A stretch of 64,000 nt of DNA from an uncultured Rhizobiaceae bacterium (GTDB lineage: Bacteria; Pseudomonadota; Alphaproteobacteria; Rhizobiales; Rhizobiaceae). Positions 1 to 64,000 of this stretch are shown here, one piece after another; positions within the stretch are counted from its first letter, which is position 1, and every line of letters starts with the position of its first letter. Position numbers and translations under genes: made by a program. The stretch is from the NCBI GenBank assembly GCA_964244725.1, contig CAXTJQ010000010.1, forward strand, positions 42,695-106,694, in the 5' to 3' direction. The notes beneath the pieces were generated by a model. It was not told the origin of the DNA. It did not search any database and saw only the letters and a program-made list of their open reading frames with translations.

Positions 1-322
1 CCCGCCGGCTCGCGACGGGCGGCCGCTGATCGACGCCACCGCCTTGGTTTCCATGCGGCCGCAAGCCGTCCTCCTGAATACGGCGCGCGCGGCGCTGGTG
101 GATGAACGGGCGGTGCTGGACGCGCTGGATGACGGCCGGCTCGCCGCCTATGCGATCGACGTGTTCGACGCGGAGCCCCCGACGGATCTGGTCCTGGCCG
201 GCCACCAGCGGGTCATCGCCACCAGCCACATCGGCGGCTTCACCGAGGAAAGCGTCGACCGCGCGACGCGGATCGCCGTCGCCAATCTGGTTTCGGCGTT
301 GCGCCGCTCCCCGCATGGCTGA
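1..322 (+). CDS. D-isomer-specific 2-hydroxyacid dehydrogenase (PGDH-like), 3' part only
   Basis: LLNTARAALVDERAVLDAL..GRLAAYAIDVFDAEP..ATSHIGG are C-terminal motifs of the family; the gene is cut by the window start; TGA at 320-322 overlaps the next ATG (315). Confidence 0.85.
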   Translation, partial: PPARDGRPLIDATALVSMRPQAVLLNTARAALVDERAVLDALDDGRLAAYAIDVFDAEPPTDLVLAGHQRVIATSHIGGFTEESVDRATRIAVANLVSALRRSPHG

Positions 323-2075
323 GACGGACGAAACCCCGTTCGACGGCGCGCTTGCCGACAGGCTGGCCTCGGAACCGGAACCCGGAACGCGGATCTACTG
401 GCTCGGCCAGGCGGGCTTCGTGATCGAGGCCGGCGGCTATCGTCTGGTCATCGATCCCTACCTGTCCGACTCGCTCGGCGCGAAATATCGCGGCAAGGAA
501 TTTTCGCACGAGCGCATGATGGCCGCCCCGGCCTCGCCTGCCGGGCTCGGGCATGTCGACCTCGTTCTATGCACTCATCAGCATACCGACCACATGGATG
601 CGGAAACGCTGCGGCCGCTGCTGTCTGCCCGGCCCGGATTGCGGCTGGTCGCGCCCGCCGCAGCTCGGACGGAAGCGATCCATCGCGCAAGCGTCTGCTC
701 CGACCGTCTCATCCTGCTGGACGCGGGCGAGCGCACCCAGCCTTTCGCCGGCCTCTCCGTCACGGCGACGCGCGCAGCCCACGAGAGCCTGGAGCGCGAC
801 GAAGCGGGCCGCCACCGCTTCCTGGGCTATGTGATCGAGGCCGACGGCGTCCGCATCTGGCATTCGGGGGACTGCGCGCCCTTCGATGGGCTGATCGAAG
901 AGGTTGGCGCGTTGGAACCCGATCTAGCCTTGATGCCCGTCAACGGCCGCTCCGCCGCCCTTTCGAGCAAGGGGATCGCCGGAAATTTTTCCCTTTCCGA
1001 GGCGATCGAAACGGCGCATTCGGTCGGCGCTTCGACGCTGATCGCGCACCACCACGGGATGTTCGCCTTCAACACGATCGCGCCGGAGGCGATCGACCGG
1101 GCGGCGAGGGCCACGAACACGCCGCGCATCTTGCGGGCGCGGACGAATGCGACCTACAGTTTGGCGTCTTTCTCCATGGATGCCCGCATGAATTCGCATC
1201 AGCCGTCCAGAGCCCGGGAGACGACGCCAAATATCCTCGAAGTGGTTCGAACCCTGCAGCCGACCTTGCGCAAATCGGATCGCAAGGTCGCGGATCTGGT
1301 GCTGGCCGACCCGCGGCGCGTCCTCGACGCGACGGTCGCCGAGGCGGCCGAACTTGCCGGCGTCAGTCAGCCGACCGTCATCCGTTTCAGCGTCGCGGTC
1401 GGCTGTTCCGGCTATCAGGAGTTCCGCTTCCGGTTGGCGCAAAGCCTGGCGCTCGGCACACCCGCCACGCACTCGGTGCTCAGCACCAGCGACGCGCCTG
1501 AAGCCGTGATCGAGAAGATTTTCGACTACACCATGACCAGCCTCGACTGGGCGCGGCACCATCTCGACCGGGCGGCAATCGCCCGCGCGGTCGAATTGCT
1601 CGAGAAGGCGACGAACATCGAGTTCTTCGGCTTCGGCGCGTCGGGCATCGTGGCGCGCGACGCCCAGCAGAAATTCCCCCTGTTCGGCGTCCCCTGCGGC
1701 GCGCAGGTCGATTCGCACCAGCAGATCATGGCGGCGTCGATGATGCAGCCGGGCCAGGTCGCGGTGGTGATCTCCAACACCGGCCTGACGCGATCGATCA
1801 TCGAGGTGGCGCGAACCGCGCGCGGCAATGGCGCGAGCGTCATCGCAATCACCGGCTCGGCGTCGCTGGTCATCGAGCATTGCGACGTCGCGCTGATCGT
1901 CGAGACGCTGGACAACACGAATGTTTACACGCCGACGATTTCGCGCATCGCGGCCCTGGTGGTCATCGACGTGCTGTCGACGGCGGTCGCGCTGCGCCGC
2001 GACAGCGCCCAGGGCGAACGCTTCCAGGCGATGAAGCGGCAGCTCAGCGAGCTGCGCGTCGCCCAGCGCCTTTAG
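315..2075 (+). CDS. Single ORF fusing an MBL-fold hydrolase (UlaG-like, approx. 315-1175) to an RpiR/HexR HTH-SIS regulator (approx. 1176-2075)
   Basis: ATG 315 (MAETDETPF). MBL motifs IYWLGQAGF, DPYLSDS, HQHTDHMD and WHSGD. No stop follows; the frame continues into RpiR motifs LRKSDRKVADLVL, VSQPTVIRFSVAVGCSGYQEF, FFGFGASG and VISNTG. Confidence 0.8.
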   Translation: MAETDETPFDGALADRLASEPEPGTRIYWLGQAGFVIEAGGYRLVIDPYLSDSLGAKYRGKEFSHERMMAAPASPAGLGHVDLVLCTHQHTDHMDAETLRPLLSARPGLRLVAPAAARTEAIHRASVCSDRLILLDAGERTQPFAGLSVTATRAAHESLERDEAGRHRFLGYVIEADGVRIWHSGDCAPFDGLIEEVGALEPDLALMPVNGRSAALSSKGIAGNFSLSEAIETAHSVGASTLIAHHHGMFAFNTIAPEAIDRAARATNTPRILRARTNATYSLASFSMDARMNSHQPSRARETTPNILEVVRTLQPTLRKSDRKVADLVLADPRRVLDATVAEAAELAGVSQPTVIRFSVAVGCSGYQEFRFRLAQSLALGTPATHSVLSTSDAPEAVIEKIFDYTMTSLDWARHHLDRAAIARAVELLEKATNIEFFGFGASGIVARDAQQKFPLFGVPCGAQVDSHQQIMAASMMQPGQVAVVISNTGLTRSIIEVARTARGNGASVIAITGSASLVIEHCDVALIVETLDNTNVYTPTISRIAALVVIDVLSTAVALRRDSAQGERFQAMKRQLSELRVAQRL

Positions 2076-2082
2076 TTCGGAG

Positions 2083-3582
2083 ATGAGCGCCGACCTCATC
2101 CTCGCCATCGATGTCGGCACCGGCAGCGTCCGGGCCGCGCTGCTCGGGCGCGACGGCGCCATTCTTTCCATCGAGGCGGTCGAGCATGACCAGATCGTCC
2201 CGGCCTATGGCTGGTCGGAGCAGCGCCCGGCCGACTGGTGGACGAGTGTGGTGCGCTCGGTGCGGGCGGTGCTGGCGACGGTCGATGGCGCCGTCGACCG
2301 GATCGGCAGTATCGCCGCCTGCGGCCAGATGCACGGCACGGTCCTGCTCGACGGCGACGGCAGGCTGACGCGCGCTGCCGTCCCGCTCTGGAACGACAAG
2401 CGCACCGCCTCGCTGGTGGCCGATTTCGAAGCCCGCTACGCCTCGGCCGACTATCTGGCCGAGAGCGGCAATCCGCCGACGCCGGCCTGGCCGGCCTTCA
2501 AGCTGCAATGGATCAGGGACAACGATCCGGAGGCCTACGCCCGAGCGGCGATCGTCGTCATGCCGAAGGACTACGTCAATTTCCGCCTGACAGGCGAAGC
2601 GGCCATGGACCGGACGGAGGCGGTGTGCAGCTTCCTGATGAACCCGTCCACCGGACAATGGTCTCCGGCCATGTGCGACCGTCTGGGCCTCGACATCGCC
2701 AAGCTGGCGCCAATCCGCGAGCCGGTCGAGATTCTCGGCCACGTGACGCAACCGGCCGCCCTCGAAACCGGTCTTCGCCAAGGCACGCCCGTCCTCGTCG
2801 GCGGCGGCGACTATCCCGTCGCGCTGCTCGGCTCCGGCGTCTGCCGGCCTGGCCTCGGCTCCGACGTCACGGGGACTTCCGCAATCATCACGATGATCGC
2901 CGACAAGCCGCTGCTCGATCCCGAAATCTCCAATGTCGGCACAGCGGAAGGCGCTTGGGGCGCCTTCATGCTGCTGGAAACCGGCGGCGACGCCATGCGC
3001 TGGGCGCGCCGCGCTTTTCATGAAAAGTCGCTCGGCTATGAAGAGATGGCGGCAAAGGCAGCCCAAGCGCCGGCCGGTGCGGACCGGCTGTTCTTCCTGC
3101 CTTATCTCACCGGCGAACGATTTGGGAGCCACCGCAATTCTCGCGCGCAGTTCTTCGGCATCACCGCCGAACACGGGCTGGTCCATTTGCATCGCGCCGT
3201 GCTGGAAGGCGTGGCTTTCGGGGTGAAGCGCCACATCCGCATCATGGAGGAAAACAGCGGTCAGAAGCTCGAACGCGTCATCGCTTCGGGCGGCGGAGCG
3301 AAGTCGGACCTCTGGCTGAAGGTCAAGGCCAGCGCCTACGGCATTCCGATCGTCGTGCCCGTCGAGCCCGAATGCAGTGTCGTCGGCTGCGCCATCCTCG
3401 CGGCCACGGCGGAAGGCCGATTTTCCGATGTCAGGCAGGGTGCGGAGGCCTTCGTCCGCTACTTGCCGAAGGTTATCCCGGAGCCGGCCTGGGTGGAGAC
3501 CTATGCGCGCATGCAGCCCGTCTTCGAGAAGCTCTATCGCCATTCGCAGGCGATGTACGACGATCTGGATCGCCTCGCATGA
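2083..3582 (+). CDS. FGGY-family carbohydrate kinase (xylulokinase-like)
   Basis: AIDVGTGSVRA, GQMHG, LWNDKR, FLPYLTGER, RAVLEGVAF and GGGAKSDLW motifs; GGAG precedes the ATG. Confidence 0.9.
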   Translation: MSADLILAIDVGTGSVRAALLGRDGAILSIEAVEHDQIVPAYGWSEQRPADWWTSVVRSVRAVLATVDGAVDRIGSIAACGQMHGTVLLDGDGRLTRAAVPLWNDKRTASLVADFEARYASADYLAESGNPPTPAWPAFKLQWIRDNDPEAYARAAIVVMPKDYVNFRLTGEAAMDRTEAVCSFLMNPSTGQWSPAMCDRLGLDIAKLAPIREPVEILGHVTQPAALETGLRQGTPVLVGGGDYPVALLGSGVCRPGLGSDVTGTSAIITMIADKPLLDPEISNVGTAEGAWGAFMLLETGGDAMRWARRAFHEKSLGYEEMAAKAAQAPAGADRLFFLPYLTGERFGSHRNSRAQFFGITAEHGLVHLHRAVLEGVAFGVKRHIRIMEENSGQKLERVIASGGGAKSDLWLKVKASAYGIPIVVPVEPECSVVGCAILAATAEGRFSDVRQGAEAFVRYLPKVIPEPAWVETYARMQPVFEKLYRHSQAMYDDLDRLA

Positions 3583-3701
3583 CTTTTTCCGCCACGTTCA
3601 TTCGGCGGCGTTGCGACGGCTTCGGTTCAGGGCCGCCGAAGTCTACCGAGGCCATCGGACCGTTCGGGCATCCATGCGATCCTGCGCCCGCGCGGCCGTC
3701 G

Positions 3702-4181
3702 CTACGCTGCGGCGCTGTCGGGAAAAAGCGGGAAGCCGTCGCCCGAGAACGGCGACATGTCCAGCCAGAGGTACTGGAACGAGCGACTGACGAACACCCA
3801 ATCGTCACCGGAACGCCGCAGGCGATCGAAGGCGACGCAATGGTTCCTGTAGTATTTTTCGCCGGGCCCGCGCGCCGACTCATGGCAAAAGGTCCGCGTC
3901 GTCGCGTCGTCGCCGTCGATTTCCACGACGCCCGGCAGGGAGAACATAACGAAGAAGGTCAGTCCCGTTCGCAAGCGCCGAAGCATGGCGACGGCCTCGT
4001 CCACGCCCTTCGCGCTCTGCATCTGCGGAGCCTTGCCGATGACGAATTCGGCGTCGTCGGCCCAAACGGCGCGGAACATGTCGTAGTCTCCCCTCGTCGC
4101 GCTATCGGCAAAGCGCGCGATGGCGTTGCGGATCGACGCCTCGTCCATGAACTGGTTCAGCCGGGTATGTTGGTCGGTCAT
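3702..4181 (-). CDS. SnoaL-like / NTF2-family protein
   Basis: From MTDQHTRLNQFMDEASIRNAIARFAD..D.FRAVWADDA; 159 aa with the family's helix-then-sheet pattern; start reassigned to the ATG at 4181. Confidence 0.75.
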   Translation of the reverse strand: MTDQHTRLNQFMDEASIRNAIARFADSATRGDYDMFRAVWADDAEFVIGKAPQMQSAKGVDEAVAMLRRLRTGLTFFVMFSLPGVVEIDGDDATTRTFCHESARGPGEKYYRNHCVAFDRLRRSGDDWVFVSRSFQYLWLDMSPFSGDGFPLFPDSAAA

Positions 4182-4484
4182 GGGACTTCCTTTGGCGCGT
4201 TGCTCGAAGTGAGCGTCTGCGAGCCGTTCTTTCGGCTGGAACAGCGGCGCGCGCATCCCTGATCCTCCCGCAGACTTGCCTGATCCTACCAGGTGGCCGC
4301 ATTGCGCTCGGTGAGGATTGAAACCATCATGCCGCGCCAGTTCCCGGAGCGCGGCCCGGCGCATGTCTGGCGAATGGCTCTATCGGCGGGTATCGATTGC
4401 CGGAACGATGAAAAATGTGCGTTCCGCTTGTTGGGCGTTCGATAATGGCGTGCGCGATCGAATGTTTCCCGTTATGCAGCGGCG

Positions 4485-5513
4485 ATGGTCGCTGCTCCCT
4501 TGAGCGTTCCTCCGATCGCGCTCAGCATGGGCGAACCCGCCGGGATCGGCGGCGACATCGCGCTGAAGGCGTGGCGAATGCTTCGCTTCGCGGGGCCGGC
4601 CTTCTTCGTCCTCCACGATCCGGACCATCTTGCGGCGCTGGCGGGCGCGATGGGCCTCGAAACGCCGATCCGCGTCGTTGCAAGTGCGGGCGAAGCCCGC
4701 GAGGTATTCGCGGACGCCCTTCCGGTCATGCCGGTTGCGCTTTCCGCGCCCATCGTTCCGGGCATCGTCGACAGCGCCAATTCGCTTGCGGTCATCGAGG
4801 CAATCCGGCGTGGCGTCGAACTGACGACGCGGGGCGAGGCGTCGGCGCTGGTCACCAACCCGATCCAGAAATCGGCGCTTTACTCGGCCGGTTTCGCCTA
4901 TCCCGGCCATACGGAATATCTTGAGCATCTGGCCGGCGCGCCCCACCGGGCCGTCATGATGCTTGCCTGCGACATGTTGAAGGTCGTCCCGGTGACGATC
5001 CATGAGGCGCTTGCCGTCGCCATCGGCCATCTGACGATCGACAGGATCGTAGCGACCGCGCGTGACGTTGCCGCCGCGCTGCGCCAGGATTTCGGCATCG
5101 ACCGTCCGCGTTTGGCGATCGCCGGCCTCAATCCGCATGCCGGCGAAAGCGGCGCGATGGGACGCGAGGAGATCGACATGATCGCACCGGCCGCGCGGAT
5201 GCTGCAGGCGGAGGGCGTCGATGTGATCGGACCGCTGCCGCCCGACACCATGTTCACGCATCGCATGCGCCGGACCTACGACGCGGCCATCTGCATGTAT
5301 CACGACCAGGCGCTGATCCCGCTGAAGACGCTGGACATGGACGGCGGGGTGAACGTCACCCTGGGCCTGCCCTTCGTGAGGACCTCGCCCGATCATGGCA
5401 CTGCGCTCGATCTCGCCGGCAAGGGTGCTGCCGATCCTGGAAGCCTGATTGCAGCGCTTCGCCTGGCGGCGCAAATTGCGGCGCATCGCAACAGGGCGAG
5501 GAGGACGGCATGA
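4485..5513 (+). CDS. pdxA: 4-hydroxythreonine-4-phosphate dehydrogenase
   Basis: [39 protein letters not shown] and [18 protein letters not shown] motifs. Confidence 0.95.
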
Positions 5514-6241
5514 GAACCATTCGGCTGGGCATGAACATCGACCACGTCGCAACCGTCCGGAACGCGCGGGGCGGGGTGCATCCCGATCCCGTCCGCGCCG
5601 CCGTCCTGGCGCTCGAGGCCGGCGCCGACGGCATCACCGTCCATTTGCGCGAGGACCGCCGGCATATCCGCGACGACGACGTCTTCCGGCTCAAGCAGGT
5701 GATCGACGCCCCCATCAACCTGGAGATGGCTGCGACCGACGCGATGGCGGAAATCGCGCTGCAGCTTGGACCCCACGCCGTGTGCCTCGTCCCGGAACGG
5801 CGCGAGGAAGTGACGACGGAAGGCGGTCTCGACGCCGCGGGCAACCGCGAGACTTTGGCGCCGATCGTCGAGCGCTTGAAAGCCGCGGGCATTCGGGTTT
5901 CCCTGTTCATCGACCCGGATGAAACACAGGTCGCGGCGGCGGGCGACCTCGGCGCGCCGGTGGTCGAACTGCATACCGGCGCCTATGCCGAGCCGCACGA
6001 TCCGGCCAGGGAACTGCAGCGCCTGATCCGCGCCGCGTCGCTGACCTGGAAACTGGGCATCGAGTGTCACGCCGGGCATGGGCTGACCTTCGACAATGTC
6101 GGCGCGGTCGCGGCCATCCCGCGGATCATGGAGCTGAATATCGGCCATTTTCTGATCGGCGAGGCGATGTTCATCGGCTTGGCGGCCAGCATCGCGGAAA
6201 TGAAGCGACGTATCCAGCAGGCCGCGGCCAGTTCCGGGTGA
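5510..6241 (+). CDS. pdxJ: Pyridoxine 5'-phosphate synthase
   Basis: [43 protein letters not shown] and ELNIGH motifs; ATGA overlap with pdxA. Confidence 0.97.
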
Positions 6242-6454
6242 GCGCGGACCGAGGCCGGCGGCGCGGCCGCGCCGATGGGCAAGGCCATGCATTGTCCATG
6301 GCCGTCACGGCCGATCCGCGAACGTCGAAGTTGGCGCGGCGGCTGAACTAGGTTGCGCCTGACCAGCGAGATTCAAGAGAGCCTGATGATCGCCTGACAG
6401 GCCGACGGAGATGGAAGCATCGGTACACGCGCCGATGCCCGTCAGCGCCGCCCC

Positions 6455-8385
6455 TTAGCCGATCCATGCGCCCAGATCGTGCTGGCCGACCGAACCGTTG
6501 CCAACGACGAGCGTCACGCCCTCGGGACAGGTCCAGGCCGGCCCGCCATAGTTGAATGCGAAGGTGACGGCGCCGCGGCGCCTCAGCCGAATGTAGTCGG
6601 GCAAATCGAGCGTTTCCAGGCCGGCGTCGGCGCAGGCGGAGCGCATGGCGTCCGCGAGGAGCGCCGCATCGGGCCAGCAGGCCAGGTAGCGGACGTTCGC
6701 TTTGGCTACCAAGGCAGGGTCGCCATTTTCGAAATGGCCGAGAATCTGCCCGTTCGTCTCGATGTACTCCCGCCAGCGGATCGCGTGGCCCGACACCTCT
6801 CCCGTAACGGCATGGGCGAGATTGGGTCGCAGCGAAGACACTTCGCGCACGCGCACCCCGGTCAGATCCGCGAGCGGCCCCGGCGGAAGATTGGCCGGAA
6901 TGGAGCCGCCGCGCGTCTTCGATCCCGTGCGGGGGCCAAACAGGATCGTTCCCGTGGCCAGGCGGAAGGCCTGCTCCGCGGCGTCCGTGATGATCGGCAG
7001 GCAGGGAGCGAGGATGAGGTCGTATCCGTCGAGCTTGGCCCCCGCTGCCACGATATCGACATCCAATCCCAGGCGTCGGACAGCCTCGTACCAGCGGAAC
7101 GAGAGTTCGTAGGAACGAAAATCCTGCCCCTGCGGCTGGATGCGCGTCACCCAGTGGGCTTCGTAGTCGTGGACCAGCGCGACCTTCGCCTGCCGGGTCT
7201 CCTCGAACGCGCCAAACGCCGCCAACTCGCGGCCGACGATCTCGGCCTCGCGGCCGCCGGTCGACAGTTCGTCCGACAGGGGAAGGTTGAGCCCGGCGTG
7301 GAACTGCTCCTGGCCGAACGGCGCCTGCCGCCAGCGGAAATAGCTCACCACCTCCGCGCCGTGCGCCAGCGCCTCCCAGGTCCAGAGCCGCACCATGCCG
7401 GGCTTGGGCACGGCATTCCACGGCGCCCAGTTCACTGGCCCGGGCTGCTGCTCCATGACCCAGAACCGGCCGCGTCCGACGCCGCGATAGAGATCGTGGT
7501 GGAACGGCGCGATATCGGGATGCGAGGTTTCGGCCCAGCGGGCGCGCTCTTCGTCGCTGAACGGAAAACGCTCCACGAAACCGATCGGATAGGAATCCCA
7601 GGATGCGAGGTCGAGATGTCGGCCGAGCGTCCAGTGATCGAATTCGTTGAAGAATCCCATGAAATTATGCGTGATCCAGCGGCCCGGCGAATGCGCTCGG
7701 ATCACATCGCATTGCATTTTGTCGTAGGCGGCGACCTGTTCGGACTGGAACCGCCAGAAATCGAGCCGCGCCGCCGGGTTTGGCTCGGTGACGGTCAGGT
7801 TGGGCAGGGAGATCGCCTCGAAACTGTCGACTTCCATCGACCAGAAGACGTTGCCCCAGGTCTCGTTGAGCTGGTCCGCTGTCTGGTAGCGGCCGCGCAG
7901 CCAGCCCCGAAATCCCTTCAGGTCTTCCGGTCCCCAGGACAGGACCGTGTCGTGGCAGCCATATTCGTTGTCGGTCTGCCAGCCGACCAGGCCCGGGTGC
8001 TCGCCGAAATGCCGGGCCAGCGCCTCGACCATGCGCCGGCTTTCCTCCCACCAGACCTTCGAGGAAAATGTGTAGTGCCGGCGCGAACCGAAGCCGCGCA
8101 CGCGGCCCTGCTCGTCGACCGCCGCGATCTCCGGATGCTCGTCCATCAGCCATTTGGGAGGCGTCGCGGTCGGCGTGCCGAGCACGACCTTCAGACCGGC
8201 GGCGTGCAGCGTATCCATCGCGCGCTCGAGCCAGGCGAAATCATATGCGCCGCGCCTTGGCTCGAGCCGCGACCAGGCGAATTCGCCGACACGGACGTAG
8301 GAGATGCCGATTTCACGCATGCGGCGGGCGTCTTTGGCCCACCAGTCTTCCGGCCAGTGTTCCGGGTAATAGCAGACGCCGAGCA

Positions 8386-8386
<1 letters not shown>
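6455..8386 (-). CDS. Beta-galactosidase, GH42 family
   Basis: [44 protein letters not shown] and [14 protein letters not shown] motifs; real start is the ATG at 8386 inside the over-long ORF call. Confidence 0.93.
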
Positions 8387-9483
<1,097 letters not shown>

Positions 9484-9486
9484 GGC

Positions 9487-11589
9487 TCAAGCTCCCCCGA
9501 TGCGTTCGATTTCCAGGACGACGCCGCTTTCCGGCCGAAGCATCGGCAACGGCAGGCCGCCGCGCCGCAGGCTCGCGAGACCGAAGCGCGTCTTTCCGCC
9601 GAGCAGCGTTTGCTGGTCCCTGGCGATCCTGATGAATGCCGGCGCCGCGGGATGGATGGCGGCGATCCGCCATTCGCCCTCGACGGCATCGACGGCGGGC
9701 AGTTTGAGCGGCGGCGGTTGCTCGGCCATCATATGCGCGGCCTGCGCGACGAACAGGACGATCCTGTCGGGCGAAGTCACGCCCCAGACATGCCGCCCGT
9801 CGAGCGGCGCGGCATGGAACGAACGGCCCCGCCCGTGCAGCAGGGGTCGCAGCCTCTTGTGCAGGGTGATCCATTGCCCGAGTTCGCGGCTTTCGGCCTT
9901 GCTTAGCGTGCGCGGATCGAGTTCGACGCCGAGATGATAGGCGAGAGCCACGACCGCCCGGAACGACAGCGAATGCCGCCGGCCGGTCTGGTGGTTCGGC
10001 GATGCGGAGATGTGCGCGCCCAGGATTTCGGGCGGGAAGAACATCGACGCGCCGCGTTGGATTTCCAGGCGCTCCAGGGCGTCGGTCCCATCGGATGTCC
10101 AAAGCCGCGCGGTGCGTTCGAGCACGCCGTAGTCGGCCCGCCCCCCGCCCGAGGCGCAGCTCTCGAACTCGACGTTCGGATGAGCCCGGCCCAGCCGGTC
10201 CATCAGGGCGTAGACGGCGCGCGTCTGTCTCGACGTGGCCGCTTGACCGCCGCGGTCCCCCGCATGCGTCAGGTCGCGATTCATGTCCCATTTGACATAG
10301 GCGATGTCGTTTTCACCCAGCACCGCGCTGACGCGGTCGAAGAGATACTCCGAAACCTCCCGGCGTGTCAGGTCGAGCACAAGCTGCTTGCGCGACAGCA
10401 GCAGCGGCCGGCCCGCGACCTGCAGGACCCAGTCGGGATGGGCGCGATACAGCTCCGAATCCGGATTGACCATCTCCGGCTCGAACCACAGGCCGAACTC
10501 CATGCCGAGCGACCGGACATGGTCGATCAGCGGCGTCAGCCCGTCGGGATATTTGCGCGTGTCGACGATCCAGTCGCCGAGGCTCGAACTGTCGTCGTCG
10601 CGTTTTCCGAACCAGCCGTCGTCGAGCACGAAGCGTTCGATGCCGATCGCCGCCGCTGCGTCCGCCTGCGCCTTCAGCGCATCGAGCTTGTGGTCGAAAT
10701 AGTTGCCTTCCCAGGTGTTGAGCGTGACCGGCCGCGCCCGCGCGGACGGCCATCTGATCAGGCGCTCGGAAACGAACGAGCGGAAGCGTTGTGACAGGTC
10801 ATCGGCGCTGCTCGCCGCGCTCAGATAGACCTTGGGGCTTTCATAGCTTTTCCCGGTCTCGAGCCTGATCTCGCCCGGCTCGAACAATTCCCCCGCATGG
10901 ACGAGACGCCGTCCGTCGTCGAGCGTGTCGATGGCCAGGAGATGATTGCCGCTCCAGCCCAGATGCAGGCCTGTCCAGATGTCGCCCGTCTTGACCAGCA
11001 GGCCCGGGAATCGGTCGTGCGAAGTTCGTCCACGACGGCTTTCCTGCAGCCAGAGCCCGCCCGGCGCCTCAGCTTCGACCATATGGAACTCGCGTCCCCA
11101 CATGCCGGTAAAGCTTGTGAGATGCGCCGGTCCGGCGTCGACCGGCATTGTCCCCGCCATCATGCGGTCGAGCGTATAGACGCTTTGGCCGCTGTTGGTG
11201 ATCTTTGAACACAGGGAAAGGACGCCCTGTTCGAACGCATCGATGGTGATGTCGAGATCGAGCTTCGCGACATCGTCTCGCGCAGACAGAACGGTTGTCG
11301 CGCCGCTCTGGCTTGCGGACCAGGCCGAAAAGCCGGCGATGAAATCGCGTCCGTCGCGATGCCCGGCGATCGCCGGCCAGCCGAAGAAGCCGAGGCCGCC
11401 TGTCGGCAGCAGGACGCAGGACGGAGCGGCGATGTCCATGCCGTTGACGCGGGGCGATCGCACCGCCATCGGCGCGACGGCTTCGGAAGCCGGCATCGGT
11501 CCGAACGCCAGAATCTCCGGCATGCCGTGCGCCGGCAAGGCAAGATGCAGCGAGATGCGGTCGTTGCCGATTGTGACGACCCCGCTCAT
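9487..11589 (-). CDS. Alpha-galactosidase, GH36 family
   Basis: [37 protein letters not shown] and ESCASGGGR motifs; start MSGVV at 11589. Confidence 0.93.
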
Positions 11590-12437
11590 CCCTTGGTCGC
11601 TCCGAGCGTCAGACCGGCGATGAAATGCTTCTGCATCAGGAAGAACATGAGAACCGGCGGCAGCGCCGCGACGATCGACCCGGCCGAGACGAGGTGCCAG
11701 GCGGCGATCCACTGGCCGTTGAGCGAGTAGAGACCCGCGGTGACCGGCATGGCGTGCTGGCCCTGCACTAGCACCGTCGCCCAGAAATAGTCGTTCCAGA
11801 TGAAGGTGAAGATCAGCACCGACAGCGCCGCGATGGCCGGCCGCATCAGCGGCAGCACGATATGGCGGAAGATCTTCCATTCGGACACGCCTTCGACGCG
11901 GGCCGATTCGATCAGCGCGAACGGCAGCGCCTTGATGAAATTGCGCATGAACAGCGTGCAGAACCCGGTCTGGAACGCGACGTGGAACAGCACGAGGCCC
12001 ATCGTCGTGTCGTAGAGACCGATCCTGAGGGTCAGGTCGCGGACCGGCACCATGAGGATCTGGAACGGGATGAAGTTTCCGGCTACGAATAGGAAGAAGA
12101 CCACCAGGTTGCTCTTGAACTTGTAGACGGCGAGCGCGAAGCCGGTCAGGCACGACAGCGCCACCGCGCCGATGACGGTCGGGATCGTGACCTTGAACGA
12201 GTTCAGGATGTACCAGCCGATCGGCGAATTGCGGAACACGGCCGTATAGTTTTCGACACCGGCGAAGCCTGACGGAATGCCGAAATAATTGCCGGCCGCG
12301 AGATCGCCAGAAGGCCGCACCGAAGTCAGCGCCACGCCGATCAGCGGGAACAGCCAGACGACGAGAGCGACCGGCAGGAGCACATTGTAACCGGCTCGCA
12401 CCCAGGGCGCGGCTTTGGCGACTGGGGTCGGAAACAT
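11586..12437 (-). CDS. Carbohydrate ABC transporter permease
   Basis: Start MFPTPV at 12437; hydrophobic segments; EAA-type loop LIESARVEG; FTFIWNDYFW. Confidence 0.9.
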   Translation of the reverse strand: MFPTPVAKAAPWVRAGYNVLLPVALVVWLFPLIGVALTSVRPSGDLAAGNYFGIPSGFAGVENYTAVFRNSPIGWYILNSFKVTIPTVIGAVALSCLTGFALAVYKFKSNLVVFFLFVAGNFIPFQILMVPVRDLTLRIGLYDTTMGLVLFHVAFQTGFCTLFMRNFIKALPFALIESARVEGVSEWKIFRHIVLPLMRPAIAALSVLIFTFIWNDYFWATVLVQGQHAMPVTAGLYSLNGQWIAAWHLVSAGSIVAALPPVLMFFLMQKHFIAGLTLGATKG

Positions 12438-13366
12438 CAGGCGTTCCTCTCCTGGCGCAGCATCCGGACGATGAAGAAGGTGATGAAGATCATCATGATG
12501 GCGAACAGCACCACCGCGATCGCCGCGCCGTAGCCCATGCGGTAGCCGTATTCCGACAGCGCCTGCTCGTACATGTAGAACGACAGCACGCGGCTCGACC
12601 CGTAAGGCCCGCCGTCGGTCATGATCGAGACGAGGTCGAACGAGCGCAGCGCCCCGATGACGGTGACGACCACCGCGATGAAGGTCGCGGGCCTGAGCTG
12701 GGGCAGGACTATGTTCCAGAACAGCGACCAGCCTCTGGCGTTGTCCATCCGCGCGGCCTCGACCTGCTCCGGATTGATGTTGTTCAGGCCCGTCAGGTAC
12801 AGGATCATGCAATACGCGATTTGCGGCCAGAGGCCGGCCGCGATGATGCCGTAGGTCACGTAGCGCTCGTCGGCCAGAATGGCGACGTTGGAACCGGTCA
12901 GCGTTTGGATGAGGTTCGACAGCAGCCCGAAATTGGGCGCGTAGAACCAGGTGAAGATCAGGCCGACGACCACCTGGCTGATGACGAACGGGAAAAAGAA
13001 CAGCGATTTGTACAGCCTGATCCCGACGACGGTCTGGTTCAGGAACAGCGCCACGCCGAGCCCTGCCGGCACCGCCAGCAGGTAGAGCGCCAGCCAGAGG
13101 ATGTTGTTCTTCAGCGAGGTGTAGAAGGCGTCGTCGTCGAGCAGCTCGACGTAATTGCCCAGCCCGACCCAGGTTTTCGGGCTCAGGCCGTCCCAGTCGA
13201 AGAAGCTGATCCAGATCGATTGGAAGATCGGCAGGATGACGTAGATGACGAAGAACATCAGGCCCGGCGCGAGGAACAGCCAGGGCGCGAGTCGGAGCTG
13301 GTTGCGTTTCCAGAATCCGCCGGGCATGCGCGGATCGACCGATGCGTCGGGGGCGACGGCTGTCAT
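12437..13366 (-). CDS. Carbohydrate ABC transporter permease
   Basis: VEAARMDNA EAA-type loop and multiple TM segments; start MTAVAP at 13366 (alternative MPGG at 13327). Confidence 0.88.
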   Translation of the reverse strand: MTAVAPDASVDPRMPGGFWKRNQLRLAPWLFLAPGLMFFVIYVILPIFQSIWISFFDWDGLSPKTWVGLGNYVELLDDDAFYTSLKNNILWLALYLLAVPAGLGVALFLNQTVVGIRLYKSLFFFPFVISQVVVGLIFTWFYAPNFGLLSNLIQTLTGSNVAILADERYVTYGIIAAGLWPQIAYCMILYLTGLNNINPEQVEAARMDNARGWSLFWNIVLPQLRPATFIAVVVTVIGALRSFDLVSIMTDGGPYGSSRVLSFYMYEQALSEYGYRMGYGAAIAVVLFAIMMIFITFFIVRMLRQERNA

Positions 13367-13405
13367 GCGGCGAACTCCGGAGGACCAAGGTCGTGGCGGC
13401 GGGCC

Positions 13406-13434
13406 GCCGGCCCGCGATCGGTTCGCGGGCCGGC
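13406..13434. terminator. 12-bp GC stem-loop between the solute-binding gene and the first permease (attenuator or mRNA stabiliser)
   Basis: GCCGGCCCGCGA-TCGGT-TCGCGGGCCGGC is a perfect inverted repeat; there is no U-tract, so function is inferred from position. Confidence 0.55.
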
Positions 13435-13446
13435 CAGACGGATCCA

Positions 13447-14679
13447 CTACTTGTAGACGCGTCCGCGCACTTTCTCGAGCCGGTCGAGAATGGCGTCGAG
13501 AGTATCAGGCTTCACCATGAACTGCTGGAAGCCTTCCATGCCGGCCTTGGCCATCTCGGCCGGCGCGTCGCGGTCATAGAACTGCGCGAGGCCCTGGGCG
13601 TTCGAGAGCATGGTGAACCCGGCCTCCAGGAAGGGGTCGGTGGGCTTCGTCGACTTGTTGTTGACCGGCAGCTGGCCCAGCGTCGCGTTGATCTTGGTCT
13701 GGGCCTCGGGCGAGGCGAGATAGGCCAGAAATTTCTTCGCGTCCTCCTTGTTCTTCGCGCCTGACGGAATGTGGAACGTGTCGGTCGGGGCTTCTTCGGC
13801 CATCGGCAGGCCGGCCGTGATCTCCGGGAACTGCAGGAAGCCGATCTGGTCTTCCTTGAGCCCGCCATCCTTCATCGGCGCGACGGCGAAATTGCCCATC
13901 AGGTACATCGCCGCCTTGCCCTGGACGAACTGCGGCATGGCGTCCTGCCAGTCCAAAGCGGCGTGGTTCTCGAGGAAGTAGCCGGGCTTGACCAGTTCCC
14001 CCCACTTCTCGAACACGGCCTTCACCTTGGCGTCGGTGTAGGGGACCTTGCCGGCCGTCAGGTCCATATGGAATTGATAGCCGTTGACGCGCAGGTCGAG
14101 ATAGTCGAACCAGCCGCCCGTCGGCCACAAGGCCTTGGTGCCGATGGCGAACGGCGTGATTCCCGCAGCCTTGAGTTTCTCGCTGGCGGCGATCAGTTCG
14201 GCCCAGTTCTTGGGCGGCGTGATGCCCTGATCGGCGAAGATGTCCTTCCGGTAGTAGATTCCCCACTGGTAGTAGGTGTACGGCACGCCCCACTTCTTGC
14301 CGTCCTGGGTCAGCGCGGACGCGGCCGACTTGAGCTGGTCGTCGAGCCCGTTGTCGGTCCAGACGTCGGTCACATCCTCGAACAGCCCCGCCTTGACGAA
14401 GGGCGCCATGCGGTTGCCGGCGTACCACGCCGCGACGTCGGGCGCGTCGGCGGTCAGGAAGTTGCGGATCGCGGACTTGTAGCCCTCGTGGTCGAAATTG
14501 TTCCACTTGACGGTGATGTCCGGATTCTTCGCCTGGAAGTCGGCGATCATCTCCTCCATCGCCTTCTTGGGCGCCGGGTCGGTCTGGTCCGAATTCAAGA
14601 TGATTTCGCCGGCGAACGCGGCCGATGTCGTCAACGCACAGCCAAGCGTTAGCCCGGCGAGGCTTTTCAAGAGTCTCAT
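13447..14679 (-). CDS. Sugar ABC transporter periplasmic solute-binding protein
   Basis: Signal peptide MRLLKSLAGLTLGCALTTSAAFA behind a GGGAGG RBS; GVPYTYYQWGIYYRKDIF and GKAAMYLMG motifs. Confidence 0.92.
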   Translation of the reverse strand: MRLLKSLAGLTLGCALTTSAAFAGEIILNSDQTDPAPKKAMEEMIADFQAKNPDITVKWNNFDHEGYKSAIRNFLTADAPDVAAWYAGNRMAPFVKAGLFEDVTDVWTDNGLDDQLKSAASALTQDGKKWGVPYTYYQWGIYYRKDIFADQGITPPKNWAELIAASEKLKAAGITPFAIGTKALWPTGGWFDYLDLRVNGYQFHMDLTAGKVPYTDAKVKAVFEKWGELVKPGYFLENHAALDWQDAMPQFVQGKAAMYLMGNFAVAPMKDGGLKEDQIGFLQFPEITAGLPMAEEAPTDTFHIPSGAKNKEDAKKFLAYLASPEAQTKINATLGQLPVNNKSTKPTDPFLEAGFTMLSNAQGLAQFYDRDAPAEMAKAGMEGFQQFMVKPDTLDAILDRLEKVRGRVYK

Positions 14680-14830
14680 TGGTCCTCCCAATGGCCGCAT
14701 CATGCCGATGCCGCCGGTTATGCACGCGCGTCTTAATCCTCCGCACGCGTGATTGCGTTGACGATGCGCTCCAATCCCGTATGGTTCTACCGTCTTTGTC
14801 TGGCAAATATCCGGGTTCCTAAGATTCTGC

Positions 14831-15751
14831 ATGATGAGCAAGCCGATCGTTTCGCAGCATCTCGACGAGAGCGTGCCTGTCCATCCGGACCTCGCCCCCG
14901 GGCATCCTCTCGTGGTCTTCGGAGACCACCGTTTTTGCGCAGGCTGCTCGTCGCGCGTCGTGCGCATGCCGGGTCCGCATATGCACAGCCAGATCGAGCT
15001 CAACCTCGTTCTCGACGGCGCCATGACCTATTGGTTCGACGGACGCGAACTCACCGTCTCGGCTGGCCGCCTCGCGTTGTTTTGGGGCATGATCCCCCAC
15101 CAGGTCATCGAGGTCGAGGAGCCGACCCATTTCGTCTGCCTCTATGTCCCGATGTCGGTTTTTCTGGGCCTTTCGACCCAGAGCCGGTTTCGAGACGCGG
15201 TGTTTCGCGGGGCGATGATCGAGGCGCTCGACATAAAGCCTTACGACAGCGATATCTTCCGGCGCTGGCGCGAGGAATTGCTGTCGGGCGATCAGGAAAT
15301 CGTACAGGTCGTGCGCGACGAACTGTCGGCGCGCATCCGTCGCATCGACCGCGAAGGCTGGCGCGACCTGCGCGATGCGGGCCCCGCCATGCGGCAGTCG
15401 AGCCATCCGGACGCCAATCGGATTGTCCATGTCGAGCGCATGGCGCGTTTCATCGGCGAGCACGCCATCGAGGACATCTCCGCCGTCGACGTCGCGCGCC
15501 ATGTCGGCATCCATCCGAACTACGCCATGACTATCTTCAAGCATGCTGTCGGCATGACGATCACGCAATCGATCGTCCGCCAGCGGCTCGATACGGCGCA
15601 GTCGCTGCTCATAGCGACGGAGCTTCCCGTGGCGGCCATCGCTTTCGAATCGGGGTTCGGCTCCCTGTCGCGCTTCTACGAGGCGTTCTCGCGCCGCTTC
15701 GGCGCAAGGCCGAACGCGTTTCGCAGGCGGTTCTCTCAGTCATCGGGCTAG
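14831..15751 (+). CDS. AraC-family regulator (MelR-like)
   Basis: HMHSQIELN cupin domain and C-terminal double HTH (IAFESGFGSLSRFY); divergent from the galactoside operon. Confidence 0.88.
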   Translation: MMSKPIVSQHLDESVPVHPDLAPGHPLVVFGDHRFCAGCSSRVVRMPGPHMHSQIELNLVLDGAMTYWFDGRELTVSAGRLALFWGMIPHQVIEVEEPTHFVCLYVPMSVFLGLSTQSRFRDAVFRGAMIEALDIKPYDSDIFRRWREELLSGDQEIVQVVRDELSARIRRIDREGWRDLRDAGPAMRQSSHPDANRIVHVERMARFIGEHAIEDISAVDVARHVGIHPNYAMTIFKHAVGMTITQSIVRQRLDTAQSLLIATELPVAAIAFESGFGSLSRFYEAFSRRFGARPNAFRRRFSQSSG

Positions 15752-15908
15752 TCTGGAAAGCCCTCTAAGGCCGCGCGATCGGGGTCGTCGGGCTTTGCTT
15801 GTCGCTGCGCAAAGAGCCTGGAGCGGTCGAATTTGCGGGGCGGGCGTCGCCGGATGCGAGAAGGAAGATGCAGGCCGACAGTTCGAGCCGGCCAGCCTGC
15901 ATCGAGGG

Positions 15909-17027
15909 TCAGACCAGTTCGGCGAACGCAGCCGGAGTGAAGTCGCGCAGGTCCTGGCTCGACCCGGTCCGGATCTTGCGGGCCCATGCAGGATCGCTAA
16001 GCAGGGCGCGGCCGACGGCGATGAGGTCGAATTCGTCGCGTTCCATGCGCGCGACGAGACCGTCGAGGCTCGCCGGGGTCGAACTCTCGCCACCGAACGC
16101 CGCCATGAACTCGCCCGACAGGCCGACCGAGCCGACGCTGATCGTCGCCGCGCCCGTCAGCTTCTTCGCCCAGCCTGCGAAATTCAGGCCCTCTTCGCCG
16201 TCGATCTCCGGGAATTCCGGCTCCCAGAAACGGCGCTGCGAGCAGTGCAGGACATCGACGCCGGCCTCGACCAGCGGCAGCAGCCAGTCGGTCATCGCCT
16301 CCGGGGTTCTGGTCAAGCGGAATGCGTAATCCTGCTGCTTCCACTGGCTGACGCGCAGGATGATCGGGAAATCGGGGCCGACCGCGGCGCGCACCGCCTT
16401 CACCACCTCGGACGCGAAGCGGCTGCGCTCCTTCAGCGTCGCGCCGCCGTAACGGTCGGTCCGCTCGTTGGTGCCGGCCCAGAAGAATTGGTCGATGAGA
16501 TAGCCATGCGCGCCGTGAATCTCGAGCGTATCGAAGCCGAGCCGTTTCGCGTCCGCCGCCGCCGCCGCGAAAGCGGCGATCGTGTCGGAGATCGCCTCGT
16601 CGCTCATCGCCCCGCCGCGCGGCTGGCCCGGAGCCACCAGCGCCGACGGACTCTCGATGCCTTCACTGGGCTCCCAAGGCGTTTGAAAACTCTTCACCGA
16701 CCCGACATGCCATATTTGAGGACCCATCCGCCCGCCGGCGGCGTGGACATCGTCGATCACCGCCTTCCAACCGGCAAGCGCCGCGCCGTGGAAATAGGGG
16801 ATGCCGGGGTCGTTGCGCGCGGCCGGCCGGTCGATCACGGTGCCTTCCGACAGGATCAGCCCGACATCGTTCTCGGCGCGCCGCCTGTAATAGGCGGCGA
16901 CATTGCCGCCCGGCACGCCATCCGGCGAGAAAGATCGCGTCATCGGCGACATGACGATGCGGTTCGGCAGTTGCAGCGACTTGATCTTGAGGGGTCTGAA
17001 GAGGGAGGCTACGGAAGCACTGGTCAC
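15909..17027 (-). CDS. NADH:flavin oxidoreductase (old yellow enzyme family)
   Basis: NRIVMSPMTR, QIWHVG, GFDTLEIHGAHGYLIDQF, NERTDRYGG and FDLIAVGRALL; GTG start with GGAG RBS. Confidence 0.93.
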   Translation of the reverse strand: MTSASVASLFRPLKIKSLQLPNRIVMSPMTRSFSPDGVPGGNVAAYYRRRAENDVGLILSEGTVIDRPAARNDPGIPYFHGAALAGWKAVIDDVHAAGGRMGPQIWHVGSVKSFQTPWEPSEGIESPSALVAPGQPRGGAMSDEAISDTIAAFAAAAADAKRLGFDTLEIHGAHGYLIDQFFWAGTNERTDRYGGATLKERSRFASEVVKAVRAAVGPDFPIILRVSQWKQQDYAFRLTRTPEAMTDWLLPLVEAGVDVLHCSQRRFWEPEFPEIDGEEGLNFAGWAKKLTGAATISVGSVGLSGEFMAAFGGESSTPASLDGLVARMERDEFDLIAVGRALLSDPAWARKIRTGSSQDLRDFTPAAFAELV

Positions 17028-17061
17028 GACGGGACTCCAGATTGAAAACGGAGCCGTTTAA

Positions 17062-17076
17062 GTATAAACATTATAC
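17062..17076. promoter_or_regulatory. 6-3-6 palindrome, candidate HxlR operator in the divergent OYE/hxlR promoter
   Basis: GTATAA-ACA-TTATAC in an AT-rich intergenic region; a second palindrome GGTATACC lies at 17108-17115. Confidence 0.45.
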
Positions 17077-17127
17077 CAGGTGTCAATGAGGCACTTTTAG
17101 TCGCTCAGGTATACCGGAGGAAACCAG

Positions 17128-17517
17128 GTGAACGAGTCCGCGCATCAGCGCTTCGCGGTGGACTGCCCGAGCCGCGTCCTTTTCGAGCAGATCGCCGACA
17201 AATGGTCGATGATGGTGCTGACGGTGCTCGACGACGGGCCGCAGCGCTTCAACGCGGTCAAGCGCCGGCTGGAAGGCGTGACGCAGAAGGCGCTGACCCA
17301 ATGCCTGCGTCGCCTGGAGCGCAACGGGCTGATCGCGCGGCGCGTGTTGCCGACCTCTCCCGTTGCGGTCGAATACAGCATCACGCCGCTTGGACGCACG
17401 CTGCAGCCGCCGTTCAATGCGCTGTATGCATGGACGCTCGAGCATATGCCCGAGGTGGACCGCGCCCGATCGGCGTTCGACGGCGACGACCGCGCGCGAC
17501 GACATGTCGGCGACTGA
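17128..17517 (+). CDS. HxlR-family winged-helix regulator
   Basis: DCPSR..IADKWSMMVL..RF..LEGVTQKALTQCLRRLERNG..VEYSITPLG; GGAGG RBS. Confidence 0.92.
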   Translation: MNESAHQRFAVDCPSRVLFEQIADKWSMMVLTVLDDGPQRFNAVKRRLEGVTQKALTQCLRRLERNGLIARRVLPTSPVAVEYSITPLGRTLQPPFNALYAWTLEHMPEVDRARSAFDGDDRARRHVGD

Positions 17518-17571
17518 GAATTCCGATGTCCGCGCGGCCGCCGGCCGACGCGGCGTCGTTTGGCGGCGGCG

Positions 17572-18798
17572 ATGAGCGTAGGCGATGACGCCCCGCCCGT
17601 CGCCACGCGAGCCGGCGGCTCGCCTTTCGAGGTGTTCCGCGTTTTCCTCAAACTCGGCTTGACCTCTTTCGGCGGCCCCATCGCCCATCTCGGCTATTTC
17701 CGGGACGAGTTGGTGGTGCGGCGCGGCTGGATCGACGATGCCGGCTATGCGGATCTTGTAGCGCTTTGCCAGTTCCTGCCGGGGCCGGCCTCGAGCCAGG
17801 TCGGGTTCTCGCTTGGGCTCCTGCGCGGCAATGGTCTCCTGGGCGGCCTGGCGGCCTGGTTCGCATTCACCATGCCGTCGGCGATCATCCTGTTCGCCTT
17901 CGCGCTCGGCGCCTCCGCCTTCGGCGGCCCGTCCGCGGAGGGACTTCTGCATGGCTTGAAACTTGTTGCCGTCGCCGTCGTCGCGCAGGCGATCTGGGGT
18001 ATGGCGAAAAGTCTGACGCCGGATCGCGAGCGGGCGGGCATCGCGCTCGCGGCCGTCGCCGTCGTCGTGTTTGTTGGCGGATCCTTCGGCCAGATCGCCG
18101 CGATCGCGCTCGGCGCCTTCGCAGGACTTTGGTTATGCCGAATGGACGCCCCCGCGCCCATCTGCGCGCATGGCTTTCCGGTGTCGCGCCGGGGCGGCGT
18201 CATCGCCTTCGCATTGTTCGCGGCCCTGTTCCTGATCGCTCCGCTCATGGCGAGCGCGACAGGTCGGCAGGCGCTCGCGTTGTTCGACGCCTTCTACCGC
18301 TCGGGCGCACTGGTCTTCGGGGGAGGGCATGTCGTGCTGCCCTTGCTGCAGGCGCAGGTCGTGGCGCCCGGATGGACCTCGAACGAATCCTTCCTGGCGG
18401 GCTACGGGTTTGCGCAGGCGGTTCCGGGACCGCTCTTCACCTTCTCCGCCTATCTCGGCGCGGTCATGGAGCCGAAGCCCAATGGCATCGCTGGGTCGGC
18501 TATCGCGCTCGTCGCCGTTTTCCTGCCGGGCCTGCTGCTCGTCTATGGCGCGCTGCCTTTCCGCGACGCGCTGCGGGCGAAACCGGCGGCGCGGGCCGCG
18601 ATGCGCGGGGCGAATGCCGCCGTTGTCGGCCTCCTCGGCGGCGCGTTCTACAGCCCGGTCTGGACGAGCGCCGTCCTCTCGCCGCCGGACTTCGCGCTCG
18701 CACTGGCCGGATTCCTGCTGCTCACGGTCTGGAAGGCGCCGCCTTGGACCGTCGTCCTGCTGTTGGCCGCGAGCGGCGTGTTGCGTCGGTTCATTTGA
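17572..18798 (+). CDS. chrA: Chromate efflux transporter (CHR family)
   Basis: FLKLGLTSFGGPIAHLGYF, CQFLPGPASSQVG, VFGGGHVVLPLL and AQAVPGPLF motifs; two homologous halves. Confidence 0.93.
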   Translation: MSVGDDAPPVATRAGGSPFEVFRVFLKLGLTSFGGPIAHLGYFRDELVVRRGWIDDAGYADLVALCQFLPGPASSQVGFSLGLLRGNGLLGGLAAWFAFTMPSAIILFAFALGASAFGGPSAEGLLHGLKLVAVAVVAQAIWGMAKSLTPDRERAGIALAAVAVVVFVGGSFGQIAAIALGAFAGLWLCRMDAPAPICAHGFPVSRRGGVIAFALFAALFLIAPLMASATGRQALALFDAFYRSGALVFGGGHVVLPLLQAQVVAPGWTSNESFLAGYGFAQAVPGPLFTFSAYLGAVMEPKPNGIAGSAIALVAVFLPGLLLVYGALPFRDALRAKPAARAAMRGANAAVVGLLGGAFYSPVWTSAVLSPPDFALALAGFLLLTVWKAPPWTVVLLLAASGVLRRFI

Positions 18799-18918
18799 GA
18801 TCGTTGTCGATTTCAATGGACGCCGGCATCCGACCTGCGCGGCGGGCTGGGTCGTCGACGAAGCCGGACTGAGCTGAGTCTACGGAATCGCAAAGAACAC
18901 GAAGAGCCTCTGGCGATG

Positions 18919-19185
18919 TCAGCTTCGGCCCTGCCGACGCGGGACCGAGGCGCGGTTCTCGCTTACCAGCCGATAGATCTTGGCCACTTCGCTCAGCAGG
19001 CCGAGCCTTATGAGTTCGCCCAGGGCCTCGGCCTGATCGGAAATCCCATGGGCGGCTCTCCAGCCTTCCGCCGCCGCCATCTGCTCGTAGTTCAGCGTGA
19101 CGAGAACACGATACCGGCGCTTCGATCGCTGCTCCCGGTCCTTTTCCTCGGCCGGATGATCCTCGGGTAGTTCGCCAATTGCCAC
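18919..19185 (-). CDS. Small hypothetical protein, possible ribbon-helix-helix DNA-binding protein
   Basis: Probable GTG start at 19185 after GGGGGG; RVLVTLNYEQMAAAEGWRAAHGISDQAEALGELIRLGL fits a strand-helix-helix pattern; fold assignment is by eye. Confidence 0.55.
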   Translation of the reverse strand: MAIGELPEDHPAEEKDREQRSKRRYRVLVTLNYEQMAAAEGWRAAHGISDQAEALGELIRLGLLSEVAKIYRLVSENRASVPRRQGRS

Positions 19186-19347
19186 GGCGCAGCCCCCCTG
19201 TGATGCGGGTGGACTTTTTCGCGTCCTCGCCCGCATTTTGTTTCCTCAAATGCAAGCTATCGGCAAAACCATCAGGCGGGCTATTTCGGATAATCCGCTA
19301 CGTAGTATATACTTATGATCGACATCCGCATCGACGCATCCCTGGTC

Positions 19348-19965
19348 TTATTTCATCATCTTGATGAGGTCGGCGAGGCTGCGGGCTTCAAGCTTCTCGC
19401 GGATTCGCGCGCGATGAATTTCGATGGTGCGCTGGCTGATCCCGAGTTGTTCGGCGATGTGCTTGTTCGTCATGCCCAGGACGAGATGGTCGAGGACTTC
19501 CTTTTCGCGTCCCGTCAGGCGCACCAGCCGCTCGGAACCGATTCGCTGGGCCAGCGTCGGCGTATCGAGGGCCGCGAGGCGGTTGGTCGCGGCGTCGATC
19601 GCGCCGAGCAACCGCGATTCGGATGCCGGCTTCTCGATGAAATCGATGGCGCCCCGCTTCATCGCCTCCACCGCGAGCGGCACGTCGCCATGCGCCGTCA
19701 GGATGATGACGGGAACGTCGATGCCTCTTTCGGAGAGAATCCGCTGCAGCTCCATGCCGTCGATGCCCGGCATGCGCAGATCGACGAATGCGCAAAGCGC
19801 CCGGTCCGGGTCGATACGGTCGAGGAAGGCGTCGGCCGTGGCCGCCGCGACGACATCGAACTTGTGGGCTGCGAGCAGGGCGCACAGCGATGTCCGGACC
19901 GACTCGTCGTCGTCGACGACATGGATGCGCGTATGTCTTGCCGCATCAGGACCCACGATTGCCAT
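19348..19965 (-). CDS. FixJ-type response regulator (REC + LuxR HTH)
   Basis: HVVDDD, VDLRMPGIDG (phospho-Asp), ILTAHGDVPLAVEAMKRGAIDFIEKP and LTGREKEVL..NKHIAEQLGISQRTIEIHRARI; start overlaps the phytochrome stop. Confidence 0.93.
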   Translation of the reverse strand: MAIVGPDAARHTRIHVVDDDESVRTSLCALLAAHKFDVVAAATADAFLDRIDPDRALCAFVDLRMPGIDGMELQRILSERGIDVPVIILTAHGDVPLAVEAMKRGAIDFIEKPASESRLLGAIDAATNRLAALDTPTLAQRIGSERLVRLTGREKEVLDHLVLGMTNKHIAEQLGISQRTIEIHRARIREKLEARSLADLIKMMK

Positions 19966-22231
19966 CGATCCTGAGGGTAAAGACGAATTCGGTTTCGGGA
20001 CCGGCGCGCGCCGAGATCTTGCCGCCATGCGCTTCCACGATCGAGCGGCACAGCGACAGGCCGATGCCCATGCCGTTCGTGGTCGAGTTGTGGAACGGCT
20101 CGAAGAGCTTCGGCAACATCTCGGCCGCGATTCCAATTCCGGTATCCCTGATGGTGATCCTCGCCATCGGCCCCCCCCGACGCGTCGAGACCGTCAGCAC
20201 GCGGCGTTCTCGGCCCTGCATCGCGCTCAGGCTGTTGCGGACGAGATTGAGGATGACTTGGCCGACCTGCACCGGATCCGCCAGGATTTCGGGCATGTCC
20301 GGCTCCATGTCGAAGACGATGTCGCACCGTTCCCCGTCGCGGGCGACCAGCGCGAGCTCCACCCCCTGGCGGATGACGGCGTGCAGGTCGATCCGTTCCA
20401 GGGCGATCTCGCCCTGTCCGATGAAATCGCGCAGCCGCCTGACGAGATCGGCGGCCCGCGACGATTCCGACACCGCGCTGTCCATCAGCCTGTCCACCTG
20501 GACGGGTATGGCGAGGCCGTAGTTCCTGAGCTCCTGGCGGCAGGCGTTGACGTAGTTTGTGACCGCCGATAGCGGCTGGTTGAGCTCGTGGGCCAACGCG
20601 GACGCAAGTTCGCCCAGCGCACGGTTGCGGGCGGCATCGAGCAGGATGAGCCGCAGGCGTGCCTCTTCCGCCTCGGCCGCCATCTTCGCGGCGACCGCTC
20701 CGCGCTCGCGGTCGAGGCTGTTCATGGCGAACAGCGCGCGCCGTGTGATGCGCAGCATCTCGTGATCCGTCGCGGTGAAGGGTTCGCTGCGGCCACGCCG
20801 TTCCTCGCTCCACAACGCGAAGGATCCGCGCGGCGACAGGCGGCTCGATCCGTCCTGCAGTCGCCTGACCGCCTTGTCCGGTTTGCCGGCCCATCGAATG
20901 GTTTGCTCGAAGGATTCGCGAAACAGGACGAGCCAGTCACGCCCGTCATCCGAAAGCTCCATCATCGCCGCCCCCGACACCTCGTTCATGATGGCGGGAT
21001 TCGCGCCGTCTTGCCCCGGCAGCCGATCGGATGTGGCGATTCCATCGACGAGTTCATCGCTAAGCGAAAGATAGGTTTCGGGGAATACGGGGGTCGAACC
21101 GACTTCGAATGCGATGCCGTCCAGCATCATCACAAGCCCTTGCGCATTGCATTGGTCCATCAGGATGTCGGCGTGGTCGCGCACGACGTTGCGCAACGGT
21201 TTGCCCATGCGCGCCTCGCGCTCGATCTCGAAGGCGGTCTTTTCGGCGCGGATGCTGTGGCGAAGCTTGATCGTGTTCTCAAGACTCTGCAACAGCGCCG
21301 AGATCGTGCCGCCGATCAACTCGCAGAACCGGAGTGTGCTCCACGACAGGTGCAGTGGCGCATAGTGGTGGCAGGCCACCAGGCCCCACAATTCTCGGTT
21401 CGACGTAAGCGAGATCGATAGGCTGGCGCCCACGCCCATGTTGTTCAGATACTCGACATGCACGGGCGCCACGGCGCGCAGTTTCGAATAGGTCAGGTCG
21501 AGCGGGTTCGCCGAGGCCGCGTCGGCGACCGTTCCCGAGCGCGCCATGATCGGCACGGGCAACGCGTTAATGTCCGGAATGATGCGGATGACGTTGAGCA
21601 GGAAGTGCCGCCGTGCGGGATCGGGAATGTCGGACGCTGGATAGTGGAGGCCAAGGAAGCTGTCCGCGCGCACGGTGCTTTCGGCGATGACTTCGCCATG
21701 CTTGTCCTTGGCGAAGCGATAGATCATCACCCGGTCGAAGCCGGTGACCTCGCGGATGATCTGCGCGCCTATTTGCGCCAGTCCGGTCAGCGTTTCGGGC
21801 TGGATCAGTTCGGAAATGACGCGCTGGCGCAGAAGATCGGTTTCCCAGGTGACTGCCGGGCCGCGTTCGATGGCGACGAACTCCAGGACGATCCGCCCAT
21901 CATACGCATGCGGATAGCATTCGAAGTCGGCCTCGGCCTCGCCTGCTCCCTCGAACGACAGAAACCAGGGCCGCAAAAGATCCGGCATCGTCGGCAGCAG
22001 GTTGCGCGAACGCAACGCCGTGCAATTGGCGTCGCCGACGAGCCACGCGAGCGGTCGGCCGAGCAGATCGGCGCATCCGTGCCCGAACAGATCCTTCGTA
22101 TTGCCGCTCGCGAACTCGACCGTCAGGGTCGACTGATCGACCGCGATGAGCACGCCGGTCGGCTGAATCGCGCCGATCTGATGAATGGGCTCCGTGTCGC
22201 ACGACGTGAGGTCGATGATGCGCTTCAGCAC
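19946..22231 (-). CDS. bphP: Bacteriophytochrome histidine kinase (PAS-GAF-PHY-HisKA-HATPase)
   Basis: DLTSCDTEPIH (N-terminal bilin-binding Cys), TGFDRVMIYRF, YPASDIP, HVEYLNNMG, WGLVACHH, PRGSF; kinase LAHELNQPL, QVILNLVRN, DTGIG, GMGIGL; GTG start overlapping the bphO stop. Confidence 0.93.
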   Translation of the reverse strand: MLKRIIDLTSCDTEPIHQIGAIQPTGVLIAVDQSTLTVEFASGNTKDLFGHGCADLLGRPLAWLVGDANCTALRSRNLLPTMPDLLRPWFLSFEGAGEAEADFECYPHAYDGRIVLEFVAIERGPAVTWETDLLRQRVISELIQPETLTGLAQIGAQIIREVTGFDRVMIYRFAKDKHGEVIAESTVRADSFLGLHYPASDIPDPARRHFLLNVIRIIPDINALPVPIMARSGTVADAASANPLDLTYSKLRAVAPVHVEYLNNMGVGASLSISLTSNRELWGLVACHHYAPLHLSWSTLRFCELIGGTISALLQSLENTIKLRHSIRAEKTAFEIEREARMGKPLRNVVRDHADILMDQCNAQGLVMMLDGIAFEVGSTPVFPETYLSLSDELVDGIATSDRLPGQDGANPAIMNEVSGAAMMELSDDGRDWLVLFRESFEQTIRWAGKPDKAVRRLQDGSSRLSPRGSFALWSEERRGRSEPFTATDHEMLRITRRALFAMNSLDRERGAVAAKMAAEAEEARLRLILLDAARNRALGELASALAHELNQPLSAVTNYVNACRQELRNYGLAIPVQVDRLMDSAVSESSRAADLVRRLRDFIGQGEIALERIDLHAVIRQGVELALVARDGERCDIVFDMEPDMPEILADPVQVGQVILNLVRNSLSAMQGRERRVLTVSTRRGGPMARITIRDTGIGIAAEMLPKLFEPFHNSTTNGMGIGLSLCRSIVEAHGGKISARAGPETEFVFTLRIDGNRGS

Positions 22232-22878
22232 CGGCCCGGGCTCATGTCCCAGGAGGGGTCGCGCCATATGGCCAGCCAGTCCGCGAAGCTGACGAAAGCC
22301 GCCTGCGCGCCGGCGATCATATCCTGTTTTTCCGCTTCGGTCGCCGCGATCCTGTCGAGCATGGCGCAGGTCATGGCCCAGCGCCCGGCGCCCGCTTCGC
22401 GGCACCACCGCCAGTAACCACTGCCCGAAGCATCGTGCTTTTCGAGCAGCGACTCAACGGCGCGGCAGAGGACGCCGCCCCCGAGCATCGAGCCTTCGAA
22501 GACGTAAAGCATGCCACCCAACGTTCCGGCCGTATCGATCGGGGGCAATGCCGCAAGATTTGCAGCGCGGATCGGCGGTACGCCGAGTGCGGCCAGATCC
22601 TTTGCGAGAATTGACGTTCGCGGCGCATAGGCAAAACCTAACCGATTGAGGGCGTATCGCTCGCAGCTTTGCGCGAGCAACCGGTCGTGCCGGGCGTAGA
22701 AGCCATGGAACAGGATCATCAGCCGTTGATATCCACCGACATCGAGCGTCCCGTTCATTAGGGCCGCGAAGGCCGGATGGGCGTCGAGTGATTCGTGTTC
22801 GGGCCGGGTCGCGCGGCGAAGTTCGAAACGGAACGCCTCCGGCTTCGGCCGTTGCTCGATCTGGTCCTGCGCCATCAT
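22225..22878 (-). CDS. bphO: Biliverdin-producing heme oxygenase (BphO-like)
   Basis: LRRATRPEHESLD (proximal His) and LYVFEGSMLGG motifs; directly upstream of the phytochrome. Confidence 0.85.
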   Translation of the reverse strand: MMAQDQIEQRPKPEAFRFELRRATRPEHESLDAHPAFAALMNGTLDVGGYQRLMILFHGFYARHDRLLAQSCERYALNRLGFAYAPRTSILAKDLAALGVPPIRAANLAALPPIDTAGTLGGMLYVFEGSMLGGGVLCRAVESLLEKHDASGSGYWRWCREAGAGRWAMTCAMLDRIAATEAEKQDMIAGAQAAFVSFADWLAIWRDPSWDMSPGRC

Positions 22879-23041
22879 CCCCCTGCCGGCGCCTTGCCTG
22901 CCGCACCGCACCGACTCCCGTTCATGCGATGCTGCAAGTGTAGCGTCATTGTTGCAGACAGCAACGCGACATTGGACGAAACCGATGGGAATGCGCGGTT
23001 CGCGCGAACGATCGGATCTTCTGTTTTTTCCGGCTCGGCGT

Positions 23042-24238
23042 TCAACGGCGCTCGTCGTCGCGCCGCTCCAGCCCATAGGGCTTCACCAGGGCCCAAACGT
23101 GATCGGGCGCCATGTTTCGCACCCGGCGCGGGTGCTCGCGTCGCAGGTGCAGCACGGTCTCCACCGCCTTCATCTCGACGCGGGCGCGCGCGAATTCGAG
23201 CCCGCGCGGACCTATGCGCGGCATCAGCCAGCCGACGATCGGCCTGAGCCAGTCGGGCATGGAGCGGAGGGGGAGGCCGCCGGCCGCGCGCGCGACATTG
23301 GCGAGGAAGCCTTTCACCGGCCCCGCGCGCTTTCCGGCGCTGCCGGGCGCGGAAACACGCGCCTCGTCGCCCAGCAGGGCGAGCAACTCCTCGCCGCGCT
23401 CGTTGCGCACCAGCAGCCATTGCTCCCCCTGTCCCCCCATGTAACCGACTGTTATGTCGGCTAGAACGTTGGTGTAGTCGACGCAGGTCCGGCAGGTCAG
23501 CGGGAAAAAATCGGGCGGCAGTTTCGAGATCGGCAATTTGAGGAACGGGATGATGCGGGTCCGGCCGTCGCTGAATCGCAGTTCAACGTGGAAGTCGGCG
23601 CGGAACTCCAGATAGACGATTGTCTCAGGGTCGTCGTCCAGCAGGTCGAGAAAGTCATGGAAGCGCTCGGTGGTGGTGTTGTCGGAGCAGGGCGTCCCGA
23701 TGACGTAGAGCCGATCGAATCCATACTCTCGTTCGAGCGCTCGCAGGGCATGGACCTGGCAGGGAATGCCAATGACCGCCAGACGCTTGAAACCACGCTG
23801 ACGGGCCGGCTCCAGCAGCGCCAGCAGTGGCGCGTAGCCCATGCGCATGCCGCGGCACGCGGCCATGCCTTCAGGCTTCGTCACGATGACCGGCATCGGC
23901 TTCCATTTGTCGGCGGGATCCGGCGCCATGGTCAGCACCGCGTCGACCATGCCGGTCTCCAGCAGCCGCTCGGCGATGCGGGTCGTGATTCCGGTCCACT
24001 GCGCGCCCGCCATCGGCGTCTTCAGCGATGCGCGAACCATGCGCCGGAACGGCCCGAAATGCATCTCGTCGGGCCGCGCCGGATCGCGCGCGCGGCCATG
24101 CGCCTGTTTCTCGAGACCGTCATAGTCGGGCTTGATGAACTGGCAGGCGCGCCCGCAAGCCTTGGGGTCGGCGGTGCGGGAAATGCCGCAATCGGTGCAT
24201 AGATCGCGCGCGACGGCCGGCGCCAGGAGCGGCGCCAT
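23042..24238 (-). CDS. bciB: Ferredoxin-dependent 8-vinyl (divinyl-chlorophyllide) reductase, F420-hydrogenase beta family
   Basis: LCTDCG..CGRACQFI, GAQWTGI, IGIPCQV, GTPCSDN, YLEFRAD and CRTCVDYTN motifs; located at the edge of the photosynthesis cluster; the start could be a few codons upstream. Confidence 0.85.
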   Translation of the reverse strand: MAPLLAPAVARDLCTDCGISRTADPKACGRACQFIKPDYDGLEKQAHGRARDPARPDEMHFGPFRRMVRASLKTPMAGAQWTGITTRIAERLLETGMVDAVLTMAPDPADKWKPMPVIVTKPEGMAACRGMRMGYAPLLALLEPARQRGFKRLAVIGIPCQVHALRALEREYGFDRLYVIGTPCSDNTTTERFHDFLDLLDDDPETIVYLEFRADFHVELRFSDGRTRIIPFLKLPISKLPPDFFPLTCRTCVDYTNVLADITVGYMGGQGEQWLLVRNERGEELLALLGDEARVSAPGSAGKRAGPVKGFLANVARAAGGLPLRSMPDWLRPIVGWLMPRIGPRGLEFARARVEMKAVETVLHLRREHPRRVRNMAPDHVWALVKPYGLERRDDERR

Positions 24239-24400
24239 GATCGAATCCGAATGATTCAAGTGGACCGTCACGCCCGGCGACCCTTTACCGATAGTCAACG
24301 ATACGACACGCTGTAAACTGTCAGTTGCGATGGAAAACGACAACCGAATTCTTGGACCGCTCAAGGCCGTCGGCTTGACGGCGGTTCGGGGCGAAACGAC

Positions 24401-25909
24401 TTGATTCGATGGCTGATTCTCGTTGTCGCGTGCTTGGCGGCGGCATTCGGACTGTTCAGGCTGGTTTCGGCCGCCTCGGGCCTGAAGGTGTCGCATGCCA
24501 AATTACAGGGCACGCCGGTTACGGTCTTCAGCGCAGGGGGCGAACCCGCGCCGGTCGTGGTGATCGCGCATGGTTTTGCCGGATCGCAGCAGTTCATGCA
24601 GCCCTTCGCCATCACGCTGGCGCGCAGCGGCTACCTCGTCGCCACCTACGACCTGCTCGGTCACGGCCGCAATCCCGCGCCGCTCGGCGGTGACGTGACC
24701 AAGGTCGAAGGCGCGACCGCCAACCTCGTCGCCCAACTCGACCGCGTCGCGACATTCGCGCGTGGTCTGCCGCGCTCGGACGGGCGGCTTGCCGTGCTCG
24801 GGCATTCGATGGCGACGGACATCATCGTGCGCTACGCGACCGCGCACCCCGAGGTTGCCGCCACTGTGGCGGTGTCGATGTTCTCGCCGGCAGTCACCGC
24901 GACCACGCCGAGGAACCTGCTGGTCGTCGTCGGCGCGCTGGAGACCGGACTCCGCGCCGAGGGGCTCAGGGCGCTGGCGCTTTCGGCCGGCGCGGACGCC
25001 CGCGAGGACGAGACCTACGGCAACGCGGCCGACGGAACCGCGCGGCGTGTCGCGATCTCACCCTCCGTAGAGCATATCGGCGTGCTCTACAGCGGCAAGA
25101 GCCTGGCGGAATCGCGCGACTGGCTCAATCTCATATTCGGACGCACCGTCTCCGGCCTGCCGGAAACGCGGGGCCTGTCGCTGCTTCTGTTCTTTGCGGG
25201 CGTGGTCGTGATCGCGCGCTTCGCCAGCCGCTTTCTGCCGCGCGCGGCGACCCGGCCCATCGGCATCGCGGCGCCATGGCGAACGCTCGTGTTTCTTGGA
25301 TTGGCGCCGGCGCTCGCTACGCCCTTGCTTCTCTGGAAGGCGCCGACCGATTTCCTGCCGGTTCCAGTCGGCGATTACCTCGCCGCGCATTTTCTCGTCT
25401 ACGGCGTGGTGACCGGTATGGGCTTGCTCATCTTCGGGCGTCGGACCGGAATGGGCCCTTCTGGCCTGCACTGGGGCAGGGCGCTCGCCGGCATCGTCGC
25501 GGCGACGCTGTTTTGCCTTCTGGTCATCTTTCTGCCGATCGACCGTTTCGTCACCTCCTTCGTGCCCAATGCGCTACGCCTGCCGCTGATCATCGCGATG
25601 CTGGCCGGGCTTTTGCCTTATTTCCTCGCCGACGAATGTCTGACGCGCGGCGCGAAGGCTCCGCGCGGCGCCTATCTCTTCACCAAGCTTTGCTTCCTTC
25701 TTTCGCTCGCCATCGCCGTCGCGCTGAATTTCGAAAAGCTCTTCTTCCTGCTCATCGTCGTGCCCGTCATCCTGGTCTTCTTTATCGTCTTCGGGCTGGC
25801 CAGTTCATGGATTTACCGACGCACCTGGCATCCGGTCGTCGGCGCGGTCACCAATGCGATCCTGTTCGCATGGGCCATTGCCGTGACGTTTCCGGTGCTC
25901 GCATCGTGA
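24401..25909 (+). CDS. Alpha/beta hydrolase with a C-terminal multi-pass membrane domain
   Basis: N-terminal signal/anchor; AHGFAGS oxyanion motif; LGHSMA nucleophile elbow; several hydrophobic helices in the C-terminal half; TTG start. Confidence 0.8.
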   Translation: MIRWLILVVACLAAAFGLFRLVSAASGLKVSHAKLQGTPVTVFSAGGEPAPVVVIAHGFAGSQQFMQPFAITLARSGYLVATYDLLGHGRNPAPLGGDVTKVEGATANLVAQLDRVATFARGLPRSDGRLAVLGHSMATDIIVRYATAHPEVAATVAVSMFSPAVTATTPRNLLVVVGALETGLRAEGLRALALSAGADAREDETYGNAADGTARRVAISPSVEHIGVLYSGKSLAESRDWLNLIFGRTVSGLPETRGLSLLLFFAGVVVIARFASRFLPRAATRPIGIAAPWRTLVFLGLAPALATPLLLWKAPTDFLPVPVGDYLAAHFLVYGVVTGMGLLIFGRRTGMGPSGLHWGRALAGIVAATLFCLLVIFLPIDRFVTSFVPNALRLPLIIAMLAGLLPYFLADECLTRGAKAPRGAYLFTKLCFLLSLAIAVALNFEKLFFLLIVVPVILVFFIVFGLASSWIYRRTWHPVVGAVTNAILFAWAIAVTFPVLAS

Positions 25910-25973
25910 CACCGCGCTGAAAAAGCCTATCTTCGGGAAATAGTCGCAGCCGCATCCGAGAGGAAGCACGCCC

Positions 25974-26435
25974 GTGTCGCTGGATTGGTCGCTCGCCGTC
26001 TTCATCGCGCTCGTCGTCGGCGCCGCGTCGAGCGGCGTCATCTTCAAGCCTGGCGAATGGTATCGGGCCTTGCGCAAGCCCGTCTGGACGCCGCCGAACT
26101 GGCTGTTCGGACCGGTCTGGTCGGTGCTTTACATCATGATCGCGTTTGCCGGATGGCTGGTCTGGAGCGCCGATCCATCCAGCCCCGCCATGTGGTTCTG
26201 GGGCCTGCAGCTTCTCGTCAACGCGACATGGTCGGGCGTGTTCTTCGGCATGCGCCGCATGGACCTCGCCTTCTACGACATCGGTCTGCTCTGGCTGCTG
26301 GTCGCCGGCTTTATCCTGACCGCCTTGCCTGTTTCGACGACGGCCGCGCTGCTTTTCGCGCCCTATCTGACGTGGGTGACGATCGCCGGCGCGCTCAACT
26401 GGACGGTCTGGCGGATGAACCCGGCGTCGGTTTGA
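25974..26435 (+). CDS. tspO: TspO/MBR tryptophan-rich sensory protein
   Basis: WYRALRKPVWTPPNWLFGPVWSVLY and LFAPYLTWVTIA. Confidence 0.95.
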   Translation: MSLDWSLAVFIALVVGAASSGVIFKPGEWYRALRKPVWTPPNWLFGPVWSVLYIMIAFAGWLVWSADPSSPAMWFWGLQLLVNATWSGVFFGMRRMDLAFYDIGLLWLLVAGFILTALPVSTTAALLFAPYLTWVTIAGALNWTVWRMNPASV

Positions 26436-26439
26436 CGCC

Positions 26440-27420
26440 TCAAGCGCGTTCGAGGACGCGCGCGAACCCGTTCTGCTGCTCCCAGGTCTCAAAGAAGGCG
26501 GCGCCCGCCTTGGCCCGGACTTCCTCGCCGGCGGCCCGGCCGATCGTCGCCGCGTCGGCCGCCGGTCCATCGCTCTCGATAGCATAGGATTTGTTGCCGT
26601 CTGGCGTCAGGATTGTTCCGTTGAAGCGGAGCGCGCCGCCGTCGATCCGCGCGTAGCCCGCGATCGGAGTCCGGCACGAGCCGTCGAGCGCCGCCAGGAA
26701 AGCGCGCTCGCAGGCCAGCGCCTGGCCTGTGGGCTTGTGATGGATTGCGGCCAGAAGGACGCGCGCGCGGTCGTCATCGGCCCGGCTTTCGATACAGATC
26801 GCGCCTTGCCCCGGCGCCGGTGGAAACTGGTCCAGCGGCATCAGGTCGGTGATCACCTGTTCGAGGCCGAGCCGCTTGAGGCCCGAAAGCGCCAGCATCG
26901 TGCCGTCGGCCACACCTTCGGCCATCTTGCGCAGCCGCGTCTGCACGTTGCCGCGGAAGGTGATGACCGACAAATCGGGCCGCATCCGGCGGATCAGAGC
27001 CTGGCGGCGCAGCGACGACGAGCCGATCGTGGAGCCACGCGGCATGTCCATGATGGTTTGCGCCGCGCGTCCGACGAAGGCATCGCGCGGATCCTCCCGC
27101 GGCAGGAACGCGGTGAGTTCGAGGCCGCGCGGCAGCGCGGTCGGCATATCCTTGGACGAATGCACGGCGATGTCGATCCGGCCGTCGAGCAGCGCGTCCT
27201 CGATCTCCTTGGTGAACAGGCCCTTGCCGCCGGCTTCCGATAGCGGACGGTCCTGGATGCGGTCGCCCATCACCGAGATCACCGCGATGGCGAATGCGTC
27301 CTCCGGCAAGTCGTGCGCCGCCATCAGCCGTGCGCGCGTCTCGTGCGCCTGCGCCAGCGCCAGCGGGCTGCCGCGCGTCCCGATGCGCAGAACGGTCGGC
27401 GGAACGTCGGCCATATCCAT
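26440..27420 (-). CDS. hemC: Hydroxymethylbilane synthase
   Basis: [47 protein letters not shown] and [10 protein letters not shown]. Confidence 0.96.
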
Positions 27421-27440
27421 CGGCGTCGGCCTTCGGCCGC

Positions 27441-29378
27441 TCAGGCCGTCGCCGCGACGGCGATCGCACGCGCGGGCGGGCCTTCCGCTTCGATCCCGAG
27501 CGCCGCGAGCGCCGTGGCGACGATATGCGGCGCGTTCAGTCCTGCGGTATCGTACATCGCGCGCGGCGTATCGTGATCCAGGAACACGTCCGGCAGGGTC
27601 ATGGTGCGGATGCGCAGCCCGCGATCCAGCCTGCCCGACGATGCCAGGAAATGCAGGGTCTGAGCGCCGAACCCGCCTGAAGCGCCTTCCTCGATCGTCA
27701 TGACGACCTGGTGATGCCGTGCGAGCTGCAGGATCAGCTGGTGGTCGAGCGGCTTGGCGAAGCGGGCGTCGGCGACCGTTGTCGACAGGCCCTTCGCCTC
27801 CAGCGTGGCTGCCGCCTTGAAGCACTCGCCGAGCCGCCCGCCGAGCGACAGGAGCGCGATCTTCGACCCTTCGCGCAGGATGCGTCCCTTGCCGATCTCG
27901 AGCGCCACGCCGCGCTCCGGCAGCGCAATGCCCTGGCCCTCGCCGCGCGGGTAGCGGAAGGCGGACGGGCCGTCGTCGATCGCCGCCGCCGTCGCGACCA
28001 TATGCACCAGTTCCGCCTCGTCGGCGGCGGCCATCACCACGAAGCCGGGCAGGTTGCCGAGATAGGCGACGTCGAAAGCGCCGGCATGCGTGGCGCCGTC
28101 GTCGCCCACGAGCCCCGCGCGGTCGATGGCGAACCGCACCGGCAGCTTCTGCAAGGCCACGTCATGGACGATCTGGTCGTAGCCGCGCTGCAGGAAGGTC
28201 GAGTAGATCGCGCAGAACGGCCGCATGCCGGCCGCGGCGAGTCCGGCGGCGAAGGTCACGCCATGCTGTTCGGCGATGCCGACATCGAAGAAGCGCGCCG
28301 GGAACCGCTTCTGGAACTTGTCGAGCCCGGTTCCCGCTCCCATGGCGGCGGTGATGGCCACGATGCGGCTGTCGGTCTCGGCTTCGCGAATCAGGCTGTC
28401 GGCGAAGACGCCGGTATAGGTCGGAGCCTTCGGCGGCGATTTCTGCTGCTGGCCGGTGACGATGTCGAAGCGGGCGACGCCGTGATATTTGTCCGCCGCG
28501 TTCTCGGCCGGAGCGTAGCCCCTGCCCTTCTCGGTCAGCGCATGGATGAGCACCGGCCCATCGGCGCGTTGGCGCACCGTGCGCAGCACGTGCAGCAATT
28601 GGTTCACGTCATGCCCGTCGACCGGACCGACATACGAAAAGCCGAGATCCTCGAACAGAGACCCGCCGACGATCAGATCCTTGACCAGGCCCTGTGCGCG
28701 TTCCGCGCCTTCGCGCAACGGCGGCGGCAGAAGCGACACCGAGCCTTTGGCCAACGCCTTGAAATCCTGGAACGGGCGCTCGGAATAAAGCTTGATCAGG
28801 TGTCGCGACATCGCGCCGACCGGCGGCGAGATCGACATGTCGTTGTCGTTGAGGATGACGATCAGCCGCTTGCCGAGATGGCCGGCATTGTTCATCGCCT
28901 CGTAGGCCATCCCGGCCGAGAGCGCCCCGTCGCCGATGACGCAGATCACGTCGCCCTTCTCGCCCTTGAGATCGCGCGCGACGGCGAAGCCGAGGCCGGC
29001 CGAGATCGAGGTCGACGAATGCGCAGCGCCGAAGGGATCGTATTCGCTTTCCGACCGCTTGGTGAAGCCCGAAAGGCCGCCGCCCTGCCGCAGCGTGCGG
29101 ATGCGCTCGCGCCGGCCGGTGAGGATCTTGTGCGGGTAGCATTGGTGGCCCACGTCGAAGATCAGTCTGTCGCGCGGCGTGTCGAAGACCGCATGGATCG
29201 CCACGGTCAGTTCCACCACGCCCAGGCTCGCGCCGAGGTGGCCGCCGGTGACCGACACGGCCGAGATCGTCTCGCTGCGCACTTCTCCCGCGAGCCGCAC
29301 CAGTTCGGTCGGCGTCAGGCGCTTCATGTCGGCGGGCGAGGAAATCCTGTCGAGGACGCTTCGGTCGGGTCGTTTCAT
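27441..29378 (-). CDS. dxs: 1-deoxy-D-xylulose-5-phosphate synthase
   Basis: [46 protein letters not shown] and [11 protein letters not shown]. Confidence 0.97.
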
Positions 29379-29491
29379 GGCGCTGCCTCTCCCTGCGCGG
29401 GATCGTTCGGCGCGTCTTGCGGATCACGCCGCCAACCCTTTTACCACCCGACCAGAACCCACGTTCGCAGAACGCCGAAATCAGCGGTTGG

Positions 29492-29535
29492 TGTAAACAA
29501 ACCTTTACACAGCAATGTGTCAATGTCGATTGATT
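29492..29535. promoter_or_regulatory. Tandem PpsR/CrtJ operator upstream of dxs
   Basis: Perfect box TGTAAACAAACCTTTACA (29492-29509), an 8-bp gap, then a degenerate box TGTCAATGTCGATTGATT (29518-29535). Confidence 0.8.
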
Positions 29536-29592
29536 TTTGAGTTGGTATGCAGTCGCTGTCGTACCCGACCATGGGCGAACGATCGTCGCCGG

Positions 29593-30612
29593 TCAGCCCG
29601 CTGCGCCGCGAACTTGCGAGATCATCGCCTCGACATGCTCGATCGGCGTTTCCGGCGTGATGCCGTGACCGAGATTGAACACCAGGGGGCCGTCCGAAAG
29701 CCCGCCAAGGATCGTATCGACGCCCTCGCGGAGCGCCTCTCCTCCCGCGACGAGCCGCATCGGATCGAGATTGCCCTGAACCGCGCCGCCCGCCTGCAGC
29801 CGTCTCGCCTGCGACAGCGGCACGCTCCAGTCGAGGCCGAGCGCGTCGACGCCCGTCTTGTCCCGGAACGTGTCGTAGAGAGAACCCGCGCCCTTGGGAA
29901 AACCGATGATGGGAACTGCCGGATGGGCGGCCTTGACCTTGGCCACCATGCGCGCGACCGGCGCGACGCAGTACGCCTCGAAGGACCGCTCGTCGAGCAC
30001 GCCCGACCAGGAATCGAAGATCTGGACGGCGTCCGCGCCGGCTTCGATCTGACGGATCAGATAGCCGGCCGACTGGTCCGCGAGGATGCCGAGAAGCCGC
30101 TCCATCGCCTCGGGATGGCGATAGGCGAACAGCCGTCCCGGCGCCTGGTCGGGCGTGCCGTGGCCAGCGATCATATAGGTGGCGACGGTCCACGGCGCGC
30201 CGCAGAAGCCGATCAGCGCAGTCTCCGCCGGTAATTCCCGACGCAAACGGCGCACAGTCTCGTAGACCGGAGCCAGATGGCCATGGAACCCCCGCACTTC
30301 GATCCGGTCGATTTCCTCCGCCGAGATCGGCGTCATCAGCGGCCCGCGCCCCTCCTCGAAGCGCAGGTCGCGGCCGAGCGCGTGCGGGACCACGAGTATG
30401 TCGGAAAACAGGATCGAGGCGTCGAAACCGAAGCGGCGGATCGGCTGAAGCGTGACTTCGACCGCGAGATCGGGATTGTAGCAGAGGTCGAGGAAACTGC
30501 CCGCCTGCCTGCGCGTCTCCCGGTATTCGGGAAGATACCGTCCGGCCTGCCGCATCATCCAGATCGGCGGCGGGAAGACCGTCTCCCCGGACAGCACTTC
30601 GAGGAAGCGCAT
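29593..30612 (-). CDS. hemE: Uroporphyrinogen decarboxylase
   Basis: [38 protein letters not shown] and VFNLGHGI. Confidence 0.97.
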
Positions 30613-30812
30613 CAGGCGGCCGGGGACGTTGCTTGCCGCAACGGCGGCCGCTCGACTTCACGCAGCGGGAACGCCCGCCGTGGCTTCTCCGGAAGTCGGG
30701 CGCGGGAATGGCGGGATACGGCGTCCGCACGTCCCGTCGAGGTCTGCGGCCGGCCCCGGAGCGCCCACCCGCTCCGTCGAATTGCTGCGCTTCCGGACCG
30801 GCCGAGCGTCAT

Positions 30813-31262
30813 TCAGTTCGTCGCCGCCGCCTGGGCGAAAAGTTCCTCGTAATGCTTCTTGGCCTTGGGCTGCGGAATCTTCGTCAACGCAGCCTTGACC
30901 TCATCGAGGTTGACGGGCTTGCCCGCCACGACGACCGCGACCATGCCCATCGGCAGATGCGGCAGGCATTTGACCCCGTAGACGCCCTCGACATCGATCG
31001 TCATGGTGACGGGCTTGCCGGCCTTGCCCTTGAACTCCTTGCCGCCTTTCGGGAGCATGCCGGGCGTCGTTTCGGCAAGATGACCCGCGTCGGTTGGCAC
31101 GAAGGTGACGGTGTCGCCGACCTGCGCGGTGATGAAATCGGGTTCGAACACCATCGCGCCCTTCGCGCCCTTGTTCAGCATCTTGACCTCGTGGTCGGCC
31201 GCCAACGCGCCGTTCAGCATGAATGCGGTCAAGGCCGCGGCAACCATGGTTTGCTTTATCAC
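30813..31262 (-). CDS. Pseudoazurin (type-1 blue copper protein) with signal peptide
   Basis: GTG start behind a GAGGAGG RBS; mature N-terminus ADHEVKMLNKG..MVFEP; Cu ligands GH and C-LPH-LP-MGM. Confidence 0.9.
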   Translation of the reverse strand: MIKQTMVAAALTAFMLNGALAADHEVKMLNKGAKGAMVFEPDFITAQVGDTVTFVPTDAGHLAETTPGMLPKGGKEFKGKAGKPVTMTIDVEGVYGVKCLPHLPMGMVAVVVAGKPVNLDEVKAALTKIPQPKAKKHYEELFAQAAATN

Positions 31263-31428
31263 TTTCAGTTTCCTCCTCAGGGTTCTCGAAGGTTCACATG
31301 CCGGCTCGCTTACCGTGCGCTTGCACATGGTTCGCCGTCGAAGCGGAGAGGTAGCGCAGCAGGGGCCAATGTTCAACTCATTCCAAGAGCGCGATAAGGG
31401 GGACCGCCGGCGGCGCTTCCCGAAACGC

Positions 31429-31472
31429 TTGCCGACCAGGTTGACATGTCGTGGTGTAAAATGCCGGATGCG
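31429..31472. promoter_or_regulatory. Degenerate tandem PpsR-like site upstream of bchI
   Basis: Inner half-sites TTGACA (31441-31446) and TGTAAA (31455-31460) are 8 bp apart, as in the clear tandem boxes; the outer halves do not match. Confidence 0.4.
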
Positions 31473-31475
31473 CGC

Positions 31476-32501
31476 ATGAGTTCGAACTATCCGTTTTCGG
31501 CGATTGTCGGCCAGGAGGAGATGAAGCGCGCCTTGCTGCTGGCGGCGATCGATCCGACGATCGGGGGCATCCTCGTCTTCGGCGACCGCGGCACCGGAAA
31601 GTCGACCGCGGTGCGCGGCCTTGCCGGCCTGCTCCCGTCGATGACGGTGGCCGGCGACTGCCGCTACAATTGCGACCCCGCCGATCCGTCGCGCTATTGC
31701 GGCCGCTGCCGCGAGCAGGCGGCGGCCGGCGCGCTCAGGCGCCGCCAGATCGCGGTGCCTGTCATCGACCTGCCGCTCGGCGCGACGGAGGACCGGGTCG
31801 CGGGCGCGCTCGATCTGGAAAAGGCCCTCGTGTCCGGCGAGAAGGCCTTCGAGCCCGGCCTGCTCGCGGCCGCGCATCGCGGCTTCCTCTATATCGACGA
31901 GGTCAATCTGCTCGAGGATCACCTCGTCGACCTGTTGCTCGACGTCGCCGCTTCGGGGGTTAACATCGTCGAGCGCGAGGGCTTGAGCATCCGCCACGCG
32001 GCGCGCTTCGTGCTGATCGGCAGCGGCAATCCGGAGGAGGGGGAGTTGCGGCCGCAACTGCTCGACCGTTTCGGGCTTTCCGTCGACGTTGTTTCGCCCA
32101 GGGATGTCCCGTCCCGCGTCGAGGTCGTCAAGCGTCGCGACGCCTTCGATCGCGACCCCGCGCAATTCGCCGCAGGCTGGAAGCGCAAGGACGCGGCGCT
32201 GCGAACGAGGATCGGCAAGGCGCGCGGCTTGCTCGGCGCCATCGAGACGCCGGACGAGGTCCTCGAATTCGCCTCGACGCTCTGCCTGGCGCTCGGCGTC
32301 GACGGCCTGCGCGGCGAACTGACGCTGATCCGCACGGCCCGGGCGCTCGCCGCCCTCGATGGCAAGTCGCGGGTTGCCGCCGCAGACGTGCGTGCGATCG
32401 CCGTATCGGCCCTGAGGCATCGTCTGCGGCGCGATCCGCTCGACGAATCCGATTCCGGCAGTCGCGTCGAGCGGGCTCTGTCGGAAATGGCCGCCGCGTG
32501 A
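31476..32501 (+). CDS. bchI: Magnesium chelatase subunit I
   Basis: YPFSAIVGQEEMK, GDRGTGKST, LYIDEVNLL, GNPEEGELRPQLLDRFG and VDGLRGEL. Confidence 0.97.
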   Translation: MSSNYPFSAIVGQEEMKRALLLAAIDPTIGGILVFGDRGTGKSTAVRGLAGLLPSMTVAGDCRYNCDPADPSRYCGRCREQAAAGALRRRQIAVPVIDLPLGATEDRVAGALDLEKALVSGEKAFEPGLLAAAHRGFLYIDEVNLLEDHLVDLLLDVAASGVNIVEREGLSIRHAARFVLIGSGNPEEGELRPQLLDRFGLSVDVVSPRDVPSRVEVVKRRDAFDRDPAQFAAGWKRKDAALRTRIGKARGLLGAIETPDEVLEFASTLCLALGVDGLRGELTLIRTARALAALDGKSRVAAADVRAIAVSALRHRLRRDPLDESDSGSRVERALSEMAAA

Positions 32502-34264
32502 TCCAAACCCCGCCCGTCGAACTGCCGAGCCGCTGGGACGACGCCTTGCTCGCGGCCGCCTTGCTCGCGGTCGATCCCGATGGCCTCGCCGGCGTGCATG
32601 TGCGCGCCCGGGCGGGCGCGGTGCGCGACCGCTGGCTGGAGTGGGCCACAGCCCTCGTATCGCCGGATGCGCCGATCCGCCGCATCGCGGCCGGCATCCC
32701 GGAAGCGCGGTTGACGGGCGGCCTCGACATCGGCCAGACGCTTGAACATGGCCGGCCGGTCGTCGAGCGCGGCGTGCTGGCCGGCGCGGACGGCGGGCTG
32801 GTCGTGCTCGCGATGGCCGAGCGCGTCGAGATGTCGGCGGCGGCCGTTGTCGGCACGGCGCTCGACGATCGTTTCGTCAGGATCGAACGCGATGGGATTT
32901 CGACGCGGCAGCCGGCGCGGTTCGCGCTAATCGCGCTCGACGAGGGCATCGACGACGAAGGCCTTTCCGCGCCGCTCGCCGACAGGCTCGGGCTGCGCAT
33001 CGATCTGAATCCGATTGGCCTGCGCGCCACCGACGGCGGCGTGGATATCGCCGATGTCGGGCAGGCGAGGGCGCTTTTGCCCTCGGTGGCGATCTCCGAC
33101 GAGTTGATCGAGGCGCTATGCGCGGTAAGTCTCTCCGCAGGCGTCGCGTCCATGCGCGCGCCGCTTCACCTCGTGCGGGCCGCGCGGGCCGCCGCCGCGT
33201 TGCGCGGAAGTCGAACGGTTGGCGTGGAGGATGCGCGGACGGCGTTGCGCCTTGTCCTCGGCATGCAGGCGTCCGCGCCGCAGGACGCCCCAATGCCCGA
33301 AGAGAGTCGGCAAGACGAACAGCCGCCGCCCACCGAGGAGCCTGAACAGAATCAGGAGGCGTTGTCGGCGGACGCGCTGCAAGACATGCTCGTCGAGGCG
33401 GTGGAAGCCGTACTCCCCGAACATCTGCTCGCCGGCCTCGACACCGCCGCGCCACGGCGGCAACGGCGCGGAGAGGCCGGCAAGGCGGGCGCGATCCGCA
33501 ACAGGGCGCGGCGCGGGCGCGCCATCGGCACGAACGACAAGCCGCCGTTTCCCGGCGCGCGCCTCGACGTGCTCGCCACCCTGCGGCAGGCCGCGCCCTG
33601 GCAGCGTATTCGCGCGATGTCCGTCACCGCGCCGGGCACGGGCGGCCAGCGCCGCCTTCACATCCGCAAGAGCGATTTCCGCTATCTGCGGTTCCGGGAA
33701 AAGACCGGCACGACGGCCATCTTCGCGGTCGACGCCTCCGGATCGGCGGCGCTCGAACGGCTCGCCGAAACCAAGGGCGCGATCGAACTGATTCTGGCCG
33801 AGTGCTATGTGCGCCGCGATCAGGTCGCGCTGATCATCTTCCGGGGCTCGGCCTCCGAGACGTTGCTGGAGCCGACGCGTTCGCTGGTGCGCGCCAAGCG
33901 TAGCCTGTCGGCGCTTCCGGGCGGCGGCGGCACGCCGCTGGCGAGCGGGATTCTGGCGACCCTCGCCATGGCGATGCGTTCCGCCCGGGCCGGACAGAGC
34001 GTGGTGGCGGTCTTCCTCACCGACGGACGCGGCAATGTCGGTCTCGACGGCGGCACGATGAAGGCGCAGGTCGCCGCCGATACGGAGAAGGCGACGCGGA
34101 CGTTTCGGGCGGCGGGCGTGCGCGCGATCCTCATCGACACGGCGCAACGCCCTCATATGCGGGCCGAGACCCTGGCGCGCGATCTCGGCGCCGAATACCT
34201 CGCCTTGCCGAGAAGCGGCTCGCGGGCGGTGGCGCGCGAAATCGGCAGCCGCATGGAGGGCTGA
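32498..34264 (+). CDS. bchD: Magnesium chelatase subunit D
   Basis: Degenerate AAA N-terminus, acidic/Pro linker, vWA domain AVDASGS..RLAETKG and FLTDGRGN; GTGA overlap with bchI. Confidence 0.95.
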   Translation: MIQTPPVELPSRWDDALLAAALLAVDPDGLAGVHVRARAGAVRDRWLEWATALVSPDAPIRRIAAGIPEARLTGGLDIGQTLEHGRPVVERGVLAGADGGLVVLAMAERVEMSAAAVVGTALDDRFVRIERDGISTRQPARFALIALDEGIDDEGLSAPLADRLGLRIDLNPIGLRATDGGVDIADVGQARALLPSVAISDELIEALCAVSLSAGVASMRAPLHLVRAARAAAALRGSRTVGVEDARTALRLVLGMQASAPQDAPMPEESRQDEQPPPTEEPEQNQEALSADALQDMLVEAVEAVLPEHLLAGLDTAAPRRQRRGEAGKAGAIRNRARRGRAIGTNDKPPFPGARLDVLATLRQAAPWQRIRAMSVTAPGTGGQRRLHIRKSDFRYLRFREKTGTTAIFAVDASGSAALERLAETKGAIELILAECYVRRDQVALIIFRGSASETLLEPTRSLVRAKRSLSALPGGGGTPLASGILATLAMAMRSARAGQSVVAVFLTDGRGNVGLDGGTMKAQVAADTEKATRTFRAAGVRAILIDTAQRPHMRAETLARDLGAEYLALPRSGSRAVAREIGSRMEG

Positions 34265-34269
34265 AGGCG

Positions 34270-35193
34270 ATGGCGGGCGAGGCGGGCAGGCCGGTCTGGT
34301 CGGTCGAGGGTCGGGACTGGCCGAACCGCGAGCATAGCCGCTTCGTTTCGGCCGGCGGCCTTTTCTGGCATGTGCAGGAGATGGGCTCGGGTCCGAAGCT
34401 TCTGCTCCTGCACGGAACGGGCGCCGCGACCCACTCCTTCCGCGATCTCGCGCCGCTTCTGGCCGGCGATTTCCGTCTGCTCGCGCCGGACCTCCCCGGC
34501 CACGGCTTCACGGCCATGCCGGGAAGCAGCGGCCTTTCGTTGCCCGGCATGGCGCGGCTCGTCGGCGGGCTGCTGCGCGAGACCGATTTCGCCCCCGACA
34601 TCGCCGTCGGGCATTCGGCCGGCGCGGCGGTCCTGGTCGAACTCGCGCTCGCCGGCGCGATCTCTCCCAAGATGATCGTGGCGATCAACGGCGCGCTGCT
34701 GCCGATACGCGGCGCTTCATTGTTCTCGCCGTTGGCCAAGCTCCTGTTCCTCAACCCGCTCGCGCCAAAACTGTTTGCCTGGCGGGCGCTCAGCCACGAC
34801 GCGACCAAACGGTTGATCGAAGGCACCGGGTCCGCCATCGACCCGCGCGGCCTGGACCTGTACCAGCGTCTTTTCCGCAAGCCCGGCCACGTCGCGGGCA
34901 CGCTCGGCATGATGGCCAACTGGGACCTCGACGGCCTTCAGCGCAGGATCGGGACGCTCTCCTGCCCGCTCGTCTTAATGACCGGCGCCGGCGACAAGGC
35001 GGTCGCGCCCGGCGATGCGCGCATGGTTTGCGCGAAGGTGAAAACGTCGCGGGTCGTCGCGTTGCCCTACGGCGGCCATCTCGTCCATGAGGAAGAGCCG
35101 GCCCGCCTCGCGGCGCTCGTCACGGGCTTCGCGCAGGACGCCGGCGTCTTTCCGGTCGGCGAAACAGAGCGTTTGTCAAAACCAATTGACTGA
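34270..35193 (+). CDS. bchO: BchO alpha/beta hydrolase
   Basis: DWPNREHSRFV..WHVQ, LLHGTGAATHS and GHSAGAA; canonical position after bchD. Confidence 0.93.
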   Translation: MAGEAGRPVWSVEGRDWPNREHSRFVSAGGLFWHVQEMGSGPKLLLLHGTGAATHSFRDLAPLLAGDFRLLAPDLPGHGFTAMPGSSGLSLPGMARLVGGLLRETDFAPDIAVGHSAGAAVLVELALAGAISPKMIVAINGALLPIRGASLFSPLAKLLFLNPLAPKLFAWRALSHDATKRLIEGTGSAIDPRGLDLYQRLFRKPGHVAGTLGMMANWDLDGLQRRIGTLSCPLVLMTGAGDKAVAPGDARMVCAKVKTSRVVALPYGGHLVHEEEPARLAALVTGFAQDAGVFPVGETERLSKPID

Positions 35194-35216
35194 AATACTG
35201 TCGCGCCATGTTGACG
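35174..35216. promoter_or_regulatory. Tandem near-consensus PpsR boxes at the bchO/crtI junction
   Basis: TGTCAAAACCAATTGACT (35174-35191) and TGTCGCGCCATGTTGACG (35199-35216) each have one mismatch in the ACA half; 7-bp gap. Confidence 0.65.
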
Positions 35217-36743
35217 GTCACCGATCGCAAGCTGCCCGCGGGGCAGCATATTCCGACAAGGCCGCACGCCCTCGTCATCGGCAGCGGCTTCGGCGGCCTG
35301 GCCGCCGCGATACGGCTCGGCGCGCGCGGCTACCGCGTCACGGTCCTCGAAGCGTTGCCCTATGCCGGAGGGCGCGCCGGCGTCTTGCGGCGGGACGGCT
35401 TCACTTTCGATCGCGGCCCCACGATCGTGACCGCGCCGTTCCTGTTCGACGATTTGTGGACGCTTTGCGGCAAACGGCGCGCCGATCATGTCGAGCTCGC
35501 GCCGATGAACCCGTTCTACCGCATCCGCTTCGACGACGGCGACGAGATCGCCTGCTCGAACGACGACGAGGCAATGCGGCGCGAGGTTGCGCGTATATCT
35601 CCCGACGATCTTCCCGGCTACGAACGATTCCTGCTCAAGGCGCGGGAGATCTGCCGCATCGGCTTCGAGCAGCTCGGCGACCAGCCCTTCGGATCGCCGC
35701 TGGACATGCTGAAGATCGCGCCCGACCTGCTGCGGCTCGAAGGCTACCGCAGCGTCCACGGCCTCGTGTCGCGCTTCGTCAAGAGCCCGAAGCTGCGCGT
35801 CATGCTGAGTTTCCATCCGCTGCTGATCGGCGGCAATCCCTTCCGCGCACCCGCTATCTACTGTCTCATCCCCGATCTCGAACGGCGCTGGGGCGTGCAT
35901 TATCCGATGGGCGGCGTCGGCAAACTGGTCGCAGGCCTGGTCGACCTGATCGAAGGGCAGGGCGGCGCGGTGCGCACGAACGCCGATGTCGAGCGCATCC
36001 TGATCGAAAGGGGCCGCGCATGCGGCGTGGCCCTTGCGGACGGCGAGGTCCTGCGCGCCGACATCGTCGTCTCCAACGCGGACGCCGCCCGCACTTACGG
36101 CAAGCTGGTCGGCCGCGGCGAGAAGACCCGCTGGGGGCCGGCGCGGATCAGGCGCGCGCGCTACTCGATGGGGCTGTTCGTCTGGTATTTCGGGACGAAG
36201 AAACGCTACGACGCGGTCGGCCACCACACGATCCTGCTCGGGCCGCGCTACCGCGCGTTGCTGCACGATATTTTCGAACGGAAGCTGCTCTCGCAGGATT
36301 TCTCAATCTATCTCCATCGGCCCTCGGCGACCGATCCCGGCGTCGCCCCGCCCGGCTGCGACGCCTTCTACGCGCTCTGCCCGGTGCCCAACCTCGATGG
36401 CGACACGGACTGGACCGTCGAGGGCGAACGCCGCCGGCAGGCGGTGATGCGGCGGCTCTCGGAGACGGTGCTGCCGGGACTGGAGCATGAGATCGTCACT
36501 TCGTCCTTCGTCACCCCGCTGCATTTCCGCGACGCGCTGCAATCCGAGAAGGGCGCCGGCTTCGGCTTCGAGCCGGTGCTGACCCAGAGCGCCTGGTTTC
36601 GACCGCACAACAGGAGCGAGACCATCGAAGGGCTCTATCTCGTCGGCGCGGGTACGCATCCCGGCGCCGGCCTGCCGGGCGTTCTCTCTTCGGCGAAAAT
36701 TCTCGACAAGGTCGTTCCGCATGCCTCCGCATTCGCGTCCTGA
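35208..36743 (+). CDS. crtI: Phytoene desaturase
   Basis: VIGSGFGGLAAA, FTFDRGPTI, LLIGGNPF, WGVHYPMGG and GAGTHPGAGLPGV. Confidence 0.96.
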   Translation: MLTVTDRKLPAGQHIPTRPHALVIGSGFGGLAAAIRLGARGYRVTVLEALPYAGGRAGVLRRDGFTFDRGPTIVTAPFLFDDLWTLCGKRRADHVELAPMNPFYRIRFDDGDEIACSNDDEAMRREVARISPDDLPGYERFLLKAREICRIGFEQLGDQPFGSPLDMLKIAPDLLRLEGYRSVHGLVSRFVKSPKLRVMLSFHPLLIGGNPFRAPAIYCLIPDLERRWGVHYPMGGVGKLVAGLVDLIEGQGGAVRTNADVERILIERGRACGVALADGEVLRADIVVSNADAARTYGKLVGRGEKTRWGPARIRRARYSMGLFVWYFGTKKRYDAVGHHTILLGPRYRALLHDIFERKLLSQDFSIYLHRPSATDPGVAPPGCDAFYALCPVPNLDGDTDWTVEGERRRQAVMRRLSETVLPGLEHEIVTSSFVTPLHFRDALQSEKGAGFGFEPVLTQSAWFRPHNRSETIEGLYLVGAGTHPGAGLPGVLSSAKILDKVVPHASAFAS

Positions 36744-37830
36744 ATCGTTTTCCACGCCAGCCAATTGCGCCGCCTGCCGGCGGTCGATCCGCCAGGGATC
36801 GCAATCCTTCTACCTGGCCTCGCTGCTGCTTCCGGTGGCGATCCGCGAGCCGGCCTATGCCGTCTACGCCTTCTGCCGCATGGCCGACGATCTGATCGAC
36901 CGCGACGAGGGCGGTGCGCAGGCCATCCGCGACCTCGGTTTCATGCTCGACCGCGTTTACGCCGGAGAGCCGGACCGGAACTTCGTCGAGCGCGGCTTTG
37001 CCGACGTGGTCGAGCGCTTCGCCATCCCGCGCGCCGTCCCCGACGCGCTGATCGAGGGGCTGGCCTGGGACGCGGCGGGAAAACGATACCGATCTCTCGA
37101 CGACCTGAAGGCCTACGCGGTGCGCGTGGCCGGCACGGTCGGCTTCATGATGACGCTGGTGATGGGCCGTCGCGAGCCGCATGTCCTCGCCCGCGCCTGC
37201 GATCTCGGCGTGGCGATGCAACTCACCAACATCGCGCGCGACATCGGCGAGGACGCCAGGAACGGACGTCTCTACATCCCGCTCGACTGGCTGGCGGATG
37301 CCGGCCTCGACGCCGAAGCCTGGATCGCCGCGCCGGACTATTGCGACCATATCCGATCTTTCGTCGGTCGACTTCTGGCCGAAGCCGAAATCCTCTATAC
37401 GCGTTCGCAATCCGGCATTGCCGCGCTGCCCTCCGGCTGCAGGCTCGGGATCAATGCGGCCCGCCTTCTCTATCGCGGGATAGGCCAGGAGGTCCTGCGC
37501 GGCGTCGATCCGGTCTCGACGCGCGCGGTCACCTCCAAACGGCGGAAGCTGCGCCTGCTGGCGGAAGCGCTGACTTCCCGTCCGCCCGAAGGCTCCGACC
37601 TTCTGGCGCAAGGCGTCGCGCAGGCCGATTTCCTGATCGACGCGGTCGCCCGTTCGCCCGCGCCGCGCGCGCCGCCGCCGGTCCCCGCCTGGTGGGACCT
37701 CAGGGCGCGCTCGGAACGGATGATCGAATTGCTGAACGGTTTCGAAGCCCGCCGCGCTACGACAGAAACCGGATGCGGGTCCGTCCGCATCTTCGCGCAG
37801 TCGCAGTCGTTCTCCGGAACCGATCCATGA
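36721..37830 (+). CDS. crtB: Phytoene synthase
   Basis: GSQSFYLAS, YAFCRMADD, YAVRVAGTVG and MQLTNIARDIGED; start uncertain (overlaps the crtI end). Confidence 0.94.
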   Translation: MPPHSRPESFSTPANCAACRRSIRQGSQSFYLASLLLPVAIREPAYAVYAFCRMADDLIDRDEGGAQAIRDLGFMLDRVYAGEPDRNFVERGFADVVERFAIPRAVPDALIEGLAWDAAGKRYRSLDDLKAYAVRVAGTVGFMMTLVMGRREPHVLARACDLGVAMQLTNIARDIGEDARNGRLYIPLDWLADAGLDAEAWIAAPDYCDHIRSFVGRLLAEAEILYTRSQSGIAALPSGCRLGINAARLLYRGIGQEVLRGVDPVSTRAVTSKRRKLRLLAEALTSRPPEGSDLLAQGVAQADFLIDAVARSPAPRAPPPVPAWWDLRARSERMIELLNGFEARRATTETGCGSVRIFAQSQSFSGTDP

Positions 37831-37985
37831 GTTCGGGCCTCATCATTTTCTTCGAGATATCGCTGGTGCTCGGTTTCGCGCTGTTTTTCGGCGTGCGCGA
37901 GATTTTCAACCTGCGCCGCTACGACCGCGAGCGCGCCGCCAGGAACAAAGCGCAAGCCGAACAGGCCGAGAAGCAGGCGCTGTGA
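37827..37985 (+). CDS. 52-aa single-pass membrane peptide, function unknown
   Basis: ATGA overlap with the crtB stop; MSSGLIIFFEISLVLGFALFFGV followed by a charged tail. Confidence 0.65.
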   Translation: MSSGLIIFFEISLVLGFALFFGVREIFNLRRYDRERAARNKAQAEQAEKQAL

Positions 37986-38007
37986 CTTCAGGGGCCGGTC
38001 GGCTCCG

Positions 38008-38112
38008 CGCCCCCTCCACCACTTAGCGGCGGAGGATCAACGGCGCCGTTTGCGCAACCTAAATCCTCCCCCGTTTACGGGGGAGGGGGACCACGAAGTG
38101 GTGGAGGGGGCG
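38008..38112. repeat. Palindromic REP/MITE-like element (left arm internally deleted)
   Basis: Terminal inverted repeats CGCCCCCTCCACCAC...GTGGTGGAGGGGGCG and inner hairpin CTCCCCCGT-T-TACGGGGGAG; same family as 44861-44992. Confidence 0.85.
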
Positions 38113-38139
38113 TAGACCTCAGCAGATTGCTTTGGGCAA

Positions 38140-39159
38140 TCACCCCCGCCGCGGCATCTTGAACGGCAGCAGCGCCTGCACCCAGCCCGATGCGAACCGA
38201 TCGAGGTCGACGCTTTCGTGGACCGCGTTGCGCTCGATGCCGTCGCGGTCGAAGCCGAGCATTGAGCGGCTGTAGAACGGCGTGTCCTCGAGCGTTCGCA
38301 GGATGCGCGCCGGCCGGTCGGCATGCGCGCGCGTGGACCGTGCGACCCGCCACCCGGTGCGCGCCAGCGCCTGGACGGGTTCGGCCTCGATCGGACGGAT
38401 AGAGCCGTCCGGGCAATAGTCGAGCGCCAGCCCGCGCCGCTGGCCGTCGCGCTGTTCGACATCGTAGAGGATGCGCGTCGACGCGCCTGCGTCCTCGCGA
38501 GACCACGTCCAGCTCCGGAAACCGGCTTCGAGCGGCTCCGATCCCGTGTTCAGGTCGACATAGGCGCGGCCTTGCCACTGCAGGCCGGGCTTTTCGAATC
38601 GGACGGTCGCGCGCGCCAGCGGCGCGATCGGCCGCCATTCGTGGCGACCCTTGGCATCGAGGCGATGGCTGTCGCCGAAAACCGCCCCGAGGTCGACCGT
38701 GATCCGGCCGCGCAATCGCCGGGGGACCGGCGCCGTCCATTCGTCGACATCGATGATAAGGCGTCCATCCGCGAAATGTAGGCTGCTCGGGCCGATCGCG
38801 ATATGATTCGCGGAACGTCGCACCGAATTGCGGCCGCGCTCCGTCATCGCCCAATGCTTGCCGCCGGGACTGTAAAGAATCGCGTTGATCGAGACGTGGT
38901 CGAGCGGGTCGGCGATCCCGCGTCTGCGCGCCCGTGCGTAATAGGGCGAGAATACGCTGCCGATGAAGGCGATGACGGTCAGTGCATGGTCGGCGTTTTC
39001 GCTGATCGCGTCGACGTACCACCAGGCGTAGCCGCTTTGTGCAACGTCGCGGTCGAAGCCAAATCCGCCGCCACCGCCTGCGCCGCATGCCGGCCCGACA
39101 GCGCGGCCATCGGGATGCCAGGCCCCGGATGCACCGCGCCCCCCGCCATGTACAGCCAC
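38140..39159 (-). CDS. crtC: Carotenoid 1,2-hydratase (hydroxyneurosporene synthase)
   Basis: GYAWWYVDAIS, IAFIGSVFSPYY, WAMTERG, LEDTPFYSRS and WVQALLPFKMPR; start uncertain (nearest in-frame start codon is the GTG at 39159). Confidence 0.88.
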   Translation of the reverse strand: MAVHGGGRGASGAWHPDGRAVGPACGAGGGGGFGFDRDVAQSGYAWWYVDAISENADHALTVIAFIGSVFSPYYARARRRGIADPLDHVSINAILYSPGGKHWAMTERGRNSVRRSANHIAIGPSSLHFADGRLIIDVDEWTAPVPRRLRGRITVDLGAVFGDSHRLDAKGRHEWRPIAPLARATVRFEKPGLQWQGRAYVDLNTGSEPLEAGFRSWTWSREDAGASTRILYDVEQRDGQRRGLALDYCPDGSIRPIEAEPVQALARTGWRVARSTRAHADRPARILRTLEDTPFYSRSMLGFDRDGIERNAVHESVDLDRFASGWVQALLPFKMPRRG

Positions 39160-40586
39160 TTGATCGGCGTCCGCGCCCCCGGCCGCTGGAACGACGCCGC
39201 CCATCCGTGCGAGGCCCGTCCGTAGAGCGCTCCCCCCGATCCCGGGAACAGCCTCGCGAAGTCCGAGGGCGTCGTCGTTCGGCGCTGCCCGGTCGGCGCC
39301 GAGAGGCTGAGCCCGGCGCGAGCCAGGCGTTCCTTCACCCGTGTCTCGCATGTCGCGATCTCCGCTTGGCTCAGGGGTCTGTCGTCGGCGCGCGCCGGGG
39401 CGTTGACCAGCAGCAGCAGCCGCTCGTCGCCGTCGGGCGCGACGCCTGCGACCGAGGCGTCGCGGTCCTGCGCGCAGACATAGATCGTCGGATCGGCGGG
39501 CAGAGTTCGTTCGCGGAAGATGTCGGCGAATTCGCGGGCGTAGTCGGCCGAGAAAAACACGGAATGGCGCGAGAGCGGAAAGCCCTCGGCCTTGCCCCTG
39601 ATCGACCAGGTCAGCGCCGACAGCGAACGCTCCTTCGGCTTCCAGGGCGCGGCGGCCGGCCGCGCGGCCTCGCCGAGCAGGCCGGAAAACAGCGCCGCCG
39701 GATCGCCGTTGAAGACGACCGCGTCGGCCTCGACCGTCTCGCCCGACGCCAGCCTCACGCCCTGCGCGACGCCGTCCCTGACGATGATCTCGGCGATTTC
39801 CGCGCCGTAGGAGAAGGCCACGCCGCGCACCCTTGCCAGCGCTTCCAGCGCCTCCGCGATGCGCATCATGCCGCCCTCGACCAGCCAGACGCCGGTCTGC
39901 TCGACATGCGCGATCAGCATCAGGGGCCCCGGCGCCTCGAACGGCGACGACCCGCAATAGGTCGCGTAGCGCCCGAAGAGCTGGCGCAGGCGCGGATCGC
40001 GGAAATACCCTTCGATCACCTTGCCCAGCGCCGTGAACGGCTTGATCCGCGCCAGCGCGACGAGGCCGCTCAGTCCGGCGTTGCGGGCAAGCCCGATCGG
40101 GCTCGGCGACGGGTTCTCCATGAAGGAGGCGTTCAGCGACTGGAAAACCTCTTCCGTGCGCTGGCAGAAGTCGAGATAGCCCCTGGCTTCCTTCGCGCCG
40201 GCGAGTCGCCCCACGGCGTCGGCGGATGCCGCCCGGTCGGCATGGAGGTCGAAGGTCGAGCCGTCCTCCCAGGAATGGCGCGCAAGGATGTCAGCGCGGA
40301 CGAGCCTGACGTGGTCGTCGACCGATGCGCCCACCGCCGCGAAGATCGCGTCGAACACCCAGCGCATGGTGAAGACGGTCGGGCCGGAATCGACGCCGCG
40401 CCCGCCGACCACGACCTCGCGAAGCTTCCCGCCGGGCCGGTCGTTCTTCTCGAGAACGGTGACGGCATGGCCCTGGGCGCCCAGCAGGAGCCCAGCGACG
40501 AGCCCGCCCATCCCGGCGCCGACGACGACCACACGGCGTCGGGCGGGGGAGCGGGATTTGCCTTGAGTGTCAACTTTGATAAACAT
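38979..40586 (-). CDS. crtD: Carotenoid 3,4-desaturase
   Basis: VVVGAGMGGL, DSGPTVFTMRWVF, QLFGRYATYCGSSP and HPGPGIPMAALSG. Confidence 0.94.
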   Translation of the reverse strand: MFIKVDTQGKSRSPARRRVVVVGAGMGGLVAGLLLGAQGHAVTVLEKNDRPGGKLREVVVGGRGVDSGPTVFTMRWVFDAIFAAVGASVDDHVRLVRADILARHSWEDGSTFDLHADRAASADAVGRLAGAKEARGYLDFCQRTEEVFQSLNASFMENPSPSPIGLARNAGLSGLVALARIKPFTALGKVIEGYFRDPRLRQLFGRYATYCGSSPFEAPGPLMLIAHVEQTGVWLVEGGMMRIAEALEALARVRGVAFSYGAEIAEIIVRDGVAQGVRLASGETVEADAVVFNGDPAALFSGLLGEAARPAAAPWKPKERSLSALTWSIRGKAEGFPLSRHSVFFSADYAREFADIFRERTLPADPTIYVCAQDRDASVAGVAPDGDERLLLLVNAPARADDRPLSQAEIATCETRVKERLARAGLSLSAPTGQRRTTTPSDFARLFPGSGGALYGRASHGWAASFQRPGARTPIKWLYMAGGAVHPGPGIPMAALSGRHAAQAVAADLASTATLHKAATPGGTSTRSAKTPTMH

Positions 40587-40611
40587 GGGCTTGTGTCAAT
40601 TATCATTTACA
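40568..40611. promoter_or_regulatory. Tandem PpsR/CrtJ operator in the divergent crtD/crtE promoter
   Basis: TGTCAACTTTGATAAACA (40568-40585) and TGTCAATTATCATTTACA (40594-40611) are both perfect and 8 bp apart. Confidence 0.92.
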
Positions 40612-40653
40612 GGCATGCTCGTCCACAGAAGATGACAGACTGGAGGGGCCGGC

Positions 40654-41532
40654 ATGTCGGGCGAGGATCTTTCGCAAAGGATCGAGGACGCGCTGCAACG
40701 CTCCTTGACGCGGGCGACCGGGCCGTCGGCGCCGCCCCTGCTGGCGGCGGCTTTCGCGCATTCCGTATTCCCCGCCGGTCAGCGAATCCGGCCGCGCCTG
40801 ACGCTGTCGGTGGCGCTGGCCTGCGGCGACGACCAGCCGATCCTTTCCAATGCGGCTGCCTCCGCCATCGAACTGCTGCACTGCGCGTCCCTGGTCCATG
40901 ACGATATGCCGTGCTTCGACAATGCGGATACGCGGCGCGGCAAGGCGTCCGTGCATGCCGCCTATGGCGAGCCGCTGGCGCTGCTCGCGGGCGACGGGCT
41001 CATCATCCTGGCCTTCGAGACCGTCGCGCTGGCGGCCGTCGCCGACGCGCTTCGCTCGGCGAGCCTCTCGCTGATCATCGCGCGCTCGGTCGGCATGCCG
41101 CACGGCATCGTCGCCGGCCAGGGCTGGGAAAGCGAAGCCTCGCCAGACCTCGCGCTCTACCAGCGCGCCAAGACCGGCTCGCTGTTCGCCGGCGCCGCGA
41201 TGGCGGGCGCAGCCTCTGCCGGCCATGCCGCCGAACCCTGGGGAACGCTCGGCTATCGGCTGGGCGAGGCCTACCAGGTCGCCGACGACATCCGCGACGT
41301 GATGTGCAGCGCTGCCGACATCGGCAAGCCCGTCGGCCAGGACGAAGCGCTCGGCCGCCCCAACGCGGTGCATGAACTGGGCGTTCGCGGCGCGACGCGC
41401 AAGCTCGTCGACTTGGTCGAGGGCGCGGCCGAATCGGTGCCGGAATGCGTCGGGGCGCTCGGCCTGAAGGCGCAGATCAGGGCCCAGGCGAGCCGCTTCC
41501 TGCCAAAGGAAGCCGCTCAGCACGCGGCATAA
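40654..41532 (+). CDS. crtE: Geranylgeranyl diphosphate synthase
   Basis: IELLHCASLVHDDMPCFD..RRG, KTG and YQVADD motifs. Confidence 0.95.
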   Translation: MSGEDLSQRIEDALQRSLTRATGPSAPPLLAAAFAHSVFPAGQRIRPRLTLSVALACGDDQPILSNAAASAIELLHCASLVHDDMPCFDNADTRRGKASVHAAYGEPLALLAGDGLIILAFETVALAAVADALRSASLSLIIARSVGMPHGIVAGQGWESEASPDLALYQRAKTGSLFAGAAMAGAASAGHAAEPWGTLGYRLGEAYQVADDIRDVMCSAADIGKPVGQDEALGRPNAVHELGVRGATRKLVDLVEGAAESVPECVGALGLKAQIRAQASRFLPKEAAQHAA

Positions 41533-41558
41533 GCCGTGACGCAAGGCGGGATGACGCC

Positions 41559-42680
41559 ATGCTGGCCGTCTGGATCGATCGCTTCCGCGATTTCCGCAAC
41601 CGCAAGGTCGCCGACCCGGCCTTCAGGCGCTGGGCCGGCCGCTTTCCGCTGACCCGGCCGATCGCGCGCCGCCAGGCGAAAACACTTTTCGATATCACCG
41701 CGGGTTTCGTCTATTCGCAGGTGCTCGCCGCCTGCGTGCGGGTCGACCTGTTCGAGATGCTGTCGGGCGGCCCGCTGGCGACTGATACGATCGCCGGCCG
41801 CATCGATCTGCCCCGCGAGGGCGCGACGCGTCTGCTCAAGGCCGCCGCCGCGCTCGACCTCGTCGAGGCGCGCGGCCTGGACCGCTATGCGCTTGGCGGG
41901 CTCGGCGCGGCGCTGGTCGGCAATGCCGGCGTCAAGGCGATGATTCTGCATCACGACATCCTCTATGGCGATCTGCGCGATCCGCTTGCGCTGCTGGCTG
42001 GCCGGAGCAAGGCCGAGTTGAAGCGATATTGGGCCTATGCCGGCGGCGACCGCTCCACGCCGGCCGAGCCGAGGCGGCATGGCGACTACACAAGACTGAT
42101 GGCGGCCTCGCAGGCTTTCGTCACGGCGGAGATTCTCGACGCCTACCCGCTCGGCACGCACCGGTCCATGCTCGATGTCGGCGGCGGCGACGGCGCCTTC
42201 CTGATCGCCGCGGCACAGGCCGCGACTCAGCTCACCCTCGCGCTGTTCGATCTGCCGCCGGTCGCGGCCCTGGCCCGGCAACGCATCCTGGCCGCCGGTC
42301 TCGCCGGCCGGGCGAAAGCCCATGGCGGCAGTTTTTTCGACGACGCGCTGCCGCAAGGCGCCGATCTCTTCACTTTGAACAGGGTGTTGCACGACCACGA
42401 CGATCCGGCGGCGCGTGCGCTCCTCAAGGCGATTCGCAAGGCGATCGCGCCGCAAGGGACACTGCTGATCGCCGAGCCGATGTCAGGAACGCCCGGCGCG
42501 AAAGCCAGCGGCGATGCCTATTTCGGCTTCTATCTGCTGGCCATGGGGCAGGGACGCCCGCGCACCCTCGAAGAGATCAAGGCCTTGCTTGCGAATGCCG
42601 GGTTCGGCGCGGCGCGCGAGATCGCGACCAACACGCCGCTCATCGCAAGGATCGTCGTCGCGCATCCGCGCGAATCCTGA
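41559..42680 (+). CDS. crtF: Hydroxyneurosporene/demethylspheroidene O-methyltransferase
   Basis: LFDITAGFVYSQVL, LDVGGGDG, RVLHDH and IAEPM; start MLAVWI at 41559. Confidence 0.93.
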   Translation: MLAVWIDRFRDFRNRKVADPAFRRWAGRFPLTRPIARRQAKTLFDITAGFVYSQVLAACVRVDLFEMLSGGPLATDTIAGRIDLPREGATRLLKAAAALDLVEARGLDRYALGGLGAALVGNAGVKAMILHHDILYGDLRDPLALLAGRSKAELKRYWAYAGGDRSTPAEPRRHGDYTRLMAASQAFVTAEILDAYPLGTHRSMLDVGGGDGAFLIAAAQAATQLTLALFDLPPVAALARQRILAAGLAGRAKAHGGSFFDDALPQGADLFTLNRVLHDHDDPAARALLKAIRKAIAPQGTLLIAEPMSGTPGAKASGDAYFGFYLLAMGQGRPRTLEEIKALLANAGFGAAREIATNTPLIARIVVAHPRES

Positions 42681-42714
42681 AGCGAGCCGATCCTCATCGA
42701 TCTCGCCTGCAAAG

Positions 42715-42758
42715 TGTAAAATCCAATTGACAACCTTTAGTGTAAAGCTATTCTGACA
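42715..42758. promoter_or_regulatory. Tandem PpsR/CrtJ operator of the bchC promoter
   Basis: TGTAAAATCCAATTGACA (42715-42732) and TGTAAAGCTATTCTGACA (42741-42758) are both perfect and 8 bp apart. Confidence 0.95.
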
Positions 42759-42797
42759 CGTGCGGTTCGGAACGGCGCTTGAGGGGAGGAGGATGCG

Positions 42798-43736
42798 ATG
42801 AAAACAAATGCGATCGTCCTCGAACGACCCGGCGAGCTCGCTCTTTGCCAGCTCGGTCTGAACGATCCGGCGTCTGACGATGTCGTCGTCGACATCGAAT
42901 GGAGCGGCATCTCCACGGGCACGGAAAAATTGCTCTGGTCGGGCCGTATGCCGTCCTTCCCCGGCATGGGATATCCTCTTGTGCCGGGCTACGAATCGAT
43001 CGGCCGCGTCGTCGAGGCGGGCCGCGACGCGGGTCGCCGCGACGGCGAACGCGTCTTTGTTCCCGGGGCTAATTGTTATCAGGGCGCGCGCGGGCTTTTC
43101 GGCGGCGCATCCTCCCGCGTCGTCGTCGCGGGCCGCAAGGCGACCCCGGTCGCCGAGAGCCTGGGAGATCGGGCGATCCTGCTGGCGCTTGCCGCCACCG
43201 CCTACCATGCGGTCGGCCCGGAAAGCCGGAAGCCGCCGCAATTGATTGTCGGCCATGGCGTGCTCGGCAGGCTGATCGCGCGGATCGCGGTCGCTCACGG
43301 CGCCGAGCCGACCGTCTGGGAAACCAATCCGGTTCGCCGCTCCGGCGCCGACGGCTATGCCGTCCTGCATCCCGACGAGGATCCGCGCCGCGACTACGCC
43401 GCCGTCTGCGATGTGAGCGGCGATTGCGACATCCTCGACGCGCTCGTGGCGCGCCTCGTGCGCGGCGGCGAAATCACGCTCGCCGGTTTCTACGACCAGC
43501 GCCTGTCCTTCGCCTTCCCGGCGGCGTTCATGCGCGAGGCGACATTCCGCATCGCCGCCGAATGGCGCGAGGGCGATCTCGCCGCAGTCGAACGCCTGGT
43601 CGAGCGCGGCAGCCTCTCGCTTGATGGCCTGATTACCCATTCCAGCGCCCCCGAAGCCTTCGAGAGCGCCTACGCCACCGCTTTCACCGATTCGAATTGC
43701 CTGAAGATGGTCCTCGACTGGAGGCAAGCCGCATGA
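42798..43736 (+). CDS. bchC: Bacteriochlorophyllide a (3-hydroxyethyl) dehydrogenase
   Basis: WSGISTGTEKLLWSGRMP.FPGMGYPLVPGYE, GHGVLGRL and CLKMVLDW. Confidence 0.97.
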   Translation: MKTNAIVLERPGELALCQLGLNDPASDDVVVDIEWSGISTGTEKLLWSGRMPSFPGMGYPLVPGYESIGRVVEAGRDAGRRDGERVFVPGANCYQGARGLFGGASSRVVVAGRKATPVAESLGDRAILLALAATAYHAVGPESRKPPQLIVGHGVLGRLIARIAVAHGAEPTVWETNPVRRSGADGYAVLHPDEDPRRDYAAVCDVSGDCDILDALVARLVRGGEITLAGFYDQRLSFAFPAAFMREATFRIAAEWREGDLAAVERLVERGSLSLDGLITHSSAPEAFESAYATAFTDSNCLKMVLDWRQAA

Positions 43737-44746
43737 ATGCACACATCAAAACCCCCGAAGGCGGGTTGATGGCGCTGGTCGAGAGCGTGCGCGCCGAAGC
43801 GGCGATGGCGCTCGATCCGGTGCATGTCGGCGAGGTCAAGAAGGAAACGCAGATCATCGCGATCTACGGCAAGGGCGGCATCGGCAAGTCGTTCACGCTG
43901 GCCAACCTCAGCCACATGATGGCGCAGCAGGGCAAGCGGGTGCTGCTGATCGGCTGCGACCCGAAAAGCGACACCACCTCGCTGCTGTTCGGCGGACGCG
44001 CCTGCCCGACCATCATCGAAACCTCGGCGCGCAAGAAGGCCGCCGGCGAAGAGGTCGAGATCGGCGACGTCTGCTTCAAGAAGGGCGGCGTCTTCGCCAT
44101 GGAGCTCGGCGGACCCGAGGTCGGCCGAGGCTGCGGCGGCCGCGGCATCATCCACGGGTTCGAGCTTCTGGAAAAGCTCGGCTTCCACGACTGGGGCTTC
44201 GACTATGTCCTGCTCGATTTCCTCGGCGATGTCGTCTGCGGCGGCTTCGGGCTGCCGATCGCCCGCGACATGTGCCAGAAGGTGATCGTCGTCGGCTCCA
44301 ACGATCTGCAGTCGCTCTACGTCGCCAACAATGTCTGCTCCGCGGTCGACTACTTCCGCAAGCTCGGCGGCAATGTCGGCGTCGCCGGCATGGTCATCAA
44401 CAAGGACGACGGCACCGGCGAGGCCGCGGCTTTCGCGGCCAAGGTCGGGATTCCGGTGTTGGCGGCGATCCCCGCCAACGACGACATCCGCAAGAAAAGC
44501 GCGAACTACCAGATCATCGGCGTCCCGGGCGGCGAGTGGGGTTCGCTGTTCGAGGAATTGGCGCAAAACGTCACCGATTCGGGACCGCAGCGGCCGACGC
44601 CTCTGACGCAGGACGAGTTGCTCGGCCTTTTTTCCGCCAGCCAGACAGGCGGCAACGTCGTTCTGGAGCCTGCAAGCCAGGCTGACATGCGCGGCGGGAT
44701 CGTCATCAGCAAGGCGTCGCTCGAAGTCGTGTACGACGCGGTGTGA
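43733..44746 (+). CDS. bchX: Chlorophyllide a reductase iron protein X
   Basis: [31 protein letters not shown] and [11 protein letters not shown]; start MNAHI at 43733. Confidence 0.97.
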   Translation: MNAHIKTPEGGLMALVESVRAEAAMALDPVHVGEVKKETQIIAIYGKGGIGKSFTLANLSHMMAQQGKRVLLIGCDPKSDTTSLLFGGRACPTIIETSARKKAAGEEVEIGDVCFKKGGVFAMELGGPEVGRGCGGRGIIHGFELLEKLGFHDWGFDYVLLDFLGDVVCGGFGLPIARDMCQKVIVVGSNDLQSLYVANNVCSAVDYFRKLGGNVGVAGMVINKDDGTGEAAAFAAKVGIPVLAAIPANDDIRKKSANYQIIGVPGGEWGSLFEELAQNVTDSGPQRPTPLTQDELLGLFSASQTGGNVVLEPASQADMRGGIVISKASLEVVYDAV

Positions 44747-46470
44747 CGATGAACCCGCGCGCAACCCGAACCGGCGTCGAGCCCACCGCTTCCACCAAGG
44801 CGGTCTACGATGCGGCGTGGGTCGCGCGAATCGACAATGCGGATTCGTCTTTGCCGCCGCCGCCCCCTCCACCGCCTTCGGCGGTTCCCCTCCCCCGTGA
44901 ACGGGGGAGGATCGAGGTCGAGGCTGTCCGCGACGCCGGATCCTCCCCTGCAAAGCGGGGGAGGGGGACCGCCGAAGGCGGTGGAGGGGGCGCGCCCGAT
45001 ATCGCAGCCTCCGGCTGTCACGGCGGCAAGGCCGAGTTCGTCCGCGCCGCGGAAGCCGCCGGCAACGGCGAACTGATGCAGAAGCTAAAGACCGACTATC
45101 CGCAGGGTCCGCACGACCAGCCGCAGTCCATGTGCCCGGCCTTCGGATCGCTCCGCGTCGGCCTGCGCATGCGCCGCACCGCGACGATTCTGTCCGGCTC
45201 GGCCTGTTGCGTCTACGGCCTGACCTTCACCTCGCATTTCTACGGCGCGAAACGCACCGTCGGCTACGTGCCGTTCAATTCCGAGACGCTGGTCACCGGC
45301 AAGCTCTACGAGGACATCCGCGATGCGGTCCACACGCTCGCCGATCCGGAACTCTACGATACCATCATTGTCACAAACCTCTGCGTGCCGACCGCGTCGG
45401 GCGTGCCGCTGCGCGCTCTGCCCAAGGAAATCAACGGCGTGCGCATCGTCGGCATCGACGTGCCTGGCTTCGGCGTGCCGACCCATGCCGAAGCCAAGGA
45501 CGTGCTCGCCGGCGCCATGCTCAACTACGCCCGGCTCGAAGCCGCCGCCGGGCCTGTCCCGCAGCCTAAATCCGGCAAATCCGGCCGGCCGACGATCACG
45601 CTGCTCGGCGAGATGTTCCCGGTCGATCCGGTCACCATCGGCCGCATGTTGGAGCCGCTGGGCCTCGCCGCCGGCCCTGTCGTGCCGACGCGCGAATGGC
45701 GCGAGCTCTATGGCGCGCTCGACTGCGCGGCCGTGGCCGCGATCCATCCTTTCTATACGGCCTCGGTCCGCGAGTTCCATGCCGCCGGCCGCGACGTGGT
45801 CGGCTCCGCGCCGGTCGGCGTCGAGGGCACGGCCGCCTGGCTGGATGCGATCGGCGAAGCCTGCGGCATCCCGGTCCGCACCGTCGACGCCGCCAAGGCG
45901 CCGATCCTGGCCGCGACCAAAGCCGCGCTCGAAGGCGCGCCGATCACGGCGCGCATCACGCTGTCGGGTTACGAAGGCTCCGAACTCATCGTCGGCCGCC
46001 TGCTCAAGGAATCCGGCGCCGATCTCCGCTATGTCGGCACCGCCTGCCCCAGGACGAAATGGAACGAGCCGGACGCCGACTGGCTGCGGGCGCATGGCGT
46101 GCATGTCGAGTTCCGCGCTTCGCTCGAGAAGGACATCGCCGCCGTCGAGAGTTTCGAGCCCGACCTCGCCATCGGCACGACGCCGGTCGTCCAGCACGCC
46201 AAGCAGAAGAGCATCCCATCGCTCTATTTCACCAATCTCATCTCGGCGCGTCCGCTGATGGGTCCGGCCGGCGCCGGTTCGCTCGCCCAGGTCATCAACG
46301 CCGCGGTCGGCAACAAGGGCCGCTTCGAGACGATGACCGCCTTCTTCGAGGGCGTCGGCAAGGATCACACCGCCGGCGTCTGGCATGATCCGCACCGGCT
46401 GCCCGAGAAGCCGAAGGCTCGCAAGCCGCTCGTCGCCGCCAAATCCTCCGTCACCATGCAGGATTTCTGA
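44743..46470 (+). CDS. bchY: Chlorophyllide a reductase subunit Y, with an N-terminal repeat-derived insertion
   Basis: [34 protein letters not shown] and [11 protein letters not shown]. Confidence 0.96.
44861..44992. repeat. 132-bp palindromic element (53/54-bp imperfect inverted arms) in frame within bchY
   Basis: Left arm 44861-44913 CGCCCCCTCCACCGCCTTCGGCGGTTCCCCTCCCCCGTGAACGGGGGAGGATC mirrors right arm 44939-44992; length is 44 codons; related to 38008-38112. Confidence 0.9.
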
Positions 46471-46471
46471 C

Positions 46472-47917
46472 ATGCTGGTGTTGGATCACGATCGCGCCGG
46501 CGGCTACTGGGGCTCGGTCTACGTCTTTGCCGCGCTGAAGGGCCTGCAGGTCATCATCGACGGCCCGGTCGGGTGCGAGAACCTGCCCGTCACCTCGGTG
46601 CTGCACTACACGGACGCGCTGCCGCCGCACGAACTGCCGATCGTCGTCACCGGTCTCGGCGAGGAGGAACTCGGCCAGAAGGGCACCGAAGGCGCGATGA
46701 AACGCGCCCATGCGGTGCTCGACCCGACCAAGCCCAGCGTCGTCGTGACCGGCTCGATCGCCGAGATGATCGGCGGCGGCGTCACGCCGGAAGGCACGCG
46801 CATCATGCGCTTCCTTCCGCGCACCATCGACGAGGACCAGTGGCAGAGCGCCGACCGCGCGCTGGCCTGGCTCTGGAAGGAATTCGGGCCGAAGAAGAAC
46901 GCGAAGGTCAAGGCGAGAGACGAAGGCGCCAAACCCCGCGTCAACATTATCGGGCCGATCTACGGCACGTTCAACATGCCGTCGGACCTGGCCGAAATCC
47001 GCCGCGTCGTCGAAGGCATCGGCTGCGAGATCAACCTGGTCTTCCCGCTCGGGACCGATATCGCCGACGTTCCGAAGCTCGCCGACGCCGACGTCAACAT
47101 CTGCCTCTACCGCGAATTCGGCCGGAAGCTCTGCGAGACGCTCGACAAGCCCTATCTGCAGGCGCCGATCGGCCTGCATTCCACCACGGCGTTCCTCGAA
47201 AAGCTCGGCGAACTGACCGGCCTCGACCCGCAGCCGTTCATCGCGCGCGAAAAGATGACGACGATCAAGCCCCTATGGGATCTGTGGCGCTCGGTCACGC
47301 AGGATTTCTATGCCACCGCCAGTTTCGGCATCGTCGCCAGCGAAACCTACGCGCGCGGCATCCGCAATTTCCTCGAGAACGACATGGGCTTCCCCTGCGC
47401 CTTCGCCTTCGCCAGACGCGCCGGCCAGAAGACGCACAATGACGAGGTCCGCAAGGCGATCCACGACAAGCAGCCGCTGATCCTGTTCGGCTCTTTCAAC
47501 GAGCGCATGTATTCGGCGGAGGCCGGCGGCCGCTCGTCCTACATCCCCGCCTCGTTCCCGGGCGCGATCATCCGCCGCCACACCGGCACGCCGTTCATGG
47601 GCTACGCCGGCGCCACCTATCTGGTGCAGGAGATCTGCAACGCGCTGTTCGACGCGCTCTTCCGCATGATCCCGCTGGGAACGGACCTCGACAAGGTCGA
47701 GGCGACGCCGGCGCGGCTGCACCACGAACTGCCATGGGACGACGACGCCTTGGCGATGCTCGACCGCGCGGTCGAATCTCATCCGGTGCTGGTCCGCATT
47801 TCGGCGGCCAAGCGGCTGCGCGACCGCATCGAGGAGACCGCCCGCAAGGCCGGCAAGGAGAGGGTCGACGCGGCCCGGGCGAGACAGGTTTTGGAAAGCG
47901 AGCTTCACACGGCGTGA
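46472..47917 (+). CDS. bchZ: Chlorophyllide a reductase subunit Z
   Basis: [24 protein letters not shown] and [14 protein letters not shown]. Confidence 0.97.
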
Positions 47918-47951
47918 TGCCGCGCGAAGCCGGGGTTCGGAGGAGACGACG

Positions 47952-48188
47952 ATGGCCAATGCCGATTGCGCGAGATTGATCTCGGTCGAAGAGCGCCGCC
48001 GCTGCGAGCGGCGTCATGCGCGCCTCATGTTCGGCATCGCCTATCCGCTGTGCCTGGCGATCGCGCTCGCGGCGCGGCTGATGCCGAAAGCGTGGCGCGC
48101 GTCGATGATGGGTTTCGACGGCCGGCAGTCCCTGTTCAGGGAAGCGAGGGACGCCGCCTCGATGTGCATTCCGTTCGCCTTCCGGTGA
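47952..48188 (+). CDS. pufQ: PufQ-like small membrane protein
   Basis: 78 aa with one central hydrophobic helix, between bchZ and pufB; called on position and architecture only. Confidence 0.65.
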   Translation: MANADCARLISVEERRRCERRHARLMFGIAYPLCLAIALAARLMPKAWRASMMGFDGRQSLFREARDAASMCIPFAFR

Positions 48189-48304
48189 ACGACGGGTTTC
48201 CAGGCGGTTCGCCGCCCGGAAAATGTCGCGGCGTCAAACCGCGGCATGAAGGCCGCACGGTTCTCGTGCGGTAATGGCCGAAAGGTCAAACGAAGGAGGT
48301 AGAT

Positions 48305-48523
48305 ATGGCAGTGAATGACGGGTCCCTTTCGGGCCTTTCGGAAGCGGAAGCCAGGGAGTTCCACTCCGTTTTCATGACCAGCTTTCTGGTTTTCGTGGTG
48401 GTTGCGGTGGTTGCCCACATCCTGGCTTGGATGTGGCGTCCGTGGCTTCCCGGCCCAGGTGGTTATGCATCGCTCGACGACGGCCTGGCCCACGTCGGCG
48501 CTCTCGTGTCCATGCTGACATAA
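48305..48523 (+). CDS. pufB: LH1 beta polypeptide
   Basis: SLSGLSEAEAREFHSVF..VAHILAWMWRPW; GGAGG RBS. Confidence 0.96.
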   Translation: MAVNDGSLSGLSEAEAREFHSVFMTSFLVFVVVAVVAHILAWMWRPWLPGPGGYASLDDGLAHVGALVSMLT

Positions 48524-48535
48524 GGGGAAAGCGAA

Positions 48536-48727
48536 ATGTGGAGAATTTGGCTTCTATTCGATCCGCGCAGAACGCTGATCGCTCTGTTCACGTTCCTGTT
48601 CGTCCTGGCGCTGGTGATTCATTTCATCCTGCTCAGCACGAACCGGTTCAACTGGCTCGAAGGACCACAACCGGCGGCAGCGCCGGCGGCGTCCCTCACC
48701 ATCGAACAGACAACGAACCTAGGTTGA
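48536..48727 (+). CDS. pufA: LH1 alpha polypeptide
   Basis: [30 protein letters not shown]. Confidence 0.97.
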
Positions 48728-48762
48728 TCGGGCTTCGGCTCGATCGTCCCGACGAGAACGGC

Positions 48763-48791
48763 GCGGGCGGCCTGCGCAGGCAGCCGCCCGC
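48763..48791. terminator. pufA-pufL intercistronic stem-loop
   Basis: GCGGGCGG...CCGCCCGC GC-rich hairpin at the position where puf operons carry an mRNA-stabilising structure. Confidence 0.65.
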
Positions 48792-48852
48792 ACCCTTTCA
48801 GATGGAGCGCTGAACCGCTTCGACGAAGCCCTGCATGGGGGAGGCTCATCTC

Positions 48853-49677
48853 ATGGCGATGCTCAGTTTTGAACGCAAATACCGCGTCAGGGGCGGCACC
48901 CTTGTCGGCGGGGATCTTTTCGACTTCTGGGTCGGCCCGTTCTGGGTCGGCTTCTTCGGCGTGACGACGATCTTCTTTTCCGCGCTCGGCATCGCTCTGA
49001 TCGCATATGGCGCCGCGCTCGGACCGACGTGGAACCTCTGGCAGATATCGATCAATCCGCCGGCGGCCGAATATGGCCTGAGCTTCGCGCCGCTCAAGCA
49101 AGGCGGCCTCTGGCAGGTGATCACGATCTGTGCGCTCGGCGCGTTCGGTTCATGGGCGCTCCGGCAGGCGGAAATCGCCCGCAAGCTCGGCATGGGCATG
49201 CACATCCCCTGGGCCTTCAGCTTCGCCATCCTGGCCTATTTTACGCTGGTCGTCATCCGGCCGGTGCTGCTCGGGGCCTGGGCGAACGCCTTTCCCTACG
49301 GCATCATCACCCATCTCGATTGGGTGTCGAACACTGGCTACCAATACGGCAATTTCCACTACAACCCGGTCCACATGATCGCCGTGACCTTCTTCTTCAC
49401 CAACTGCCTGGCGCTGGCGCTGCACGGGTCGCTGATCCTGTCGGCGGCCAATCCGAAGAAGGGCGAGTTCGTCAAGACCGCCGAACACGAGAACACCTAT
49501 TTTCGCGACACGATCGGCTACTCGATCGGCACGCTGGGCATCCACCGACTCGGCCTGTTCCTGGCCGTTTCCGCATCCTTCTGGAGCGCGGTCTGCATCG
49601 TGATCTCCGGACCGCTCTGGGCCGAAGGCTGGCCGGAATGGTGGGACTGGTGGCAGCGCATCCCGATCTGGAAGTGA
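48853..49677 (+). CDS. pufL: Reaction centre L subunit
   Basis: [31 protein letters not shown] and HGSLILS. Confidence 0.98.
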
Positions 49678-49692
49678 GGGGAGGACAGGACA

Positions 49693-50616
49693 ATGGCTGA
49701 GTACCAAAACATCTTCACACGCGTCCAGGTCCGGGGCGGAGCCGACTACGGCGTGCCGATGGCGCCCGGGATCTGGACCCGACAGGGCACGCCGACTTTC
49801 TCCTACTGGCTGGGCAAGTTCGGCGACGCCCAGATCGGCCCGCTCTACCTCGGCACGCTCGGCCTCGCCTCGCTGATGTGCGGCTTCGTCGCGATCGAGA
49901 TCATCGGGCTCAACATGCTCGCCTCGGTCAATTGGGACCCGCAGGAGTTTATCAAGCAGTTCTTCTGGCTGCAGCTCGCCCCGCCGCTGCCCGAGCATGG
50001 GCTGAAGATCATCCCGCCGCTCAAGGAAGGCGGCTGGTGGCTGATGGCCGGCTTCTTCCTCACCTCCTCCATCCTTTTGTGGTGGGCGCGGATGTATCGC
50101 AGGGCGCGGGCGCTCGGCATGGGTACGCACGTCCCCTGGGCGTTCGCGGCGGCGATCTGGCTCTATCTCGTTCTCGGCTTCATCCGGCCCGTGCTGATGG
50201 GGTCGTGGAGCGAGGCGGTGCCCTTCGGCGTCTTCCCGCATCTCGACTGGACGAACAATTTTTCGCTCAACCACGGCAATCTCTTCTACAATCCCTTCCA
50301 CATGCTCTCGATCGTCTTCCTCTACGGTTCGGCGGTGCTGTTCGCCATGCATGGCGCGACCATCCTGGCCGTAAGCCGGCTTGGCGGCGAGCGCGAGATC
50401 GAGCAGATCGTCGATCGCGGTACGGCGGCCGAGCGGGCGGCCCTGTTCTGGAGGTGGACGATGGGCTTCAACGCGACGTTCGAGTCCATCCACCGCTGGG
50501 CCTGGTGGTTCGCGATCCTCTGCCCGCTCTGCGGCGGCATCGGCATCCTGCTCAGCGGAACGGTCGTCGACAACTGGTTCGAGTGGGGCCAGAAACACGG
50601 CCTCGCGCCGATGTAG
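49693..50616 (+). CDS. pufM: Reaction centre M subunit
   Basis: [36 protein letters not shown] and [12 protein letters not shown]. Confidence 0.98.
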
Positions 50617-50646
50617 CGCGACGCCCTGGCCCTCGCGCCAAGACAG

Positions 50647-50676
50647 GAGGGCCTGTCCGATCCGGGCAGGCCTCTC
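50647..50676. terminator. Stem-loop downstream of pufM
   Basis: GAGGGCCTGTCCG-ATC-CGGGCAGGCCTCTC imperfect inverted repeat starting about 30 bp after the stop. Confidence 0.55.
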
Positions 50677-50749
50677 GCCGATGCCTGTCTGACATTCGTC
50701 TTGTTCGACATTGCCTGCCGCGGCAGGATTTGATCGGGAGAATGGCGCC

Positions 50750-51718
50750 ATGTCCTACTATTCGATCACGATCCGACGGGTATCGAATGGGTCGTTCACC
50801 GACGCGCTCGATATCGGCTCGGTCCGCTACCTGAAAATTCCCGACGGCGCCCGCATTCCGACGCCCGCCCACGCGATCGCCAGGACGGACTGGGTCAAGG
50901 ATATCCTTGCGCTGTTCAGCGCCGAGAGTGCGAAGCCGAGCGGCGACGTGGCGTTCTTCGTGCACGGATACAACAACACGCTGGACAATATCTGGAAGCA
51001 CCAGAAACAGCTTCACGCGGGCATCAACCGCGACGGCTTCAAATGTCCGGTCATCGCCTTTGACTGGCCGAGCGACGCGGCGACGATCGCCTACCTCGAC
51101 GATCTCGACCATGCGGTAAAAACGTCGTTGCTGCTCGTCAACAGCGCCATCAAGCTTTTCGTCGCGACGCTTCGCCAGGACTGCGATATCCGGGTCCATG
51201 TCGTCGGGCACTCGATGGGGGCGTTTCTCATTCGTGAGGCTTTCGACCATGCCGATGGCGGCTCGACGGCGGGCGCGAACTGGACGGCGGGCCAGCTCGC
51301 CCTTTTCGCGGGCGACGCAAGCGCGACGAAATTTTCGAAGACCAATACGGAGACGGAAAGTCTCTACCGCCACTGCTACAGGCTGACGAACTACTTCAGC
51401 GGCTATGACGAGGTGCTGCAGATATCCAACGTCAAGCGCCTCGGCTTCGCGCCGCGTGTCGGTCGCATCGGTCTGCCGCCCGACGCGCCGGCCAAGGCCG
51501 CGAACGTCGACTGTTCGCGACACTATGCCGAACGCTACGGGATAGCCGGACAGCCGCTTTCAAAAACGCATTCCTGGTATTTCGAAGACGACGATTTCCT
51601 GCACGACCTCCGGCTGACCCTTCGCGGCGCCATCGACAGGTTCAAGATTCCGACTCGCGCCAACGGCCCCTTGGGTGAGCAGGAACTGCTGACCGGCGTT
51701 CGCAGCGGCGGCGCGTGA
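50750..51718 (+). CDS. DUF900-like alpha/beta hydrolase
   Basis: FFVHGYNN, AFDWPS, HVVGHSMG, RLTNYFSGYD.VL.ISNVKR and H-SWYF motifs; start MSYYS at 50750. Confidence 0.8.
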   Translation: MSYYSITIRRVSNGSFTDALDIGSVRYLKIPDGARIPTPAHAIARTDWVKDILALFSAESAKPSGDVAFFVHGYNNTLDNIWKHQKQLHAGINRDGFKCPVIAFDWPSDAATIAYLDDLDHAVKTSLLLVNSAIKLFVATLRQDCDIRVHVVGHSMGAFLIREAFDHADGGSTAGANWTAGQLALFAGDASATKFSKTNTETESLYRHCYRLTNYFSGYDEVLQISNVKRLGFAPRVGRIGLPPDAPAKAANVDCSRHYAERYGIAGQPLSKTHSWYFEDDDFLHDLRLTLRGAIDRFKIPTRANGPLGEQELLTGVRSGGA

Positions 51719-51724
51719 TCGGTT

Positions 51725-52291
51725 TCAGGCGGCGGGGCGCAGCGCGAGTTCGCTCCAGCGGTCAAGGTAGATCCTGAGCCAAGGGGTGAAATCCCATGGC
51801 CGGCTTGCGACGGTTGCGAGCAGCTCGTCATGCGAGACCCAGCGGACCTCGGAAACCTCGGAGGGATCGAAATCCCTGACCGGAAACGGCGCGGCAAAAT
51901 CGCCGCGAAACACGTGTACGCGTTCGTTCTCGACAAGTCCGCCGCCCACGTCCGCCTTATAGTCAACCACGGCGCAGTGCAGAAGCGCGGGGGCAAGTCC
52001 GACCTCCTCGGCAAGCCGCCGCCGCGCGCAGTCGGCGACGCTCTCGTCCCAGTGCGGATGGGTGCAGCACGTGTTGGCCCATAAGCCTCCGCAGTGATAT
52101 TTGCCGATCGCGCGGCGCTGGATCAGGAGCCGGTCGCCCGCGAAGACGAAGACGGAGACGGCGAGGTGCTTCTGGCCGCGTTTGTGCGCGTCGAGCTTGC
52201 CGATCGCAAACAGCGTATCGTCGGCCGCGATCGCCGGGATGACGAGATCCTCGTCGGCCTGAGGAAAGGCGATGTCGGCCCTTGCGCCCAC
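51725..52291 (-). CDS. idi: Isopentenyl-diphosphate delta-isomerase (type 1, Nudix)
   Basis: KLDAH..HLAVSVFVF, QRRA..KYHCGGLWANTCCTHP, ENERVHVF and FTPWLRIY; GTG start assumed at 52291. Confidence 0.92.
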   Translation of the reverse strand: MGARADIAFPQADEDLVIPAIAADDTLFAIGKLDAHKRGQKHLAVSVFVFAGDRLLIQRRAIGKYHCGGLWANTCCTHPHWDESVADCARRRLAEEVGLAPALLHCAVVDYKADVGGGLVENERVHVFRGDFAAPFPVRDFDPSEVSEVRWVSHDELLATVASRPWDFTPWLRIYLDRWSELALRPAA

Positions 52292-52301
52292 TCGCAATGC
52301 C

Positions 52302-53516
52302 TCAGGCGACCGCGCGCGCGATCGCGCAGCGCGACCACAATTCGCCCAGCGCATCGATCAGGTGATCGATATCGGCGTCGGTATGCAGCGGCGAGGGCGT
52401 GATGCGCAGCCGCTCCGTCTTGCGCGGCACGGTCGGGTAGTTGATCGGCTGCACGTAGATGCCGTAATGATCGAGCAGCAGATCGCTGATCCATTTGCAT
52501 TTTGCCGCGTCGCCGACCATGACCGGGACGATATGGCTCGGATTGGGCATATAGGGGATGCCGAGCCGTTCCAGCCGAGAGCGCACCTTGCGCACCCGAT
52601 CCTGGTGGCGGGCGCGCTCGAACGGGCTGTTCTTCAGGTGCCGGATCGACGCGAGCGCGCCGGCCGCGATCGCCGGCGGCAGCGCCGTCGTGAAGATGAA
52701 TCCGCTGGCGAAGGATCGAATGAAATCGCACAGCGCGGCCGAGCCCGTGATGTAGCCTCCGACGACGCCGAACGCCTTGCCGAGCGTGCCCTCGATAAGG
52801 GTGACGCGGTCCATCAGGCCTTCGCGCTCGGCCACGCCGCCGCCGCCCGGGCCGTAGAGGCCGACGCCGTGGACTTCGTCCAGATAGGTCATGGCCCCGT
52901 GTTTCTCGGCGACATCGAGGATCTCGCGGATCGGAGCGATGTCCCCGTCCATCGAATAGACGCTCTCGAAGGCGACGAGCTTGGGTACGTCAGCGCCGTA
53001 TTCCGACAGCATTCGATCGAGATCCTTCGGATCATTGTGTCTCCAGAGGCGCTTTTCCGCGCGGGAATGGCGGATGCCCTCGATCATCGAGGCGTGGTTG
53101 CCCTCGTCCGAGAAGATCACGCAGCCGGGGATGTTGGCGCCCAGCGTCGACAGCGTCGCCCAGTTGGATACATAGCCGGAGGTGAACAGCAGCGCCGCTT
53201 CCTTGTGGTGCAGGTCGGCCAGCTCGCGCTCGAGCAGCACGTGGTAGTGGTTGGTGCCGGAAATGTTTCGCGTGCCGCCCGCGCCGGCGCCGCATTTGTC
53301 GAGCGCCTCGTGCATAGCCGCGATCACCTTCGGATGCTGGCCCATCCCGAGATAGTCGTTGGAGCACCAGACGGTCACGTCGCTCGTGCCGCCGTCGCTG
53401 TAGCGCGTGGCGCGCGGGAACGATCCGGACTGGCGCTCGAGTTCGGCGAAGATCCTGTAGCGGCCTTCCTTGTGGAGGCCGTCGAGCTTCGTGGCGAAAT
53501 GGGCTTCGAAGTTCAT
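52302..53516 (-). CDS. hemA: 5-aminolevulinate synthase
   Basis: [40 protein letters not shown] (PLP Lys) and VQPINYPTV. Confidence 0.97.
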
Positions 53517-53565
53517 GGGTATTCCCCCTGCCATTGACTTCCGGCTCGGCCGGTCGTTTGCGCCT

Positions 53566-54441
53566 TCACGCGGTCGATCGATGCGCCGAACGCAGGTTTG
53601 CGATCGGCGCGGGCGAGTAGTGTTTGATGTGGTCGTGCTTGTGATCGTGGTCGCGACGCAGCGCGTCCGGCGCGGGGGTGGGGACCTCGCGTGATTTCAT
53701 GCTCCAGTTCCACATGGCTTCGGCCGGCACCGGCAGGACCAGGAACCAGTGTTCCAGAATCGCCAGTGTCAGCATGGTCGACAGGAAGGTGAAGCCGGCC
53801 TGGCGGAACGGATCGGCGGCGATCACCGCCTCGGTCGCCAGCACCGCGCAAATGACCGTCGAGATCGTCACCGAAAACGGAAAGAGAAGGTTCATCGGCT
53901 TGTTGTTGAGGAAACTCTTGAGATAGGCGAGGTGGGGCGGCAGGAAATGCGCATTGAGGTTGCGCACGCCAAGGAACACGTTGAGCCGCGCGCTTTCGTG
54001 CATCCACCACAGGATCACGAAGGTCCACAAGCCGATCTCGTTGGCCCCGCCCCAGGTCAGCGCGGCGACGACGGCGAACGACGCCAGGATCGCCAGCTCG
54101 TGCCAGAGGCTGACCTGCACCGCATGGCCGAAATGCGCCCAGCCCGAGCAGCCGTCCTCGCAGGCGTGATTGCGTGGTCCGGTGACATAGCCCATGTAGA
54201 AACTGATCTCGTGCCAGGCCCAGGCCGCCAGCGCCGACGCGAAGGCGACATAGGCGCCCTGCACCGTGGTGTCGCCGCTCGATGCGAAAAGCCCGTAGAA
54301 GGCGGCGCCGAGCAGGACGGTCGCGCCGATCATGCTCCACTTGAACGTCCTGACCGGCAGCCCGTCCAGATAGATGATCGCCCCGGTGGAGAACCACCAG
54401 GTGAAGAGCGCGAACAGGATCGGACAGAGATAGGCTGCCAC
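53566..54441 (-). CDS. puhE: Photosynthetic complex assembly protein PuhE
   Basis: [38 protein letters not shown]; position after acsF. Confidence 0.9.
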
Positions 54442-54453
54442 GCGTCGACCTTC

Positions 54454-55521
54454 CTACCAGACCGGCTGCATGCGGCTCGTGTCCGGCAATGCGTTGCCTT
54501 TGGCCGGGATCAGGAACAGGCCGGCGAAGATGCGCGCCGCAGACAGTCCTAATCCAAGGCGCTTCGCGCGCGCGAAAAATCCCGTCTCCTTCGCCATGGC
54601 CGAGGCCTTGTCGTTGATGACACGAAGTTTCTCCAGACCCTTGCGGAAGCGCGGGTGATCGATGTCGAGAACCAGGGGAAACACCTGCCGTGTGATTTCG
54701 TTGGTCAGGTGGAAGACCTTGTAGTCGTATTCGGTCGGGTCGATGCCCACCGCCTTGTGAAACTCCGGCCGGGCATGGTCGCGCACGTACATGGTGGCGT
54801 AGACCGCGAGCAGGAAGAATTTCACCCAGAGCTTGTTGATGCCCCGGAGATAGCTCGGGTTGGCGCGCATCAGCAGCGCGAACGCCTCGCCGTGCCGGAA
54901 CTCGTCGTTGCACCACTTATCGAACCATTTGAAGATCGGGTGGAAGCGGCGTTCCGGATGGCGCTCGAAGTGGCGGAAGATCGTGATGTAACGGGCGTAG
55001 CCGATCTTTTCCGACAGATACGTGGCGTAGAAGATGAATTTGGGCCTGAAGTAGGTGTATTTCTTGGCCTTGGTCAGGAAACCGAGATTGACGCCGATCC
55101 CCTGTTCCTTCAACGCGTCGTTGATGAAGCCGGCGTGGCGCGCCTCGTCGCGGCTCATATAGGAGAACAGGCGCACGATCTCGGGATTCTTGCCGCGCTT
55201 CTTCATCTCCTTGTAGAGGACGCATCCCGAGAATTCGGCCGTCAGCGAGGAGACCATGAAATCGGTGAACTCGTTTCGCAGGCCTTCCGGCAGCGTTTCG
55301 AAGCTCATGCTGTCCCAGTCTTCGCTACGCTTGAAATGGCCCCTGTTGGGATCGCTCTCCATCTCGGACAGCAATTCGTCCCATTCCTTGCGCACGCCCG
55401 AGATGTCCATCCTGTCGAGCGCGTCGAAATCGGTGGTGTAGAAGCGCGGCGAAAGCAGCGTGGACTCGCGCGCCATGCCGTCGGTGTCCGAAGCGCGCAG
55501 CGACATTTTTTCGATGGTCAT
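54454..55521 (-). CDS. acsF: O2-dependent Mg-protoporphyrin IX monomethyl ester cyclase
   Basis: [46 protein letters not shown] and WCNDEFRHG di-iron motifs. Confidence 0.97.
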
Positions 55522-55814
55522 AGCTTTTCTCCCGATGAGAAGCTGAACTCCAACAGTTCCATGAACTCGAAATCGCCCGTCATTTTGACCCACAGGCGCT
55601 CCGGCGCGCTCGCGCGGGTCACCGTCGCCATGCGGCGCAAGGTCCGCCGCTCGCCGTAGGGCACGACGATCTCGCCGCCCTGGACATGCACCTCGTCGCC
55701 CGGCCCCACGGTCAGGCCGTCCAGTTCCACATGGGCGTGCAGGCTCTCCCACGTATGCTCGATCTCGATGGTGCAGGGCACCTCGATCGTCTTGCTGCGC
55801 AAGGCCTCGATCAT
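55518..55814 (-). CDS. bciE: Accessory subunit of the alphaproteobacterial aerobic cyclase
   Basis: 98 aa, [40 protein letters not shown]; overlaps the acsF start, the known bciE position. Confidence 0.82.
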
Positions 55815-56269
55815 TGTGTCGTCCTCCCATGGTCGAGAAGTTGGGCGAAAACGCCTTCGTTGGACGGCCCGAACGCGTTGAGCAGCATCGACCGGCCGGT
55901 CAGCCTGTCTTGAAGCAGGAGGTCGCCGTCCGTCATGCGCAGGAGCGTGAACGGGACGTCGCTGCCCAAGCCGCGCGCCTTGCGCTCGCTGGCGAAGCTG
56001 CGCATCGTGACGCGGATGAAACCGCCGCCGCCGGGCGCGATGCGTTCCACCTCGGCGCCGCTGGCCGCATCGATCGCAACCACGGAGCCGTCGGTCTGGT
56101 CGACGAATTTCAGTTCCATCGCCTGCGTGATCGAGGCAGGGTCGACGACCTCGACCGTCTTGTAATGCCGTCCGAGGACGGCGAGCCCGATCGACATCGC
56201 GATCAACGCCCCTCCGGCCATCGCCGGCTTTCGCTGCGGGTCGCGGAACGGTTTGGCGGTCGCGTTCAT
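55811..56269 (-). CDS. puhC: Photosynthetic complex assembly protein PuhC
   Basis: [16 protein letters not shown]...ER..RG and L.DRLTGR...LNAFGPSN motifs. Confidence 0.92.
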
Positions 56270-56279
56270 GCAATCTCTC

Positions 56280-56951
56280 CTATGCGGTCGCCGTCGCGCC
56301 GGACGGCGCTGCCGGGCTCGGACGCACGGCCGCGCCGCGGGGCGCTGTCTGCAGGCGATGGCCGCCGTCGACTTCGAGCGCCCTTGTCAGCATCCGGGCG
56401 ACGCCATCGATGTCCGTCAGGCATCGCAGCAGGGGCTGCGGGTTGCTGAAGGTCCATGGCCGCACGTTCGGCCACAACACCAGCCAGGCGATGCGGTTGG
56501 GCTTGGTGACCGCCAGCGCGATGCAGCCGGCGCCGGCCGGCTGCTTGCCGACCGACGCGGTATCGATCAGCGCCAGCGGCAGGTTGAGCGTTACAGGCAG
56601 CGCCAGTCCGGTGCGGATCACGATGCGCTTGCTGGTCAGCGTGTAGATGGTGCCGTTGGCATAGAAATAGGCGAGCGCGCAGAGAATGCCGACCGCCGCG
56701 GCCCCGAGCCCGACGACCGAGGCCGAAAGGGCGGTCATGCGCGCCAGCGATTCGCCTGCGCGCCAGGCCGACGTGAGTTCCCAGGCGAGAAGCAGCCCGA
56801 AATAGACGGCGACCTTGCGGACATGAAAGACCGAGACGGCCAGGGCGCGCCATTCCGGCGAGCCCTGCCAGAGCATGGCCTCGCCCTTCGGCAGATGATC
56901 GGGCAGGCCGGGGACCGGTTCGAAGGCGAAGTCGTCATGGTCCTCGGTCAC
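56280..56951 (-). CDS. puhB: Photosynthetic complex assembly protein PuhB
   Basis: DFAFEPVPGLPDHLPKGE..LWQGSP, YTLTSKRIV and LWPNVRPW. Confidence 0.93.
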   Translation of the reverse strand: MTEDHDDFAFEPVPGLPDHLPKGEAMLWQGSPEWRALAVSVFHVRKVAVYFGLLLAWELTSAWRAGESLARMTALSASVVGLGAAAVGILCALAYFYANGTIYTLTSKRIVIRTGLALPVTLNLPLALIDTASVGKQPAGAGCIALAVTKPNRIAWLVLWPNVRPWTFSNPQPLLRCLTDIDGVARMLTRALEVDGGHRLQTAPRGAAVRPSPAAPSGATATA

Positions 56952-57724
56952 AGCAGCGGCTCCGCGCGTTTGGCTGTGGCGTAGAGGTTGCCGCCGGCGA
57001 AATAGGCGCAGATGCGATCCTCCTCGAGGAAGGTGACCTGATCGGGCGACTTGGTGCGCGGCGCCTGGCCGAACTGTTCCGCCAGGATCGAGCGGATCCG
57101 GATGCTGCGGCCCTTGATGCTGTCGCCGACGATTTTGGCGAGATTCATCGGCGCCAGCAACGGACCGGCTCCCGGGCCGGCGTCGATCTCGAGGTAGCGC
57201 ACGACATGCTCGGCCCGGTCCACCCAGACATCGACGACGGTTCCGGCGACGCGGTGGTCCGCGCCGGTGACCGTCATGCCGCGCGGATCGGGGTCGCCGC
57301 TCGCCACCGTGTAGTGAGGGTCGGCGCGCGAGGGCACGATCTTGATCTTGTTGTCCCAGGTCGTGTCGGGATAGTCGGCCCGCTCTGCCCAGGCCGCCGG
57401 TCCGACGCCGTCGACCAGCGGATTGCCGGTCGGCACGAGCGGAGCGCCCGGCCAGTTGCCGACGCGGCGCGCCGCGACCGGCCGCTCGTCGCGGCGGAAG
57501 TTCGGCGCGGTGAACGTTTCGCCGCCGCGGGTCCGGAAGATCTTCGGCTTGGCGTAGAGCAGCCCGATGCCGCGATCCTTGACCGCGCCGCTCGGATCGG
57601 ATTCCAGCGGATAGCCTTCGCGGCGGTCTTCCCTTCGCAGCCAGAAGACCAGCGCGAAGAAGAATGCCCAGAAGACGTAGAGCGCAATCTGCGCCACGTC
57701 GATATAGCCTGTGATGTTGCGCAT
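56948..57724 (-). CDS. puhA: Reaction centre H subunit
   Basis: YIDVAQIALYVFW..LRREDRREGYPL, PTGNPLVDGVGPA and QVTFLEED.I.AYFAGG. Confidence 0.97.
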   Translation of the reverse strand: MRNITGYIDVAQIALYVFWAFFFALVFWLRREDRREGYPLESDPSGAVKDRGIGLLYAKPKIFRTRGGETFTAPNFRRDERPVAARRVGNWPGAPLVPTGNPLVDGVGPAAWAERADYPDTTWDNKIKIVPSRADPHYTVASGDPDPRGMTVTGADHRVAGTVVDVWVDRAEHVVRYLEIDAGPGAGPLLAPMNLAKIVGDSIKGRSIRIRSILAEQFGQAPRTKSPDQVTFLEEDRICAYFAGGNLYATAKRAEPLL

Positions 57725-57741
57725 CGGTCCCTCCTTGGTGT

Positions 57742-59172
57742 TCAGCCGGGAAATTCGGCGAGGCCGAATTTCCGTTGGTTTTCCGGTTCGGTCACGTAGC
57801 GGACCAGCGGTCCGACCGCGATCAGCGTCGCGAAAAGCAAAGCGATTTCGATATGGTAGACGACGCCGTAGGCCGCGTCGCGATGCGCGAAGGCGGGCCC
57901 GAGCAGGCCGCGCTCCGCCAACGCCTGGACGATGTCGCGCAGCGCCCCGCCGGCGCCGACGGCAAGCCCCATCGCCGTGGCCTGCACTGCCCCCCAGGCG
58001 CCGAGCGCGATGCCGCTGTCGCTGTCGCGAGCCAGATCCATCGCGGCCGTCAGCATGCCGACTGCGAAAAGACCGCCCCCGAAGCCGATCATGATGCTGC
58101 CGGCGCGGAAAAACGCGACCGATTCGAGCGGCGCCGAAATGATGACGCAGGCGAAGGCCGGCAGTCCGGCGAGCGCGCCGAAGGCTGCGAGCCGGCACGG
58201 GTCGAGACCCGCCGCAAGCCCGCGCGCCGCCAGCGCCAGCCCGGCGATCGTGCCGCAGGCCATCAGGGCGGTCAGCATCGTCGTCGCCGCGACGCCGAGG
58301 TGCAGGACCTGGCCGCCATATGGCTCGAGCAGCACGTCCTGCATCGAGAAGGCGGCGGTGCCCAGGCCCACCGTGATGAGCAGGCGCCGCGCGCGCTGCG
58401 AACTCGCGAACACGGACCAGGAATCGCGGAACGCCGGGCGGTCGCGTTTCGGATCGGTGCGATGCGGGTTGCGCGCTTCCTGCTTCCAGAGCGCGATGAC
58501 GTTGAGCGCCATGGTGATGACCGCCGCGCCCTGTACGACCTGGATCAGCCGAAGGTGGCTGAAGTTCGAGAGCGCCGCCGAGAAGAACAAGGCTGAAAAC
58601 AGCATGCCGACCAAAAGCATGACGTAGAGCAGCGCCACGACCCGCGGACGTGTGCGGTCGGGTGCGAGGTCGCAGGCAAGCGCCAGTCCGGCGGTCTGCG
58701 TCGTATGGATGCCCGCGCCGACCAGCAGGAAGGCGAGCCCAGCGCCGATCTCGCCGGCATAGGGCACGGCGGCGGCGCCTTGGCCCGTGAGCACCAGGAG
58801 GGCGAACGGCATCACGGCGAAGCCGCCGAACTGCAGCATGGTGCCCATCCAGATATAGGGGACGCGGCGCCACCCGAGGAAGGACCGGTGCGTGTCGGAT
58901 CTGTGGCCGATCAGCGCGCGGGCCGGCGCGAACACGATCGGCAGCGCCACCATGAAGGCGACCACCGAAGCCGGCACGCCGAGCTCGACGATCATGACCC
59001 GGTTGAGCGTCCCGGTCAGCAGCACCATCGCCATGCCGACCGAAACCTGGAACAGCGACAGGCGGATAATCCGCGACAGCGGCAGGTCCTCGCTGGCCGC
59101 ATCGGCGAACGGCAGGAACCGGGTTCCCACCTTTCCCCACTGCCGGGCAAGTCTGGCGCCGCCGATGATCAT
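57742..59172 (-). CDS. lhaA: LhaA (PucC/BCD-family MFS) LH1 assembly protein
   Basis: FLPFADAAS..LP..RIIRLSLFQVSVGM, TLNRVMIVEL and QDVLLEPYGG; ATGA overlap with bchM. Confidence 0.92.
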   Translation of the reverse strand: MIIGGARLARQWGKVGTRFLPFADAASEDLPLSRIIRLSLFQVSVGMAMVLLTGTLNRVMIVELGVPASVVAFMVALPIVFAPARALIGHRSDTHRSFLGWRRVPYIWMGTMLQFGGFAVMPFALLVLTGQGAAAVPYAGEIGAGLAFLLVGAGIHTTQTAGLALACDLAPDRTRPRVVALLYVMLLVGMLFSALFFSAALSNFSHLRLIQVVQGAAVITMALNVIALWKQEARNPHRTDPKRDRPAFRDSWSVFASSQRARRLLITVGLGTAAFSMQDVLLEPYGGQVLHLGVAATTMLTALMACGTIAGLALAARGLAAGLDPCRLAAFGALAGLPAFACVIISAPLESVAFFRAGSIMIGFGGGLFAVGMLTAAMDLARDSDSGIALGAWGAVQATAMGLAVGAGGALRDIVQALAERGLLGPAFAHRDAAYGVVYHIEIALLFATLIAVGPLVRYVTEPENQRKFGLAEFPG

Positions 59173-59869
59173 GGCCGCGCGAGCTCCATCATCTGCGACG
59201 TGTAGAACCCGTGCGAGATGCGCTCGGTCTGCCCCGTCCGCCATATCGTGGCCGGAAGATCCGCCTCGAGCGCCGCGCGGATGGCGTCCGCGCGGACGGG
59301 AACGATCGACGGCGCGCGGTCGGCGCGCGGGAACAGACGCCCCATCGTATGCATGGCGGCAAGCGCCGGGGTGCGCGGCGCGAAGGTGAAGACGATGCGC
59401 CGGCGCGTGCGCTGAGCGAGGCCGCCGAGCGCGGCGACGCTGTCGGTCATCTGGTAATGGATCAGCGAATCCATCGCCATCACGGCGTCGAACTCGCCAT
59501 GGCCGCGCGCCAGCATGTCGCCGGAGGCGAAATTGATCCGGCCACCGCCGAGATCGGCCGGCGCGGTCTCCCGCGCGAAGCGGATGATTTCGGGCGCCAG
59601 GTCGATGCCGAGCACGTCGGCGCCGCGTCGGGCGAGCTCGACCGACATCGCGCCCGTGCCGCAGCCCGCATCGAGCACGCGCCAGCCGGACAGGTCGTCC
59701 GGCATGCAGGACAGCATCAGCGCCCGCATGCGGGCGCGGCCCTCGCGCACAGTGGCGCGGATGCGGCCGAGCGGCGCCTGCGTAGCAAAGCGCTTCCAGG
59801 CTTCGACCGCGGTGCGGTCGAAATAGGTCTGGATCTCGCCGCGGCGCTGGGTATAGGCGGTGTCGGACA

Positions 59870-59870
<1 letters not shown>
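59169..59870 (-). CDS. bchM: Mg-protoporphyrin IX methyltransferase
   Basis: YFDRTAVEAW, GRARMR, RVLDAGCGTG, AMDSLIHY and GFYTSQ. Confidence 0.96.

Positions 59871-64000
<4,130 letters not shown>

Follow-up and report, generated by a model that had tools for sequence, protein, structure and literature searches.

How would a bacteriophytochrome that lies beside a photosynthesis gene cluster pass its signal to the genes around it? To our knowledge, only a few models explain how light switches photosynthesis genes in bacteriochlorophyll-based phototrophs, whether aerobic or facultative. The known ones are AppA/PpsR, AerR/CrtJ, BphP1/PpsR2 and LdaP in Dinoroseobacter. We analyzed a 64,000-nt stretch of DNA from an uncultured Rhizobiaceae bacterium (the window), for which an original prediction had proposed that a phytochrome with a FixL-type kinase acts through a FixJ-like regulator on the adjacent cluster. 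The FixL-type kinase, the FixJ-like regulator and the intact sensor stood up to closer analysis, but direct control of the cluster did not.

A phytochrome sensor with a FixL-type kinase and a FixJ-like partner

Reading the coordinates from the sequence, we found that bphO, bphP and the response regulator gene do overlap successively on the minus strand. The first of these (22225-22878, minus strand) encodes a heme oxygenase of 217 aa (Pfam PF01126 Heme_oxygenase, 47.8 bits, E 1.9e-12). The bphP gene, also on the minus strand, encodes a PAS_2-GAF-PHY-HisKA-HATPase_c protein and spans either 19946-22267 (ATG start, 773 aa) or 19946-22231 (GTG start, 761 aa); the GTG at 22231 is more likely than the ATG at 22267, and its 761-aa product is the one called in the public collection. 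The bphO stop overlaps the bphP start by 7 nt (GTGCTGA) or 43 nt, depending on the start. The response regulator gene, with Response_reg and GerE/LuxR domains, covers 19348-19965 (ATG) or 19348-19956 (GTG) of the minus strand, so that the overlap between the bphP stop and the regulator start is 20 or 11 nt. Gene overlaps of 7-8 nt are also present in the Mesorhizobium loti locus. A small fourth open reading frame, absent from the original description, has its stop codon at 18919.

The predicted PAS-GAF-PHY input was indeed intact, with Pfam scores of 55.9 bits for PAS_2, 45.9 for GAF and 89.4 for PHY, each above its cut-off, and the bphP product matched positions 8-364 of the NCBIfam BphP model. 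The chromophore and tongue motifs were complete (SCDTEPIH with Cys23, ASDIP at 211, PVHVEYL at 268, ACHHY at 298, WAGKP at 459 and PRGSF at 479), and the biliverdin-site cysteine was nearly invariant across the family. On the output side, the H-box LGELASALAHELNQPL occupied residues 551-566, and the N, G1, F and G2 boxes of the kinase were likewise present. The best NCBIfam model for residues 538-765 was FixL, at 178.7 bits, and the best PDB match of the kinase core was the B. japonicum FixL kinase in YF1 (4gcz, 159 bits); solved phytochrome kinases mostly scored about 50 bits against the core, with one 746-aa chain of unidentified type at 69. In a kinase tree the bphP core fell within the BjFixL clade (100/95), apart from the classical SHDLxEPLR phytochrome kinases (99/99). 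The kinase thus grouped with FixL and not with ordinary BphP kinases, the latter being the placement that the original prediction had named as evidence against itself. The protein is nonetheless not a true FixL, since its score of 178.7 bits compares with a cut-off of 850 and PAS_2-GAF-PHY replaces the heme-PAS sensor; the match to the FixL model is confined to model positions 249-479 of 485, the kinase core. Within the 95.6%-complete genome, bphP carried the sole PHY domain and there was no second FixL-like kinase, the next best scoring 69 bits.

The regulator resembled FixJ as had been claimed, matching the NCBIfam FixJ model at 211 bits and the BjFixJ structure 5xso at 150 bits, with Pfam scores of 91.2 bits for Response_reg and 68.7 bits for GerE. 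Its recognition helix, ISQRTIEIHRARI, is comparable to ISPRTIEVYRANV of FixJ. The phospho-acceptor set (D18/D19, D62, T90 and K112) could be read from the protein. True FixJ orthology was rejected, as 211 bits lies below the equivalog cut-off of 255; by sequence, the regulator is FixJ-like and not FixJ. We found no second FixJ-like regulator in the 95.6%-complete genome (next best 65 versus 425 bits).

The bphO-bphP-regulator unit is not rare. It was common to many Hyphomicrobiales, Rhodobacterales and gammaproteobacterial MAGs, and cultured strains with the module included Mesorhizobium loti, Aquibium microcysteis, Rhodobium orientis and Roseovarius conchicola. A regulator homologue lay directly 3' of bphP in all 22 complete related loci, and a bphO homologue lay 5' of bphP in 14 of 23.

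The element and small gene downstream of the regulator

Comparison of intergenic regions revealed a conserved element at 19281-19315 on the minus strand, 33 nt past the regulator stop codon. Its sequence in the window is TAAGTA-TATAC-TACGTAG-CGGATTATCCG-AAATAG and its general form TAAGTA-N5-TACGTAG, with box 1 at 19310-19315, box 2 at 19298-19304 and a palindrome, CGGAT-T-ATCCG, at 19287-19297. About 20 related loci carry the element a short way 3' of the regulator gene; in nearly all loci it lay 23-44 nt past the regulator stop, whichever gene came next. A position weight matrix of the element gave a single strong hit in the 3.9-Mb genome (score 42.5, next best 17.2). Across 532 kb of related loci, no strong site other than the element was present, and it always fell just after the regulator gene; the copy in an independent M. 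loti locus scored 41.7. The element also resembles FixJ sites, quoted as GTAMGTAG, GTAGTTTCCC and TAAGTAATTTCCCTTA, for which there is no firm consensus (PMC4999443). From its co-localization with the regulator gene, its conservation, its uniqueness in the genome and this resemblance, we predict that the element is the regulator's binding site. It is further predicted to lie in an activator-dependent promoter; promoter prediction gave nothing sigma-70-like there, which is compatible with activator dependence yet is not evidence for it.

The element precedes the start of the small gene on the minus strand, which runs over 18919-19185 (GTG, 88 aa) or 18919-19236 (ATG, 105 aa). The GTG at 19185 is the more likely start than the ATG at 19236. 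In 15 of 21 related loci the gene likewise lay 3' of the regulator gene; its linkage to the module was tight, and its surroundings in M. loti and Aquibium agreed. Its protein has the core RVLVTL-EQMAAAEGWRAAH-SDQAEALGELIRLGLLSEVAKIYRLV and belongs to a family of 241 members, all annotated as hypothetical, one of them with a precomputed PF01402 assignment. The window protein itself had no Pfam match and no sequence match in the PDB. An AF2 model placed a strand at 43-46 and helices at 50-62 and 68-97, with a core pLDDT of 88-97. Foldseek ranked RHH proteins highest, though none significantly (E of at least 1.3); its top hits included NikR, ArtA, ParD and TCP-domain structures. NikR, ArtA and TCP superposed with an rmsd of 1.7-2.5 A across some 40 residues, and ParD with 3.4 A. 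The fold is accordingly predicted, from the model, to be ribbon-helix-helix (RHH)-like. The most conserved residues, EGWR and LGLLSE, are atypical for DNA contact, so the small protein may bind protein and not DNA. Behind the same element in six Roseobacter-type loci, a B12-binding AerR/PpaA-like gene replaces the small gene, and a related element is present without an RHH gene in a distant cluster, L086.

The photosynthesis cluster and candidate targets of the regulator

The module adjoins the photosynthesis cluster, as originally noted, and the cluster begins immediately upstream. Its genes include a bciB-like FrhB gene, tspO, dxs, hemE, bchID and crt genes, together with bchCXYZ, pufLM, acsF, puhA, lhaA, bchL and bchH. 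It could be supposed that the phosphorylated regulator directly binds and activates these adjacent promoters, as FixJ does those of fixK and nifA. In favor of this, the module borders the cluster in the window as well as in about 15 of 23 related loci, and the output domain of the regulator is of a DNA-binding type. However, a genome-wide matrix scan found no copies of the element at the puf, puh, bch or crt promoters; with scores of 42.5 versus 17.2, the site is single in 3.9 Mb. The cluster promoters instead bear PpsR boxes, in tandem at 40568/40594 and 42715/42741 and singly at 29492, and more distant relatives of the kinase/regulator pair lie outside photosynthesis clusters. We therefore consider direct activation of the cluster unlikely. 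The proposal of direct control failed on the location of the genome's only strong candidate site, which precedes the small downstream gene, and since no site was found at photosynthesis promoters, any control of the cluster would be indirect. On sequence grounds, the regulator most likely controls one adjacent promoter.

The closest natural systems suggested another target. Vuillet et al. reportedly described in 2007 that RpBphP4-Rpa1489 of R. palustris, a phytochrome kinase followed by a two-component transcription factor, lies beside pucBA and controls LH2. Jaubert et al. are said to have found in 2008 the same kinase-then-factor layout beside pucBA, again controlling LH2, in BphP3B-TF of Bradyrhizobium sp. 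BTAi1. BBta_3080 of BTAi1 controls the neighbouring pucBA (PMC3899966). The module could then be a simple orthologue of RpBphP4/Rpa1489 or BphP3B/TF that controls antenna genes, and it shares their layout of a bacteriophytochrome kinase gene and then a REC-HTH transcription factor gene. The systems are also alike in that light would be transmitted through phosphorylation of a DNA-binding regulator in a purple phototroph. However, pufBA was the only representative of the LHC family PF00556 in the whole genome, which thus has LH1 genes and lacks those of LH2 (pucBA). No copies of the element occurred near pufBA, and puc genes lay beside the module in none of 22 related loci. Where the known pairs have pucBA and LH2, the candidate target here is the small RHH-like gene, or an AerR-like gene in the case of the Roseobacter group; the module stands at the edge of the photosynthesis cluster, and its relatives usually have a ppsR-like neighbour. 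No named protein of R. palustris or Bradyrhizobium was among the search matches. Simple orthology with control of antenna genes is improbable.

Proteins of the RHH type often control their own genes by way of promoter repeats. This habit, and the CGGA-N3-TCCG palindrome that the element holds besides its TACGTA boxes, would fit an operator of the small RHH protein or of PpsR in place of the response regulator, but we find this very unlikely, because the element also occurs in the six Roseobacter-type loci without an RHH gene and in related form in L086, because it mismatches TGT-N12-ACA, and because in every locus no DNA-binding protein other than the regulator is consistently encoded beside it. 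The palindrome could be a second site, so that a regulator site and an RHH or PpsR operator are compatible.

Relatives of the module also pointed to PpsR. A ppsR-like gene lay directly upstream and divergent in 14 related loci; unlike in most relatives, this neighbour is absent from the window. We compared the region upstream of bphO between the window and loci L004, L005, L009, L090 and L025. Where the relatives carry a perfect TGT-N12-ACA PpsR box (TGTAACAATGGCGTTACA), the window has a degenerate PpsR-type box, TGCAACAATGACGCTACA, at 22939-22956 on the minus strand. Given the missing neighbour and the degenerate box, the link to PpsR may be weaker in the window.

A proposed red/far-red pathway

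We favor, as reasonably probable, a four-gene light-signalling module in which bphO, bphP and the regulator gene are joined by the separately promoted small gene. BphO, judging from its family, would supply the biliverdin chromophore, and PAS-GAF-PHY would switch the kinase/phosphatase balance of the FixL-type DHp/CA core with its HELNQ motif, a step supported by analogy with engineered DrBphP-FixL chimeras (DrF1/pREDusk). The phosphoryl group would pass to the translationally coupled FixJ-family regulator, as suggested by the gene coupling and by the genome's lack of another FixL/FixJ-like partner. Once phosphorylated, the regulator would bind TAAGTA-N5-TACGTAG and control the promoter of the small RHH-like gene, which its conservation, genomic uniqueness and similarity to FixJ sites support. 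The small protein would be the real output and would probably feed the PpsR/AerR circuit controlling the photosynthesis cluster. Of all the steps, this last is the weakest; it draws on the AerR/PpaA-like B12 protein at the same position in Roseobacter-group loci, the ppsR-like neighbour in most relatives and the PpsR box before their bphO.

The proposed module shares with rhizobial FixL-FixJ the kinase H-box AHELNQPL, a REC-LuxR regulator and a similar candidate DNA site. It differs in having PAS_2-GAF-PHY with predicted biliverdin and no heme-PAS, and neither fixK nor nifA is involved as a target. BphP1 is not known to have a histidine kinase output and acts directly on PpsR2. As in BphP1-PpsR2, phytochrome and heme oxygenase genes lie in or next to the cluster, with a ppsR-like neighbour in most relatives of the module, whereas here the output is a complete kinase paired with its cognate DNA-binding regulator, and the adjacent ppsR-like gene is missing in the window. 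In Bradyrhizobium ORS278 and R. palustris, the photosynthesis cluster is under BphP1/PpsR2 control (PMC3899966). In DrF1/pREDusk and pDERusk, the D. radiodurans BphP photosensor is joined to the B. japonicum FixL kinase and used with FixJ (PMC9594775; bioRxiv 10.1101/2025.05.05.652137), and the DrF1 chimera is regulated by red light (bioRxiv 10.1101/2025.05.05.652137). The domain logic is identical, from phytochrome module to FixL-type kinase/phosphatase to FixJ-type regulator, but those switches are synthetic, and the module described here is natural, with a native linker, a target promoter and an extra downstream regulator gene. In this it is the natural equivalent of the phytochrome-FixL/FixJ switches built for optogenetics, and its linker and promoter could inform the design of such tools.

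More tentatively, and as a possibility we hold with less than even confidence, the module, its FixJ-box-like element and the small protein may form an undescribed, widely conserved red/far-red route into the PpsR/AerR circuit of phototrophic Proteobacteria. The regulator would switch a single promoter, and the small protein, representing a new regulator family, would modulate PpsR-dependent repression of the cluster, with the AerR/PpaA-like B12 protein substituting for it in the Roseobacter group. The module offers a concrete red/far-red pathway with a single sensor and regulator, a single candidate DNA site and a single small output gene. Together, the conserved element and the small regulator gene suggest, from sequence comparison, an undescribed light-signalling cascade.

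Architecture and class of the phytochrome module

The original prediction held that bphO, bphP and a regulator gene overlap successively within 18919-22878 and that the phytochrome retains an intact PAS-GAF-PHY input, and both statements were borne out. The bphO gene (22225-22878, minus strand) matched Pfam Heme_oxygenase. The bphP gene, also on the minus strand, ends at 19946 and starts either at ATG 22267 (773 aa) or at GTG 22231; the latter yields a protein of 761 aa, the form present in the public collection (P0004). When read from GTG 22231, bphP shares its first bases, GTGCTGA, with the end of bphO, and the identical 7-nt overlap was found in Mesorhizobium loti. The product matched Pfam PAS_2-GAF-PHY-HisKA-HATPase_c; its canonical photosensory motifs were complete, and motif reading showed the full set of kinase boxes. 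The regulator gene (minus strand, 19348-19965 or 19348-19956; Pfam Response_reg and GerE) overlaps the bphP stop by 20 nt from the 19965 start or by 11 nt from the 19956 start, and its product has the acidic pocket, D62, T90 and K112.

We found that the kinase is FixL-like, as had been proposed, by profile, structure and phylogeny. FixL was the top NCBIfam model for BphP residues 538-765 (178.7 bits, model positions 249-479), while the NCBIfam BphP model matched the sensor part alone. The kinase core scored 159 bits against the B. japonicum FixL kinase in YF1 (4gcz), versus approximately 50 bits against most solved full-length phytochrome kinases and 69 bits against one 746-aa chain. Among the best 150 representatives of 50%-identity clusters, 15 carried an AHE[LIV]NQPL H-box, and the remainder had the classical SHDLxEPLR or SHELRTPL form. 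In a maximum-likelihood tree of DHp/CA cores, FixL-type phytochromes and BjFixL formed one clade (100/95), and classical phytochrome kinases formed a separate one (99/99). The FixJ-like nature of the regulator was likewise upheld: FixJ was its nearest relative in both NCBIfam (211 bits) and the PDB (5xso, 150 bits, followed by StyR), and its recognition helix resembles that of FixJ. Because 211 bits falls below the NCBIfam FixJ equivalog cut-off of 255 bits, we assign the regulator to the FixJ family and do not call it FixJ.

Host genome and distribution

The assembly comprises 3.89 Mb in 29 contigs, with a completeness of 95.6%. Its only PHY domain is in this BphP. We surveyed the six-frame ORFs of the genome with phmmer for PpsR, FixJ and FixL, and detected neither a second FixJ-like regulator (runner-up 65 bits; self-match 425 bits) nor a further FixL-like kinase (runner-up 69 bits). 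The bphP-regulator pair is therefore both the sole phytochrome and the sole FixLJ-class system of this genome. The higher-coordinate flank of the module is the photosynthesis gene cluster, which includes a bciB-like FrhB gene, an alpha/beta hydrolase gene, tspO, dxs, hemE, bchI/D/O, crtI/B/D/E/F, bchCXYZ, pufLM, a class I/II aminotransferase-fold gene (52302-53696) that we take to be ALA-synthase (hemA)-like, puhE, acsF, puhA, lhaA, bchL and bchH. The FrhB/FdhB-family gene (23042-24496, minus strand) probably encodes a BciB-type 8-vinyl reductase. Together with the alpha/beta hydrolase gene (24401-25909, plus strand), it also flanks the module in the homologous loci L004, L005, L009, L039 and that of M. 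loti (L090). The lower-coordinate flank is unrelated, and carries genes for a chromate transporter, HxlR, an OYE-family protein, AraC and an ABC sugar transporter.

Full-length BphP homologues with 56-83% identity were numerous. A scan of species-representative genomes yielded 23 loci with at least 50% identity, including those in Kaistia, Aquibium, Chelativorans, Rhodobium orientis, Anderseniella, Roseovarius, Ruegeria, Planktotalea, Thermohalobaculum, and "Gammaproteobacteria" and other MAGs. By tblastn synteny, a regulator homologue (49-77% identity) lay immediately 3' of bphP in all 22 complete loci, bphO preceded bphP in 14 of the 23, and photosynthesis-cluster markers were no more than 10 kb away in 15 of the 23. 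Cultured carriers of the module include M. loti (GCA_000517145.1), Aquibium microcysteis, Rhodobium orientis DSM 11290 and Roseovarius conchicola. At 36-41% identity, the more remote phytochrome clusters of FixL type were located outside photosynthesis clusters, and most of them likewise had a REC-GerE regulator downstream; two had single-domain receivers in place of this regulator. The plasmid collection contained classical phytochromes only (29-32% identity). In some FixL-type clusters, those of P0133 (Litoreibacter roseus), P0139 (L086, the 37%-identity cluster) and P0141 (L087), the phytochrome had an altered N-terminal Cys motif (e.g. CARDPIEIPG) or no PAS_2 match, and the REC-GerE partner was retained. 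These proteins may be analogues of the chromophore-less, redox-sensing phytochromes.

BphP kinases with a DNA-binding two-component partner, RpBphP4/Rpa1489 of R. palustris and a Bradyrhizobium BTAi1 system, reportedly control LH2 genes. For BTAi1, control of LH2 genes is confirmed in the literature (PMC3899966). As described, those systems differ in their LH2 targets from the present one, whose genome has pufBA as its only antenna genes and no pucBA or other LH2 genes. There were likewise no pucBA neighbours around seven of the more distant FixL-type phytochrome clusters, and neither R. palustris nor Bradyrhizobium was named among the homologues or cluster members.

A conserved element and the gene behind it

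We identified a conserved element, TAAGTATATACTACGTAGCGGATTATCCGAAATAG, on the minus strand at 19315-19281, 33 nt past the regulator stop codon. It is a composite of, in order, TA(A/C)GTA, a 4-5-nt spacer, TACGTAG(C/T)GG, a short A/T-rich spacer and CCGAAATAG, and in nearly all loci it lies 23-44 nt past the regulator stop (287 nt in Rhodobium orientis). A PWM trained on 13 loci also scored the element in loci outside the training set (L090, 41.7; L039, 24.1; L012, 21.1; L006, 14.4). Across 532 kb of loci, scores above 20 occurred exclusively at the post-regulator position, and the 3.9-Mb genome had a single match, at 42.5 versus 17.2 for the runner-up. Variants were recognized by eye in Aquibium (GTACGTAGTTTTCCCGTAGGCGTTTTTCC) and in L086. 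The element is similar to FixJ sites, namely the SELEX classes GTAMGTAG and GTAGTTTCCC and the S. meliloti fixK site TAAGTAATTTCCCTTA (PMC4999443).

A promoter scan found no sigma-70 consensus at the element, terminator-like matches in the same region were at chance level, and an Rfam scan of 18700-23200 returned no RNA families. The lack of both a sigma-70 consensus and an Rfam family is compatible with an activator-dependent promoter. No DNA-binding protein other than the regulator is encoded beside the element in every locus, so the regulator is the most economical choice as its candidate binder, and the gene behind the element would then be a conserved direct target of the regulator.

The range first proposed for the module, extending to 18919, held the three genes as stated; the small ORF that ends there had gone undescribed. 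This conserved ORF (18919-19236, minus strand, stop codon at 18919) encodes a protein whose C-terminal core was kept 3' of the regulator in 15 of the 21 loci reaching that far, with the consensus RxxVxL..E..AAVEGWR.AN..S..EA.RELVRLGLLSEI..Y.LV. and invariant W59 and R60. A product of 88 aa is likelier than one of 105 aa, because GTG 19185, which has a strong Shine-Dalgarno sequence, is kept in the closest loci and close relatives are annotated at 86-88 aa. In the Kaistia MAG locus (L005:12990-13060), the conserved GGAAAC-N-AATGCGG sequence that precedes the small gene is out of frame with the conserved core, which argues that the N-terminal extension from ATG 19236 is untranslated.

Searches of Pfam, NCBIfam and the PDB, the last by both sequence and profile, gave no matches for the small protein. 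A profile search of 5.8 billion proteins recovered 241 relatives, all annotated "hypothetical" and one with a precomputed RHH_1 domain. Of 40 matches on contigs longer than 10 kb, at least 25 were on contigs of the same size as phytochrome-match contigs. Both contexts that we checked, M. loti and Aquibium microcysteis, had the gene order divergent ppsR-like gene, bphP, regulator gene, small gene, with bphO ahead of bphP in M. loti and not in A. microcysteis. The AlphaFold2 model was strand-helix-helix with a core pLDDT of 88-97, and the top Foldseek matches included ribbon-helix-helix (RHH)-type proteins, namely NikR, ArtA, ParD and a TCP domain, as well as the MazE and VapB antitoxins. All of these had E values of at least 1.3, so the RHH assignment is tentative. 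After the regulator in two 40%-identity loci of non-photosynthesis context (L084:9171-9611 and L085:9232-9621), we observed a small protein that looked like a degenerate receiver and was not RHH-like; TACGTA-type boxes were still seen in the intergenic region.

Linkage to PpsR and AerR and a proposed mechanism

In six loci of the Roseobacter group, the element was present, the small gene was absent, and the next gene encoded an AerR/PpaA-like protein with a B12-binding domain (L010, L011, L014, L016:13077-13994, L017:13100-13999 and L024). A ppsR-like gene is convergent to the B12-binding-domain gene in L017 and L024. The second ORF past the B12 gene in L016 was considered as PpsR and ruled out, having no family match and none in the window's own genome.

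A divergent ppsR-like gene, encoding PAS domains and HTH_8, was immediately upstream of bphO or bphP in 14 loci and nearby in others, and a perfect PpsR box (TGTAACAATGGCGTTACA) was kept upstream of bphO in L004, L009, L090 and L025. The window is an exception: the gap between the bciB-like gene and bphO is 163 nt (22879-23041), with no ppsR-like gene between them and a degenerate PpsR box (TGC...ACA) at 22939-22956. In most relatives the ppsR-like gene sits between these two genes (intervals compared, L004:7706-9100, L005:7730-9253, L009:7719-9125 and L090:2640-4214). The single PpsR gene of the genome and an AerR-like gene were located approximately 4-6 kb past the window end. Within the window, PpsR boxes of the form TGT-N12-ACA occur in tandem at the crtD/crtE divergent promoter (40568 and 40594) and upstream of bchC (42715 and 42741), and singly between dxs and hemE (29492).

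The searchable literature appears to lack a description of four features of this module: a transmitter pair of FixL/FixJ class in a photosynthesis-cluster-linked module, the FixJ-like element and its conservation, the small gene proposed as the output, and the ppsR/AerR linkage.

We propose that biliverdin made by BphO would load the phytochrome and that Pr/Pfr conversion would set the kinase/phosphatase balance of the FixL-type transmitter, with its HELNQ motif; for these first steps the homology is strong. Engineered DrBphP-FixL chimeras paired with FixJ have a light-set kinase/phosphatase balance (bioRxiv 10.1101/2025.05.05.652137). The phosphorylation state of the regulator is then predicted, from comparative evidence, to control the lone promoter at 19281-19315. 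The output would be the small RHH-like protein, or the AerR-like protein in the Roseobacter group, and we infer that its probable point of action in photosynthesis-gene control is the PpsR/AerR level.

Follow-up and report, generated by a model that had tools for sequence, protein, structure and literature searches.

Pseudoazurin gene and its product

The window, that is, the whole 64,000-nt stretch of DNA that was analysed, contains a gene for a small exported copper protein. The features of the gene are given below in window coordinates.

30813–31262, minus strand: pseudoazurin coding sequence, GTG start 8 nt after GGAGGA, 149 codons
31200–31262, minus strand: predicted Sec-type signal peptide (n-region and h-region), residues 1–21, cleaved between ALA and AD, read from the translation
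31080–31082, minus strand: codon of copper ligand His40, read from the sequence
31077–31082, minus strand: codons of His40 and the clade-specific Leu41, from the sequence and column statistics
30966–30968, minus strand: codon of copper ligand Cys78, read from the sequence
30957–30959, minus strand: codon of copper ligand His81, read from the sequence
30942–30944, minus strand: codon of copper ligand Met86, read from the sequence
30942–30968, minus strand: C-terminal copper-ligand loop Cys78-Leu-Pro-His81-Leu-Pro-Met-Gly-Met86, read from the sequence

The product is a precursor of 149 residues that yields a mature protein of 128 residues. It matches the pseudoazurin model TIGR02375 with 137 bits (cut-off 109.85) and also PF00127. 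Cleavage is read between MIKQTMVAAALTAFMLNGALA and ADHEV, and in the alignment the first residue of the mature protein coincides with residue 1 of the Achromobacter cycloclastes crystal structure (PDB 1bqk). Since the predicted Sec signal peptide is cleavable, the mature protein is expected to reside in the periplasm. His40, Cys78, His81 and Met86 show the C-x2-H-x4-M spacing, align with the ligands of 1bqk and 1paz, and are invariant across the 35 sequences of alignment A1. The AlphaFold2 model (pLDDT 89.5) places C-terminal helices at residues 119–126 and 132–148, and the top solved-structure matches found with Foldseek are all pseudoazurins, with TM scores of 0.87–0.94. By its family score, its ligands and its cupredoxin β-sandwich with a two-helix C-terminal extension, the protein is a true pseudoazurin. 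The whole-genome scan finds a single copy.

The original prediction of a secreted type-1 copper protein with all four ligands therefore agrees with the TIGR02375 score, the predicted signal peptide and the ligand codons. It placed the feature at 30813–31475. The lower coordinate is that of the coding sequence, whose upper coordinate is 31262; position 31475 directly precedes the likely start of bchI. Plastocyanin identity is rejected (TIGR02656, 29.4 bits against a cut-off of 87.85; structural TM to plastocyanins about 0.5), and family scores also rule out an amicyanin.

The denitrifier pseudoazurins of A. cycloclastes (1bqk), Alcaligenes faecalis (1paz), Paracoccus pantotrophus (1adw) and Sinorhizobium meliloti (3tu6) belong to the same family by sequence (E about 2e-31, roughly 45–50% identity). 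The fold with two C-terminal helices, the four copper ligands and the Sec signal peptide are common to all of them.

Position in the photosynthesis cluster

The neighbouring genes are as follows.

27441–29378, minus strand: dxs, downstream of the pseudoazurin gene on the same strand (Pfam DXP_synthase)
29593–30612, minus strand: hemE, downstream of the pseudoazurin gene on the same strand (Pfam URO-D)
31476–32501, plus strand: bchI (Pfam), likely start ATG at 31476, MSSNYPFSAIVGQ
32498–34264, plus strand: bchD (Pfam)
34270–35193, plus strand: bchO-like hydrolase (Pfam)
48835–49677, plus strand: pufL, reaction-centre core (PF00124)
49693–50616, plus strand: pufM, reaction-centre core (PF00124)
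50747–51718, plus strand: DUF900 alpha/beta hydrolase (PF05990) in the usual place of pufC, no CxxCH in the translation

The pseudoazurin gene is divergent from bchI, as had been predicted, with bchI, bchD and bchO on the opposite strand (31476–35193; Pfam matches Mg_chelatase, AAA_lid_2, VWA and Abhydrolase). The genes of denitrifier pseudoazurins lie beside nirK, nnrS or nos genes, whereas this one lies in a photosynthesis cluster. A role in pigment biosynthesis beside bchI and hemE is rejected, because the pseudoazurin is exported and those enzymes are cytoplasmic. The reaction-centre genes pufL and pufM (PF00124 E-values 2.6e-98 and 1e-107) are about 19 kb away. The predicted lack of pufC after pufM is confirmed: the next open reading frame encodes the DUF900 hydrolase, and the search for PF02276 is empty genome-wide.

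Electron carriers encoded in the genome

The genome searched comprises 3.89 Mb in 29 contigs and is 95.6% complete. Genome-wide, no family match is found for pufC (PF02276), HiPIP, nirK, nosZ or cytochrome c peroxidase (CCP), and tblastn finds no nirK, nnrS, ccoN, ccoP or nosZ. A six-frame CxxCH inventory of the genome contains no soluble class I cytochrome, c2 included. No cd1 or cNOR-type haem protein and no cbb3 oxidase is found in the 95.6%-complete genome. The absence of cytochrome c2, HiPIP, nirK and nosZ genes that had been remarked on for the window thus extends to the genome by family, tblastn and CxxCH searches, and looking for cycA across the genome recovers no soluble c2 gene. As the genome is 95.6% complete, a c2 gene could sit in its unassembled part.

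The genome also differs from those of the denitrifiers in its partner enzymes: at 95.6% completeness it encodes none of the customary partners of a pseudoazurin, namely NirK, NirS, NosZ, NOR (cNOR) and CCP. A role as denitrification carrier is rejected for this reason. Partnering in denitrification or with peroxidase is a customary role and no structural criterion, so the assignment as pseudoazurin stands.

The genome does encode a bc1 complex, one aa3 oxidase, which is the sole haem-copper oxidase found, and an anchored cytochrome c:

contig C1, 5556–6461: membrane-anchored, CycM/cytochrome-cy-like class I cytochrome c with an N-terminal anchor

These proteins allow two other readings. In the first, the reaction centre receives its electrons from the anchored cytochrome c, a genuine rival that the original prediction did not consider. 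The pseudoazurin would in that case serve as an accessory or conditional carrier, for instance one restricted to iron-poor or copper-rich conditions, or it would supply a periplasmic enzyme that has escaped recognition. Membrane-tethered cytochrome cy donates to the reaction centre and supports photosynthesis in Rhodobacter capsulatus, and the anchored protein of this genome is 36–42% identical to the c2 proteins that relatives encode in the slot of the pseudoazurin gene. However, 58 of the 59 phototrophs sampled have a homologue, among them the ones that also keep a cluster c2 or pufC, so having the anchored protein does not relieve members of this family of the need for a dedicated soluble donor. 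Its gene is far from the photosynthesis cluster (contig C1 against C10), and this reading leaves the exclusion of c2 and pseudoazurin in one slot, described below, unexplained. We consider it unlikely.

In the second reading, the pseudoazurin carries electrons from bc1 to the aa3 oxidase in general respiration, and its cluster location results from co-inheritance and not from a role at the reaction centre. Respiration is constant in aerobic phototrophs, the only haem-copper oxidase found is of the aa3 type, with no cbb3, and a soluble cytochrome that could supply it is lacking. Supply of the oxidase is nevertheless compatible with a role at the reaction centre, because c2 does both in Rhodobacter, and the usual link from bc1 to aa3 in related alphaproteobacteria is a CycM-type anchored cytochrome. 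A purely respiratory function also seems improbable in view of the promoter comparison given below.

Cytochrome c2 occupies the same slot in sister clusters

At least eight sister clusters (PufM 85–94% identical, without pufC) carry a gene for a cytochrome c2 of 137 residues in the slot of the pseudoazurin gene. In G292, G290, G143 and G325 (PufM 90–94% identical to that of the window, no pufC), a cytochrome c of 131–137 residues with a signal peptide is encoded divergently from bchI and upstream of (hemE-)dxs; it matches PF00034, and its nearest NCBIfam model is CycA. The c2 homologue of G334, G406, G156 and G253 lies about 19 kb from pufM, the spacing of the pseudoazurin gene in the window. 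A pseudoazurin gene is found in the slot or directly beside bchI in this genome, in G283 (Rhizobiales bacterium 65-79, which has an extra nirK-linked pseudoazurin besides the cluster copy), in G142 (Aureimonas leprariae) and in G311.

Soluble c2 is absent from all four pseudoazurin-type genomes, as judged for G283, G142 and G311 from one query at E ≤ 1e-12. The only c2 homologue in the four is a weak match (E about 1e-13 to 1e-15, 35–42% identity), which in this genome is the membrane-anchored CycM-like protein. By gene content, c2 and pseudoazurin are mutually exclusive in one slot, and the position of the pseudoazurin gene is the c2 slot of the sister clusters. Given this position and the lack of a soluble cytochrome, copper probably replaces haem iron as donor. 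The earlier suggestion of a copper carrier between bc1 and a purple-type reaction centre without pufC gains support from the slot equivalence and the exclusivity with c2, both read from genome comparison.

Relatives vary in what lies between bchI and dxs. Some have hemE, some lack it and some retain a remnant of it, and in some tspO takes the place of hemE-dxs. A BchI tree suggests repeated swapping, with support too weak for counting swap events.

A dedicated pseudoazurin clade

In a tree of 111 pseudoazurins, the four genomic cluster-type copies form one clade with support 100/99. The remaining sequences are linked to nirK, nosZ or cbb3 genes, and the clade nests within the nirK-linked ones. 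It comprises at least 27 sequence clusters, as 26 further clusters at 90% identity share its signature, GHL(A/V) and GKAGK(P/E), which has a sharp boundary. Adjacency to bchI is seen in 10 of the 11 clade clusters with informative context, in two different orientations; the clade member P0027 (L138, L139) is not adjacent to bchI. The cluster-type gene appears to be kept under purifying selection (clade median dN/dS 0.16, synonymous sites near saturation). A one-off insertion, which the original prediction had named as an outcome that would speak against it, is rejected, because many genomes and metagenomes carry a member of this dedicated clade at this position. Near the divergent pseudoazurin-like genes of the family's other phototrophs without pufC and nirK (G022, G176, G269, G074, G199, G130, G248, G328 and G404), no photosynthesis genes are found, and the neighbourhoods are uninformative.

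The gene could also be a denitrification leftover that landed by chance in a variable cluster junction and has no photosynthetic role. The variability of the bchI-dxs junction and the nesting of the clade within nirK-linked pseudoazurins would fit such an origin. Against it, no denitrification enzyme is left in the genome, and the nirK-linked pseudoazurin of G283 is separate from its cluster copy. The number of sequence clusters, the near-constant linkage to bchI and the low dN/dS also argue against a leftover, which we regard as very improbable indeed.

Several residues distinguish the clade from the denitrifier pseudoazurins. Asn41 next to the copper ligand is changed to Leu, Lys38 is changed to Ala or Pro, and residues 60–63 form an AGKP loop. 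Leu41 is present in four of four cluster-type sequences and in all 26 further clusters, but in only about 1% of 109 others, where Asn or Asp is usual. The surface charge differs too: the mature cluster-type proteins have a basic net charge of +1 to +3 (pI 8.05–9.05), while other pseudoazurins have a median of −3. The net charge of the displaced c2 proteins is +2 to +5. Lys38 of pseudoazurin has a role in NirK docking; in the open literature searched, no paper on Lys38 mutants was found. The position of Asn41Leu corresponds to the second-sphere Asn47 of azurin, and the effect of Asn47Leu in azurin is roughly +110 mV. Substitutions of this azurin residue shift the potential by −68 to +161 mV (PMC5698706, PMC12071310).

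Promoter region and PpsR-like sites

Three regulatory elements are of interest.

29492–29509: canonical PpsR site TGTAAACAAACCTTTACA ahead of dxs, from the PpsR pattern search
31348–31376, minus strand: promoter-like element TTGAAC-N17-TACCTC for the pseudoazurin gene, from comparison of intergenic regions
31441–31460, no strand assigned: everted half-site pair TTGACA-N8-TGTAAA, just upstream of bchI

The element TTGAAC-N17-TACCTC is homologous in position to TTGACA-N16/17-TAGCTT, which in relatives precedes the gene for c2 or pseudoazurin. A strict scan of the pseudoazurin region finds neither a consensus sigma-70 promoter nor an intrinsic terminator, and it also misses the element at 31348–31376. 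The terminator scan gives no terminator-like site between the pseudoazurin gene and hemE.

The region shared by pseudoazurin and bchI was predicted to hold PpsR-like half-sites. This is correct for the everted pair, but the canonical palindrome TGT-N12-ACA is absent from the spacer by pattern search. The everted pair occurs at the same offset in loci of the c2 type and the pseudoazurin type (this window, L011, L140, L118 and L121), and with one or two changes in L119, L134 and L143. In the relatives, a PpsR-like site accompanies the donor-gene promoter TTGACA-N16/17-TAGCTT. The offsets of the two (136 and 163) are identical in the pseudoazurin loci L011 and L140 and the c2 locus L119, and similar in L118, L120, L121, L134, L012 and L136. 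This PpsR-like site is present in most relatives and missing from this window and L143. Because the canonical site beside the donor-gene promoter is missing here, PpsR control of this copy is doubtful and its co-regulation with puf conjectural. The PpsR-type promoter module of the relatives, together with the tight bchI linkage in two orientations, suggests photosynthesis-linked control, which speaks against a function confined to the aa3 oxidase.

Proposed role as donor to the reaction centre

We consider it probable that the pseudoazurin accepts electrons from bc1 and delivers them to the reaction centre, and so takes over the job of cytochrome c2. Since the reaction centre has no tetrahaem PufC, the special pair must be served directly by a mobile donor. 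The cycle that we propose would start with reduction of the pseudoazurin by cytochrome c1 of the bc1 complex, after which the reduced protein would diffuse through the periplasm. It would then dock on the exposed periplasmic face of PufL/PufM, where there is no PufC cap, and re-reduce the photo-oxidised special pair, closing cyclic electron flow. The protein would descend from denitrification-type pseudoazurins of Rhizobiales through a single recruitment into the photosynthesis cluster, at a slot that is otherwise that of c2 and with the same promoter module. Asn41Leu, the loss of Lys38 and the gain of positive charge may have retuned its potential and docking surface towards c2-like values. 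The midpoint potential of nitrite-reductase-linked pseudoazurins is +230 to +270 mV; that of this protein is predicted to be clearly higher, and a change of Leu41 to Asn would be expected to lower it. We lean, if slightly, towards the broader reading that a dedicated pseudoazurin subfamily, with a Gly-His-Leu motif, no Lys38 and a basic surface, serves as the sole soluble donor to a proteobacterial type II reaction centre.

There is a precedent for an exchange of the two carriers: the cd1 nitrite reductase of Paracoccus receives its electrons in vivo from two proteins, pseudoazurin and the c2 homologue cytochrome c550 (Pearson 2003, as cited in PMC6872814). The pseudoazurin shares slot and compartment with cytochrome c2 (CycA), in most relatives also the promoter module, and is similar to it in size and basic charge. 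The two differ in that the pseudoazurin is a copper cupredoxin of unrelated fold and cofactor, while c2 is a haem c protein. By analogy with plastocyanin and cytochrome c6, a cupredoxin and a small c-type cytochrome would be interchangeable between a bc-type complex and a reaction centre in both systems. The acceptor of the pseudoazurin would, however, be a type II reaction centre and not photosystem I, and there is one carrier per genome here, whereas oxygenic phototrophs regulate the pair inside a single cell. The auracyanin of Chloroflexus and Roseiflexus is a blue copper protein proposed as donor to a type II reaction centre. It belongs to another cupredoxin subfamily and an unrelated host phylum, is membrane-tethered, and works with alternative complex III rather than bc1.

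To our knowledge, every donor so far accepted for the reaction centres of purple bacteria is an iron protein: cytochromes c2, c8 and cy, and HiPIP. If the proposed role is correct, the pseudoazurin would be the first case of a copper protein that carries cyclic electron flow in purple or aerobic anoxygenic phototrophs, and one locus of the photosynthesis cluster would accept the c2 gene and the pseudoazurin gene as interchangeable cassettes. Several alphaproteobacterial lineages would have made comparable swaps independently, in a haem-for-copper alternation parallel to that of cytochrome c6 and plastocyanin. The anoxygenic donor side would then have a copper option, as in oxygenic photosynthesis, which bears on aerobic phototrophs under iron scarcity; the iron-sparing advantage named in the original prediction would be speculative. 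Such a carrier would also explain the 'missing' c2 or pufC in genome surveys of phototrophs, and its changes (Asn41Leu, loss of Lys38, charge shift) would constitute a natural experiment in retuning a carrier for a new partner.

In the literature searched, the link between pseudoazurin and a photosynthesis cluster appears only in one passing remark on an 'inserted' pseudoazurin gene, in the cluster of Erythrobacter sp. JL475 (PMC4919336). The lineage of the window differs from that case in belonging to the Rhizobiales, with the slot next to bchI. A cultured carrier of the cluster-type pseudoazurin is Aureimonas (Plantimonas) leprariae YIM 132180, and the genome of the window falls in the same GTDB family as Aureimonas.

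The pseudoazurin gene and its neighbours

The gene divergent from bchI in the photosynthesis cluster encodes a pseudoazurin, and its GTG start lies 8 nt after GGAGGA.

30813–31262, minus strand: pseudoazurin gene, 149 codons
50747–51718, plus strand: DUF900 alpha/beta hydrolase gene, directly after pufM

The product scores 137 bits against the NCBIfam equivalog TIGR02375 (cut-off 109.85), matches PF00127 and stays far under the cut-offs of the plastocyanin and halocyanin models. The precursor N-terminus is MIKQTMVAAALTAFMLNGALA, cleaved before ADHEV, and in alignment the mature chain begins at residue 1 of the crystallised protein of Achromobacter cycloclastes. The alignment with that protein also pairs all of His40, Cys78, His81 and Met86, whose codons were read directly. 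The AlphaFold2 model (alignment of 35 relatives) has a pLDDT of 89.5, and the best 27 solved structural matches are all pseudoazurins (TM 0.86–0.94, normalised on the target). By its sequence and predicted fold the product is a periplasmic copper protein, the only pseudoazurin copy in this genome, which bears out the original prediction of a secreted type-1 copper protein with four ligands divergent from bchI. The interval first assigned to it, to 31475, also takes in the spacer of 213 bp that separates the gene from the likely start of bchI.

The divergent side carries bchI, bchD and a bchO-like hydrolase gene. The genes hemE and dxs lie downstream on the same strand, and no terminator-like site was found between the pseudoazurin gene and hemE. 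Farther along the cluster are crtF, bchC, bchXYZ, pufL and pufM. The prediction that no pufC follows pufM holds, and the DUF900 hydrolase gene occupies the place where other clusters have pufC.

Electron carriers in the genome

The genome (3.89 Mb, 29 contigs, 95.6% complete) was searched with family models and a six-frame CxxCH inventory. No family-model match to PufC, HiPIP, NirK, NosZ or CCP/MauG was found in it, neither search gave a soluble c2-like protein, and tblastn for nirK, nnrS, ccoN, ccoP and nosZ returned nothing. The lack of c2, HiPIP, nirK and nosZ, predicted for the window, thus extends to the 95.6%-complete genome. Because these genome-wide searches came up empty, the customary pseudoazurin partners and all established soluble reaction-centre donors appear to be absent. 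Searches by motif detected Rieske/bc1 and just one oxidase of the aa3 type, and no cbb3 oxidase. The c-type cytochromes (C1, a contig of this genome) are:

cytochrome c1
cytochrome c'
membrane dihaem protein
DUF1111 dihaem protein
PuuD-like protein
C1:370146–372002, minus strand: five-haem protein, 618 aa, with an N-terminal membrane segment, five class I cytochrome c domains and five CxxCH motifs
C1:5556–6461: N-terminally anchored, CycM-like class I cytochrome c with a Pro/Ala-rich tail

Cytochrome c2 and pseudoazurin at the same position

Among 400 sampled genomes of the same GTDB family, 59 carry pufM, 30 with pufC and 29 without. The clusters most similar to that of the window (PufM 85–94% identical) all lack pufC. 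The bchI neighbourhood was fetched from four such clusters (genomes G292, G290, G325 and G143), and each has, between bchI and (hemE-)dxs and divergent from the former, a gene for a secreted cytochrome c of 131–137 aa with one CxxCH motif and a PF00034 match; among NCBIfam models, cytochrome c-550 CycA comes nearest. In four genomes (G334, G406, G156 and G253) the c2 homologue lies 18.5–19 kb from pufM, and the pseudoazurin gene of the window is equally spaced. Cluster-resident c2-like genes, 1–26 kb from pufM, occur in at least 15 of the 59 phototrophs. The bchI–dxs junction is variable, with hemE present, absent or decayed; in G290 the c2 gene and dxs are separated by a hemE-like remnant (L119:637–774, 46 aa, 50% identical).

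Pseudoazurin in related clusters, proposed originally as a check, was found at bchI instead of c2 in three sampled genomes. It takes the same position in Rhizobiales bacterium 65-79 (G283, locus L011) and Aureimonas leprariae (G142, locus L012), and in G311 (locus L129) it immediately precedes bchI, both genes sharing a strand. A c2 query gives one weak match in each (E 1e-13 to 1e-15, 35–38% identity, in a 229–256-aa frame), resembling what the anchored cytochrome yields in the window's genome. Since the pseudoazurin-type genomes give only weak c2 matches, c2 and pseudoazurin exclude each other at this one position. Pseudoazurin genes elsewhere in the family typically adjoin nirK. A. leprariae has no nirK and a single pseudoazurin, the bchI-linked copy; G283 has a second, nirK-adjacent one besides its cluster copy.

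We consider it likely that the copper pseudoazurin serves the PufC-less reaction centre as c2 does in sister clusters: cytochrome c1 would reduce the periplasmic protein, which would then re-reduce the special pair. In Paracoccus a c2-type cytochrome and pseudoazurin are interchangeable donors to denitrification enzymes (Pearson 2003, as cited in PMC6872814). The proposed exchange resembles that of cytochrome c6 and plastocyanin in swapping a haem carrier for a copper one, but the acceptor would be the type II reaction centre of a proteobacterium. The anchored CycM-like cytochrome, the only homologue of the displaced c2 in this genome (36–42% identity), is an improbable donor; a c2-query homologue is found in 58 of the 59 phototrophs, whether or not c2 or PufC is also kept. 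It is equally doubtful that pseudoazurin mainly serves the single aa3 oxidase, a function compatible with the reaction-centre role.

In a single genus, three phototrophs that lack both pufC and nirK (G022, G176 and G269) have a divergent pseudoazurin-like gene less than 300 bp from a contig start (L122:231, L123:286 and L133:288), with few matches or only a c2 homologue of the anchored type. They may be a further case of a copper donor.

A cluster-linked pseudoazurin clade

When 111 pseudoazurins were placed in a tree, the four genome-derived, cluster-linked proteins grouped as one clade (support 100/99), nested among nirK-, nosZ- and cbb3-linked pseudoazurins of Rhizobiales. A search of 5.8 billion proteins (90%-identity clusters) added 26 clusters, 67–87% identical to the window protein, all with G-H-L-(A/V)-(E/Q)-(T/S) and G-K-A-G-K-(P/E); the next matches revert to K-(G/S)-H-(D/N). 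Apart from L141, which was uninformative, 11 clusters yielded a gene context.

Gene arrangements in the clade (< > marks divergent genes; paz, pseudoazurin gene)
bchI< >paz-hemE(-dxs): window, L011, L134 (metagenome contig of 185 kb that includes the whole cluster side), L135, L140
bchI< >paz-dxs: L143–L145
bchI< >paz, tspO and ppsR close by: L012, L136, L137
80–83-aa membrane ORF, then paz, then bchI: L129, L142
paz away from bchI, hemC and DUF2189 genes near: L138/L139 only

Among 12 clade genes the median pairwise dN/dS is 0.16 (dS 0.6–1.3). On these contexts and rates, the linkage to bchI is long-maintained and selected, not a recent accident. A stranded denitrification gene is very improbable, contradicted by the clade's size, its bchI linkage and the selection. 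In the BchI tree c2-type and pseudoazurin-type loci are interspersed, and A. leprariae, for example, is joined to its c2-bearing congener (90/96). The pattern hints at an exchange of cassettes, with support too weak for event counts. In the open literature searched, the only link between pseudoazurin and a photosynthesis cluster was a passing remark that the gene is 'inserted' in that of Erythrobacter sp. JL475 (PMC4919336).

In one sub-clade the pseudoazurin gene is immediately preceded by the 80–83-aa ORF, whose product has two predicted membrane helices (L129:170–421, L142:1742–1984, L138:2864–3115, L141:1897–2148). This ORF is 59–69% identical between loci, is conserved, has no NCBIfam match and has no homologue beside the pseudoazurin gene in the window.

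Residue and charge changes

Clade residues compared with 109 other pseudoazurins
Position 41, beside ligand His40: Leu; others Asn or Asp (Leu about 1%)
Position 38: Ala or Pro; others Lys in 82/109
Positions 60–63: Ala-Gly-Lys-Pro; others Ile-Asn-Glu-Asn type
Position 66: Met; others Val
Before Lys110: Ser-Pro insertion; others none

The mature clade proteins carry a net charge of +1 to +3 (pI 8.05–9.05), against a median of −3 (pI 5.7) in other pseudoazurins; the four displaced c2 proteins have +2 to +5 (pI 8.6–9.3). Lys38 of pseudoazurin is needed for NirK docking, and Asn47Leu in azurin raises the potential by about 110 mV. The Asn that follows the first His ligand acts as a known second-sphere tuner: replacing Asn47 of azurin changes the potential by −68 to +161 mV (PMC5698706, PMC12071310). 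From these changes we infer that the potential and docking surface of the clade were retuned towards c2-like values.

Promoter region

Canonical PpsR palindromes of the window lie at 29492, 40568/40594 and 42715/42741. The PpsR-like half-sites predicted for the shared promoter region are present as an everted pair, TTGACA-N8-TGTAAA/TGTCAA (31441–31460), 15–35 bp upstream of bchI, while no canonical palindrome was found in the pseudoazurin–bchI spacer. The pair has the same offset in L011, L140, L118 and L121, being kept in c2-type and pseudoazurin-type clusters, and may act as the promoter of bchI, or as an operator at which another regulator binds. The longest bchI ORF begins at ATG 31446, within this element; the relatives' alignment (M..YPFSAIVGQ) favours ATG 31476.

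When all spacers are oriented from bchI, the donor-gene control module of relatives consists of a PpsR-like site, TGTC-N10-TTAC[A/G], followed by TTGACA-N16/17-TA(G/C/A)CT(T/C). It stands at offsets 136 and 163 in pseudoazurin loci L011 and L140 and c2 locus L119, and at nearly equal offsets in c2 loci L118, L120 and L121 and pseudoazurin loci L134, L012 and L136. Because these offsets agree between c2 and pseudoazurin loci, the replacement appears to have left the donor-gene promoter module in place. The window spacer is missing the PpsR-like site of this module and is shorter by 44 bp; the site is missing from L143 too, and the regulation of the window's own copy is uncertain.

31376–31348, minus strand: promoter-like TTGAAC-N17-TACCTC of the pseudoazurin gene
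29492–29509: single canonical PpsR palindrome TGTAAACAAACCTTTACA, between hemE and dxs

The latter palindrome points to a separate, photosynthesis-regulated promoter for dxs.

Follow-up and report, generated by a model that had tools for sequence, protein, structure and literature searches.

Can a palindromic repeat form part of the reading frame for subunit Y of chlorophyllide a reductase (BchY), and if so, where does it come from and what does the enzyme make of it? This question is raised by a 64-kb window, i.e., the whole stretch of DNA that was analyzed here, from the draft genome (3.89 Mb, 29 contigs, 65% G+C, 95.6% complete) of a phototrophic bacterium of the Hyphomicrobiales. The ORF concerned was assigned to BchY by its match to TIGR02015 (695.4 bits, cut-off 425), and its neighbors encode BchX and BchZ (order bchX-bchY-bchZ). 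The palindrome begins 112 nt into bchY, shortly after bchX (Table 1), with the letters CGCCCCCTCCACCGCCTTCGGCGGTTCCCCTCCCCCG and ends with CGGGGGAGGGGGACCGCCGAAGGCGGTGGAGGGGGCG. An inverted-repeat finder reported outer arms of 37 nt (44861-44897 and 44956-44992), which are 97% complementary, and inner hairpins extend the pairing between them. Folding the RNA of positions 44850-45000 gave -135.4 kcal/mol, compared to -79.4 +/- 4.4 kcal/mol for dinucleotide shuffles (z = -12.76), and 0 of 200 shuffles equaled this value. Arms, fold, and ORF translation thus agree with the original prediction of a 132-bp near-perfect palindrome that is read in frame in bchY.

Table 1. Coordinates of the features discussed in the text. 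Positions refer to the 64-kb window unless a locus or contig is given.
Feature	Position	Strand	Remark
bchX	43697..44746	+	end 2 bases 5' of the bchY ATG
bchY	44749..46470	+	573 aa + stop; start set by homology
Conserved N-terminal segment (MNPR...) before the insert	44749..44860	+	frame shared with the core
bchY palindrome, inverted doublet of BoxC/triplex-motif-type half-units	44861..44992	+	codons 38-82, net +44 codons
Left half-unit: tract CGCCCCCTCC, mini-hairpin ACCGCC-TTCG-GCGGT, hairpin CCTCCCCCG-TGAA-CGGGGGAGG	44861..44913	+	
Copy-specific spacer between the halves	44914..44938	+	found in the bchY copy alone
Right half-unit: pyrimidine tract, purine tract, mini-hairpin, mirror purine tract	44939..44992	+	
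Codons G89-C90-H91-G92-G93 (GCHGG)	45013..45027	+	first ordered model helix (93-116) comes next
Sister copy, left half truncated	38008..38112		between convergent genes
Repeat-bracketed DUF559 region	L155:1470-1912 = own genome C21:19090-19532		

As the TIGR02015 match only starts at residue 118 of the 575-aa ORF, the start of bchY had to be derived from homology. The aligned N-termini of the 40 closest homologues share the pattern MNxR..(E)VVYDAA..(R)IDNP, which is followed by a gap-rich, unalignable stretch of ~15-30 residues, the motif GCHGG, and near-identity from there onward. The MNPR that begins at the ATG at 44749 fits the MNxR of the homologues, and this codon, rather than the GTG at 44743, is most likely the start. 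Residues C90, H91, and G93 are invariant in an alignment of 63 BchY sequences, and also the rest of the BchY studied here retains every residue that is invariant across these homologues. With conserved coding sequence on either side, the palindrome fills the variable stretch of BchY. Since the conserved stretches before and after the insert share a single frame, a start at ATG 44749 and a protein with 44 extra residues are to be expected. It had been claimed that the frame contains no ATG, GTG, or TTG from the first base of the element up to the GCHGG codons, and inspection of the sequence and of the ORF translation confirmed this, with the next in-frame Met being located at 45076. The further claim that full-length BchY must carry the insert is supported at the level of the sequence by the same-frame conserved motifs on both sides, from which translation of the insert would follow. 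Exact-protein look-ups of the 573-aa and the 575-aa product yielded no record.

The region into which the palindrome is placed is variable throughout the BchY family. Among 119 of the best 120 BchY homologues, in which the motif was recognizable, the distance from the start to CH(G/A)(G/S) has a median of 40 and a maximum of 83, while the corresponding Cys is residue 90 here. The palindrome is missing from all 119 of these proteins, including one from a genome of the same genus (G008, locus L002), of which the linker is short (IDNPERPAIAEADEAPALVSKLSSGDGCHGG). In a second genome of the genus (G007, L003) bchY is also devoid of the palindrome, but frameshifted. This gene, from an assembly that is 87% complete, exhibits frameshifts near the N-terminus and two TGA codons within the match (L003:1440-1860), and it might be a pseudogene or reflect assembly errors. 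As the cores of the nearest BchY proteins are only ~88-91% identical, they provide no base-perfect empty site for bchY. A metagenome scan for a near-identical relative with an empty site, using a back-translated 12-residue pattern, gave 0 matches, and a scan for the terminus of the element followed by GCHGG gave 33 matches, none of them in bchY. The comparison with close relatives which had been proposed as a check yielded short, element-free linkers, but not the vacant site of an almost identical bchY. The N-terminal tail of BchY appears to change or recombine far faster than the core of the enzyme, and two homologues (P0014 and P0039) have almost no such tail. In an AlphaFold2 model built with the 63-sequence alignment, residues 1-92 exhibit pLDDT values <50 and almost no secondary structure, so that the insert (residues 38-82) falls in a predicted disordered tail. 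The first long helix of the model (93-116) comes right after GCHGG, and the C-terminal two thirds are predicted with confidence. A search of the PDB revealed no chlorophyllide a reductase structure, and the match to BchN/ChlN of DPOR was weak.

A related palindrome was found in frame in the same linker of the BchY of another genome (P0022; L101:3107-3225, on a 5.0-Mb contig of JGI 3300058929). It comprises 119 bp with 47-nt arms that are 96% complementary, and it differs in sequence from the element in the window while being related to it in architecture. The 90%-identity cluster of P0022 contains four other proteins, of which P0135 carries the palindrome and P0134, P0136, and P0137 (542-546 aa) do not. 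These three are near-identical to P0022 from GCHGG onward and have a short linker, and hence represent empty-site alleles for this second case. The first ~55 residues of BchY were also seen to differ strongly between P0022 and P0134/P0137, despite the near-identity that begins at GCHGG. Two independent palindromes in one BchY linker are consistent with a permissive site, and likewise with selection.

The element in bchY belongs to a mosaic repeat family with ~33 loci in its own genome, where a locus was counted if it contained >= 2 family modules. The terminal 12-mer GCCCCCTCCACC occurs in 56 exact copies genome-wide, counting both strands, and in the window it occurs four times vs. 0.59 expected. 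A half-unit consists of the terminal tract GCCCCCTCC, a mini-hairpin ACC-NNN-TTCG-NNN-GGT with compensatory variants (GCC/GGC, ACGC/GCGT, ATGC/GCAT, A/T), and a hairpin CCTCCCCCG-loop-CGGGGGAGG. Of the 33 loci, 20 are inverted doublets, 105-135 bp in length, whose spacers vary, and the remainder are single halves or tandem arrays. The latter have short fixed spacers (e.g., GTCCACTTTA) and were observed at C1:374083-374337, C7:40634-40910, and C21:32058-32240 of the own genome, with inverted doublets alongside. The bchY copy has the layout CGCCCCCTCCACCGCCTTCGGCGGTTCCCCTCCCCCGTGAACGGGGGAGGATC-spacer-GATCCTCCCCTGCAAAGCGGGGGAGGGGGACCGCCGAAGGCGGTGGAGGGGGCG, and its right half-unit reads CCTCCCCTG-CAAAG-CGGGGGAGGGGG-ACCGCCGAAGGCGGT-GGAGGGGGCG. 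Its best match elsewhere in the genome is 88.6% identical over the whole element. Of the two features that mark a MITE, terminal inverted repeats are present in the bchY element, and the flanks of 20 aligned copies exhibit no consistent direct repeat that would represent a target-site duplication. Among the 20 full copies, the one in bchY is the best paired and forms the strongest hairpin (-131 kcal/mol), which could point to a young insertion or to a hairpin that has been kept for some reason.

Outside of this genome, the family is present in seven of ten searched genomes of the same genus and in two sister genera, while searches of more distant relatives did not recover it. An Rfam scan of the element yielded only sub-threshold matches to miRNA hairpins and no fitting family, and nothing relevant to the terminal 12-mer turned up in the literature. 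In a collection of plasmids, only half-units matched (H1-H5, ~50 nt, 81-85% identical), on plasmids of Sphingomonas and Sphingobium, which indicates that related modules also occur outside the Hyphomicrobiales. The intergenic sister copy that had been reported within the window was recovered and sits between two convergent genes. Next to it, downstream of crtB, a small ORF (37830-37985) encodes a hydrophobic and then charged peptide (MSSGLIIFFEISLVLGFALFFGVREIFNLRRYDRERAARNKAQAEQAEKQAL) and stops 22 bases before the repeat. Taken with the short, palindrome-free linkers of the relatives, the ~33 loci support the earlier idea that a selfish repeat has made new protein sequence in bchY.

When the 20 full copies of the own genome were read in all six frames, 62% of the readings were stop-free, and 10 of the 20 have a length divisible by 3, so that ~3 in 10 insertions would leave a gene open. 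A search for further in-frame copies in the own genome, as the original prediction had suggested, revealed no other convincing one, neither by a test of codon-position GC nor by reading the translations. In the GC test, no other copy exhibited coding-like flanks on both sides in one frame; the bchY locus itself misses the left-flank criterion of this test, because the 180-nt window of the test extends into bchX. Four copies in long ORFs lie, according to the translations, upstream of the true starts (esterase, CbbX, ABC ATPase, and iron alcohol dehydrogenase). The translations of the remaining long ORFs over copies were read by eye and rejected as antisense-like or out-of-frame junk, and several long ORFs that span elements in the relatives (L140 and L143 among them) were discarded due to shadow-frame GC patterns. 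That the bchY copy is the sole convincing internal coding copy in its genome fits with a strong purging of genic insertions. Two further in-frame cases of the same family were found in other genomes. In G010, a member of the same genus, a copy is located in an RND transporter of the AcrB type, within the central cytoplasmic loop (L144:3339-3461 = G010:C1:3063338-3063460), where it cuts the ACR_tran profile in two; the frame in which this copy is read differs from the one used in bchY. In a metagenome (JGI 3300058848), a 257-bp composite (L135:2242-2498) with 66-nt arms of 95% complementarity is in frame in an Lhr-like helicase (P0123), where it separates the DEAD domain (33-209) from the Helicase_C domain (394-496).

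Repeats which are translated in frame at tolerant sites are well documented (PMC3184786, PMC5896051). These sources describe, with reference to Ogata et al. (2000, 2002), the Rickettsia palindromic elements (RPEs), which are located in frame in genes (PMC3184786, PMC5896051). The rarity of such cases outside Rickettsia was overstated in the original prediction, as in-frame REP/MITE insertions (Delihas 2007/2011) have been reviewed as widespread, and translated repeats are also exemplified by the QMITEs of Coxiella (QMITE2), by repeats of pneumococci, and by small mobile sequences of enterobacteria (PMC3184786, PMC5896051). Like RPEs and in-frame REP/MITE insertions, the element studied here is a repeated palindrome of ~105-146 bp that lies in frame in a functional gene and extends the protein where this is tolerated, with orthologues that lack it. 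It falls into an RPE-like class in that a member of the family interrupts a gene whose homologous coding sequence precedes and follows it in a single frame, and in that the orthologues are without it. Nevertheless, the sequence family is probably unrelated to RPEs, and the host is a free-living phototroph of the Hyphomicrobiales with 65% G+C. Moreover, RPEs are often genic, whereas only one of the ~33 loci in the own genome lies inside a gene.

With regard to architecture, the element resembles the BoxC/PIT/TM repeats, a class with intrastrand triplex motifs that occurs in E. coli as well as in numerous further bacteria (Holder et al., 2015, PMC4666352). Each half-unit contains a pyrimidine tract, a purine tract, and a mirror purine tract, CCTCCCC.G...CGGGGGAGGGGG...GGAGGGGGC, a putative triplex layout that was read from the purine-rich strand and compared with Table 1 of PMC4666352. 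Between the purine tract CGGGGGAGGGGG and the third tract read backward (CGGGGGAGGTGG), 11 of 12 positions agree, and the E. coli BoxC tracts used for comparison are CCCTCGCCCC...GGGGAGAGGG TTA GGGTGAGGGG (PMC4666352). The tracts of the second BchY palindrome (L101) are almost identical to those of E. coli BoxC (GGGGAGAGGG...GGGTGAGGGGG). Further similarities to BoxC are the G/C-rich, multi-copy nature, conserved stems with variable loops, and the frequency of inverted pairs (here 20 of 33 loci are full doublets). In contrast to BoxC, the second loop is a mini-hairpin of 15-19 nt with compensatory variants, and while all 23 copies of E. coli BoxC are intergenic (PMC4666352), the bchY copy lies within a coding frame. 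REPINs are similar in that they are inverted doublets of short repeats which form one long hairpin and occur in tens of mostly intergenic copies, together with singlets and tandem arrays. Unlike the REPIN/RAYT system, the own genome has no Y1_Tnp gene and contains a repeat-bracketed gene for a DUF559 nuclease instead.

As for the enzyme that might move the repeat, a search of the own genome (95.6% complete) with PF01797 (Y1_Tnp) for a RAYT gave no match. The relatives G004 and G009 are repeat-rich without Y1_Tnp, and G010 contains nine near-identical full-length PF01797 matches, a set that looks like an IS. A RAYT was thus rejected as mover, as there is none in the own genome and Y1_Tnp in the relatives does not track the repeat. 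Of five DUF559 genes in the own genome, one (C21:19121-19483) lies inside the densest repeat cluster, with a right terminus of the repeat at ~20 bp on its upstream side and a left terminus at ~40 bp on its downstream side. The same bracketing is seen for the orthologues in G008 (80% identical) and G010 (74%), and the one in G004 (58%) has hairpin modules upstream. Paralogues of 45-52% identity in G002, G006, and G009 are unbracketed, and G002 and G006 are without the repeat family. This makes the DUF559 nuclease a candidate mobilizing enzyme, a link that is only suggestive as several repeat-rich genomes are without a close orthologue of it.

Taking these observations together, the palindrome is most probably a non-autonomous hairpin repeat that inserted into a disordered linker of BchY, left the frame open, and adds 44 residues as a near-neutral passenger. 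Other readings have to be weighed against this one. The hairpin might have been co-opted as RNA, acting as a decay barrier, as a site for RNase III/E, or as a translational pause, and thereby uncouple bchCX from bchYZ-puf. The intercistronic hairpins of the Rhodobacter puf operon are an analogue of such segmental expression control, and the very stable fold (the strongest among the full copies), the location just past bchX, and the independent palindrome at the equivalent point of a second bchY would all be in line with it. Yet the frame that contains the element is a translated one, and passing ribosomes would open the hairpin, the compared homologues are without such a structure save for the one with the related palindrome, and even the close sister alleles of this second case do without it. 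Also intrinsic termination was rejected, as 0 terminator-like sites were predicted in 44500-45300 and the hairpin is followed by GCGCCCGATATC rather than by a U-tract. A function of the hairpin as RNA, including the effect on the BchX:YZ ratio or on mRNA decay which the original prediction had suggested, found no support and is regarded as unlikely. Quite improbable, too, is a linker that serves as a selected landing pad, in which triplex-motif palindromes were fixed independently in two lineages 112 nt into bchY and in which the RNA or DNA structure tunes bchCXYZ-puf via segmental mRNA stability or by making translation pause ahead of the Fe-S-binding core, or a linker that is a target hotspot of a DUF559-type nuclease.

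Repeats are a classic source of misassembly, and with a draft genome of 29 contigs (95.6% complete) and the frameshifted bchY of G007 in mind, an assembly artefact or a decaying bchY pseudogene has to be considered. The element, however, is located in the middle of a 158-kb contig with bchY on both sides in one frame, its unique spacer and an identity of <= 88.6% to any other copy mean that it cannot have been borrowed from another locus, and the remainder of BchY keeps all residues invariant in 63 homologues, so that this explanation appears very unlikely. It is hardly conceivable, either, that BchY starts past the element, at Met 45076 or at a non-canonical start, with the upstream frame being open by chance. 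Such a start would agree with the TIGR02015 match beginning at residue 118, with the nearly missing N-terminal extension of P0014 and P0039, and with the 62% of element frames that are open by chance, but it would leave the invariant GCHGG upstream of Met 45076. Furthermore, there is no start codon from the element to GCHGG, and the segment before the element still encodes the lineage-typical MNxR..VYDAA..IDN in the same frame. A role of the inserted peptide at the protein level, e.g., as a charged proline-rich tether for a partner, would fit with the frame of the bchY element recurring in other called proteins. Two of the three database matches, though, probably have over-extended N-termini, judging by their sequences, the insert is predicted to be disordered and is absent in all relatives compared, and the RND pump uses another frame of the element, which makes such a role seem highly improbable.

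According to the favored passenger explanation, a non-autonomous hairpin-forming repeat built of inverted BoxC/"triplex-motif"-type half-units would have inserted into the N-terminal linker of BchY, which is hypervariable and predicted to be disordered, and as the repeat has a length divisible by three and a stop-free frame, bchY stays open. BchY would then be made with an additional 44 residues, many of them Pro, Gly, and Arg, between the IDN motif and the invariant GCHGG. The insert would be a tolerated, near-neutral passenger, with genic insertions elsewhere presumably being purged and the linker being among the few permissive places.

New in this case are the host gene bchY, a BoxC-type element in frame, and the recurrence in the same BchY linker of a second lineage. 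It would represent a clean case of a selfish hairpin repeat that adds a peptide to an important enzyme without destroying it, in a free-living phototroph. Repeats of the BoxC/triplex-motif type, which are strictly intergenic in the reports on E. coli, can accordingly persist in frame. The stretch of BchY before GCHGG may be regarded as a natural permissive site, with a possible use in tagging chlorophyllide a reductase, and the repeat-bracketed DUF559 nuclease offers a testable candidate for the mover of a repeat class that has long been an orphan.
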